64,000 bases of DNA from an uncultured Acidobacteriota bacterium (GTDB lineage Bacteria; Acidobacteriota; Vicinamibacteria; Fen-336), in NCBI GenBank assembly GCA_963703985.1, contig CAVPGH010000001.1, positions 474,677-538,676 of the forward strand, in the 5' to 3' direction. Below are positions 1 through 64,000 of the stretch, one piece after another (within the stretch, counting starts at the first letter, position 1; the number at the start of each line of letters is the position of its first letter). Made by a program: the position numbers and the translations under genes. The notes beneath the pieces are model-generated. The model was not told where the DNA came from, made no database searches, and worked only from the letters and a program-made list of their open reading frames with translations.

Positions 1-1558
1 TCTGCACACGGTCGAAGGACTCGATGGGGACCTTGAGCTTGTCCCCGCCCTGGTAGGCGAGGACCATGAACTCGCGGGAAGTCCCCCCCACCTCGATCGT
101 CTCCAGCCCGAGGAACCGCCCAATGCCGTGGTCCTGGTGCACCACGAGGTCGCCCGCTTTCAGGTCGCGGAAGTCGGAGAGGAACGAGCGGGCGCCGCCC
201 CGTCGCCCGTGGGGGTGGAGGTGGACCTCCTCGGGAAAGACGTCGCCGTCCCCGAGGACGGCGAGTCCTGACGCGGGCAGCTCGAAGCCGCGGGAGAGTG
301 AGCCCACGCGCGTCTCGATTCGCCCCTCGCCGATGTCCAGCCCTTCTTCGCGAAGGACATCGGCGAGGCGTTTGGCCCGGCCCGCGTTCCCGAGCAGCAG
401 AATTGTCGTTCCCTCTTGTCCGCGGAGATCCGAAACCAACCGCCGCAGGTCGCCCGCGTAGCTCGGCACGGGCCGGCAGGGGATGTGAATCCCGCGCACC
501 TCGGTGTCGACCTCGCGCACGTGCACCGCGGGTGCTTCCTCCAGGCGGGCGGCCAGGGCCTCCGCGGAGACGAGGCTCTCCTCGGGATCGAGGATGAGCT
601 CGTCGCGCCGCCGGGCGTGGTCCTCGCGGGCCCGCGTCCAGTAGGCCTCGGCCTCGGTGGCCACGGCTTCCGGCTCGATCACGGCCACCCCCCCCCCGGC
701 CACGTGGGTCCAGGGCGCCACCGTCGTCCCCGGCACGAGGGGGACGAGCTCCACGAGGCTCTCGGGCAGGAGGCCGCGGTCCAGGCTCTCGACAAGTCCG
801 GGAAGCTCACGGCGGCCGGCGAACCTCTCCGCGATCCGCGGACGCAGCGACACCAGGACGGAGCGGGTCGCGAAGACGTCCCCGAGGGGGAGGGTGGTGA
901 GCGCGTCGAGGACGGCCACCGTGCGTTGGGTGTCGGGATCGAAGCGACGGAGGCTCTCCACGGTATCGCCGAGGAACTCGATCCGCACCGGGCCCTCGGC
1001 GTCGGAGGGGAACACGTCCACGATGCCTCCGCGTCGGGCCACCTGTCCGGGCGCGGTCACCGGATCCTCGCGCAGGTAGCCACCCTCGAAGAGCGCCTCC
1101 AGCAGGATCTCGGGGGTCATCTCGTCGCCCGTGCGCAACGAGAGCACGCGTGTCTCCAGGAGATGGGGGGCCAGGCTGGGCCGGAGCAGCCCGGGGGGAG
1201 CGGCGACCAGCGCGCGCAGGCCGGTGCGCCGGGCCGCGAGGAGCGCCGCCGCTCTGCGCGCGCAGGCGTCGACGTGCCGGGGCAGGCCCCGGAAGGGCGG
1301 CGGTCCGGGGGCAGGAAGCGCCCACACCTCGCCGGGGAGGCCCGCTTCGCTCGCGAGCGTTCGCAGGTCCGTGGCCGTCTCCTCCACGTCCCGCTCGCGG
1401 GGAACGACCACGAGCACGGGCGGCTCGAGGAGGAGGAGGGGCAGGAGCGCGCGGGCGGGTCCGGTGAGCCCGGCCAGATCGAGCCGGCCGGCCGAGCGCA
1501 GGAGGGCACGCGCCTCTTCGATCCGATCGGTGGTGCGCAGGAGGGCGAGCCCGCTCAC
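1..1558 (-). CDS. mfd: Transcription-repair coupling factor, N-terminal part (runs off the window start)
   Basis: My translation of the minus strand gives [48 protein letters not shown] (CarD-like RNAP-interaction domain) and a UvrB-like region with [27 protein letters not shown]. The GTG start at 1558 is inferred. Absent from the ORF track because no stop lies inside the window. Confidence 0.9.
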
Positions 1559-1571
1559 GGGAGGGATGGCG

Positions 1572-2053
1572 TCAGGACCGGCGAATGCTCTGGACGAGGC
1601 TCGTCGTGGACCGTCCGGGCACGAGCGCCACCCGCACCACCCTCCCCCCGCGGATTCGACCTCCTCCCGCCCCACGATCGCGTCCAGCGCCCAATCCGCG
1701 CCCTTGACGAGCACGTCGGGCGCGAGCGCGCGGATGAGCTCGCGCGGAGTCGGCTCCTCGTAGACCACCACGCGGTCCACGGTTTCGAGGGCGAGGAGCG
1801 TCTCCGCCCGCTCCGCCTCCGGGGCGAGCGGCCGCCCCGCGCCCTTCAGGCCACGCACGGAGTCGTCGCTGTTGAGCCCGACCACGAGGACGTCCCCCTC
1901 CGCCCGGGCCGCTTCCAGGAGCGACACGTGCCCGGGGTGCAGGAGGTCGAAGCAGCCGTTGGTGAAGGACACTCTCCGGCCCGCCCTCCTCCATTCCTCG
2001 CGTTCCGCGAGGAGGGCGGGCAGGTTCTGAGCAACCCGCTTAGGTCGTTCCAT
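1572..2053 (-). CDS. rfaE2: D-glycero-beta-D-manno-heptose 1-phosphate adenylyltransferase (RfaE2, HldE domain II); one apparent indel in a G run near 1645-1650
   Basis: ATG at 2053 gives [42 protein letters not shown]. The C-terminal [23 protein letters not shown] appears after a one-base shift in a G homopolymer. Confidence 0.9.
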
Positions 2054-3392
2054 CGTCCTCGCCAAGATCCAGCTCGGCCCGCGGCGTCGGAGCGTTGATC
2101 TCGATCTCCCCCGAGAAGTTCCACGAGTGCTCGGGCCGGTAGATGCCCACGTCCTTCACGCGGCTCTTCACGCGGAACGTGTGCAGGCCTCGATGGTAGT
2201 CGTAGGGAGTCCCGTCCGCCTTGTGCGCGGCCACGTCCAGGAAGTACGTCCCCTCCACGAGGCGCAGGTCGTGCAGGACGAGGCTCACCTCCGCGTCGCC
2301 TTCGAGACGCCGGGCCTTGTGACCCTCGAGGTCGGTGTTGGTGCCGTAGACGCTCGTACCCTCGGTGGTGAAGAGTCCCACGCCGAAAACGAAATCGTCC
2401 AGCGGGGACTTGGCGTGAACAGACAGCTCGACGCGAAGCGATTCCCCGGGGGCGTAGACGTGGCGCTCTTTGCCGGTGCGGTCGAGCAGGCGGACGCGAG
2501 TGATCTCGAGGTCGCGGGATCCCCAACGGCCGGACTGGTAACCATGGGCGGGGCCTGGTTGTTCCGCGGGAGCGCTGGGGGCGGGGTCTAGAGATGTCGC
2601 CGGGGTCGACGCGGCCACCGCCGCGAGCTGCCTCTCTTCGCCCCCGGCGACATAGGTTAGATACGCATCAATCACCCGCTTGGGGTCGCCGCGGTCCGCG
2701 ACCTTTCCGTGACGCAGCCAGAGCGCGTCGTCGCACATCTTCTCCACGAGGCCGAGGGCGTGGGTGACGATGAGGATCGTCTTCCCGCGCCGGCGGAACT
2801 CCGAGATCTTGTCCAGGCACTTGCGGGTGAAGGCCTCGTCCCCCACGGCCAGGACCTCGTCGATGAGCAGCACGTCGGGCTCCACGTGGATGGCCACCGA
2901 GAAGCCCAGGCGCATGTACATCCCCGACGAGTACGTCTTCACGGGAGCGTCGATGAAGTCCTGGAGCTCGGCGAAGGCCACGATCTCGTCGAAGCGCTCG
3001 TCGACCTCCCGGCGCGTGAGCCCGAGCATGATCCCGTTGATGGCCACGTTCTCCCGGCCGCTGATCTCGGGGTGGAAGCCGGCCCCGAGCTCGATGAGGG
3101 CGGAGATCCGCCCCTGGACGCTGAGGGTTCCCCGGGTGGGCTTCGTGATCCCGGCCAGGAGCTTGAGGAGCGTCGACTTCCCGGAGCCGTTCTCGCCGAT
3201 GACCCCGAAGGTCGAGCCCCTCGGCACGTCGAAGGTGACGTCGTCGAGGGCGGTGAAGGTCTGGTCGGGCCGCAGGTCGGACAGGAGCGAACCGGTGAGG
3301 AGCGCGCTCTTCAGGGTCCGGAACTGGTTCTGGTGGGCGAAGCGCCGGTACACCTTGGCCACGTTCCGGGCCACCACCGCCTTCTCGCTCAC
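2040..3392 (-). CDS. wzt: ABC polysaccharide exporter ATP-binding subunit with C-terminal Wzt_C-type domain
   Basis: Walker [10 protein letters not shown], signature YSSGM, Walker B LLIDE, H-loop VTH, followed by a C-terminal beta-rich carbohydrate-binding extension. Confidence 0.9.
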
Positions 3393-4174
3393 ACTTCCTC
3401 CGCGAGGGTGTCGCGCAGGCGGTCGAACACGAAGGCCCCGAGGGCGAAGGCGAGGACGGCGAGGAGCGCGGCCACGAGCAGGCCTCGGCCGGGACGGAAG
3501 GTCCCCGTGAAGAGGATCTGCTGGTAGGCGGTGAGCACGTAGGCCATGGGGTTGAGGCGCAGCACCACCTGCAGCCGGGGAGGGACCTCGCTGAGCGCGT
3601 AGAGGACAGGGGTGGAGAAGAACCAGAGGTGCAGCACGTGGCCGAGGATGTTCTGGAGGTCACGGAAGTGGACGGTGAGCGCGGAGAGAAAGAGGCAGAG
3701 CCCCAGGGTCAGGACGAACTGCACGAGGAGGGGGACGGGCAGGAAGAGCGCGCTCGCCTTGAGCCGGCCCCCGACGAGGAGAAAGACGAGGAGGATGGGC
3801 AGGCCGAGCAGGAAGTGGACGAGGTTCGACACGACCGTGACCACGGGCAGGACCTCGGCCGGGAAGAGCACCTTCTTGATGAGGTTGCCGCCCGCGATGA
3901 GCACGCCCGCGGACTCGAGCAGCGACGAGGAGAACCAGGTCCAGGGCAGGATGCCGCAGAAGAAGAAGAGGAAGTACGGCTCCATCTCCGGGGAATGGCG
4001 CCCGGGCAGGATCACGGTGAAGACGAGGGTGTACGTCACGAGGAGGAGCAGCGGGTTCACGAAGCTCCAGAAGAACCCGAGGATGCTGCCGCGGTAGCGG
4101 GCCTTCAAATCGCGGCCGACGAGGCTCTGGATGAGGAGGCGGTAGCGGAGGAGGGTACGGAGCTGGGCGATCAA
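3389..4174 (-). CDS. wzm: ABC polysaccharide exporter permease
   Basis: RDLKARYRGSILGFFWSFVNPLL, DLQNILGHVLHLWFFSTPVLY and LNPMA motifs; about six TM segments; overlaps the wzt start. Confidence 0.9.
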   Translation of the reverse strand: MIAQLRTLLRYRLLIQSLVGRDLKARYRGSILGFFWSFVNPLLLLVTYTLVFTVILPGRHSPEMEPYFLFFFCGILPWTWFSSSLLESAGVLIAGGNLIKKVLFPAEVLPVVTVVSNLVHFLLGLPILLVFLLVGGRLKASALFLPVPLLVQFVLTLGLCLFLSALTVHFRDLQNILGHVLHLWFFSTPVLYALSEVPPRLQVVLRLNPMAYVLTAYQQILFTGTFRPGRGLLVAALLAVLAFALGAFVFDRLRDTLAEEV

Positions 4175-4228
4175 CGCTCTCAGTCTAGCTCGTGACCCCC
4201 GGCCGCCGTTCAGGGGCGGGGGTCCGCT

Positions 4229-4660
4229 TCAGCGCGACGCGCTCGTGGGGCGAGGGGGGTGGGCCACGGCCAGGCGAGTCACGGCGCGCACGTAGGCGTC
4301 GTGGGCCTCCTTGAAGCCCGCCTCGTCCTTGATCGCCTTCATGCGCTCTTCGGCTCGCTTCCGGGCGGCCTCGGCCCGCCCCACGTCGATGTCTTCCGCT
4401 CGCTCCCCGATCTCGGCGAGGACGTTGACGCGGTCGGGCAGCACCTCGCAGAAGCCCCAGAAGCAGGTGAGTCGGGCCGTGTCCACCCCCTTGCGGTACG
4501 AGATCTCGCCCAGGCCGAGGGTGGACATGAAAGGGGTGTGGCCGGGCCGCACGCCGAAGTAGCCGTCGACACCAGGGGCGACGATGTCGTCCACCTCGTC
4601 GCGCAGGAGGAGGCCCTCCGGCGTGACCACTTCCAGAACGAGCTTGGCGGGAAGCGGCAC
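4229..4660 (-). CDS. atpC: F1 ATPase epsilon subunit
   Basis: LEVVTPEG...APGVDGYFGVRPGHTPFMSTL...RVNVLAEIGERAEDID; last gene of the atp cluster. Confidence 0.95.
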   Translation of the reverse strand: MPLPAKLVLEVVTPEGLLLRDEVDDIVAPGVDGYFGVRPGHTPFMSTLGLGEISYRKGVDTARLTCFWGFCEVLPDRVNVLAEIGERAEDIDVGRAEAARKRAEERMKAIKDEAGFKEAHDAYVRAVTRLAVAHPPRPTSASR

Positions 4661-4664
4661 CGGG

Positions 4665-6116
<1,452 letters not shown>

Positions 6117-6971
6117 TCAGGCGGGCGTGCCCGCACCCGAGACGACCTCGATGATCTCCTTCGTGATCGCGGCCTGGCGGACCTTGTTCATGTAGAGGGT
6201 CAGGCGCTCGATCATGTCGGACGCGTTGTTGGTGGCGGAGTCCATGGCCGCCATGCGCGCCCCGTGCTCGGCCGCGGCCGACTCCAGGAGGGCCTGCCAC
6301 ACCTGCACCTCCACGTACTTGGGGAGGATGTCCTGGAAGATCGCGTTCGGTCCCGGCTCGTAGATGTAGTCGAGCGCGGGCTCGCGGGGATCGATGGTGC
6401 TCCTCTCCACCGGGAGGAGCCGCTCGACCACGATCCGCTGCTGGATCACGCTCTTGAACTCGTTGTAGACGAGCCAGACCTCGTCCGCCTCGCGCTCGGT
6501 GAAGGCCCGGATCAGCTCGCGGGCGATCTTCTGGGCGGTCGCGTACTGGAGGGCCTGGAAGACCCCGATGTGTTCCGCGCGGATCTTCACGTGCCGGCGG
6601 CGGAAGAAGTCGCGGGCCTTTCGCCCCACCACGTCCAGGCTCACGTCGTGGGCCGCGCGCTCCTTCAGGAAGCTCAGCACCATGCGCAGGATGTTGGCGT
6701 TGAAGCCGCCGCAGAGCCCCTTGTCGGCGGTGACCACCACCACCAGGACCCGGTCGTTGCCCCGCTCCTCGAGGAGGGGGTGGAGGGCGGGGGCGCGGGA
6801 GGCCAGGCTGTTCAGCACCTCCACCATCTTCCGCGCGTAGGGGCGGGCCGCGAACATCGCCTCCTGGGCCCGGCGCAGCTTGGCCGCGGAGACCATCTTC
6901 ATGGCCTTGGTGATCTGCTGCGTGATCTTGACGCTGCGGATCCGGCGCCGGATGTCGATGAGGGCGGGCAT
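6117..6971 (-). CDS. atpG: F1 ATPase gamma subunit
   Basis: QITKAMKMVSAAKL, ADKGLCGGFN, RMAAMDSATNNA, RQAAITKEIIEVVSGA. Confidence 0.98.
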   Translation of the reverse strand: MPALIDIRRRIRSVKITQQITKAMKMVSAAKLRRAQEAMFAARPYARKMVEVLNSLASRAPALHPLLEERGNDRVLVVVVTADKGLCGGFNANILRMVLSFLKERAAHDVSLDVVGRKARDFFRRRHVKIRAEHIGVFQALQYATAQKIARELIRAFTEREADEVWLVYNEFKSVIQQRIVVERLLPVERSTIDPREPALDYIYEPGPNAIFQDILPKYVEVQVWQALLESAAAEHGARMAAMDSATNNASDMIERLTLYMNKVRQAAITKEIIEVVSGAGTPA

Positions 6972-7004
6972 TCTCTCCTGTGCGTTAGGCGCTCAGGGGT
7001 GAGC

Positions 7005-8527
<1,523 letters not shown>

Positions 8528-8551
8528 CCGCTCGTCCCTTCCTGTTCTCTT

Positions 8552-9115
8552 CTAGCCGGCCCGGCCCAGGAGCGTCTCCCGCAGGGCGGCGAGCCGCCCG
8601 CGAACGCTGCCGTCGTAGGTCTTCCCGCCCATACGCACCACGAGGCCGCCGAGCACGTGCGGGTCCACGAGCGGGCGCAGCTCCACCTCGAGGGCGGCCG
8701 CCTTCGCGAGCGCTTTGGAGAGCGCACCCGTCTGCGCCGGTTCGAGCACGACCGCGGTGACCGCGTCCGCCGCGATCACCCCGCGGTGCGCGTTCCACGC
8801 ATCCGCGAAAAGCTCGGCGATGGTGGGCAGCAGGGAGAGCCGGTCGCGCTCCGCGAGGAGGCCCAGGAGGCGGCCCACCACCGGGGTCGGCTTCGTCCGG
8901 GCCGCGAGCGCGGACGTGATCTTCTTCTTGACCTCGACTCGGACCGCCGGGTTCTGCAGGACGACCGCGAGGTCCTTGTGCTCGCGCAGGAGGCCGGCCA
9001 TGTCTTCCAGGTCGCGGCGGACGGCCTCCGGTGTGCCTTCCTTGGGCTTGGCCAGGGAGACATCGAGGAGGGCGCGCGCGTAGCGCCGCGCCAACGGCCG
9101 CGAGCCTGCTTTCAC
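8552..9115 (-). CDS. atpH: F1 ATPase delta subunit
   Basis: ARRYARALL at the N-terminus and VDPHVLGGLVVRMGGKTYDGSVRGRL at the C-terminus. Confidence 0.95.
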   Translation of the reverse strand: MKAGSRPLARRYARALLDVSLAKPKEGTPEAVRRDLEDMAGLLREHKDLAVVLQNPAVRVEVKKKITSALAARTKPTPVVGRLLGLLAERDRLSLLPTIAELFADAWNAHRGVIAADAVTAVVLEPAQTGALSKALAKAAALEVELRPLVDPHVLGGLVVRMGGKTYDGSVRGRLAALRETLLGRAG

Positions 9116-9232
9116 CCTCGCTCCCCTGCGGTCCCTCGGACCGCGCCTTTCCCGGCCTGCGCTCTCAAGCCCGTTCCATCCTGCTGATCCACCCCGAGAT
9201 GCGGGGGGCGATTCGTCCGAAAAAAACGGGGG

Positions 9233-9260
9233 AGGATATCACGGGAGAGATGGGATTCAA
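9233..9260 (-). promoter_or_regulatory. Putative sigma70 promoter of atpHAGDC
   Basis: Minus strand TTGAAT-16 nt-TATCCT with TG just upstream of the -10 (extended -10), about 120 bp before atpH. Confidence 0.5.
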
Positions 9261-9271
9261 AGTCACACGAG

Positions 9272-10309
9272 TCACACGAGGAGGATCGGCTTGCTACCTT
9301 CTGGCCGGGCGACCCCGATCCTCCGAGCGTTGGGGAGGTCCGCGAGCAAAGCCTCCACGTTTGTCTCCGGCACGAAGAGCAGGAGACCTCCCGACGTCTG
9401 GGGATCGTAGAGAAGCGCCTCCAATGCCGGGTCAGGACGCGCCCGAACATCCACCTGGGACTCGTACTGTCGGCGGTTTGCCTTGAGACCGGCGGCCTGG
9501 AAGGTCAGAGCGAGCTCGAGGGCGCCCGGAAGCACCGGGACCTCGGCGCACTCGATCTCGAGTGTCACCCCGCTCTCCCTGGCCACGTTCAAGGCATGCC
9601 CCACGAGTCCGAACCCCGTCACGTCGGTCGCCGCCCGCACCCCATGACGCTGGGCTACCGTCGCCGGGATCCGGTTGAGTGTCGCCATCGACCGCGTGGA
9701 CGCGGCGACCGCCTCCGCCGGGGCCTTGCCCGCCTTGAGCGCGGTGGCGATCACTCCCGTGCCGATCGGCTTGGTCAGAACGAGCACGTCCCCCGCCCGC
9801 CCGTTCGCGTTCGTGAGCATCTGGGCGGGGTCCACGAGCCCGGTGATCGCGTAGCCGAACTTGATCTCGGGGTCGCGCACGCTGTGGCCGCCGAGGAGCG
9901 CGCACCCCGCCTCCTGGAGCTTGCGCGCTCCCCCCCGGACGATGGCCGCCGCCCATTCCGCGGGGAAGTCCTCTTCCGGGAACGCGGCGATGCAGAGCGC
10001 GGTGATCGGACGGCCCCCCATGGCGTAGACGTCGGAGAGCGCGTTGGCGGCGGCGATCGCCCCGAAGTCCTCGGGGTCGTCCACCACCGGGGTGAAGAAG
10101 TCCACGGTCTGCACGAGGGCCGTCGTCTCGTCGAGGCGGAAGACCCCGGCGTCGTCGCCGGTGCGGTAGTCGACGAGCACGCGGGGGTCGTCGGTGGTGG
10201 GAAGGGCGCCCAGGACCTGGGCGAGCTCGGAAGGGCCGAGCTTGCTCGCTCAACCCGCGCAGCGGACCCGCTCGGTGAGCCGGCGGATCCGCTCTCTCTC
10301 GTCGGTCAT
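9272..10309 (-). CDS. selD: Selenide, water dikinase (selenophosphate synthetase), selenocysteine-containing (UGA codon 20)
   Basis: ATG at 10309 gives [22 protein letters not shown](10252-10250)[13 protein letters not shown], in frame with the ORF-track protein ([42 protein letters not shown]). The TGA sits at the catalytic Cys/Sec position. Confidence 0.93.
10207..10249 (-). promoter_or_regulatory. Candidate bacterial SECIS element
   Basis: Perfect 7-bp stem CGCCCAG-GTC-CTGGGCG with an apical G, loop about 33 nt after the UGA. A competing hairpin AGCTCGG-CCCTT-CCGAGCT lies just upstream of it. Confidence 0.6.
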
Positions 10310-10329
10310 GGCCGCGCGCCTCTGGAAAC

Positions 10330-10745
10330 GACTATATAAAATTGTATACGCGCCGCTCGGCTCTCGGGACCGGGGGGGCCGGCGAGCGCCGCCCCGGGGC
10401 GGGCCCCCCATCTCGCAGTCGCCCTGGAAGAACGCGCCGTCCTCGATCACGAGCTTGGGGGAGACGAGGGTGGCCTGCACCTTCGAGCCGGCCAGGAGCT
10501 CGATGCGCTGCCGTCCGTGCACCCGGCCGGAGACCGTCCCCCGGATCGAGACCACCCCGCAGTCGATCTCCGCCTCCACCTGCCCCGACTCCCCGACGAT
10601 GAGCGTGTTGTCGGAGACGATCTTGCCCTTGAGCCGTCCGTCGATGCGGAAGGTGTCGCGGAAACGCAGCTCGCCCAGGAACTCCGTCCCCTCGTCCATG
10701 AACCCGTTGAGATCCTCGCTGCGCGAGGCCCTTGAGCTTGATCAT
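10330..10745 (-). CDS. Bactofilin (polymer-forming cytoskeletal protein); ends uncertain because of indels
   Basis: DLNGFMDEGTEFLGELRFRDTFRIDGRLKGKI...LIVGESGQVEAEI...KLVIEDGAFFQGDCEM, the typical DUF583 pattern. Confidence 0.88.
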
Positions 10746-10822
10746 CGGCGCTCCGTCGGGTTGGGGACGCGACCCTCGTCCCGGGGGAACGATAGCACGG
10801 CGGGCGCGCGGGCTCGGTCTCC

Positions 10823-11701
10823 CGCGTAGCCGCGGCCGCGGCCCGCCCGCAGCAGCAGCTCGAAGAGGCGATTCAGCTCCGCCTCGCTCGTGAAGGCGAT
10901 GCGCAGGGTCCCCGCACTTGCCCCGCGGCTGATCTGCACCCGCGTGCCGAGGGCCGCCCGCAGCCGCTCCTCGGCGGCGCGCGTGTTGGCGTCCTTCTGC
11001 GCCCGCGGGGCGCGACCGCGGGGCGCGCAGCAGCGGCCACCCGCCGCTCCACCTCGCGCACGGACAGGCCCTTGCGCGCGGCCTCTCGGCCCAGGGCCGA
11101 CCTGGTCCTCGGCGCGGTCGAGGGCGAGGAGGGCGCGGGCGTGCCCGGCGTCGAGCGCGCCCTTGGCCACGAGCAGCTCGCGCACCTCCCGGGGGAGCCG
11201 CAGCAGGCGCAGCGGTGTTGGCGACGGTGGAGCGGTCGCGCCCCACCCGCCGCGCCACCTCCTCCTGGGTGAGGTGGAACTCGTCGTGCAGGCGATGAAA
11301 GGCCTGGGCCTCCTCGAGCGGGGTCAGCTCCTCGCGCTGGATGTTCTCGACGAGGGCGAGCTCGAGCAGCCGGTCGTCGGGCACGTCCCGGACGGTGACG
11401 GGCACGCGCGGCGAGGCCGAGCTGCCTGCGCCGCCCGCCAGCGCCGCTCGCCGGCGATGATCTGGTAGCGCTCCCCTCGGCGCCGCACCAGGATCGGCTG
11501 GACCATCCCGCTCTCTCGGATGGACGCGGCCAGCTCCTGCAGCCGCGCGGGCTCGAGGGCGCCGCGCGGCTGGAAGGGGTTGGGCTCGAGGCTCGCGGTC
11601 GGTACCTCCGCCGCGGTCGCCTCCGCGCTCGGGCGTTCCGTCCGGCTCCGGCAGGAGGGCGGCGAGCCCCTTGCCCAGCGCCTTCTCTTGACCGGGTTCA
11701 T
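10823..11701 (-). CDS. parB: Chromosome partitioning protein ParB (several indels)
   Basis: [31 protein letters not shown] (arginine patch), [31 protein letters not shown]. Confidence 0.93.
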
Positions 11702-12484
11702 GGCGCGAAGAGGGCGAGCTGGCCGTGGGCCATCAGCTCCTTGGCGAGGTCGAGGTAGGCTTCGGCCCCCCGCGACCGGATGTCGTAGAGGAGTATCGGC
11801 TTGCCGAAGCTGGGCGCCTCCGCGAGGCGGACGCTCCGCGGGATCGTGGTCCTTGAAGACCTGGTCCTTGAAGTGCTGGCGCGATCTCCGCGATCACCTG
11901 CTGGGTCAGGTTCGTCCGCTCGTCCACCATGGTCAGGAGCACGCCCTCGATCTCCAGCGCGGGGTTGAGCGCGCGCTGGACGCGTCTGCAGGGTGGCCAC
12001 GAGCTCCGAGATCCCCTCGAGCGCGAAGTACTCGCACTGCAGGGGGATGAGCACGCGTGTCGGCGGCGGCGAGGGCGTTGACGGTGAGGAGGCCGAGGCT
12101 CGGCGGGCAGTCGATGAAGACGTAGTCGAAGCGGGCGACCACCGGGGCCAGGGCCTCCTTCAGCCGGAACTCGCGGGCGAGCAGGGGGACGAGCTCCACC
12201 TCCGCCCCGGTGAGGTTCCGGTCGGAGGGGGCGAGGGTGAGGTGCTCGAGGTCGGTGGCGACGAGCATCTCGTCCAGGGGCCGCTGGTCGATGAGGGCGT
12301 CGTAGAGGCTGGGGCGGGACTCGCGGGTCTTGCGGCCGAGCCCCGAGGTGAGGTTGCCCTGGGGGTCCGCGTCCACGGCCAGCACCCGGCGCTCGGCCGC
12401 GGCCAGGCTCGCCGCCAGGTTGATGGCGGTGGTGGTCTTGCCCACCCCGCCTTTCTGGTTGGCTACGGCGATGACTCGACCCAC
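11698..12484 (-). CDS. parA: Chromosome partitioning ATPase ParA/Soj (indels)
   Basis: [62 protein letters not shown]. Confidence 0.95.
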
Positions 12485-12556
12485 CGGCGTTCTCTCCGTC
12501 CCTCTGGGGCGGGGAGGATAGCACACGGCTCTCCCGCCCCCCTTCCCCGTGACACG

Positions 12557-12572
12557 TGTGCCACGTGGAACA
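12557..12572. promoter_or_regulatory. parS centromere-like site
   Basis: TGTGCCACGTGGAACA differs at one base from the palindrome TGTTCCACGTGGAACA; lies between rsmG and parA, about 4 kb from oriC. Confidence 0.8.
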
Positions 12573-12578
12573 TCCCGT

Positions 12579-13110
12579 TCAGCCCGCCGCCCGGAAGACG
12601 TGGACACCCGCGGGACCGTCCTCGCGCGCGAACCCGGGCTCCTCGGCGGGGGGGGCCCCGAAGACGAGGACGCGCCCGCCGCCCGCGACGAGGGGCCGGA
12701 TCTGGCGCAAGGGAAGGGCGAGAGCCCGGAGCACGACCGTGGCCGCGGGTGGCCCCTGGTACTGGTCGTGGCGCTCCCGGAGCACCTCGACGTCGCCGGC
12801 CCGCACGGCCCGCGCCGCCTCGCGCAGGAAGGCCCAGCGCCGCTGCCGGGGCTCGAGCAGCGTCACCTGGAGATCGGCCCGGAGCAGCGCCAGCACCAGG
12901 CCGGGGGAGCCGTTGCCGGAGCCCACGTCGATGAGGCGGCCCGGGGCGGGGAGAGAGCGCGCGGGCAGCACCCGGGCCACCAGCAGGTCCACTCGGGCCG
13001 ACGGCGTGCGCGCACCGGTGAGGTTCACCCGGGGGCTCCATTCCGCGAGCGGGTCGAGGTAGCGCTCGAGCCGGGTCGCTTCGCCCCCGGAGAGCCCGAG
13101 CGCGGCAGAG
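12579..13110 (-). CDS. rsmG: 16S rRNA m7G527 methyltransferase (start uncertain)
   Basis: W..RVNLTG, LIDVGSGNGSPGLVLAL, LLEPRQRRWAFL; canonical position upstream of parA. Confidence 0.85.
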
Positions 13111-13130
13111 GAGCGGCGTGCGGCCCGGGG

Positions 13131-13835
13131 CTAGCGGGACGTCGGGGCTCCCCGCGGGGCGGGGCGGGCGCCACCGTGACCCGGCGGTCGCTCCCCTCCC
13201 CCACGCTGTACGTGACCACCCCCTCCACCTGGCTCAGCGCCACGTGGACGACCCGCCGCTCGTAGGCGTTCAGCGGTCCGGTGGTGCGGGCCACCCCGTC
13301 TTCCCGGACGGCCGTGGCCAGGGTCAGGGCCGGTCTCGCAGGACCTGCGTCGCGGCGCTCGCGGAAGCCCTCGCACTCCAGGCGCAACGGCTCCTCGCCC
13401 CCCGCCGTCGCGAACACCCGCTGCAGCAGGTGTTCGAGCGAGCGAAGGACCGCTCCCTCGCCGTCGGGCCGAGGAAGAAGCCCGTATCCGACCCGGACAG
13501 GCGGACGCGAAGGCTCCCCTCCTCTTCGACCACCTCCGCCTCGACGTCCAGCCCTCGCCGCCTCGGCCAGGGCTCGGAGGACGCCGCGGACCTCGGCCCG
13601 CGGATCGGCGTTCCCGGAGAGCGGCCGGTGCCGCGGCCGACGACGCCGGGGCAGCCGGCGAAGACGCGTCCAGCAGCACCGCGATGCGGGCGGGGCTCGG
13701 CTTCACGCCCCGGCCGCCCGGGGACCCCGGATCGAGCACGACGTAGCGGAGGGCGCCCTCGGGCAGGCCCAGCGCCCGCGCCGCGGCCGCCACCGCCTCC
13801 TTGACGTCCCGCCCGCTGAAGACCCGGTCCTTCAC
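13131..13835 (-). CDS. jag: Jag/EloR/KhpB-family RNA-binding protein (Jag_N, KH, R3H; indels)
   Basis: FSGRDVKEAVAAAARALG at the N-terminus and PLNAYERRVVHVAL...TYSVGEGSDRRV (R3H) at the C-terminus; follows yidC. Confidence 0.8.
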   Translation of the reverse strand: MKDRVFSGRDVKEAVAAAARALGLPEGALRYVVLDPGSPGGRGVKPSPARIAVLLDASSPAAPASSAAAPAALRERRSAGRGPRRPPSPGRGGEGWTSRRRWSKRRGAFASACPGRIRASSSARRRGSGPSLARTPAAAGVRDGGGRGAVAPGVRGLPRAPRRRSCETGPDPGHGRPGRRGGPHHRTAERLRAAGRPRGAEPGGGGGHVQRGGGERPPGHGGARPAPRGAPTSR

Positions 13836-15525
13836 CGGGACCGCCGCTCCTTCGCCTCGGCGCCGTCGCGCCCGCCCAGCAGTCGCAGGGTCACTGCCTG
13901 CTGGACGATCGAGCACAGGTTGCAGGCGAGCCAGTAGAGGTTGAGCCCGGCGGGCGCCCAGAGGAACATCCCGGACAGCATGAGGGGCATGATCATCATG
14001 ACCCGCTGCTGGGCGGGGTCCATGTGGTCGGCATCATCTTCTGCATCAGGAACATCGAGAGCGCCCATGAGCACCGGGGTGAGGAACGAGGGGTCCTTGC
14101 TGGGAGAGGTCCGGGATCCAGAGGAAGCGGCGCCCCCCGGAGCTCGATGGAGACCTGAGCACGCGGTAGAACGCGATGAGGAAGGGCATGGTCAGGAGGA
14201 TCGGAAGGCAGCCCACGAACATCTGCGTCCCCATGCTCATGCCGTGGCTTGGCGTAGAGCGCGGCCATCTCCTTCTGCATCTCCTGGCGCTTCGGATCCA
14301 TGATCGGGACCTTGCGGTAGCGCTCCTGGATGACCTTCATCTCCGGGCGCCATCTTCGCCATCTTGAGCCCGTTGGCGATGCTGTAGTGCCGGAAGGGCG
14401 CCATGACCAGGTTGATGAGCACGGTCAGGACGACGATCGACCACCCGTAGTTGCCCACGTGGCCGTGCACCCACCGCAGCAGGGCGCATGAGGGGGACGA
14501 CGATGCGGCCCGATCCAGTCCCCGACCGGCACCGCCGCCTGCGAGCCCGTGGCCGGCACCGCTCCAGCTCGTGGTAGTCCTTGGGGCCCACGTAGAGGAG
14601 GGCGGGCTCCGGGCGCCCGGCGAGGTCGATCGCCACCACCGGCACCGTCTCCGTCTTCCCGTCCTCCCCCGGGGGAAAGTGGAACGGGGCGCACCTCGGC
14701 GGTCCCGATCCCCCCGGGGGCACGAACAGCGCAGCGAAGTAGTGGCTCTCCACCCCGACCCAGCGGACGCCTTCCAGCGTCCGACTCGTCTCGAGCTTGG
14801 CCACGGGAACGCGCTCCACCTCTGCGCCGCGAGGGCGATCCCTTGCGGCGGGCTGGTACCCCTGGACCTCGCGCTCTTCGGCGGCGTCGGGTTGCCGACC
14901 CCGGGCCCCAGAGGAGCTTGCACCGGCAGCTCCTCGCCCCCCCGGCGCACGGACACCCGCACCGAGACCAGGTAGCCGCGGGCGGGAGGATGAAGCTCCT
15001 TCTCCGCCGCGATCTCACCGTCCGCGAAGTCGAAGCGCAGCGGTGCGCGGGGCCCGACGGCCCGCAGGCGTCAGGGTCTCCGCCGAGGGCTTGAAGAGCG
15101 CCGTCCCGCAGCCGGGCGATCCACGCTGGGCTCGCCGGTCTCGAGGTCGAGCGGCCGGGGACCGCCGGGGGCGGCGCTGCACCATCTCCTCGGCGCGGCC
15201 CCGCGTGTCCAGGAAGCGGGGCAGCCGCCAGGACACGAGGCGGGCCCCGCGGTTCGTGAACGCGATGGCCAGGTCGCGTCCGGCCACTTCGACCCTCCGC
15301 TCGCTCGCGTCCGTGACCGGGGGCAGGGACGGGGCGCGGGCCGGGGTGGCTCGGGGCGGCTCGGGTGCTCTGGGCGCCGGCGGAGCCGGGCTCGGGGGGT
15401 GCTGGTGGCCGGCCGCGCCTTCGCGACCTCCGGGGCGGGCGGGGCGCGGGCGGGAAGAGAAGGCTGTAGGCGGTCAGGACGAGCAGCGACAGGGCGACGG
15501 CGAGCAGCAGACGACGTTCTTCCAT
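13832..15525 (-). CDS. yidC: Membrane protein insertase YidC (multiple indels)
   Basis: MEERRLLLAVALS, FTNRGARLVSW, YVGPKDY, GNYGWSIVVLTVLI, GCLPILLTMPF, FLWIPDLS, DPAQQRVMMIMP, GLNLYW. Confidence 0.93.
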
Positions 15526-15571
15526 CGATGCTTCTACAAGGGTGCCGAAAAAGCGTGGGCTGAAGGGAACA

Positions 15572-15810
15572 CTACCGCACCCGGCTAAGGGACGGGGTCG
15601 TGGCCGCCGGGATGGAACGGATGGCAGCGCAGGAGCCGCCGGAGGGCGAGGCGCGTGCCCCGCGGCGCGCTCCGTGCCGGCGGAGCGCCTCCTGGGCGTA
15701 CACGCTGCAGCTCGGGACGTAGCGGCAGTGGCCGCCCAGGAGGGGAGAGAGCGTCACGCGGTAGGCCTCAACGAAGAGGAGGAGGGCGTGCGCGCCGGGG
15801 CCCGGGCGCG
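15572..15810 (-). CDS. yidD: Membrane protein insertion efficiency factor (start approximate)
   Basis: [27 protein letters not shown]; the C-terminal [14 protein letters not shown] appears after a frameshift. Confidence 0.88.
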
Positions 15811-16165
15811 GCGCGGCGAGAGGAGTTGGCGGAGGCGCTCTCGGTATTCACGGTCCACCTCGGCCTGCGATCTGTCCCACGATCTCGGGCTTCGGGATGA
15901 GGACGAGGTCGAAGCCGCGGCCGCTCCCGCTGGGTGACCGGCGGAAGCTCTCGCGCAGCAGCCGCTTGGCCCGGTTGCGCACCACCGCCTTCCCGAGCCG
16001 CCGGCTGACGGTCAGGCCCAGCCGTCGAGCGCGCCGTCGTCGCGGGCCGCCGCCACCAGCACGAAGAGGGCGCCGTCGAGGCGCCAGCCGCCCGCGCAGC
16101 ACGCGCCGGAAGTCCGAGCCCCGGCGGAGCCGCTGGCGAGGTCGGAAGCGCGCCCCCGTCGACAT
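15800..16165 (-). CDS. rnpA: Ribonuclease P protein component (indels; end approximate)
   Basis: RLGLTVSRRLGKAVVRNRAKRLLRESFR (RNR motif) and DLVLIPK. Confidence 0.92.
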
Positions 16166-16177
16166 GGGCCTCGGCCT

Positions 16178-16312
16178 TCAGGCGGACAGCCGCTTCCGTC
16201 CCTTCTGTCGGCGCCGCTTCAGGACCAGCCGGCCACCCTTGGTCCGCATGCGCACCAGGAAGCCGTGCGTCCGCTTGCGCTTCCGGTTGTTGGGCTGGAA
16301 CGTCCTCTTCAT
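16178..16312 (-). CDS. rpmH: 50S ribosomal protein L34 (44 aa; below the ORF-track cutoff)
   Basis: [44 protein letters not shown]. Confidence 0.99.
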
Positions 16313-16387
16313 TTCGACCCCTCATTCGCCGCAGTTTCGTCGGGCCTCGTGCCCTCGCTGCCACCCTCGTTGCAGGACAAACCCAAC

Positions 16388-16417
16388 ACTCTAGGCGGGA
16401 CCTGTGACTCCTGTCAA
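16388..16417 (-). promoter_or_regulatory. Putative sigma70 promoter of rpmH-rnpA-yidD-yidC
   Basis: Minus strand TTGACA-18 nt-TAGAGT. Confidence 0.6.
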
Positions 16418-16419
16418 CT

Positions 16420-16700
16420 CTTGCGCCACGGCGCGGTCCGGCCGGATCCTTGTCTCGCGCTCGGAAGCTGTGATAGCCTCAGGGACTCTCAGGGCAGCGA
16501 ACGCATCCAGCCTTCCCGAGTCCCTGAGAGCCTCTTTTCCACAGGTGTTGAAATCTCTGTGCAAAAGGCACTTCGGGCGCGAGCCGCCGCCTCGGGCATC
16601 CTTGTCTTTGTATTGTAAGTTGTTTATATTCAACGCATTGTGCGGTTCGTTAGGCTACGGTCCGGCGGGGAGCCGGGGCGGCGAAATGCCCCCCGGAACG
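16420..16700. other. oriC, part upstream of dnaA
   Basis: DnaA-box-like TTTTCCACA (16535-16543) and inverted TGTGCAAAA (16558-16566), plus an AT-rich stretch at about 16601-16640, between rpmH and dnaA. Confidence 0.65.
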
Positions 16701-16705
16701 TGCCC

Positions 16706-18014
16706 GTGAACCTCTGGGACGAGGTGCTGGCGAAGGTCGAGGCGAAGGTCAACCGCCACAGCTTCGCCACCTGGTTCCGGCCCACCACGTTCCTCTCCCT
16801 GCAGGAGGGCGCGGCTCCGCGTGCGGCGTGCCCAACGCTCAGTTCAAGGACTGGCTCACCAAGAACTACCAGGGCGTGCATCGCCGAAGCCCTCCAGGAG
16901 CTCGGCCGCGAGAAGGCTGCACGTGGTGTTCGAGGACGAGCCGGACGGCGAGCGCTCTTCCCGAGGCCGCCGCCTCCCGCGGAGCGCGAGACGTCCCTCG
17001 CCTCAACCCCAAGTACACGTTCGAGAGCTTCGTGGTCGGCTCCTCCAACCAGTTCGCCCACGCCGCCGCCCGCGCGGTGGCCGAGATCCCGTCGCAAGTC
17101 CTACAACCCGCTCTTCATCTACGGCGGCGTGGGCCTCGGCAAGACCCACCTCATGCACGCCATCGGCCACTACATCCAGGCCCGCAGACCGCGCAGCTGA
17201 ACCTCCTCTACATCTCCTCCGACCGCTTCATCAACGAGATGATCAACGCCATCCGCTTCGACCGCCTGCCCGCCTTCCGCCAGAAGTACCGCGCGATCGA
17301 CGTGCTCCTCGTCGACGACATCCAGTTCATCGCGGGCAAGGACCGCACCCAGGAGGAGTTCTTCCACATCTTCAACGCCCTCCACGACGCGCCAGAAGCA
17401 GATCGTGATCTCCAGCGACTGCCCGCCCCGCCAGATCCCGACCCTCGAGGAGCGTCTCCACAGCCGCTTCGAATGGGGCCTCATCGCCGACATCCAGGCC
17501 CCCGACATCGAGACCAAGGTCGCCATCCTCCGCAAGAAGGCGGAGGCCGAGCGGGTCGAGACTCCCGGAGAACGTCGCCCTCTTCATCGCGAGCAAGGTC
17601 AAGACCAACATCCGCGAGCTCGAGGGCAGCCTCATCCGGCTCATCGCCTACGCCAGCCTCACCGGCCGCGACATCGACCTGCCCCTCGCCCAGGAGATCC
17701 TGCGCGACCTCCTCCACACCGAGGACAAGCCGATCACGATCGAGATGATCCAGAAGTTCGTGGCCGACCACTACAACGTGAAGCTCGCCGAGCTCAAGGC
17801 CAAGAACAACTCCAAGGCGGTGGCGGTGCCCCGCCAGATCGCCATGTACCTCACCAAGACCCTGACCGACGCCTCCCTCCCCGAGATCGGCAAGGGCTTC
17901 GGCGGCAAGCACCACTCCACGGTCATCCACTCCGTCCGCAAGATCGACGGCCTGCGCAAGCGCGACCCCGAGTTCGACAGGCTCATCAACAGCTTCGTCC
18001 AAGCCTTTCGATGA
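16706..18014 (+). CDS. dnaA: Chromosomal replication initiator DnaA (indels)
   Basis: [69 protein letters not shown]. Confidence 0.98.
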
Positions 18015-18248
18015 GGTTGCGCCGCTTTTCCACGACGCGCGACCCGCCACGCGCCCGCGGCTCCGGTCGCGTTCCCGGCATCCGCAGCGACGGCGACTCT
18101 CGGCCTCGTCCATCCATCCACAGCGCGGCCCACAGCGCAAGCCCCTTCCCGCTCAGGTCTTCGAGGCGCGAATCCACATTTCCACACGCCTCTCTCCGTT
18201 CATCTTGAATATCTCTCCTGGATGAGAGATCACTGAAGGTAAGAGACC
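18015..18248. other. dnaA-dnaN intergenic DnaA-box cluster (second oriC part)
   Basis: Degenerate boxes TTTTCCACG (18026-18034), CCATCCACA (18114-18122), GAATCCACA (18170-18178) and ATTTCCACA (18178-18186), followed by an AT-richer stretch. Confidence 0.55.
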
Positions 18249-19365
18249 ATGGAGATCATCGTCCGCAAGAACGACCTCGTGAAGGAGCTGCAGCTCGTCC
18301 AGGGGATCGTGGAGCGGAAGAACTCGATCCCGATCCTCTCCAACGTCCTCGCGGAGGCGCGGGGCGGGAAGCTCCGGATCTCGGCCACCGACCTCGACGT
18401 CTCCCTGCGCTGCGGCTGCGCGGCCCAGGTGGTCGAAGGAGGGCGCGATCACCCTCGGCGCCAAGAAGCTCTACGAGATCGCGCGCTCCCTCCCGGAGAG
18501 CGACGTCCAGATCAAGGTGCTGCCGGACTCCTGGGCCACCATCGAGTGCGAGCGCGTCCAGCTTCAAGATGGCGGGGCTGCCCCGGGAGGACTTCCCGAC
18601 CCTGCCCGAGGGCGAAGGCGGGCAAGGGCGATCGAGATCCCGGCGGAGGTGCTGCGGGACCTCATCAGCCCGCACCGCCTTCGCGATCACCGCCGAGGAC
18701 GCCCGCTACTACCTGGCGGGGGCCCTCCTGGTCCTGGACAAGGACGAGCGCGGCGATGGTGGCCACCGACGGCCACCGGCTGTCCTACGCCCGGCGAAGG
18801 CGGCGCTGCGCGGTCGCCGGAGCCCGATGCGCGTGCTCGTGCCGCGCAAGGCGATCCACGAGCTGGCGCGGCTCCTCGAGGGAGAAGAGGCGGTCACGTT
18901 CCAGCAGGTGGAGAACCACCTCGTGTTCTCCGTGGGGGGCCGCGTCGCTCGCCTCGAAGATGATCGAGGGGCAGTTCCCGGCGTTCGAGAAGGTGATCGC
19001 GGTCACCGGAGACAAGAGCGTGCGAACTGGACGCGGGAGGGGCTGGCGACCGCCATCCGGCGCGTGAGCCTGCTCTCCTCCGAGCGGAGCCGGGCCGTCA
19101 AGCTGGCGCTCGGCGCGGGCAAGCTGGAGCTCGCCGCCTCCTCCCCCGACCTCGGCGAGGCCAAGGAGTCCATGCCCGCCGAGTACAAGGGAGACGCGGT
19201 CGAGATCGGCTTCAACGCGCAGTACCTGCTCGATTTTCTCGGGGTGGCCGGCGGGCGACACGGTCGCGCTCGAGCTGAAGGACGCGGAGAGCCAGGGGAT
19301 CTTCCGGCCGTCCGGGGAGATCGGAGACGGACTACCGCTACGTCGTCATGCCGATGCGGTTCTAG
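18249..19365 (+). CDS. dnaN: DNA polymerase III beta sliding clamp (indels)
   Basis: KNSIPILSNVL, ISATDLDV, VATDGHRL, MIEGQFP, IGFNAQYLLD, YVVMPMRF*. Confidence 0.97.
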
Positions 19366-19373
19366 GGCCGGAC

Positions 19374-20468
19374 TTGGTCTGGGTGCGCGGGCTTGTGATC
19401 CGTGACCTCCGGAACATCCAGGAGGCAGCGGTGGAGCTGCATCCGGGGCTGAACGTCTTCGTGGGCGCGCAACGCCCAGGGGAAGACCATCCGTCCTGGA
19501 AGCGGTGGGACTCCTCGCCCGCGGCCGCTCCTTCCGCACCGAAGAGACGCACCACCCTCGTCCGCCGCGGGGCGGGATCGCTCCAGGCGCAGGGCGGGGG
19601 TCAACGGAAGAGACCGGGAGACGATGCTGGAGGTCGAGGTCGGGCCGAGGGTCGGCGATCCTTCCGGGTGGACGGCCGCGACGTGCGCCCGCGCGACTAC
19701 CAGGGCCGGCTGGAGGTCGTCGTCTACTCCACCGACCGCCTGCGCGTGGTGCGGGGCACCATGCGCGAGCGCCGACAGTTCCTGGACCGCGGCGCCGCCG
19801 CGCTCTGGCCGGCCTACGCGCCAGGCTGCTCGCGATTACGAGCGCGTGCGGCTCCAGCGCAACGCGTCGCTCGAGTCCAGCGGCGCGCCGATCTGCCGCC
19901 TGGGACGAGCGCTTCGTGGAGCTCGGCGCGGCGCTCCGGGCTCGCCGCGCCGTCTACGTGGAGCGGCTCGCGCGCGGCCCTCCCGGCGGGCTTCCGGCCC
20001 GGCGCGGAGAGGCGTACGACGTGCAGCCTGCGCCGAGCGCCGCACCGGGCGCGCGAGGCCGACGCAGCGAGAGCTGCTCGCGCGCCGAGATCGCGCGCGG
20101 GCGCGGCGCAGGAGATCCGGCGCCGGCCGCAGCCTCGTCGGACCCGCACCGCGACGGCGTCGCGCCTGACCATCGACGGCGAGGAGGCGTCCGCCGAAGC
20201 CTCCTCCGGGCCAGGCCCGCAGCCTGCTGCTCGCGCTGACCCTGGCCGCGCTTCGAGGTCTACCGCGAGGAGCGCGGCCGCTCCGCGGTGGCGCTCCTCG
20301 ACGACCTCGACTCCGAGCTGGACGAGGAGCGGGCGGCGCGCCCTCTGCCGGAGGTGGCGGCGCGCGGCCAGGCCCTGGTCACCACCGCCCATCCGGCGTG
20401 GGCGCAGCGGCTCGCGCGACCTGGGCCGGCTCTTTCACGTCTCCGCGGGCGAGGTCCGGTGCGCCTGA
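19374..20468 (+). CDS. recF: DNA replication and repair protein RecF (indels)
   Basis: LRNIQEAAVELHPGLNVFVG.NAQGKT, ERRQFLDRG, GPHRD, LLDDLDSELD. Confidence 0.9.
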   Translation: MVWVRGLVIRDLRNIQEAAVELHPGLNVFVGAQRPGEDHPSWKRWDSSPAAAPSAPKRRTTLVRRGAGSLQAQGGGQRKRPGDDAGGRGRAEGRRSFRVDGRDVRPRDYQGRLEVVVYSTDRLRVVRGTMRERRQFLDRGAAALWPAYAPGCSRLRARAAPAQRVARVQRRADLPPGTSASWSSARRSGLAAPSTWSGSRAALPAGFRPGAERRTTCSLRRAPHRAREADAARAARAPRSRAGAAQEIRRRPQPRRTRTATASRLTIDGEEASAEASSGPGPQPAARADPGRASRSTARSAAAPRWRSSTTSTPSWTRSGRRALCRRWRRAARPWSPPPIRRGRSGSRDLGRLFHVSAGEVRCA

Positions 20469-20499
20469 CCGTCTCCGCGGCGACCCTCACCAGGGAATC

Positions 20500-22921
<2,422 letters not shown>

Positions 22922-22923
22922 AC

Positions 22924-25396
22924 ATGGCCGACGAACAGCCCCGATCGCCGCAGAACAAGATCCCCACCAACATCGCGGACGAGATGCGGCAGTCCTACAT
23001 GGACTACGCGATGTCCGTCATCATCGGCCGTGCCCTGCCCGACGTGCGGGACGGGCTCAAGCCCGCGAACCGGCGGGTGCTCTACGGCATGCAGCAGATG
23101 GGCCTGCAGCCGGGCCGGCCCTACCGGAAGTGCGCCAAGATCGTGGGCGAGGTGATGGGCAACTACCACCCCCACGGCGACGCCGCCATCTACGACACCC
23201 TCGTGCGCATGGCCCAGCACTTGAACATGCGGGCGCCCCTCGTGGACGGCCAGGGGAACTTCGGCTCGCGTGGACGGCGACCCCCCCGCGGCCCAGCGCT
23301 ACACGGAGGCCCGGCTCACCCGGCTCGGCGCCTCCATGATGGCGGACATCGAGAAGGAGACCGTCGACTTCTCAGCCCACCTACGACGACAGCTCGGTGG
23401 AGCCCACGGTGCTCCCCACGGTGCTCCCCAACCTGCTCGTGAACGGCGCGGCGGGGATCGCGGTGGGCATGGCCACCAACATCCCGCCCCACAACCTCGG
23501 GGAGGTGGTGGACGGGCTCGTCTTCCTCGCTCGAGAACCACCGACCTCACCCCCGACGAGCGCCTCGAGGGCCTGGTGCGAGCGCATCCCCGGCCCCGAC
23601 TTCCCCACCGCCGGCTTCATCCTCGGCCGCTCGGGGATCCGCTCAGGCCTACCGCACCGGCCGGGGCTCGATCGTGATGCGGGCGCGGGCGGAGATCGAG
23701 ACCAGGAAGGGCGACCGCGAGTCGATCGTGGTCACCGAGATCCCCTACCAGGTCAACAAGGCCCGTCTCATCGAGCGGATCGCGGAGCTCGTCCGCGAGG
23801 AGAAGATCGAGGGGATCGCGGACATCCGCGACGAGAGCGACCGGCAGGGGCATGCGCATCGTGGTCGACGTCAAGAAGGGCGAGCCCAGCCAGGTCATCC
23901 TCAACAACCTCTACAAGCACACCCCGCTGCAGGACACCTTCGGGGTCATCTTCCTGGCCATCGTCGACCAGCGCCCGCGGGTCCTGAACCTGCTCGAGGC
24001 CAGCGAGCTCTTCCTCGACTTCCGGCGCGAGGTCGTGCGGCGCCGGACGTGTCTACGAGCTGCGGAAGGCGGAGGCGCGCGCCCACGTCCTCGAAGGCTA
24101 CGTCATCGCCCTCGACCACCTCGACGAGGTGATCGCGCTCATCCGGGCGGCCAAGACGCCGGCCGAGGCCAAGGTCGGGCTCATCGCCCGCTTCGGCTTC
24201 AGCGAGATCCAGGCCGACGAGATCCTCAAGCTGCAGCTGCAGCGCCTGACCGGCCTCGAGCGCCAGAAGATCGTGGACGAGCTCAAGGAGCTGCGGGTCA
24301 CGATCGCCGATCTCAAGGACATCCTCGCTTCCCCCCGGCGCATCGACGGCATCGTGGTGGACGAGCTCAAGAAGATCCGGGAAGACCACGGCAACCCGCG
24401 GCGCACCGAGATCCTGGACGCGGTGGACGAGATCACGGTCGAGGACATGATCGCGGACGAGGACGTGGCCATCTCCATCACCCACACCGGCTACATCAAG
24501 CGCACGACCATCTCGACCTACCGCGCCCAGAAGCGGGGCGGCCGGGGCCGCGTGGGGATGAAGACGCGGGACGAGGACTTCGTCAGCGATCTCTTCATCG
24601 CCTCCACCCACTCCTACATCCTGATCTTCACGCGACCGTGGCCGGGTCTACTGGCTCAAGGTCCACGAGGTCCCCGACGTGGGGCCCCAGGGGAAGGGCA
24701 AGGCCATCGTGAACCTGGTGTCGTTCCAGCCCGGGGAGAAGATCGCGGCTTTCTGCGCGGTTCGGGCGTTCGACTCCGGGGGGTACGTGCTCCTCGCCAC
24801 CCGCAACGGGATCGTCAAGAAGACGGAGCTCACCGCGTTCTCCAACCCACGCCCGAGCGGCATCATCGGCCTCTCCGTGGAGGAGGGGGACGCGCTCATC
24901 GACGCCGTCGTCACCTCCGGCAAGGACGAGCTGCTCCTGGGCACGCGCGGGGGGATGGCCATCCACTTCGGCGAGGAGGACGTGCGCCCCATGGGCCGGA
25001 CGCGCCTACGGAGTATGGGGCATCGAGCTCGAGGACAAGGACGAGGTCGTGGCCCTCGAGGTGGTGAAGGAGGGGGGCACGGTCCTCACCGTGACCGAGA
25101 ACGGCTACGGCAAGCGGACCGCCCTCGACGAGTACCGGCTGCAGAGCCGCGGGGGGAAGGGCATCATCAACATCAAGACCAGCGGGCGGAACGGGCCGGT
25201 GGTGGGGGTCAAGTTCCTGCAGGGGGACGAGGACGTGATGCTCATCACCGAAAAGGGTATGATCATCCGCCTCAACACGGCGGACATCTCGACCATCGGC
25301 CGGAACACGCAGGGGGTGCGCCTGATCCAGCTCGAAGAGGGCGACCACCTGGTCTCGGTGGCCCGGCTGGCGGAGCGCGAGGAAGGCGAGGATTAA
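22924..25396 (+). CDS. gyrA: DNA gyrase subunit A (indels)
   Basis: [36 protein letters not shown] (catalytic Tyr), GyrA box QKRGGRG, C-terminal pinwheel repeats. Confidence 0.98.
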
Positions 25397-25405
25397 GGAG
25401 GAGCC

Positions 25406-26078
25406 ATGAGCATGCGAGGAGCAGGCCTGGGGGCGGTCCTGGGCGTGGCCGCCCTGAGCGCGGCCTGCGGCGGCCCCGAGAACCGCGTCGTCGACCAGTA
25501 CTTCAACGCCCTCAGAGCCAACGACAACCACGACCCTCACCAGCTTCGCCGCGGTGGCCTTCGACAAGAAGGTTGACGCCTGGAAGATCAAGGGCTCCAC
25601 CCCGGAGACGCGCAGCCCGGCCATCCTCCCCGACCTGTCCAAGAAGGTGGTGGAGCTGGAGACGGAGCTCGCCGCCAACAAGAAGGCGGCGGCGGCGTAC
25701 TCGCTCGAGCACTACGGGGACATCGACAAGGTCAAGGACCTGCAGAAGGCAGGCAAGCCGATCCCGGGGAGCCTCAAGGGCGTTGCCGACCAGTGGGGGC
25801 AGTTCAACGAAAAGAACCGGGACCTGATGAAGGCGCTGGGGGAGGCGAAGGCCGCGGTCGAGAAGGAGAAGCGAAACGCCACGCTCTCCGTGGGCCAGCA
25901 GGAGGACGTGGAGAAGCTGTCGGGCGAGATCGTAAGCAAGCAGGTGGAAGTGGACCTCACCATCGGAGGCCAGGTCCAGCCCTACGTCATGACCCTCCGG
26001 AAGTACGAGCTCACCGGGAGCGGGGGGCCGCGGCAGGTGAGCCGCTGGGTCATCCAGAACATCGCACCCAAGGGTTAG
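25406..26078 (+). CDS. Uncharacterised lipoprotein (one indel near 25530)
   Basis: Strong SD GGAGGAG; signal peptide with lipobox LSAAC; helical or coiled-coil middle; continues into ORF 25554..26078. Confidence 0.75.
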
Positions 26079-26087
26079 TCGCTCGGG

Positions 26088-30104
<4,017 letters not shown>

Positions 30105-30108
30105 GGGA

Positions 30109-31371
30109 TCAGCCTCTCGCCGGCTTCTCTTCCTTCTTGCGACGGATCCAGCCGGTCTTCAGCACCTGACGGGCCCGGCCCAGGGCGAGGGAATGGGCGG
30201 GCACGTCTTCCGTGATGGTGCTGCCCGCCGCGATGTAGGCCCCCTCCCCCACCATCACCGGGGCCACCAGCGTCGAGTTGCTCCCCACGAACGCCCCCGC
30301 CTCGATGCGCGTCCGGTGCTTGTGGGTCCCGTCGTAGTTGCAGGTGATGGTGCCCGCGCCGACGTTCACGCCGGGGCCGATGGTGGTGTCGCCCAGGTAG
30401 GAGAGGTGCGGGGCCTTGCTGCCCTCGCCGAGGTGGGTCTTCTTCAGCTCCACGAAATTACCCACCTTGGCCCGCGGCCCCACCCGGCTCTCGGGCCGCA
30501 GGTGGGCGAAAGGCCCCACGGAGGCCCCCGCTTCGACCACGCACTCGCGCAGGAAGCAGTGGTCGAGGATCTGGGCGTCGGGGCCGATCTCGCTGTCCAC
30601 CAGGCGGGCGAAGGGTCCGACCGAAGCGCCCCGCCGCACCACGGTGCGCCCTTCCAGCATCGTGAACGGGCGCAGGTGGGCGCCCGGCTCGACCGTGACC
30701 CCGAGCCCGACCATCGTGCTCCCCGGGTCTTCCACGAGAACGCCGGCGGCGAGGAGCGCCGCGAGACGCCGATCGCGCAGGAGGCGCGAGGCCCCGGCCA
30801 GGTCGGCCAGGGAAGAGACGGCCAACACTTCCTGCGGGTCGTCGGGGGTGAAGGTCCGCACGAGCAACCCGCGTGCGGCCAGGAGGGAGCCGACCTCCGC
30901 GAGAGTCGCCAACGTCCCTGCTTGCGTATCGGCCAGGAGCGTGCGCAGCGGCGACGCCGCGAAAGCGAAGACGCCGTCGGAAACGGCGGTCACCGCTGCG
31001 CCCGAGGCGTGGTGGTCGGCGAGGAGGGCCCGGAGCGTTTCCGAGCGAAGGAGGGGGAGGTCGCCGCTCACGACCAGGAGCGTCGCTTGCGTACCCAGGA
31101 TCTCGCGCACCGCCCAGGTTTCGCCCCCGTTTGAAGGAGCGGGAGCCGGCGGCAGGAACCGAAGGTTCCGTCCCGGGAGGGCGGCGCCGACCGCGTCCGC
31201 TTCCGGCCCGGCGAGCACCGCGACGGGAGGAACGGCGAAGGGCTCCACCGCCCGCAGCACGTGAGCGAGCAGGGGCTCGCCCAGCGCGGGCAGCAGGGCA
31301 CTCGGCGTCGGGGTGCCCGTCCCCCGGCGGGTCGCGACGATCAGGACCTGCGGCGCGCTCGCGGTGCTCAA
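30109..31371 (-). CDS. glmU: GlmU-like protein: intact acetyltransferase (left-handed beta-helix) domain, degenerate uridyltransferase domain
   Basis: The C-terminal half has [38 protein letters not shown] and FVGSNS. The N-terminal half lacks the LAAGxGTRM/PK motif. Adjacent to glmS. Confidence 0.9.
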
Positions 31372-31419
31372 CCAGGCGATCGTAGCATGCAGGGCCGGGG
31401 GCGCCGGTGCGCCTGCGGG

Positions 31420-31941
31420 TCAGGAAGCCTGGGAGTAGACGAGGGACACGAAATCCGCTTCGTCGCGGATGGAATCGAAGTCCGAGTCGCTGCGGGCCTG
31501 GGCGCGGTTGGCCGGGCTCACGGCGATCGCGGTCTTCAGGGCCTTGATGGCCGCGGCGTTGTCACCGGCGCGGGCGTGAGCCGCGGCCAGGCAGTAGAGC
31601 ACGTGCTCGTTGCGGGGGTGGATTTCCGCGGCCTGCTGCAAGTGCTTGATGGCGCCCTCGAAATCACCCTTGTTGTGGAGGAAGACCCCGTAGTTCAGCA
31701 GGTCTTCGAAGCCCTTCGGCCGCGTAGGGCGCTTCTCCCGAGCCCGCTCGCAGAGGGCCCGGAACGCCCGGGCCCTCTCCAGGAGATCCCGCTCCTGGGG
31801 ATACCCGGCGATGAGCTCGTCCAGAAGGTCGGAGGCTCGATCGAAGTCCTTCTTGCCCAGGGCCTTGACGGCCTTTTCGTAAAGATCGAGGGCGTGACTG
31901 GCGCGCCGGTCCTGGACCGCCGCCGCCTTCTTGTCACCCAT
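31420..31941 (-). CDS. TPR-repeat protein without signal peptide
   Basis: Helical TPR repeats (YGVFLHNKGDFEGAIKHLQQA; YCLAAAHARAGDNAAAIKAL) and a DSDFDSIR end motif; SD GGGAGG before ATG 31941. Confidence 0.8.
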   Translation of the reverse strand: MGDKKAAAVQDRRASHALDLYEKAVKALGKKDFDRASDLLDELIAGYPQERDLLERARAFRALCERAREKRPTRPKGFEDLLNYGVFLHNKGDFEGAIKHLQQAAEIHPRNEHVLYCLAAAHARAGDNAAAIKALKTAIAVSPANRAQARSDSDFDSIRDEADFVSLVYSQAS

Positions 31942-31959
31942 GCTCGCCTCCCGCCCCCT

Positions 31960-31974
31960 GTTCTCGGGAAGTCC
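31960..31974. promoter_or_regulatory. Candidate LexA box (GTTC-N7-GTTC type, one mismatch)
   Basis: GTTC-tcgggaa-GTCC in the divergent TPR/uvrA intergenic region; an extended -10 TGGTACAAT for uvrA lies at about 32047-32055. Confidence 0.35.
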
Positions 31975-32075
31975 TGACTGAATAGTAAGTTGTGCAGCAT
32001 AACACGGCCGTCTTCGCGCCGCAATGAGCGCGCGCACAGCGGCCTTTGGTACAATCCCCTGTTGGCCTAACCATC

Positions 32076-34886
32076 ATGGAGCCCGGCCGAGACGAACCGA
32101 TCGTGATCCGGGGGGCCCGGGTCCACAACCTGAAGGGGATCGACTGCGACCTCCCGCGCAACCGGCTGGTCGTGATCACGGGCCCCTCCGGCTCCGGCAA
32201 GAGCAGCCTGGCGTTCGACACGCTCTACGCCGAAGGACAGCGCCGCTACGTGGAGAGCCTCTCCCCCTACGCGCGGCAGTTCCTCGAACAGATGGAGAAG
32301 CCCGACGTGGAGTCGGTCTCCGGGCTCTCCCCCGCAATCGCCATCGAGCAGAGGACCACGGTTGCGCATCCGCGCTCCACCGTGGGCACGGTGACCGAGG
32401 TCTACGACCACCTGCGGGTGCTCTTCGCCGCGCTGGGGAAGCCGCATTGCCCCCGGTGCGGCGAACCGATCGCCGCCCAGACCGCGGAGCAGATGGCGGA
32501 GAGGCTCCTCGCGGACTCCGCGGGGACTCCGGTGGCGGTGCTCGCCCCGGTGGTGCGCGGGCGGAAGGGGGCGTTCAAGAAGGAGCTCCAGGCCCTCGCC
32601 TCCGCTGGCTTCGTGCGAGCCCGGATCGACGGGAAGGGCTACAACCTGGTCGATCCCCCCGCGCTGGAGCCGCGCCGCAACCATCGCGTCGACGTGCTCG
32701 TGGATCGTCTGATCCTGCGTCCGGGCGCGGAGAAGCGCCTGCGCGCGAGCCTGGAGAAGGCGCTCCTCCTCGCCCACGACGTGGCCCTCGTCTCCTTCGA
32801 GGGGGGACCGGAGAAGCTGTTGAGCCGTCGCATGGCCTGCGTGCGCTGCGACGTGTCCGTGCCGGAGCTGAGCCCGCGCGCCTTCTCCTTCAACAGCCCG
32901 CACGGGGCGTGCGCGGCCTGCGACGGCCTGGGCATGCGCTGGGCGGTGGACGCGGACCGGCTCATGCCGGACGAGGAGAAGACGATCCTCGAAGGCGCGA
33001 TCCTTCCCTGGCAGCGGCACGGCCCGCGTCTGGTGCGGGAGGCGCTGGAAGAGGTGGCAGCCCGACACGGCTTCTCCCTGGAGGTCCCGGTCCGCGAGCT
33101 GCCGAAGAGGGCCATCCAGGTCCTGCTCCACGGCGACGAGGACGGCTTCTCCGGGGTCGTCCCCTACCTCAAGAACCGCGTGGAGACACTCCTGCGCGCG
33201 GGTCCCGAGGCGGGCGAGGACGGGCGCGAGGACGGCGGCGGCGCCGAGGCCTTCGAGGACCTCTCCCCGTACCTCACGGAAGAGACCTGCCCTACCTGCA
33301 AGGGCGGGCGCCTCCGCGCGGAGAGCCTGGCCGTGCGCCTGCTCGGGCGCACGGTGGCCGAATACGTCCGCCTCTCCCTTCGAGAGGCCCGGGAGGTGGT
33401 CGGTGCCCTCGTCTTCGGCGAGCGAGAGCGGCCGGTGGCCGATCGCCTGCTGCAGGAGATCGTGGGCCGGCTCGTATTTCTCGAATCCCTTGGGCTCGGC
33501 TACCTCACCCTCGACCGGCCCACCACCACGCTCTCCGGCGGCGAGGCCCACCGCATTCGCCTCGCCACGCAGATCGGGGCGCGGATGCAGGGGATCCTCT
33601 ACGTGCTCGACGAGCCCTCGGTGGGGCTGCACCAACGCGACAACGCCCGTCTCCTGGAGACGCTGCACTCGATCCGCGACATGGGAAACACCGTCGTGGT
33701 CGTGGAGCACGACGAGGAGACGATCCGTGCTGCCGACTGGGTGCTGGACCTCGGCGAGGGCGCGGGCCGGCTGGGGGGCAAGCTCATGTACGCGGGCCCT
33801 CCCGGCTCCATCAACGGCAGCCTCACCGGGCGTTATCTCCGCCGTGAGCTGGAGATCCCCCTCCCCAAGGCGCGGCGGACGGCCCGCGGTGCCATCCGCA
33901 TCCTGGGGGCCCGCCACCACAATCTGCGGGACATCGACGTCGAGATCCCCCTCGGCGTGCTCACCGCGGTGACCGGAGTCTCGGGCTCCGGCAAGTCGAC
34001 GCTGGTGGACGACATCCTTCACCGTACGCTCGCGCGCCGGCTCTACAAGGCGGCGGCGGAGCCGGGCCGCCATCGTGCGCTCGAGGGGGCGGAGACGATC
34101 GACAAGGTCATCGCGATCGACCAGAGCCCGATCGGGCGGACGCCCCGCAGCAACCCCGCCACCTACACCGGCGCCTTCGGCTTCATCCGCGAGCTGATGA
34201 GCCTCACTCCCGAGGCCCGCGCCCGCGGCTACAAGCCGGGGCGTTTCTCCTTCAACGTGAAAGGCGGCCGCTGCGAGGGCTGCCAGGGCGACGGCCTGCG
34301 GCGCATCGAGATGCACTTCCTCCCCGACGTCTACGTGCAGTGCGACGCCTGCAAGGGGCGGCGCTACAACCGCGAGACCCTGGAGGTGCTGTACCAGGGA
34401 CGCAGCGTGGCCGACATCCTGGACCTCACGGTCGCGGAGGCGCTCGTGGTCCTGGAGGCGCATCCTCGCCTCAACCGCCTGCTCACGACCCTCGTGGACG
34501 TGGGGCTCGGCTATCTGCGGCTGGGCCAGAGCGCGAGCACCCTCTCGGGCGGGGAGGCCCAGCGAGTGAAGCTGGCCCGCGAGCTGGGCCGGCGCGAGAC
34601 CGGGAACACCCTCTACCTTCTCGACGAGCCGACGACCGGGCTGCACTTCGACGACATCCTCAAGCTCCTTCACGTGCTCGGCCGGCTCGTGGAGACGGGC
34701 AACACGGTGGTCGTCATCGAGCACAACCTCGACGTGATCAAGTGCGCCGACCACGTGGTCGACCTGGGTCCCGAAGCGGGCGACGGGGGAGGACGGGTCG
34801 TCGCATTTGGAAGCCCCGAGGACGTGGCGCGCTCGGGCAAGAGCCATACGGGCCTCTTCCTCCGACCGCTCCTGGCCATCGGCTGA
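32076..34886 (+). CDS. uvrA: Excinuclease ABC subunit A
   Basis: Two ABC modules (GPSGSGKSS, GVSGSGKST; LSGGEA twice), zinc fingers, IDQSPIGRTPRSNPATY; uninterrupted frame. Confidence 0.99.
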   Translation: MEPGRDEPIVIRGARVHNLKGIDCDLPRNRLVVITGPSGSGKSSLAFDTLYAEGQRRYVESLSPYARQFLEQMEKPDVESVSGLSPAIAIEQRTTVAHPRSTVGTVTEVYDHLRVLFAALGKPHCPRCGEPIAAQTAEQMAERLLADSAGTPVAVLAPVVRGRKGAFKKELQALASAGFVRARIDGKGYNLVDPPALEPRRNHRVDVLVDRLILRPGAEKRLRASLEKALLLAHDVALVSFEGGPEKLLSRRMACVRCDVSVPELSPRAFSFNSPHGACAACDGLGMRWAVDADRLMPDEEKTILEGAILPWQRHGPRLVREALEEVAARHGFSLEVPVRELPKRAIQVLLHGDEDGFSGVVPYLKNRVETLLRAGPEAGEDGREDGGGAEAFEDLSPYLTEETCPTCKGGRLRAESLAVRLLGRTVAEYVRLSLREAREVVGALVFGERERPVADRLLQEIVGRLVFLESLGLGYLTLDRPTTTLSGGEAHRIRLATQIGARMQGILYVLDEPSVGLHQRDNARLLETLHSIRDMGNTVVVVEHDEETIRAADWVLDLGEGAGRLGGKLMYAGPPGSINGSLTGRYLRRELEIPLPKARRTARGAIRILGARHHNLRDIDVEIPLGVLTAVTGVSGSGKSTLVDDILHRTLARRLYKAAAEPGRHRALEGAETIDKVIAIDQSPIGRTPRSNPATYTGAFGFIRELMSLTPEARARGYKPGRFSFNVKGGRCEGCQGDGLRRIEMHFLPDVYVQCDACKGRRYNRETLEVLYQGRSVADILDLTVAEALVVLEAHPRLNRLLTTLVDVGLGYLRLGQSASTLSGGEAQRVKLARELGRRETGNTLYLLDEPTTGLHFDDILKLLHVLGRLVETGNTVVVIEHNLDVIKCADHVVDLGPEAGDGGGRVVAFGSPEDVARSGKSHTGLFLRPLLAIG

Positions 34887-35018
34887 GCTGCGGTCGAGGG
34901 CGGCGGCGTTGCGAATACGCCACAGCGTGGCGAGCCAGCCCGTGGCCGGGCGGGCACAGACGATGTTCTCCATGAGCCTAACCATAGCTGGAGCAGCAAG
35001 ATAGAAACGTAGCCTCGG

Positions 35019-35034
35019 TGGCACCTCACTTGCA
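35019..35034 (+). promoter_or_regulatory. sigma54 (-24/-12) promoter upstream of lpxC
   Basis: TGGCAC-CTCAC-TTGCA is an exact match to TGGCAC-N5-TTGCW, about 60 bp before the lpxC ATG, in intergenic DNA. Confidence 0.8.
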
Positions 35035-35093
35035 CACAGAGGGGCAGAAAAACCGCTCTCACCTGAGGCCTCGGCCAGGGGAGCACCTGGAGA

Positions 35094-36054
35094 ATGGGCT
35101 ACCGAAGAACCCTGCGGCGGGAAGTCGGCTGTACCGGCATCGGGCTTCATTCCGGGAAGCCGGTGCGGTTACGCCTTCTCCCCGCTCCTGCCGAGCACGG
35201 GGTCTGCTTCCGGCGGACGGACGTCGGAGTCCTGATCCCGGCGCGGCTCGACTGCCTGGGCGAACAAGACCACGCGACGACCCTCACTCGCGACGGGGTC
35301 AGCGTGGACACGGTGGAGCATCTCCTGTCGGCGCTCCACGGGCTGGGTGTGGACGATGCCCTCGTCGAGGTGGACGGCCCCGAGATTCCGATTCTCGACG
35401 GCAGCGCCGCGCCCTTCGTCATCCTGATTCACGAGGCTGGCCTCAAGCCCTGGAACGTAGCGCGACAATACCTGAAGGTCCTGGAGCCCGTGGAGGTGGT
35501 GCGCGGAGGCAAGAGAGCGCGCCTCCTGCCCGCCCGCGCACTTCGAGATCAGCTACACCATCGGCTTCGACCACGCGCTCTTGCGGCACCAGTCGCTTCG
35601 CCTGCGGCTCAGCCCGCGGACCTACTCGGAGGACATCGCCCCTGCCCGCACCTTCGGGTTCCTGCGCGAGGTGGAGACCCTGCGCCGCCACGGGCTCGCC
35701 CTGGGCGGCAGCCTGGACAACGCGGTCGTGATCGGCGAGACGGGCGTCCTCAACAGCAAGCTGCGCTTCGAGGACGAGTTCGTCCGGCACAAGATCCTGG
35801 ACGCGGTCGGCGACCTGGCGCTCCTGGGCTACCCTCTTGTCGGCCAGCTGGAAGCGACGAAGGCGGGCCATGCGCTCCACGCGGCGGTGGCCCGGAAGCT
35901 GGTCGAGACTCCGGGGGCCTCGCGTCTGGTGACGAGCCCCGGGCTTCCCGCCTCCGCCTCCCGCCTCCGTTCCCGCCTTCTCGCTGCGTCCTTCCGAAGC
36001 CTGACCCCGCGCCCGCCGCGACCCGGTCCTACTTCTCGGGCGGCACTACCGTGA
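35094..36054 (+). CDS. lpxC: UDP-3-O-acyl-GlcNAc deacetylase (indel near 35535; end approximate)
   Basis: GIGLHSG, TVEHLLSAL, EIPILDGSA, IAPARTFGF, LRFEDEFVRHKILDAVGDL, KAGHALH. Confidence 0.97.
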
Positions 36055-36444
36055 CCGCGACCTTGACCTCGGCCACGCTCGTCTCGGGGTCGTTGGAGCG
36101 GATGAGCACCGTGCGCTCCATCTCGCCCGAGTAGCTCCGCGTCTCGAGGGAGACCCGGAGGGGAGTCGTGCTCCCCGGCTTGACCACCTTGTCCGCGAGG
36201 AGGGCGGCGGTGCAGCCGCAGGTGGTGGACACGTTCTCGATCACGAGGTCCGCGGTCGCCGAAGTTGCGGATGCTGAACTCCTTCTGCAGCGTCTTGTTC
36301 TGCACCGCCTTCCCGAAATCGAAGGCGGCGGGCTCGATCGCGATCCGCGGGCCCTTGGCGGGGGCGTCCTTCTTCGCGTCCTGGGCGAGTGATTGGGACA
36401 GCGAAGCAGCGGGAAGACAGCAGGAAAAGAAAGGCACGTCTCAT
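36029..36444 (-). CDS. Secreted DUF1573-like (Ig-like) domain protein (indels)
   Basis: Signal peptide; FDFGKAVQNKTLQKEFSIRNFG.ADLVIENVSTTCGCTA...VKPG, the characteristic CGC motif. Confidence 0.8.
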
Positions 36445-36746
36445 GAGGACCTCCCGGCGGTCCGCCCCCGCCCCTTCTTCTTGGCGGCGGTGAGCTTCCG
36501 CATGTAGGCGTCCAGCATCTCGTTCTCGTAGGTCACGGAGTTCAGGAACAGGCTCTCCACCAGGTAGCGCCGCCGGTCTTCCTCCGTCATCTGGTCCACG
36601 AGGCGCTCGATCTCGCGCATCATGTCCTCGAAGGAGACCTGGAGCTGGTGCTCGAGGGTCACCTCGCGGTAGAGCGCCTCCAGGACGCCGAGGAGGTCCC
36701 CGTCGAGGACGAGCTCGGAGCCGGTGGTCAGGCGGACCTTACGCAT
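36441..36746 (-). CDS. Hypothetical 101-aa helical protein
   Basis: MRKVRLTTGSELVLDGDLLGVLEALYREV...YENEMLDAYMRKL; clean GC3-biased frame; overlaps the next start (ATGA). Confidence 0.7.
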   Translation of the reverse strand: MRKVRLTTGSELVLDGDLLGVLEALYREVTLEHQLQVSFEDMMREIERLVDQMTEEDRRRYLVESLFLNSVTYENEMLDAYMRKLTAAKKKGRGRTAGRSS

Positions 36747-37109
36747 CGCCGCGGGGCTCCCTTGCGCGGCGCGAAGGCGGCGATGGCCTCTGCCTCGTCC
36801 CGGTGGATGTCGATGATCTTGTGCACGCCGGTCATCGAGATCATGGTCTCCACGCGGGGCTGGAGGCCCGGCGAGCTTGACCGCTCCCGACTTGTCCTGG
36901 AGCAGCCGGTGGATGTCCATGAGGCAGCCGATGGACGCGCTGTCGATGTAGCTGACCGCGGAGAGGTCGATCACCATCTTGCGGGCGCCCGCTTCCACCA
37001 GCTGCCGCACCTCGGCGAAGAACGACGAAGAGCACGGGGTAGGTCAGCTTGGCCTCCTGGACGCGGACGATGCGTGACGTCGCCCCGCTCTTCTATCTGC
37101 GAGCTGCAT
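36728..37109 (-). CDS. STAS-domain anti-sigma factor antagonist (indels; end approximate)
   Basis: KMVIDLSAVSYIDSASIGCLMDIHRLLQDKSGAVKLAG...MTGVHKIIDI; the Ser of the SpoIIAA-like DS motif is retained. Confidence 0.85.
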
Positions 37110-37113
37110 CACC

Positions 37114-37763
37114 TCACCTCCGGGCCGCGGCCGCCCGCGCCCCAGCCGCCGTCGTCCCGGCTGCTGCGCGCGCAGGAGCAGCCGGGCCAGCTCCTCGCGG
37201 CCCCTGTTGATCCGGCTCTTGACCGTTCCCTCGGGCAGGGCGAGCCGGTCCGCCATCTCCTGGTAGCTGAGCCCCTGGAGGTCGCGCAGCACCACCGCCT
37301 CCCGCAGCTTCTCGGGCAGGAGGTCGAGGCCCTTGCGGAGGAAGCTCCGCCGGTCCTGGTCTTCGAGCGCCCGATGCGGGTTGCCGAAGGAGGCGGGGGC
37401 GAGGTCGAAGGCCACCAGGTCCTCCACCAGGACCTCCCGCTCGCGCTTGCCTGCGCGGTAGTGGTCGATGCAGTAGTTGCGGGCGACGGACGAGAGCCAG
37501 GTGGAGAAATCGGCGTCACGGTTGAACTTGTCCAGGCTCTTGAAGACCTTGAGGAAGATCTCCTGGGTCAGGTCCTCGGCTTCGTCGTGCTTCCCCGTGA
37601 ACTTGTAGGCGATGTGGAAGACCTTGCGCCGGAAGCGCGCGACGATCGCCTCCCATGCCGAGTTGTCCTTCCGCAGGCATCGCTCGATGAGCTCCGCGTC
37701 GGAAGGGGAGGCCTTCCCCTCGTTTAAGGGCTTCGTTCCGGCCGCCACCGATGATAGGGGCAT
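37114..37763 (-). CDS. ECF-family RNA polymerase sigma factor
   Basis: Region 2 DEAEDLTQEIFLKVFKSLDKF...FSTWLSSVARNYCIDHYR; region 4 LRDLQGLSYQEMA...GTVKSRINRGR. The true stop is uncertain (the ORF track runs to 37044). Confidence 0.93.
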
Positions 37764-37782
37764 CCCCAGGGGGGGTCAAACT

Positions 37783-38607
37783 TCACTTGAGCTCGGGTTT
37801 TCCCGCCACCGTCCACGCGGTGTACCAGTAGCTGCCCGCGTCCTCCGCCGCGCCGGAGAGCAGCTGCCGGACCACCGGTCCCGCCTTCTTCTCGAAGTCG
37901 TCGTAGTAGATCTCGGTGTAGCCGCCCTTGCCGCGCTTGGCCAGCTCGTCGAGGTAGAGCAAGTTGTCCAGCCATACGTAGGTGGCGTTGATGACGGAAA
38001 AGACGTACTCCTTGGGATCGTCCAGGAAGTGCGCGGCGTCGGGGCTGACCTTCAGCCGCTTCTCCATCGCCTCGGGCAGCCTCTGCGCGAAGCGCACCCA
38101 GAGGCCATGCTGGCCCGTGTTCTGGCCGTCCGAGTTCTGGGAGAGGTTCAAGGGGTTGTGGAGGTCGGCGACGAGCCCGGCGAGGGTATCGGACTCCGTG
38201 AGGATCTTTTCCTTGTCCCCCAGCTTGAAGGCGTCGATCAGGCGAGCGTAGGACTCCTGAATGAGCCAGGGCAGGCGGCCCACCGTGGCCGCCGCCTCGC
38301 CGTACTTGCTCTTCAGCGAGGCCTCGGTGTGGGGCAGCTCGTTGAAGGGAAAGGGCAGGAGCTTGTCCACCGCGAAGCGCCGCTCCGGGCTCGGCTCGGG
38401 GAATGTGGGCTCCAGGGCCAGCGAGGGGATCTCCAGCCGGTGCTCCTTGTAGAACTTCTCCAGGGGCTTGGGCAGGGTGTCGATCGCGTGGGACACCACG
38501 AGCTGCGTCACCACGGGCCCCGCTCCCTGGCTCTCGCCCGGGAAGCCGACGAGCAAGACTCCGGCGAGAGCCAGGATCGTTCCGGGCAACGTCGGCCGTT
38601 TGCACAC
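37783..38607 (-). CDS. Secreted S1/P1 nuclease / Zn-phospholipase C-like protein with degenerate metal ligands
   Basis: Signal peptide; scaffold motifs AIDTLP..L..FY, GRLPW, VADLHNPL...N.DGQ.TGQ.G, YWYTAW..AGKP; GTG start 38607 inside ORF 37783..39672. Confidence 0.7.
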   Translation of the reverse strand: MCKRPTLPGTILALAGVLLVGFPGESQGAGPVVTQLVVSHAIDTLPKPLEKFYKEHRLEIPSLALEPTFPEPSPERRFAVDKLLPFPFNELPHTEASLKSKYGEAAATVGRLPWLIQESYARLIDAFKLGDKEKILTESDTLAGLVADLHNPLNLSQNSDGQNTGQHGLWVRFAQRLPEAMEKRLKVSPDAAHFLDDPKEYVFSVINATYVWLDNLLYLDELAKRGKGGYTEIYYDDFEKKAGPVVRQLLSGAAEDAGSYWYTAWTVAGKPELK

Positions 38608-38663
38608 TCGTCTCACCTCAGAACCTCCCCAGGAGCTCCCACTACCCATTCTCCCATGGACGC

Positions 38664-39416
38664 CTAGAGCGCTCTCGCCACCGAGAGCAGCCGGACCTCG
38701 ACCGCCCCCGCCTCGCGGAGGGCCCGGGCGCACGCCTGCGCGGTCGCCCCCGTGGTGAGGACGTCGTCGACCAGGACGAGGCACCTCCCCGCCACCTGGG
38801 CCCGTCGGCGCACGGCAAAGGCGCCTTGCACGTTGCCCCGCCGGGCCGCCGCGCTGAGCCCGGTCTGGGGGGCGGTGTCCTTGCGCCGCACGAGGGCCGA
38901 GGCGAGCGCGGGCACGCCCGTGCGTCGGGAGAGGGCGGCGGCGATGAGCTCTGCCTGGTTGAAGCCCCGCTCCCGGCGGCGACGCGGGTGGAGGGGCACG
39001 GGCACGAGAGCGTGAGCGCCCTCGATCACAGAGCGCGCGGCCGGCTCGGCGAGAAGAGTCTCGGCCAGCCGCGTGGCGACGCGGCGCCGGCCGCGGTACT
39101 TGAGCTCGTGCAGGAGCACGCGAAGGCTGCCTTCGTACGGGCCCAGGCTCGCTCCCTGCCCGAAAGGCGTGAGTCCACGCCGGCAGCGCCCGCATCGTGC
39201 GAGGGGCGCCGGGAGGGGCAGGCCGCAGGCGCAGAGCGGCCCGCGGTGCCGGGGGAGGTCCGCCCAGCAGGCGTCGCAGAGGGGGCCCCGCGTGGGATGG
39301 GCCACCGGCCGCGTGCAGGCCGGGCACTCCGCGGGGAAGACGACGGCGAGCACGGGATCCACGAGCTTGCGGGCAGAGTCCCGCGCCGCGGCCAGGTTCA
39401 GGGAGACGGCGCCCAA
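38664..39416 (-). CDS. comF: ComF-family competence protein (phosphoribosyltransferase-like, Zn ribbon)
   Basis: CPAC...LCDAC, ELKY, VPVPLH..R..ERGFNQAELIA, LVDDVLTTGAT. Confidence 0.93.
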   Translation of the reverse strand: MGAVSLNLAAARDSARKLVDPVLAVVFPAECPACTRPVAHPTRGPLCDACWADLPRHRGPLCACGLPLPAPLARCGRCRRGLTPFGQGASLGPYEGSLRVLLHELKYRGRRRVATRLAETLLAEPAARSVIEGAHALVPVPLHPRRRRERGFNQAELIAAALSRRTGVPALASALVRRKDTAPQTGLSAAARRGNVQGAFAVRRRAQVAGRCLVLVDDVLTTGATAQACARALREAGAVEVRLLSVARAL

Positions 39417-39428
39417 GCAGAGGCCGGT

Positions 39429-39781
39429 CTAGAGGAGGCCCGCTCCTGCTTCTCCTGGCAGGAGATGCAGTGCCGGGCCCACGGCACGGCTTCCAGGCGC
39501 TTCTTGTCCATCTCGTCCTCGCAGGAGACGCAGACCCCGAACCGCCGGTCCTCGATGCGCCCGAGCGCCTCGTCCACCAGCTGCAGGATGTCGCGCTCGG
39601 AGTTGGAGAGGCTGAACAGGAACTCCTTGGTGTAGGAGTTCGAGGCCTTGTCGGCGATGTCCTGGGCCCCATCCTCGTCGGCTTCCTTGCCGTAGGTCTT
39701 GTTCTTGTTGTAGGCCTCCAGGATCTCCTGCTTCTTCTGGAGCAGCCTCTCCCGGAAGCCCTTCGTCTTCTTCTGTTCCAT
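39429..39781 (-). CDS. dksA: DksA/TraR-family C4 zinc-finger protein (end approximate)
   Basis: Coiled-coil tip DIADKA (DxxDxA); CVSC...KRLEAVPWARHCISC. Confidence 0.85.
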
Positions 39782-39826
39782 GCTCGTCGTCCCTTCGCCC
39801 TGGGGGCTCCTGCGGAGCCATGTTCT

Positions 39827-40775
<949 letters not shown>

Positions 40776-40779
<4 letters not shown>

Positions 40780-41120
40780 CCCGCGATCTCCACGCGCGTG
40801 GCCCCGCCCCAGAGCCGCTCCAGGTCGTAGAAGCTCCGCGTGCGCGGAGTGAAGACGTGGACCACGAAGGAGGCGTAGTCGAGCAGGATCCACTCCTGGC
40901 GCGGATAGCCCTCCACGTGGTCGGGGCGGCGGCCGGCGGCCCTGAGCGAGTCGAGCACGGCGTCGGCGATCGCCACGCAGCTGCTTCTGGTTCGTCCCGG
41001 ACACGAGCAGGAAGTAGTCGGTGAAGGCGGCGGCCCGGCGGAGGTCCAGGACCACCACGTCCTCGGCCTTCTTGTCGAGGGCGGCCTTCACCGCCGCTGC
41101 AGCGCGGGCTCGACGTTCAC
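40776..41120 (-). CDS. rsfS: Ribosome silencing factor (indel)
   Basis: [28 protein letters not shown]...WILLDY..FVVHVF...[11 protein letters not shown]. Confidence 0.93.
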
Positions 41121-41724
41121 TCGTCCCCCCTGGCGGAGGCAGAGGGAGACGGTAGAGCCCCCGCTTCGCGATGTACTCGGCCACCGCGTCCGGCACCAGG
41201 TAGCGCACGCTCTGCCCGCGGCGCACCCGTTCGCGCACGCCGGTGGCGGAGACGTCGAGGCCGGGGCCGGGGACCCGGTGGACGCCCCGCGCCCCCGGAG
41301 GCAGCGCGGGGGGCGGACCGGCGGCTCGCCGGTCGCTCCACCACCGCGACCTCGGCGAGGGCGAAGAGGCGGGCGGGGTCGCGCCAGGTCGGCATCTCCG
41401 GGAAGGTGTCGCTGCCCACGATGACGGTGAAGAGCGTCGGCGGGCTCCTCGGCAAGGAGGGCCGCCACCGTGTCCACCGTGTAGCTCGGCCCTTCGCGGC
41501 GGAGCTCGATGTCCGAGGGGATGAAATGCGGGATGCCCGGCGGTGGCCAGGCAGACCATCGCGTAGCGATCGAGAGCGGCGGAGAGCGGAGCCTCGCCGG
41601 TGGGGCGGCACCCCCGCGGGGACGAAGACCACCCGGTCGAGGCCGAGCGCCTCCCGCGCGCTCTCCGCGGCGCGCAGGTGCCCGAGGTGGATGGGGTCGA
41701 AGGTTCCGCCCATGAGGCCCATCC

Positions 41725-41728
<4 letters not shown>
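41117..41728 (-). CDS. nadD: Nicotinate-nucleotide adenylyltransferase (indels)
   Basis: [47 protein letters not shown]. Confidence 0.93.
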
Positions 41729-42770
<1,042 letters not shown>

Positions 42771-42785
42771 TCAGCCCTACGCCCT

Positions 42786-43046
42786 CTAGCTCGCGGCGGG
42801 GAGCACGCTCACGCGGAGGCCGCGCGAGCCGTGGTCCTCGAAGCGGACGAAGCCGTCGGCGAGCGCGAAGAGCGTGTGGTCCTTGCCCAGGCCCACGTTC
42901 TTGCCCGGCTTCCACTTGGTGCCGTGCTGCCGCAGGATGATGGTCCCGCCCGTGACCTGCTGGCCGCCGAAGCGCTTCACGCCCAGCCGCTGGGAGTTGC
43001 TGTCCCGGCCGTTGCGGCTCGATCCCTGACCCTTCTTGTGCGCCAT
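42786..43046 (-). CDS. rpmA: 50S ribosomal protein L27
   Basis: [24 protein letters not shown]. Confidence 0.99.
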
Positions 43047-43121
43047 CTCTAAACTTGCCTCACTCGAACGACGGACACGGCCGAAGGGGCGCGCGGGCGA
43101 ATTCGTCCGCGCGACACGCGA

Positions 43122-43434
43122 TCAGGCCAGTACCTCGTCGATCCGCAGCGCCGTGTAGGACTGCCGGTGACCCCGGGTCCGCCGATAGTGCTTTCGCTTC
43201 TTGTACTTGAAGACCCGGATCTTCGCTCCGCGGCCCTGCTCGACGACCGTTCCCACGACGGAGGCGCTCGTCCACCCGAGGCGATCCCACCTGGATGCCG
43301 GCGTCTCCGCCGACGAGGAGGACCTCGCCCAGCGTCACCGTCTCGCCGACCGGCGCCTTCGAGGCGCTCCACGCGGACCACGTCCCCTGCTCCACCCGGT
43401 ACTGCTTGCCGCCCGTCTTGACGATCGCGTACAC
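43122..43434 (-). CDS. rplU: 50S ribosomal protein L21 (indels)
   Basis: MYAIVKTGGKQYRV...IRVFKYKKRKHYRRTRGHRQSYT. Confidence 0.97.
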
Positions 43435-43470
43435 GGTGCCCGCCTCCCGCGGAGACCCGCGAAACTCCAG

Positions 43471-43500
43471 ACGTTAGCACACGGGCGGTCGCGACGTCAA
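43471..43500 (-). promoter_or_regulatory. Putative sigma70 promoter of rplU-rpmA-obgE-nadD-rsfS and downstream genes
   Basis: Minus strand TTGACG-18 nt-TAACGT with TG at the extended -10 position. Confidence 0.6.
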
Positions 43501-43617
43501 ACGCGGGCGGGCACGTGGAGACTGAGCCTACGGAGTTACGAGCGGGTCTGGGCGAGGATCGAATCGCGCGTTGCTCCCCCAGGTACGCTACGGCGATTCG
43601 AATACCTCGGGTGCGAT

Positions 43618-43635
43618 CCCTGGCTTCAGCCAGGG
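43618..43635. terminator. GC hairpin just downstream of the Omp85-like gene (possible terminator)
   Basis: CCCTGGC-TTCA-GCCAGGG 7-bp stem about 15 nt after the stop; no clear U tract. Confidence 0.35.
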
Positions 43636-43649
43636 CAAGCAGCTCCAGC

Positions 43650-46646
43650 CTAAAAGTCGAAGCCGATCCAGAAGTCGAACTGCCAGCGCCGACGAGACGA
43701 CCTTGAGGTCGGTGCAGCTTCGTCCAGTCGAAGTGGAGCGGGTAGCCCAGGAAGAAGACCTGCAGGCCGACGCCGAAGGACGCGCGCCCGTCCACGAGGT
43801 GGAAGCCGGAGACCGGCTCTCCGAAGATCGGCGTCCTTCACGTAGGAGATGCCGGGATCGCTCGTGGCGAACTGGTAGTGCTGGCCTCCGTAGCTGGCGC
43901 CGCCGATGCCGAAATAGAGCCGTCCCCCGCACGGGCCCCAGGATCCCGATGGGCGTCGCCGCGACGTTGATGAGGGGAAGCCGCAGCTCGAGGTTGGCGA
44001 AGAAGCCCTGCGTTCCCGACGAAGCGAGAGGTAGGGATAGCCCCGCAGCTCCTGTTGCCGCCGAAGTAGAAGATGTCCGGGTTGTCGCCGCCCGAGTAGA
44101 AGCCCGCGCACGCAGGGCGAAGAGCGGTGCTGGTCGACCCGAGGCGCAGGTACTTGCGGAAGTCCCCGTCGAACGTGTGGCGGGAGAGGGTGCTCGCCGA
44201 TGCTCGGGTGACACCTCGAAGCCGACGAGAAGGTGCTCCCGGAGAGGGGGCCGAACTCGCGCGAAGCGGGTGGTCTCCTGGACGAGGGCCACGACGAAGG
44301 GGACGAGGGTGCCGTTGTTCAGGTAGCAGCTCAGGCCCTGCGCCGCGGCCTGCGCGCAGACGACGGCCTGGGCTTCCGGGTTCTCGTAGCTCTCGCTGCA
44401 GGCGCACGACCCCCGCCGAGAAGTCGATCCGCCGGAACTTGTCGAGCGGGTACTGCCGCGACGAGCTGGCCTCCCGTGTACCGCTGGGTGGCGAGCGCGC
44501 CCTCGCGGAACGCGAAGCCGTCTGCCAGGCCGTAGGGATCGGCGTAGAAGAAGCGCGTGTAGTCGAAGCCGGTGATCCCGTAGTGGAGGCGCCTGCGAAG
44601 GTTGATGTAGGTCCCCTCGTAGGTCCGGAACTCCCGCACGGAGAGGACGGTGAACGTGAAGTTCTGGTCGCCCAGCACGTCGGTGAGGGCCACCTGGGTG
44701 CCGCCGAAGAAATCGCCGCTCGAGGTGACGCCCACGTTGAGGGGCGGACGGCCCTCGAGGTACAGCTTCTCGAAGAGCTTCTTGCGGCGCTTGTTCTCCG
44801 GGATGACCTGGTGGGTCACGTCGGGCTGGAAGTCCACGAGGCCCTCGGCGGCGGCCTGCACCTCCTGCTCGACCTCCTTCAGCGGGCTCGTTCAGGTCCT
44901 TGGTGTGGAGCTGGTACTCGCCCTTGTAAGTAGGTGATGAAGGCCAGGCGGTCGCCGCCTCTGGCCCTTGAGCGGCGCGGGCGCCATGTTGCCGCCCAGC
45001 ACGTCGGTGTACTGCTGGATCACGCCCGTGCGCAGGTCCAGGCTCCGCAGGTTGGAGATGTCGTCGTCCTCGTTGGAGGAGTAGTAGATCCTCTTGCCGT
45101 CGGTGGAGAAGGAGGGGGCGGTCGTCGTTGAAGGCGCCGAAGGTGAGCTGGGTCTTGCGCGACGGGTCGGCGAGGGGGAACGAGTAGATCTTGTCGTGGC
45201 CGCTGATGCGCCGGGTGTAGACGACGAGCGTGCCGTCCGGGCGAGATCTGGGGATCGGTGTCCGCGTAGGGATCCTGGGTCAGGTTGCGGACGCGCCGCT
45301 CTCGAGGTCGAGCACGTAGATGTCCGCCGACGCCTTCCTTGAGCGCGGCGAAGAGCACGCCGCGCCCGTCGGGGAGCAGGCAGGGCGCCTGGGCCTGGTC
45401 GAGGGTGTCGATCCGGAAGCGCTCGGGATCTTGCCGCCCAGGACCGAGACCAGGAAGAGGCTCCGCCCCTTGCCCTTCCGGCCGAAGAAGGCCACGCGTG
45501 TCTCCGCGGGGATCGAAGCTGATCGAGCGCCCGGCCACGAAATTGCTCGTTGATGCGTCAGGTTCTCGTACTCGCTCCGCGACCCCTAGGTGAGGTTCTT
45601 GATCACGGAGCCGTCGCGGGCCGAGAGCAGCACGATGTCCGCCTCGCCCTCCGAGCGGTTCGCGGTCACGGCGGCCACCATCTCCCCCGAGGGGCTGGGG
45701 GCGAAGGCGAAGACCTGGGTGTAGGGCGTCTTCTCGGCGTTGGGCGAGAGGTTCTTGCCGTAGTCGCTGGGCCGCTGCTTGTCGCGGTAGGGCTTGAAGC
45801 GCTCCTTCAGCCACTTGTCGAAGGCCTCGTCGAACTCCTCGGGCTTGATCCGGAAGGCCTGCTGGTAGATGTCGTCGATGCGCGCCGCCCACGATGTTCT
45901 TGCGCAAGGTGTAGAGGAACTGGCGGATGCCCTCCTTGCCGTAGCGGGCCTCGATGAACTCGAAGGCGGCGTGGCCCAGGTTGTAGACGAGTCGCGCCGC
46001 TGAAGGCCTCGAACTCGACGCGCGAGAGCTTCGGCACCTGGTCCGTGACCGCGGCGTCGCGGATCATCATCAGGTCGAGGGGGTCCCACATGCCCGCGCA
46101 TGTAGTCGGCCAGGCCCTCGTCGATCCACAGCGGGATGTCGCGCTGGACGAGGGCTGCGGGGGATGAGGTCGAACTCGAAGACGTGGGTCAGCTCGTGCG
46201 GTGATCAGGCCCTGCAGCCGGTCCGGGGGCTCGTCGATGGGGAGGACCATGCGGCCGCGCAGCGGCTCCGCGAAGGCGAGCACCCCTTCGGGCACGAAGC
46301 TCGGGATAGAGGTTCGTCTGCTCGAACTCGGAGTGGGTCTTGTAGAGGATGAGCGGGGATGGGCTGCGACGATCTCGTGCTTGAGCCCGGAGGAGAGCTT
46401 CTGGTAGCCGCTCTCCAGCGTAGGACGACGAGGCGCGCGAGGTGCTGCTCGAACTCGGGGTAGTAGTAGATCTCGAAGTGCGGGCTCTTGTAGACCCGCC
46501 AGGCGAAGTTGTCGTACTTGACCTTGTTCTTCCCGAAGTAGGGGATGAACTGGGCCGTGGGCGGCGGAGCGCGGCAGAAGACGGCGGCGAGGAGGAACGC
46601 GATGCGGAGCCCTCGCGAGCGCGGGGCGCGAGCGGCGCGTGTTCAT
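43650..46646 (-). CDS. Omp85/BamA-superfamily outer-membrane protein with N-terminal MA-clan metallopeptidase and PD40/TolB-like beta-propeller domains (many indels)
   Basis: Stitched frames: FGKNKVKYDNF, HELTH (46184-46198), PLWIDEGLADY; propeller repeats (FAPSPSG, PQISPDG, PSFSTDG); barrel motif GGNRELRGY; C-terminal WIGFDF* with terminal Phe. Confidence 0.85.
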
Positions 46647-46654
46647 TGGGCTTC

Positions 46655-47410
46655 CTATTGCAGGAGGACGCGCGTCCCGCGGATCCTCTGGGGCGAGATC
46701 ACCCCCAGGAAGTTGGGCAGGAGCCGGTCCATGAGCTCGAAGTACGAGGAGAGCGGCGAGGTCTTCTGGTCCTCGCCGTAGAGGACCTCCTCGGTGAACT
46801 TCTCCTTGTGCAGGGTCTGCGCCGGTCCGGCCGTCGACGAAGTAGAAGTCGGCGGTCAGGCGTGAAGCCCTTGCGCTCCAGGTAGCGGTTGCCGCGCACG
46901 AGCTGCGGGCCGGTTGGTCCGCGGGTCGCGCACCACGCGCTCCTCGGCCTGGAAGCCGGAGCGGTTCTGCTCCTCGAAGCCCAGGCGGCCGGTGACGATG
47001 AGGGGCTACTGGTACTCCTCGCCCATCTTGCGCCAGAACTCGGCGTCCTGGAGCACCCGGTCGACCTCCAGCCGGTACTGCTCCCGCTCCTCCTTGCTGT
47101 ACTTGCCGCCCTCGCCCAGCTTGCCGAGGATCTTCTCGAGGGCGTCCTGGAGGGGCGGGCGGTCCGGCTCGAGGACCTGGAGCTCGGGCCGGCTGCGGAG
47201 CTGGTTCTGCAGCAGGCGCGAGGTCTCCGAGGAGAGGTCGACGTCGGACGTCCGCCAGGTCGGTGACGAAGCCGGCGACCAGGACGCGCCGGAAGGAGGA
47301 CACGTCGATCTTGCGACTGGAGCGGCGTCTCGACCGGCACCTCGACGAAGGAGGCGCAACCGGAGGCGAGCAGGGCCAGGAGGACGACGACCGGCGAGCC
47401 GGGCGTGAGA
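46655..47410 (-). CDS. Lipoprotein with CsgG/FlgO/LpoB/TolB-N-like alpha/beta pattern (start unresolved; indels)
   Basis: Lipobox LASGC; RRVLVAGF..., LIVTGRL..., ADFYFVDGRTG.TLHKE; ends GTRVLLQ* 8 nt before the Omp85 ATG. The fold call is by motif resemblance only. Confidence 0.6.
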
Positions 47411-47420
47411 GCGGGCCCGA

Positions 47421-47761
47421 CTAGGGCTTCTTCTTGGCTCTTGCGGTTTCGCTTGTCATCGGCTTCCCGGAACAGGTCGTAGTTCTGCTGGATGTAGACG
47501 TCGCCGGGCTTGAGCTTGAGGGCCTTCTCGTAGGCGCTCGCGGGCCTTGTCGAACTCGCCCTGCTGCTCGAGGGCGATGGCGAGGTTGTTCAGGGCCGAG
47601 GCGTTGTCGGGATCGAGCTCCACGGCCTTCTCGAAGCGGAAGCGCGCCTCCTGCCAGAGACCCTTCTGCGCGACGTCGATCCCGAACTTCACTTCGTCGC
47701 CGCTGCTCGTCGCCCCGGCGGGGGCGGGAGCGAGGAGGAGCCAGAGGAGCGGGAGGATCAC
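47421..47761 (-). CDS. Secreted small TPR protein (indel)
   Basis: Signal-like ILPLLWLLLAPAPAGA; FGIDVAQKGLWQEARFRFEKAVELDPDNASALNNLAIALEQQGEFDKA. Confidence 0.82.
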
Positions 47762-47821
47762 ACGCAGCGTCTCCTCTCCAAAGCGACGAGTCCCGATCTT
47801 AGCTCCGCCAGCCCGAGACAA

Positions 47822-47837
47822 AGCAAGGCAGGTGCCA
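47822..47837 (-). promoter_or_regulatory. sigma54 (-24/-12) promoter of the TPR-lipoprotein-Omp85 operon
   Basis: Minus strand TGGCAC-CTGCC-TTGCT is an exact consensus match, about 60 bp upstream of the TPR start. Confidence 0.8.
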
Positions 47838-47923
47838 CCGGCGGCGCGAGCCCCGCTCGGGCCAGGAGCAACGCTGGGCAGGGGTCCGGGGCGGGCCTGC
47901 CTCGAGGCGGCCCGGGCCGGGCC

Positions 47924-47966
47924 TGTCCCGCGCCAGGGACACTGTTGTGGCGCTCCGCGGACAGTG
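47924..47966. promoter_or_regulatory. Candidate upstream activator (enhancer) sites
   Basis: Perfect inverted repeats TGTCCC-N6-GGGACA (47924-47941) and CACTGT-N15-ACAGTG (47940-47966), about 90-130 bp upstream of the sigma54 -24 element. Confidence 0.45.
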
Positions 47967-47984
47967 CCTCCGGAGCATCGGACC

Positions 47985-48012
47985 TTGACAGGCCGGGGGT
48001 CGCCCATACAAT
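47985..48012 (+). promoter_or_regulatory. sigma70 promoter of dprA-topA-trmFO-xerC
   Basis: TTGACA-16 nt-TACAAT. Confidence 0.75.
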
Positions 48013-48014
48013 GC

Positions 48015-49131
48015 ATGCCGCGGGACCCAGGGAGTGGCGCGACTCGCTGGACGCGACGTTCGATCTGCTGACGCTGCTCCTCGCTCCCCGGGGTGGCGCC
48101 GCGCCACGTCCGCGAGCTGCGCGGCCCGCGGAGCGCTCGGCGAGATCGCTGGCTCATCCCGACGACCGACGCCGACCTCCTCCCCGCGGCCGCTCGCGAC
48201 GCGTCTCCGCTCGGGCGAGGCCCGCCGCCGGGCGGAGGCGGAGCTGGCCGAAGCCGCGTCCCTGGGCGTGCGCGATCGTGGGCCTGGACGAGCCGGACTA
48301 TCCCGCGCTCCTGCGCCAGGATCTACGATCCGCCGCCCGTGCTCTACGTCCGGGGCAACCCTCGGAGCCGGCGAAGGGCGCTCGAGCCGTCGCGATCGTG
48401 GGATCGCGCGGCGCTTCGCCGCAGGGCAGCGCCCTGGCCCGCGGCCTGGCGCCGCGACCTGGCCGCGCGCCGGGGCTCACGGTCGTCTCGGGCCTCGCCC
48501 GCGGCATCGACACCGCCGCCCACCGCGGCGCCCTCGAGGCCGCGGGCCGCACGGTGGCCGTCCTGGGCTCCGGCCTCGACCGCCTCTACCCGCGCGGAGA
48601 ACGCCCGGCTCGGCCGCGCGCGATCGCGCGAGCGGGGCGCGTCGTCTCGCGAGTTCCCGCTCGGCAACCGAGCCCTGCCCCGGGCACTTCCCGCGGCGCA
48701 ACCGCATCATCGCCGGCTGGGGCCGCGGCCGTCGTGGTCGTGGAAGCGGCCGAGCGGAGCGGCGCCCTCGTCACGGCGCGCGCTGCGCGCTCGACGAAGG
48801 GCGCGAGGTGATGGCGGTTCCCGGCCATCCCGCCGCAGCGCGACTCGCGGCGGGCACGAACGAGCTCATCCGCGACGGGGCCGTCCTCGTGCGCGACGCC
48901 GCGGACGTGGCCGCCGAGCTGGGTCGGCTCGGCGCCGCGTCCGCGCGGAGCAGCGCCAGCCGACGACGACGTGCTCGCCGGCCCTGCAGCGCGACGCGCC
49001 CGCGAGCCTGGAGGAGCTCCAGGCCCGCAGCGGCCGCGCGGTGCAGCGAGCTGCTCGCAGCGCCTCACCGACGCTGGAGATGGGCGACAAGGTCCGGCGC
49101 CTGCCCGGGCCCCTCTTCGTCGAGGAACTAG
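48015..49131 (+). CDS. dprA: DNA processing protein DprA (many indels; start approximate)
   Basis: [74 protein letters not shown]. Confidence 0.92.
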
Positions 49132-49142
49132 AAGAAGGACAG

Positions 49143-51646
49143 TTGGCAAAGAACCTCGTCATCGTCGAATCGCCCGCCAAGGCGAAGACGATCAACAAGT
49201 ACCTGGGCCGGGACTTCACGGTGAAGGCCTCCATGGGCCACGTCCGCGACCTGCCCGAAGAAGAAGCTGGGCGTCGACGTCGAAGCAAGGGCTTCGCCGC
49301 GGAGTACGAGGTCCTCCCCGCCACGCAAGAAGGTCGCTCGACGAGCTGAAGGCCGCGGCCAAGGACGCCGAGGCCATCTACCTCGCCGCCGACCCCGACC
49401 GCGAGGGCGAGGCCATCTGCTGGCACCTCGCCGAGGAGCTGGGCGGCCGGGCGCGCAAGAAGAAGGTCCGCCGCGTGGTCTTCAACGAGATCACGAAGCG
49501 CGCCATCGAGGAGGCGTTCGAGCACCCGGGCGACGTCGACGCGCAAGAAGGTCGACGCCCAGCAGGCGCGCCGCATCCTCGACCGCCTCGTCGGCTACAA
49601 GGTGAGCCCGCATCCTCTGGGACAAGGTGCGCCGCGGCCTCTCGCGCGGGCCGCGTGCAGTCCGTGGCCCTGCAGCTCATCTGCGACCGCGAGCGCGAGA
49701 TCCGCGCCTTCGTGCCCGAGGAGTACTGGACGGTCGCTCGCCCACCTCGCGGCCGGCGCAGCCGCCCGCCTTCCCGGCCAACCTGGTCAAGAGGGACGGC
49801 AAGAACGATCGAGATCGGCAACGCCGACGAGGCCGGCGCCGGTCCGCGCGGACCTCGAGGCCGCGGCCTTCCGCGTCGCCAGAAGGTCCAGGCCCGGGAG
49901 CGCCGGCGCAACCCGGTGCCCGCCCTTCATCACCTCGCAAGCTCCAGCAGGAGGCCTTCACGCAAGCTCGCGCTTCCCCGTGCAAGCAAGACGATGCAGG
50001 TGGCGCAGCGGCTCTACGAAGGCGTCGAGCTCGGCGACGACGGCAGCGTCGGCCTCATCACCTACATGCGCACCGACTCGACCCGCGTCTCCGACGACGC
50101 GCTCGCCGCGGTGCGCGGCCACATCGCGCCAGACCTACGGCGAGGACTACCTCCCCGAGAAGCCGAACTTCTACAAGAGCGAAGAAGGACGCCCAGGACG
50201 CGCACGAGGCGATCCGCCCGACCTACCTCGACCACGACCCCGAGTCGATCAAGCGCTACCTGTCCAAGGACGAGCTACGCGCTCTACAAGCTGATCTGGA
50301 ACCGCTTCGTGGCCTCGCAGATGCGGCCGGCGGTCTACGACGAGACCGTCGTCGACATCGAGGCCGGGGCCGCCTACCTGCTCCGCGCCAAGGGCTCGAT
50401 CCTGAAGTTCAAGGGCTTCCTCGCCGTCTACGAGGAGACCCCCGACGAGAAGCGTCGAGGAGAAGCCCACGGACGGAAGCCGGCGCCCGCAGGCCGGACG
50501 ACACGGCCCCCGAGGACGCGGCGCGACCCAGCTGCCGCCCCTCGCCGAGGGCGACGTCCTCACGCTCAAGAAGCTCGACACCGACCAGCACTTCACCCAG
50601 CCGCCGCCCCGCTTCACCGAGGCGAGCCTGGTGAAGGAGCTGGAGGAGAACGGCATCGGCCGGCCCTCCACCTACGCGTCGATCATCTCCACCATCGAGG
50701 CCCGCGAGTACATGGAGAAGCGCGAGGGCAAGCTCTATCCCGACCGAGCTCGGCTTCCTGGTCACCGACCTGCTGGTCGAGCACTTCCAGGACATCATGA
50801 ACGTCGAGTACACCGCGGCGCATGGAGGAGGAGCTCGACGAGATCGAGGAGGGCAAGGACAACCTCCTGAACACGCTGAACCAGTTCTGGAAGAAGTTCG
50901 AGAAGGACCTCGAAGCAAGCGCCAAGAAGGAGATGAAGGACGTCAAGGCCACGGAGGAGCCAGACCGACGAGGTCTGCGACAAGTGCGGCAAGCCGATGG
51001 TCATCAAGTGGGGCCGCTACGGCAAGTTCCTGGCCTGCTCCGGCTACCCCGAGTGCAAGAACACCCGCCAGCTCGCGGGCGGCGAGGGCGCGGGCAGCGC
51101 CGGAGGTCCACGAGGACGTGGCGCAAGGAGGTCTGCCCCAAGGACGGCCAGCCCATGGTGCTCAAGAAGGGGCGCTTCGGGCCCTTCCTCGCCTGCACCA
51201 ACTACCCGGAGTGCAAGGACCACGAAGCGGCTCGTGCGCGGCGAGGGCGGCAAGCTGCAGGTCGAGCAGCTCGCCCCCATCGACGAGAAGTGCCCGGAGT
51301 GCGGCAACGACCTCATGTGGCGCCGCGGGCCGCTTCGGGCCCTTCATCGCCTGCAGCAACTACCCGACCTGCAAGTACATCAAGAAGAAGGAGGCCCGCG
51401 AGATCGGCCTCCTCTGCCCCGACTGCGGCCAGGGCCAGGTCGTCGAGCGCAAGGGCCGCTGGGGCCGCTTCTTCTACGGCTGCCGGCGCTATCCCGAGTG
51501 CAAGTTCACCGCCTACCACAAGCCGATCGCCGAGCCCTGCCCGGACTGCGGCCGCCCCTACCTCCTGGAGAAGGAGACCAAGAAGGAGGGCAAGGTCGTC
51601 TTCTGCGGCAACGAGAGCCTGCCACTACAAGCGCGACGCGGCCTGA
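49143..51646 (+). CDS. topA: DNA topoisomerase I with C-terminal zinc ribbons (many indels)
   Basis: [62 protein letters not shown]; several C4 ribbons. Confidence 0.97.
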
Positions 51647-51716
51647 GGACCCCGACCCGACGCGGTGCCGACAGGGCTGCCGGCGCTGCCCGATCCCTCG
51701 TGATCGATCGTCGGCC

Positions 51717-53105
51717 ATGGCCGACGCGCGTCACGATCGTGGGGGGAGGCCTCGCCGGGTGCGAGGCCGCCTGGCAGCTCGCCCGCCGCGGCGTCGGCGT
51801 CGACCTCTACGAGATGCGACCGGCGCGGCCGACGCCCGTCCACCAGACGGGCGACCTCGCCGAGCTCGTCTGCTCCAACAGCCTGCGCGGCAACGCCCTC
51901 GACCAGGCCGCGGGCCTCCTCAAGGAGGAGATGCGGCGCCTGGACTCGCTCGTCATGCGGGTGGCCGACGAGGTGCGGGTCCCCGCGGGCAGCGCCCTCG
52001 CCGTGGACCGCGGACCTCTTCGCGCGGCGGATCACGGAGGCCGTCGAGGCCCTCCCGGGCGTCACGCTCCACCGGGGGGAGGTGCCGCGGATCCCCGACG
52101 ACCCCGTGAGCGATCGTGGCCACGGGTCCGCTGACCTCGGAGGCGCTGGCCGCGGGACATCGCCGACTTCGTGGGACAGGACACACCTCTACTTCTACGA
52201 CGCGGTGAGCCCGGTGGTGGAGGCGGACACCATCGACTTCGACCGGACCTTCCGGGCCTCGCGCTACGGCAAGGGCGGCGACGACTACGTGAACTGCCCG
52301 CTCGACGAGGCGGAGTACCGCGCGCTTCTACGCGGCGCTCACCGGCGCCGAGTGCGCGACGCTCCACGACTTCGAGCACGAGCTCTTCTTCGAGGGCTGC
52401 CTGCCCGATCGAGGTGATCGCGAGCCGCGGCGAGCGAGACGCTGCGCTTCGGGCCCATGAAGCCGGTCGGGCCTCGTCGATCCCGCGCACGGGCCGGCGG
52501 CCCTTCGCCGTCGTCCAGCTCCGCCAGGACGACCTCGCGGCCAGCCACTTCTCGGTGGTGGGCTTCCAGACCCAGCTCAAGTGGGGCGAGCAGACGCGGG
52601 TCTTCCGCATGATCCCCGGCGCTCGAGCAGGCGGAGTTCGTGCGCTTCGGGATGATCCACCGCAACACCTACGTGAACGCGCCCGCCGCCCTGGAGCCCA
52701 CCTTCGAGACGCGCCGCCGGCCCGGGCTCTTCTTCGCCGGCCAGATGTCGGGGGTCGAGGGGTACGTGGAGTCGGCCGCCTCGGGCCTGCTCGCGGGCAT
52801 CGGCGCGGCGTTCCGGGCCCGGGGCGAGGAGCCGCTCGCCTTTCCCGAGAGACACGGCGCTCGGCGCCCTGGGCCGCTACATCGCCCGCAGCGACCCCGA
52901 GGACTACCAGCCGACCAACATCGCCTTCGGCCTGCTGCCCGAGCTGCCCGCAGCGGATCCGCGACAAGGCCCGGCGGCGCCTGGCCCTCGTCGGAGCGCG
53001 CCCTCGACAGCCTGGAGCGCTTCCGCGGCCTCCGCGGGCCGAGCGGCGCTCCCCGCGGCGCGCCGGCCGCCACGCGCTGGCCGTCTCACGCGGGCCGGTC
53101 CATGA
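51717..53105 (+). CDS. trmFO: Folate-dependent tRNA m5U54 methyltransferase (indels)
   Basis: [59 protein letters not shown]. Confidence 0.95.
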
Positions 53106-53998
53106 AGCAGGCGAGTCGCCGCCTTCCTCCGCCACCTCGACCGGGAGCGCAACGCCTCGCCCCACACGGTCCGGGCCTACGGCGACGATCTCGCAGCAGT
53201 TCGCCGCCTACGCTGCGCGAGGAGCTCGGCCGCGAGCCGCGCGCCGCCGGACGTCGACCACCTGCTCATCCGCGGCTTCCTGGCCGACCTCCACCGGCGC
53301 GGCCTGAAGAAGGCCTCGGCGGCGCGCAAGCTCGCCGCGCTGCGGACCTTCTTCCGCTACCTCTGCCGGGAGGGCGTGCTCGACCGCAACCCCGCCCGAC
53401 GCCTCCTGTCTCCCCGCGCTCGAGCGCCGCATTCCCGCGCATCTGGACGAGGCCGAGGTCGCGGCGCTTCCTCGACGTGCCCGGAGGGACGCGATCGCGG
53501 CCCTGCGGGCCCGCGCGATCCTGGAGCTGCTCTACGCGAACCGGCATCCGCTGCGCCGAGCTCGTGGGCCTCGACCTGGCGGAGGTCGACCTCGACGCGC
53601 GGCATGGTCCGCGTCCTGGGGAAGGGGCGCAAGGAGCGGATCGTGCCCTTCGGGACGCCGGGCCGCGAAGCGCTCCGTCGAGTACCTGCCCGCCCGGGCG
53701 CGAACGCGGCCCGGGCAGCGATGCCCTGTTCGTCAACGCACGAGGTGGTCGATTGACAGATCGAAGCGTTCGGAAGCTGGTCGACGAGCCGCGTCAAGCA
53801 AGCTGGCTCTGGCTCGCAAGATCAGTCCCCACACCCTCCGGCACAGCTTCGCCACCCACCTGCTGGACCGCGGGGCGGATCTCCGGGCCATTCAGGAGCT
53901 TCTGGGCCATGCGCAGCCTGTCGACCACGCAGCGCTACACCCACGTCGACACCCGCCACATTCTCGAGATTTACAGAAAAACGCACCCGCGCGCTTGA
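53102..53998 (+). CDS. xerC: Tyrosine recombinase XerC (indels)
   Basis: [72 protein letters not shown]; sits in the dprA-topA-trmFO-xerC-hslVU neighbourhood. Confidence 0.92.
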
Positions 53999-54068
53999 TA
54001 AACTTCTGTCTTATGACAGTCGACAGACCGAGACGTGGCTGACGGCGTCCCAATCACCATAGGAGCGC

Positions 54069-54669
54069 ATGGGGCCCACCGACGAGGAACTGGTGGCAGC
54101 GTGCCAGGAAGGGGAGGAGTCTGCGCCTTCGACGTCCTGGTCACGCCGATGGGACCGCAAGATCCGAGGGGCGATCTACCGGATCGTGGGCTCGGAGGAC
54201 GAGGCGCGCGACCTCTGCCAGGAGGCCTTCCTGAAGGCCTATCGCGCGCCTGGGCACTTTCAAGCAGGAGGCGCGGTTCTCGTCGTGGCTCTACCAGATC
54301 GCCCTCAACCTCTGCCGGGACCGGATGCGGCGCCGACGGGGGCGGACGATGGTGAGCCTCGACGAGCGTCGACGAGGGAGGGCTCGGGCTCGTCGGAGCC
54401 CCGGCCCGATCGCCGCTCGACCTCGTCGAGGCGCGCGACCTGTCGCGCGCCGCGTGTGCGCCGCGGTGGCCGCGCTGCCCGAGGAGCAGCGCGAGGTCAT
54501 CGTGCTGAAGGAGTACCAGGGCCTGACCTTCCTGGAGATCGCCGAGGTCCTGGACGTGCCGATTTCGACGGTCAAGACGCGGCTCTACCGCGGGCTCGTG
54601 CTGCTCCGGGAGCGGCTGGAGAGGGAGGGGATCAAGGGCGCGGCTCCCGTGCCCGCCACCCTGCCCTGA
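54069..54669 (+). CDS. ECF-family sigma factor (indels)
   Basis: DEELVAACQEG, EDEARDLCQEAFLKAY, FSSWLYQIALNLCRD, REVIVLKEYQGLTFLEIA, TVKTRLYRG. Confidence 0.92.
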
Positions 54670-54688
54670 TGGGTCGAGGAGTGACGTG

Positions 54689-55382
54689 ATGGAGTGTCGA
54701 GTGCTTCGTGACGAGAGGCTGGACGTCCTCTACGGCGAGGCCGGACGCCGCCACGCGGCGGAGAGTGGCGGAGCACCTCGCGGTCTGCGCGACCTGCCGC
54801 GAGGAGATCGCGGCCCTCGGCTCGCTGCGACAGGACCTCCGTTCCTGGACCCTGCCCGCGCTGGACCGACCTGTGGTCCCCTCCTTCCCCCGGCGCTTCC
54901 TGCGCGCGCTCCCCACGGCCGCAGTCCTCCTGCTGGGGTTGGGCGGTGCCTTCGGTCTCGCGGGCTCGGAGATCCGCTACGACGGAGGGAGACTCTCCGT
55001 CCGCCTGGGACGGCCCGGCCTCGACTACCAGAAGGCCCTCGCCGAGCAGGAGGCGCGCGCGCTTGTCCGGGAACAGGAGCTCCAGGAGCAGGTCCAGGCG
55101 CTCAAGGCGGCGGCGTCCGACCGCGGGCCCCGGGACCGCCAGGCCCCCCGGGACCTTCTCGCCCACGTGGAACAGCTGATCCGCGACAGCGAGGCCCGAC
55201 AGGCGCAGCAGATCCAGACCAACCTGGCCCGCCTCGGCCAGCGCACGGAGGCGCAGCGCCGCTACGATCTCGCGCGGGTGGCCGCGTCCCTCGCGTATCT
55301 CGACGGCCGCAACGGCCAGCAGGTGGCCCGCACGACCGAGCTCATGGGCTACGTGCTCGAGGCATCGCACAACAAGAGGTAG
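54689..55382 (+). CDS. Zinc-binding (zf-HC2) membrane anti-sigma factor (indel)
   Basis: EHLAVCATC (HxxxCxxC), one TM segment (AAVLLLGLGGAFGLA), coiled-coil C-terminus; directly follows the ECF gene. Confidence 0.8.
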
Positions 55383-55389
55383 GAATCCG

Positions 55390-56340
55390 ATGAGGCCCAG
55401 GTGTCGTTCTCTCGTGGTGGTGACCCTCCTGCTCCCGGCCGCGCTCGGCGCGGGAGAGACCGCGGTCGTCCCGCGGGACCAGATCGAGCAGCTCGAGGCC
55501 CAGCTCGACCAGGCGGTAGGCCAGGTGAGCCGGCCCAGCGCCGGGATCGTGGTCGGCCGCGCGGAAGGCGCACGCGGCTATCATCTGCCCGGGTATGGAG
55601 CGGTCTTCGTCCTGGCTCCTCGGACTCTCCCGCGCCCCCGTGGGCTGATGGTGCTCGGCGCCGATCCCATGGCCGGCGCCGTCTTCGAGGTCGAAGCACC
55701 GAGCGAAGGCGAGGAGCCGAGGACGGACGGGGCGCCGGCGCCGGCTCCCGACCGCGACCGCCGCATCCGCATTCGCACCGGTGGCCAGGTCCCCCTCGAT
55801 CCCGACCAGGCGCGGGAGCTGGCGAAAATGGAAGCCCAGGTCGCGGCCTTCCAACGGGAGGCCGAGGAAGCCCGACAGACCGCGGAGCAAGAGTTCGAGC
55901 GTCTCATGCAGGATGCGCAGGTCTTCCTTGCCCCACCCCCCCCGGGGCCCACCGTCTCGGCGGATGCGCCGCAAGCGCCGCGGCCGGCCCGGCAGCCCGC
56001 GTCCCCGCGCCCGCCGGTGGCACCCCTTCCGCCGCCCTGGCGCTTCTGGTTCGAGTCGCGTGAGACCCGGGACTCCCGCGCCCCCGAGGAGGTGGTGGCC
56101 GCCGTGCGGTCGGCGGTGGTCGCGACTCTCGAAGCCCACGGCGCCCTGGTGAGTGGCCTCGGCCCCGACGAGCACCTGGCGGTCGCGGTGGATTTCGTGA
56201 TTGGCGGCCCCTTCGTCTCCCAGACCCGGCCCGCCAAGACCCTGCTCGTGCGGGCCCGGCGCAAGGACCTGGACGAGCGAGCGCGTGGCAAGATGTCCCC
56301 GGAAGAGCTTCGGAAGCGGATCGAGATCGTCGAGTACTAG
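55390..56340 (+). CDS. Secreted hypothetical protein in the ECF/anti-sigma operon
   Basis: Signal peptide, coiled-coil segment and Pro-rich linker; clean 316-aa ORF. Confidence 0.7.
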   Translation: MRPRCRSLVVVTLLLPAALGAGETAVVPRDQIEQLEAQLDQAVGQVSRPSAGIVVGRAEGARGYHLPGYGAVFVLAPRTLPRPRGLMVLGADPMAGAVFEVEAPSEGEEPRTDGAPAPAPDRDRRIRIRTGGQVPLDPDQARELAKMEAQVAAFQREAEEARQTAEQEFERLMQDAQVFLAPPPPGPTVSADAPQAPRPARQPASPRPPVAPLPPPWRFWFESRETRDSRAPEEVVAAVRSAVVATLEAHGALVSGLGPDEHLAVAVDFVIGGPFVSQTRPAKTLLVRARRKDLDERARGKMSPEELRKRIEIVEY

Positions 56341-56361
56341 AGAGGATCCCGGAGCGCCGTC

Positions 56362-56727
56362 TCAGCCGCGCCGCAGGACGACGAGGGTCAGGAGCGCGAG
56401 CACGCCGTCGGTGGCCGCGAAGAGCAGGAAGCTCCGGGGCGAGCCCTCGGTGAAATGGTCCACGAGGAAAACGAGGACGCCCAGGCCCTTCGCCAGCACC
56501 CCCGCCACCCAGAGGTAGCCGCGCCGCGGCTCGGGATCGCCTCGCCGCCCAGAAGTAGCCGACGGCCAGGGTCAGCGTGAACACGCCGTTGAGCTGCGCG
56601 TTGACCACGGGCACCGGCGCGAGGCGCCCCGAACAGCCGGGCCAGGCGAGGGGGCGGCGAAGAGCATGGGCAGGGCGAGGAGCAGGTCGTAGATCCCGGA
56701 CACGATCGCGAGCGTCTTCAGCTTCAT
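56362..56727 (-). CDS. Small integral membrane protein, about four TM segments (indels)
   Basis: [23 protein letters not shown]...[20 protein letters not shown]...[19 protein letters not shown]...[15 protein letters not shown]. Confidence 0.65.
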
Positions 56728-56750
56728 GGCTTTCCGGCTGCGCCCTTCCG

Positions 56751-56780
56751 TTGACCGGCGCGCGCGGGCGCTCCTATACT
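56751..56780 (+). promoter_or_regulatory. sigma70 promoter of hslVU
   Basis: TTGACC-18 nt-TATACT. Confidence 0.6.
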
Positions 56781-56808
56781 ACCCGTCCCGGCGCCTTCCG
56801 CCTCTCCC

Positions 56809-57346
56809 ATGAGTCAAGACCTGCACGGGACCACGATCCTCGCCGTCCGCCACCAGGGCGCACCGCCATCGCCGGCGACGGCCAGGTCACCCTCGGCCAG
56901 ACGGTCGTGAAGCAGCGGGCCAAGCAAGATCCGCGCCTGCACAACGGGCAGGTCCTGGCCGGCTTCGCCGGCTCCACCGCCGACGCGCTCGCCCTCTCCA
57001 CCAAGTTCGAGGCCAAGCTCGAGGAGTACCGCGGCAACCTGCGAGCGGGCCGCCGTGGAGCTGTCCAAGGACTGGCGCACCGACCGCGTGCTGCGCCGGC
57101 TGGAGGCCTTCCTGGTCGTCGCCGACCGCGAGGCGTCCTTCCTGCTCTCCGGCTCCGGCGACGTGATCGCGCCCGACGACGGGCTGGTGGCGGTGGGCAG
57201 CGGCGGCCCCTACGCCCTGGCCGCCGCCCGCGCCCTCGTCCGCCACACCGCGCTCGACGCCGCGGGCGGTCGCGCGCGAGGCGATGAAGATCGCCGCCGA
57301 GATCTGCATCTACACCAACGACGCGATCGTGGTGGAGACCCTCTAG
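56809..57346 (+). CDS. hslV: ATP-dependent protease subunit HslV (indels)
   Basis: HGTTILAV (N-terminal Thr nucleophile), [43 protein letters not shown]. Confidence 0.97.
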
Positions 57347-58736
57347 CTGGCCGATCCACCTCCCGGCCGCGAGCGAGGAGCTCCGGACCCTCGACCGGCC
57401 TCTCGCCGCGCGAGATCGTGGCCGAGCTGGACCGCCACGTGGTCGGACAGGCCGCGGCCAAGCGCGCGGTGGCCATCGCGCTGCGGAACCGCATCCGGCG
57501 CCAGCGCCTCCCCCCGAGGAGGCGGCCGAGATCACGCCCCAAGAACATCCTGATGATCGGCCCCACCGGCGTGGGCAAGACCGAGATCGCGCGCCGCCTC
57601 GCCCGTCTCTCGGGCAGTCCCTTCCTCAAGGTCGAGGCCTCGCAAGTTCACCGAGGTGGGCTACGTCGGGCCGCGACGTGGAGTCGATGGTGCGCGACCT
57701 CGCCGAGGCGGCGGTCGACATGGTGCGCCGCGAGAAGCAGGCGGAGGTGCAGGACGAGGCGGAGCGCGACGTGGAGGAGCGCCTGCTGGACCTGCTGCTG
57801 CCGCCTCCGCGCCCGCTCCCCCTGCGGAGAACGCGGAGCCGGCGGAGGGCGCCCCCGACAGCTTCCGCGCCACCCGGGAGAAGCTCCGGGAGCAGCTGCG
57901 TGCGGGCCAGCTCGAGGCGCGCACCGTGGAGGTGGAGGTCCCCGAGACGCAGCTTCCCCACGTTCCAGATCCTCTCCACCCAGGGCGTGGAGGAGATGGA
58001 CGTCAACATCAAGGACCTGCTGCCCGGCCTCTTCGGCGGGCGAAAGCACCGCCGCACGCTGCCCGTCTCCGAGGCCCGCGAGGTCCTGCTCCAGGAGGAG
58101 GAAGTCCGTCTCGTGGACCACGAGCAGGTGGCGCGCCTGGCCGTCGAGCGCGCCCAGTCCGCGGGCATCGTCTTCATCGACGAGATCGACAAGATCGCGG
58201 GCCGCGAGGGCGGCCACGGTCCCGAGGTGTCGCGGGAGGGCGTGCAGCGCGACCTCCTGCCCATCGTGGAGGGCACCACCGTCTCCACCAAGTACGGCCC
58301 CGTCCGCACCGACCACGTCCTCTTCATCGCGGCCGGGGCCTTCCACGTGAGCAAGCCCTCCGACCTCATCCCCGAGCTGCAGGGACGCTTCCCCATCCGC
58401 GTCGAGCTCTACTCCCTCGCCGAAGGACCTCGTGCGCATCCTCACCGAGCCCAAGAGCGCGCTCGTCTCCCAGTACCGCGCGCTCCTGGGCACGGAGGGC
58501 GTCGACCTGCGCTTCACGGACGAAGCCGATCCGCGAGATGGCACGCTTCGCCATGGAGGTGAACGAGGCCACCGAGAACATCGGCGCGCGCCGCCTGGCC
58601 ACCGTGCTCGAGACCGTGCTGGACGAGGTCTCCTTCGACGGGAGGGCCGGGTGCGGTGACCATCGACGTCCCCGAGGTGCGCCGCAAGCTGGAGCCCCTC
58701 GTGAAGAACCAGGACCTCTCGCGCTTCATCCTCTGA
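57347..58736 (+). CDS. hslU: ATP-dependent protease ATPase subunit HslU (indels; start approximate)
   Basis: [71 protein letters not shown]. Confidence 0.97.
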
Positions 58737-59816
58737 ATGCGACGAGCCTCCGCGGCCGCGGCCCTCCTCCTCCTGCTGCCCGCCTGCGGCAAGCGCGGCG
58801 ACCCCCTTCCGCCCCTGCGCCGGACGCCGCCCCCCGTCACCGGCTTCCGCCTCGCCCAGCGGGGCGACCGCCTGGAAATCCGCTACACGGCGCCCCGCGC
58901 GTCGGTGGAAGGGGTGCGCCTCTCCGAGCTCGCGGTCGAGACCCTGCGCCTGGACGGGCAGGGCGACATCGAGAAGCAGGGGCACCGCGCGAAACGGCGC
59001 GTGAGCGCGGGCGAGGAAGTCGTGGAGACGGACGCGCTCCCCTCCGCGGCAACGGTCGTGCGGATGACGGCGCGGGTGCTGGCCGGCCGCGAGGTCTCCC
59101 CGCGGGCCGGCCCGCTCCTCCTCGTGGTACAGCCCCCGGTGGAAGCGCCGAGCGCCCTCTCGGCGGAGATCGTCCCCGAGGGGGTGTCCCTGGCCTGGAA
59201 AGGGCTGCGCCCGTCTCCGATCACGGCTCCCTCGCCATCCCCTTCGCCGTCCGCTTCCCCTTCGTCCATGCTCGGGCCGCGGCCGCCGGGCGCGCTTCCT
59301 TCGCCCTCTCCAACCCCGGTGCCGTTCCCGGGCGGCTTCTGGGTCTACCGTCGCGCGGCGAGCGGCGTCGCCGGCCCGCCCCTCACCGCGCAGCCTACGG
59401 CAGACAAGAAGCTCACGGACACGACCGCCACCCTGGGCACGCGCTGGTGCTACGCGGTGCGCGCGGTGGCCGCGCTCGAGCCCCTGACGGAGAGCGCCCC
59501 CTCGGAAGAGGCGTGCGTGGACTTGAAGGACGTCTTCGCCCCCGCGCCCCCCGCCGGGCTCTCCGCCCTCGTGCGCGCGGAGGGGATCGAGCTCACCTGG
59601 ACCCCTTCCCCGGAGGGAGATCTCGCCGGCTACCGGCTCTGGCGCGCCACGGGAATGGGGACGCCGGAGCGTCTCGTCGAGCTGCGCGGGGGCGAGCGGC
59701 AGTTCGTGGATACGACCGCCCTCCGGGGGACGCTCTACCGCTATACGGTCACCGCCTTCGACCAGGCCGGCAACGAGAGCGCGCATTCCGCCCCGGCGGA
59801 GGGGGCGCGCCCGTGA
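58737..59816 (+). CDS. Lipoprotein with fibronectin type III domains
   Basis: Lipobox LPAC followed by GKRGDPLPP; two FN3-like modules (GVSLAW...YRR...[18 protein letters not shown]; IELTW...YRLWR...[24 protein letters not shown]) with a Pro/Ser linker. Confidence 0.85.
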
Positions 59817-59967
59817 AGCATTACCGCGTCCAGAGCGGGAGCGACATCCCGGGGATATGATCTCTACGGGGACGCCGGCGGGCGTGGGGCCCCTGGCTGC
59901 CAGCGACGAGGTCGAGGTCGAAGTGGAAGGGGTGGGCGTGCTGCGAAATCCGGTGGTGGAGAGGTGA
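59813..59967 (+). pseudogene. Internally deleted fumarylacetoacetate-hydrolase-family gene remnant
   Basis: GTG start [12 protein letters not shown] joined out of frame to [16 protein letters not shown]...[19 protein letters not shown], the conserved FAH C-terminus; the catalytic middle is missing. Confidence 0.7.
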
Positions 59968-59971
59968 GGCC

Positions 59972-60640
59972 ATGAAGATCTTTCTGGACACGGCGAGCCT
60001 CAAGGAGATCCGTGAAGCGGCGTCCCTGGGGGTGCTGGACGGCGTGACCACGAACCCGAGCCTGCTCGCCAAGGAGAGCGGCGAGCCCGAGGAGATCCTG
60101 CTCGAGATCTGCAAGACCGTGGACGGCCCCATCTCCGCCGAGGTGGTGGCCACGGACGCGGAAGGGATGGTCCGCGAAGGGCATCATTGGGCCGCCCTCC
60201 ACAAGAACATCGTGGTCAAGTGCCCCTGCACGGCGGAGGGGCTCAAGGCCACGAAGAAGCTCTCGACCGAGGGCCACCGCGTCAACATGACGCTCGTCTT
60301 CACTCCGACCCAGGCCCTCCTCGCCGCCAAGGCGGGAGCCAGCTTCGTCTCTCCCTTCGTGGGCCGGCTCGACGACATCTCCACCCCGGGCATGGAGCTC
60401 GTGGCCGACATCGTCCAGATCTTCCGGAACTACTCCTACCGCTGCGAGGTACTCGCCGCCTCCCTCCGCCATCCGCTGCACGTGGTCGCGGCCGCGAAGA
60501 TGGGGGCGCACATCGGCACCATGCCCATGAGCGTGTTCCAGAGCCTCCTCAAGCACCCCCTGACCGACATCGGCTTGAAGCGCTTCCTCGACGACTGGGA
60601 GAAGGCGAAGAAGGAGCTGGGGGCGAAGGCCCCCCGTTAG
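59972..60640 (+). CDS. tal: Transaldolase (short Tal/Fsa type)
   Basis: [14 protein letters not shown], Schiff-base Lys in [21 protein letters not shown] (Phe typical of transaldolase rather than FSA). Confidence 0.93.
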
Positions 60641-60645
60641 GCGCC

Positions 60646-60862
60646 ATGCCCCTCTACGAGTACGTCTGCGCGGATTGCGAGGAGAAGTTCGAGAAGCTAC
60701 GTGCGGGCGTGGGGCGAGGCCGTGGATCTGCCCGGCTTGCCGGAGCGAGGCCGTGGAGAAGCAGCTCTCCTCCTTCGCCTTCGCCGCCGCCGGCGGCGGC
60801 CGCCCCGCCGTAGGCGGCGAGGCTGCGGCTGCGGGCGCGGTGGGTGCGGCTGCGGCCACTGA
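60646..60862 (+). CDS. FmdB-family zinc-ribbon protein with Cys/Gly tail (indels)
   Basis: MPLYEYVCADC...ICPACRS...VEKQLSSF...GCGCGRGGCGCGH*. Confidence 0.82.
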
Positions 60863-60864
60863 CG

Positions 60865-62416
<1,552 letters not shown>

Positions 62417-62423
62417 CAGGGCC

Positions 62424-63955
62424 ATGAGCCGCGCCTTCCGGAAGATCCTGGTCGCCAATCGCGGGGAGATCGCGGTCCGCATCATCCGCGCCTGCCGCGA
62501 GATGGGCATCGCAGACGGTCGCGGTCTACTCCGAGGCGGACCGGCCGGCCCTGCACGTGCGCCAGGCCGACGAGGCCTACCTCATCGGGCCCCGCGCCCT
62601 CGCGGGAGCGCTACCTGCGCATCGACCGCGATCCTGGAGGCGGCGCAGCGCAGCGGGCGCCGAGGCCATCCATCCCGGCTACGGCTTCCTGGCCGAGAAC
62701 GCGGCGTTCGCGCCGGGCCTGCGAGGAGGCCGGTGATCGTCTTCATCGGCCCGCGCAGCGAGACGATCGCGCTCATGGGGGAGAAGACCTCGGCCCGGCG
62801 CGGTCGCGGTGGAGGCGGGCGTGCCGGTGGTGCCGGGCACCGCTCGAGCCCGCTGGCCGACGAGGCCGAGGCCCTGCGGCGCGAGGCGGAGCGATCGGCT
62901 TCCCGGTCATGCTCAAGGCGGCGGCCGGCGGCGGGGGCAAGGGCCTGCGCCTGGTCGCGTCGTCCCGCGGACCTGCGCCTCGGCGGCGGCGCGCGCGAAG
63001 AGCGAGGCGAAGAGCGCCTTCGGCGACGACAGCGTCTACCTCGAGAAGGCCATCGCGAGGCCGCGCCACATCGAGATCCAGGTCCTGGCCGACCACCACG
63101 GCAACGCCGTCCACCTCTTCGAGCGCGAGTGCTCGATCCAGCGCCGCCACCAGAAGATCATCGAGGAGAGCCCTTCGCCCTTCGTGACCCCCGAGCTGCG
63201 CGAGCGCGATGGGGAGCGCTGGCGGTGGGCCTGGTGCAAGCGCGTGGGCTACGTGAACGCGGGGACGCTCGAGTTCCTGGTGGACGCGCACCGGAACCCC
63301 TACTTCCTGGAGATGAACACGCGGCTGCAGGTCGAGCACCCGGTGACGGAGATGGTGACGGGCGAGGACCTCGTGAAGCTCCAGATCCGCATCGCCCAGG
63401 GGGAGAAGCTCCCTTCCGCGCAGGAGGACCTGCAGCAGCGCGGCCACGCCATCGAGTGCCGGGTCTACGCCGAGGACCCGGAGCGCGGCTTCCTGCCCAG
63501 CCCCGGCCGGATCCTCGCCCTCCGGCTCCCCGGCGGCCCCGGCGTGCGCGACGACTCGCGGCGTCTACGAAGGCTATCGAGGTCCCCATCCACTACGACC
63601 CGCTGATCTCCAAGCTCGTGGCCTACGGCTACAGCCGCCGCGACGCGATCCTGCGCATGCGCCGCGCGGTCTCCGAGTACAAGGTGCTCGGCATCAAGAC
63701 CACCCTGCCCTTCTTCGAGCGCGTGCTCCACCATCCCGCGTTCCTGGCCGGCGACTTCGACACCTCTTTCGTGGAGAAGGTCTTCGCGGAGAGCGACCGG
63801 AAGAGGAACGTCCGCTGGAGGTGGCAGTGGCCGCGGCCTCCATCTGCGCCTTCCGCGACCGCCAGGCCGCGCGCCTCGCGCCCTCGAACGGCGAGGCCCC
63901 GCCCTCGCCCTGGCGCGCCGCCGCCCTCCGGGACGCGCTCCGGGACCGACCGTGA
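62424..63955 (+). CDS. accC: Biotin carboxylase subunit (indels)
   Basis: [75 protein letters not shown]. Confidence 0.95.
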
Positions 63956-64000
63956 TCTTCGACGCCACCGTCGACGGGCGCTCCTTGCGGGTTGAGGTGC
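63952..64000 (+). CDS. Start of a probable biotin carboxyl carrier protein (truncated by the window end)
   Basis: GTGA overlap with the accC stop; [16 protein letters not shown]; called from position and context only. Confidence 0.45.
   Translation, partial: MIFDATVDGRSLRVEV

Follow-up and report, generated by a model that had tools for sequence, protein, structure and literature searches.

A conserved, probable sigma-54 promoter at the single-copy lpxC gene of a member of the Vicinamibacteria, and its plausible control by an NtrX-like activator

The lpxC locus

The stretch of 64 kb analysed in this work (the window) carries lpxC, the gene encoding UDP-3-O-acyl-GlcNAc deacetylase, downstream of uvrA (Table 1). 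The sequence TGGCACCTCACTTGCA (35019-35034, + strand) agrees exactly with the sigma-54 consensus TGGCAC-N5-TTGCW. Its GG (35020-21) and GC (35032-33) dinucleotides have 10 nt between them, as the consensus demands, and 59 nt lie between the end of the motif and the lpxC ATG at 35094. According to the usual geometry of sigma-54 promoters, lpxC transcripts are predicted to start near 35044-35047. The initial annotation had reported an exact sigma-54 motif about 60 bp 5' of lpxC, the location of lpxC after uvrA and outside the dcw cluster, and the lack of an obvious sigma-70 consensus in the uvrA-lpxC gap. All three observations hold. Consensus scans of the gap, which is 207 nt long, detected neither sigma-70-like promoters nor intrinsic terminators, and an Rfam search of the same 207 nt gave zero matches.

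Exact matches to TGGCAC-N5-TTGCW are infrequent. Two are found in the window, along with one site carrying one mismatch, and 19 in the whole genome (6.5 Mb), against 3.7 expected from base composition, and a mean of 2.4 obtained with permuted-hexamer controls. A small exported TPR-like ORF starts 60 nt after the second exact site of the window (47822-47837, - strand), which is preceded by a different dyad. Promoters of the sigma-54 type are silent without an activator. The genome contains rpoN (C1:3479648-3480122), and about 35 genes encoding proteins with a Sigma54_activat domain.

Table 1. Positions of genes and regulatory elements at the lpxC locus of the window
Feature	Position	Strand	Remarks
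uvrA, upstream neighbour (context only)	32046..34886	+	linkage to lpxC variable among relatives
Distal activator (UAS) dyad, GTTGC-N6-GCCAC	34908..34923	+	1 mismatch to GTGGY-N6-RCCAC; centre at about -130 from predicted start site
Middle partial dyad, GTGGC-N6-GCCCG	34927..34942	+	right half degenerate
Proximal activator dyad, GTGGC-N6-GGCAC	34942..34957	+	1 mismatch; centre at about -96 from predicted start site
Degenerate IHF-like box	34991..35003	+	6 of the 9 specified positions of WATCAR-N4-TTR; weak evidence in the window
Sigma-54 -24/-12 element, TGGCAC-N5-TTGCA (TGGCAC-CTCAC-TTGCA)	35019..35034	+	exact consensus, conservation, rarity in the genome
lpxC (UDP-3-O-acyl-GlcNAc deacetylase), single copy, frameshifted	35094..36054	+	Pfam matches of both halves, alignment to relative
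DUF1573 gene next to lpxC	35829-36532	-	split by frameshift; assembly break
Sensor-less sigma-54 activator after rsfS (AAA+, lid, HTH_8)	39827..40775	-	split by assembly frameshift

Structure and copy number of lpxC

The lpxC reading frame is interrupted in the assembly, which the initial annotation overlooked. The ORF starting at 35094 matches LpxC over residues 4-153 only, and then runs into an out-of-frame sequence rich in Arg, Pro and Ala. The C-terminal half of the protein, which includes the HKxLD and GHALH regions, is encoded in the +1 frame, between 35476 and 36054. The two halves, in two frames, match positions 1-149 and 131-267 of the LpxC model (PF03331 / TIGR00325), scoring 161 and 169 bits, respectively. 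The closest relative is a short-read MAG of the same genus, whose LpxC is intact, measures 302 aa, and is 90% identical at the protein level. Aligned to this gene, the lpxC of the window shows a single additional base near 35525, and probably a second one near 35957, in the variable tail of the gene. The true stop codon is probably at 36005-36007, where the stop of the closest relative aligns.

With its frame interrupted near 35525, and possibly a second time near 35957, lpxC might be regarded as a true pseudogene, and its promoter as a relic. We consider this extremely unlikely: both halves score strongly and together span the whole Pfam model, the same-genus MAG has an intact gene, and no other lpxC is found in the genome. 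The search of the entire genome returned two LpxC pieces only, which are the halves of one gene. A second copy is thus ruled out, and the idea, advanced in the initial annotation, that the gene could be a conditional second copy must be abandoned. One lpxC locus is present here, and the gene is single-copy in relatives too. The assembly consists of 3 contigs, and was scored 62.9% complete. Also split in it are rpoN, ntrY, ntrX, rsfS, the DUF1573 gene, and approximately 1 in 5 of the activator AAA+ domains, a pattern typical of long-read indel errors. Because so many other genes are split, the break in lpxC is almost certainly an error of this type, and not the outcome of gene decay. Single-base frameshifts are frequent, as in the window at 35515-35545, about 35957 and about 40572, or elsewhere at C1:3479648-3480122 and C3:649500-653200, and support from reads is needed before any broken ORF of this genome is called a pseudogene. 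GlmU (30109-31371, - strand) combines a weak N-terminal match (model positions 3-125, 38.8 bits) with a strong C-terminal part; here an assembly frameshift is ruled out, since the two parts share one open frame. Downstream of lpxC the next gene is convergent, and lpxC is therefore monocistronic.

Conservation of the promoter

Conservation was analysed in 40 related genomes, all MAGs, which represent 25 genera and 3 families of one order, the Vicinamibacterales. All of the 40 carry lpxC, and in essentially every locus the best -24/-12 candidate is found 27-82 nt 5' of the lpxC start codon. Sites with the GG and GC dinucleotides, scoring at least 9 of 11 and at most 100 nt away from lpxC, occur in 33 of 38 Vicinamibacterales loci. 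Scores of at least 9 are reached at 23 of 293,728 background positions in the same loci, which corresponds to a chance of 0.0066 per locus. The phylum set includes 80 lpxC loci from 55 families of Acidobacteriota, two unpublished genomes (G063, G088) being left out. Sites scoring at least 9 within 120 nt of lpxC were found in 50 of these loci and in 32 of the families, against a chance of 0.0077; the counts, here as in the order, span related genomes, and are not independent samples. Conservation of the site in relatives, whose lack would have spoken against the initial annotation, is thus well documented, the chance being below 1% per locus at either level. Judged from these comparisons, the sigma-54 site at lpxC is more than a chance match, and conservation is the strongest evidence for it. 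Among additional loci retrieved by protein search, those from Desulfobacteraceae and Thermodesulfobacteriota MAGs have a sigma-54 site at lpxC too; the alphaproteobacterial loci obtained by the LpxC search are devoid of it.

Dyads upstream of the promoter

When the loci of relatives were anchored at the -24 element, the dyad GTGGY-N6-RCCAC emerged in two or three copies 5' of the lpxC promoter. Flanks included, the consensus reads TGTKGC-N6-GCMACA. Full dyads in relatives are 32-34 bp apart, and are found 75-125 nt upstream of the -24 element. The window has two full sites, 34 bp apart, separated by a partial one, and this full-partial-full layout is common to many Vicinamibacterales loci. Dyads of the same type precede the lpxC promoter in the lineages of Acidobacteriota in which kinase and activator genes are adjacent to lpxC. 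Eight pairs of dyads with at most one mismatch occur in the genome, and the lpxC pair is the only one exhibiting the conserved 34-bp spacing. No convincing additional copies of the paired dyad, indicative of a regulon or of autoregulation, were found genome-wide. The occurrence of a single pair of the lpxC type would fit an activator having one target.

Of 38 relatives, 8 possess a strict IHF-like box, which starts 26-41 nt before the -24 element (26-28 nt in six of them), and is found nowhere else in the loci of those relatives. The degenerate box of the window sits where relatives have a good box. The strict IHF consensus was discarded as a general feature of these loci, given that it fits 8 of the 38 relatives only, and the window weakly. 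Six genes of the HU/IHF family reside in the genome.

The upstream neighbour of lpxC is not constant. Within Vicinamibacterales, uvrA is directly 5' of lpxC in some genera, one gene away in others, and absent from the fetched sequence in still other loci. Whichever feature is found upstream (uvrA, another gene or a tRNA), lpxC retains promoter and dyads. In two loci (L016, L021) the 3' end of a tRNA gene takes the place of uvrA just 5' of the lpxC dyads, and the regulatory region therefore moves with lpxC. In two loci of a sister family in the same class (L069 and L070, family f6) the 3' end of uvrA is found just 5' of lpxC. None of the three f6 loci (L069, L070, L073) has a sigma-54 site at lpxC. 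Because the end of uvrA adjoins lpxC, and the site is missing, co-transcription of lpxC with uvrA is possible in L069 and L070.

An NtrYX-like pair and the co-variation of its GAFTGA loop with the promoter

In 22 of the 80 loci of the phylum set lpxC is followed, on the same strand, by the genes of an NtrY-like kinase and an NtrX-like activator, often with a DUF4390 gene preceding that of the kinase. DUF4390 was not found in the genome under study, by a search whose control gave zero matches in any genome. The kinases encoded next to lpxC include NtrY_N, HAMP, PAS, HisKA and HATPase domains, and the activators have a REC-AAA+-HTH_8 architecture. An NtrY-like kinase gene is found behind lpxC also in Desulfobacterota MAG loci. 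The GAFTGA loop, through which these activators contact sigma-54, is intact in 18 of the 22 lpxC-adjacent proteins, and all 18 loci feature a sigma-54 element at lpxC (with scores of at least 9 in 16 of them, and of 8, at the usual position, in two). In the remaining four loci (L077, L098, L117, L132), each from a different family, a deletion of 8-9 residues removes exactly the GAFTGA loop, and no sigma-54-type site is found at lpxC. The loss of GAFTGA along with the promoter represents a natural experiment, which links the regulator to the lpxC promoter. It suggests that the lpxC circuit may have switched repeatedly to another sigma factor in four acidobacterial families. Alphaproteobacterial NtrX is not known to carry GAFTGA either, and the GAFTGA-less proteins of the four families would resemble it in this respect. 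The genes of the four deleted regulators lie about 3.5-4.2 kb downstream of lpxC.

Co-variation also bears on the hypothesis that the motif has no promoter function, and that transcripts of lpxC come from uvrA read-through, or from a sigma-70-type promoter which escaped recognition. No terminator is predicted between the two genes, family f6 has lpxC after uvrA and lacks the sigma-54 site, and transcription independent of activators would be a safe arrangement for an essential gene. Yet, the conservation of site and enhancer greatly exceeds what chance would produce, and does not depend on which gene lies upstream. The promoter co-varies with the GAFTGA loop of the adjacent activator, and nothing resembling a sigma-70 promoter is found in the gap. 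The hypothesis is accordingly rated as very unlikely. Read-through from uvrA could still add basal transcription of lpxC without displacing the sigma-54 promoter.

In the genome under study genes for an NtrY-like and an NtrX-like protein are found on contig C3, at about 649.5-651.8 kb and 651.8-653.2 kb, respectively. This contig differs from the one carrying lpxC, and the pair is not adjacent to lpxC in the Vicinamibacterales loci examined. No activator gene adjoins lpxC within the 1.5-3 kb flanks of the Vicinamibacterales and Desulfobacteraceae loci. Receiver domain and GAFTGA loop are both intact in the NtrX-like protein (REC, AAA+, Fis-type HTH), which shares 58% identity with an lpxC-adjacent NtrX-like protein, versus at most 49% for any paralog. 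The protein carries the recognition helix VERSNLYRKMK (ERSNLYRK), conserved in these regulators phylum-wide; a few paralogous activators have similar recognition helices. Orthologs of the NtrX-like protein (54-59% identity) are present in 38 of 41 Vicinamibacterales genomes, among which all 22 of high quality. No sigma-54 site was found near ntrYX in this genome. Nor is an HD-GYP regulator found beside the pair: the nearest HD-GYP gene is 12 kb away, and therefore does not form an operon with ntrYX.

These comparisons suggest that ntrYX moved away from lpxC in Vicinamibacterales, and that lpxC kept both promoter and enhancer. The NtrX-like regulator is most likely the activator of the lpxC promoter here, an assignment drawn from the association seen in other lineages, the two being unlinked in this genome.

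A second candidate activator

The analysis of longer lpxC flanks revealed a different sigma-54 activator, which lacks a sensor domain, is restricted to the order, and is convergent to lpxC. The protein carries a GAFTDA loop, and its Walker B motif is LYFDQ, with an E-to-Q change. The lpxC promoter could be real, but served in Vicinamibacterales by this protein, and not by the NtrX-like regulator. Orthologs, which are 49-93% identical, and thus clearly closer than paralogs, share the lpxC contig wherever contigs allow. They are convergent to lpxC, at a distance of 4-5 kb in two of the families (f1, f2), and of about 8 kb in the third (f3), and the linkage to lpxC is kept although that of uvrA varies. 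The protein has a DNA-binding domain of the HTH_8 type. On the other side, no ortholog is found in five sister-order genomes, 99-100% complete, which keep sigma-54 site and dyads at lpxC. The best matches therein are 43-47% identical, which is the level of paralogs. The recognition helix, ISRKALWEK, differs from the one travelling with the dyad across the phylum, and both the GAFTDA loop and the DQ residues of Walker B are atypical. Moreover, the promoter at 47822-47837, which has a dyad of its own, is an alternative target, and the sensor-less activator may serve this promoter instead. Altogether, we regard it as unlikely that this protein replaces the NtrX-like regulator, and it is the less likely of the two candidates for lpxC.

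The two proteins might also act in concert, lpxC being under an ancestral NtrX-like activator bound at the dyads, and an order-specific sensor-less one. The chances that this is the arrangement in Vicinamibacterales are slim. If true, the sensor-less activator could be a constitutive or dominant-negative modulator of the lpxC enhancer, or else could couple lpxC to the neighbouring outer-membrane module driven by sigma-54.

Proposed mechanism

We hold it probable that the element at 35019-35034 is a functional sigma-54 promoter, dedicated to a single-copy, monocistronic lpxC, and most likely served by the NtrX-like activator. Sequence features, conservation and co-variation are observed directly, and the model which we build on them can be described as follows. 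RNA polymerase carrying sigma-54 would bind the -24/-12 element as a closed complex. The TGTKGC-N6-GCMACA dyads, whose centres are at about -96 and -130 relative to the predicted start site, would be bound by an activator of the NtrC family. The GAFTGA loop of the activator would contact sigma-54, possibly aided by a DNA bend at the weak IHF-like box, and ATP hydrolysis by the activator would open the lpxC promoter. The activator is most likely the NtrX-like response regulator, encoded on C3 (about 649.5-653.2 kb) together with an NtrY-like membrane histidine kinase, through which a presumed signal would reach lpxC. The start site and the binding of the activator are predictions of the model, as is the dependence on rpoN.

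The initial annotation had concluded that lpxC is transcriptionally gated by sigma-54. Dependence on sigma-54 is strongly supported at the comparative level because of the conservation of the site, the upstream dyads, the presence in the genome of rpoN together with some 35 activators, and the joint loss of GAFTGA and promoter. For an essential gene, the term "gated" probably goes too far. lpxC is essential in most Gram-negative bacteria, and a promoter of this gene which depends on an activator only would need either constant activity of the activator, or a second source of transcription. By analogy with Desulfovibrio, "tuned through a two-component system" would fit the data available for those bacteria better than "gated".

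Comparison with known systems

In Escherichia coli lpxC (envA) is located at the end of the dcw cluster, and is controlled mainly through turnover of the LpxC protein (see also PMC3333781). The gene described here, in contrast, is monocistronic, lies after uvrA and not in dcw, and its promoter is of the enhancer-dependent type. The flux into lipid A is set by LpxC, and the control described in textbooks for enterobacteria is exerted by proteolysis, not by transcription. Enhancer-dependent transcription of lpxC, governed by an envelope sensor of the NtrYX type, may be an old and widespread alternative, and the present data add evidence for it. The basis for sigma-54 control of lpxC is now provided by experiments in Desulfobacterota, and by comparative evidence in much of Acidobacteriota.

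Control of lpxC by sigma-54 and a dedicated two-component activator is known already, having been demonstrated by experiments in Desulfovibrio (PMC3333781, PMC4045070). DVU2934, a response regulator of D. vulgaris acting with sigma-54, binds one site only, which is upstream of lpxC (PMC3333781), and the same link is listed in the paper on the D. vulgaris sigma-54 regulome (PMC4641369). In D. alaskensis G20 a sigma-54 site is found just 5' of the mapped lpxC transcription start site, the site of the activator has its centre at -101, and lpxC is the one gene with strong upregulation in the kinase mutant (PMC4045070). In Syntrophobacter lpxC is directly upstream of the regulator operon (PMC3333781). 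The locus analysed here shares with the Desulfovibrio systems (DVU2931/DVU2934 and Dde_3000/Dde_3003) a sigma-54 promoter directly 5' of lpxC and, about 100 nt before the start site, an activator dyad (-101 in G20, about -96 for the proximal dyad here, relative to a predicted start). In Desulfovibrio a two-component regulator endowed with GAFTGA has lpxC as its only target; here, the paired dyad is unique to lpxC.

Differences are evident as well. The dyad is GTGTAAAAAACACACA in G20, and TGTKGC-N6-GCMACA here. The organism belongs to another phylum, being a member of the Acidobacteriota, class Vicinamibacteria. An HD-GYP regulator is found beside the activator in D. vulgaris, but not beside the kinase and activator genes of this genome, and in the latter kinase and activator are unlinked from lpxC. 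The circuit typically has kinase and activator genes adjacent to lpxC, but does not require it, as the D. vulgaris genes are DVU2917 and DVU2931-2934. We infer a relationship between the NtrX-like regulator and DVU2934 from protein architecture, gene context, and the statement by Rajeev et al. that orthologs of DVU2934 are found in Acidobacterium capsulatum, as well as in Geobacter lovleyi (PMC3333781). The motif recognized by DVU2934 was not found in these two species (PMC3333781).

A link between NtrYX and the cell envelope has been described also in Rhodobacter sphaeroides. In this organism deletion of ntrYX increases lpxC transcripts 8.8-fold, an effect judged indirect by the authors, and no NtrX site was found at lpxC (PMC7240162). 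The domain organization of the kinase (NtrY_N, HAMP, PAS, HisKA, HATPase) and of the regulator (REC-AAA+-HTH) is the same. Unlike in R. sphaeroides, the regulator described here keeps GAFTGA, and lpxC is equipped with a sigma-54 promoter and dyads.

lpxC is mentioned neither by Francke et al. (2011) nor in the 2025 survey of sigma-54 regulons, and our search of the literature retrieved no paper dealing with a sigma-54 circuit of lpxC in Acidobacteriota. Compared to the published work, the new elements are the conservation of the promoter throughout the phylum, the consensus of the dyad, the co-variation of GAFTGA and promoter, and the finding that ntrYX is separate from lpxC in Vicinamibacterales. 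The dyad type for which Rajeev et al. searched without success outside Desulfovibrio now has a putative counterpart in Acidobacteriota, identified by comparing the regions upstream of lpxC.
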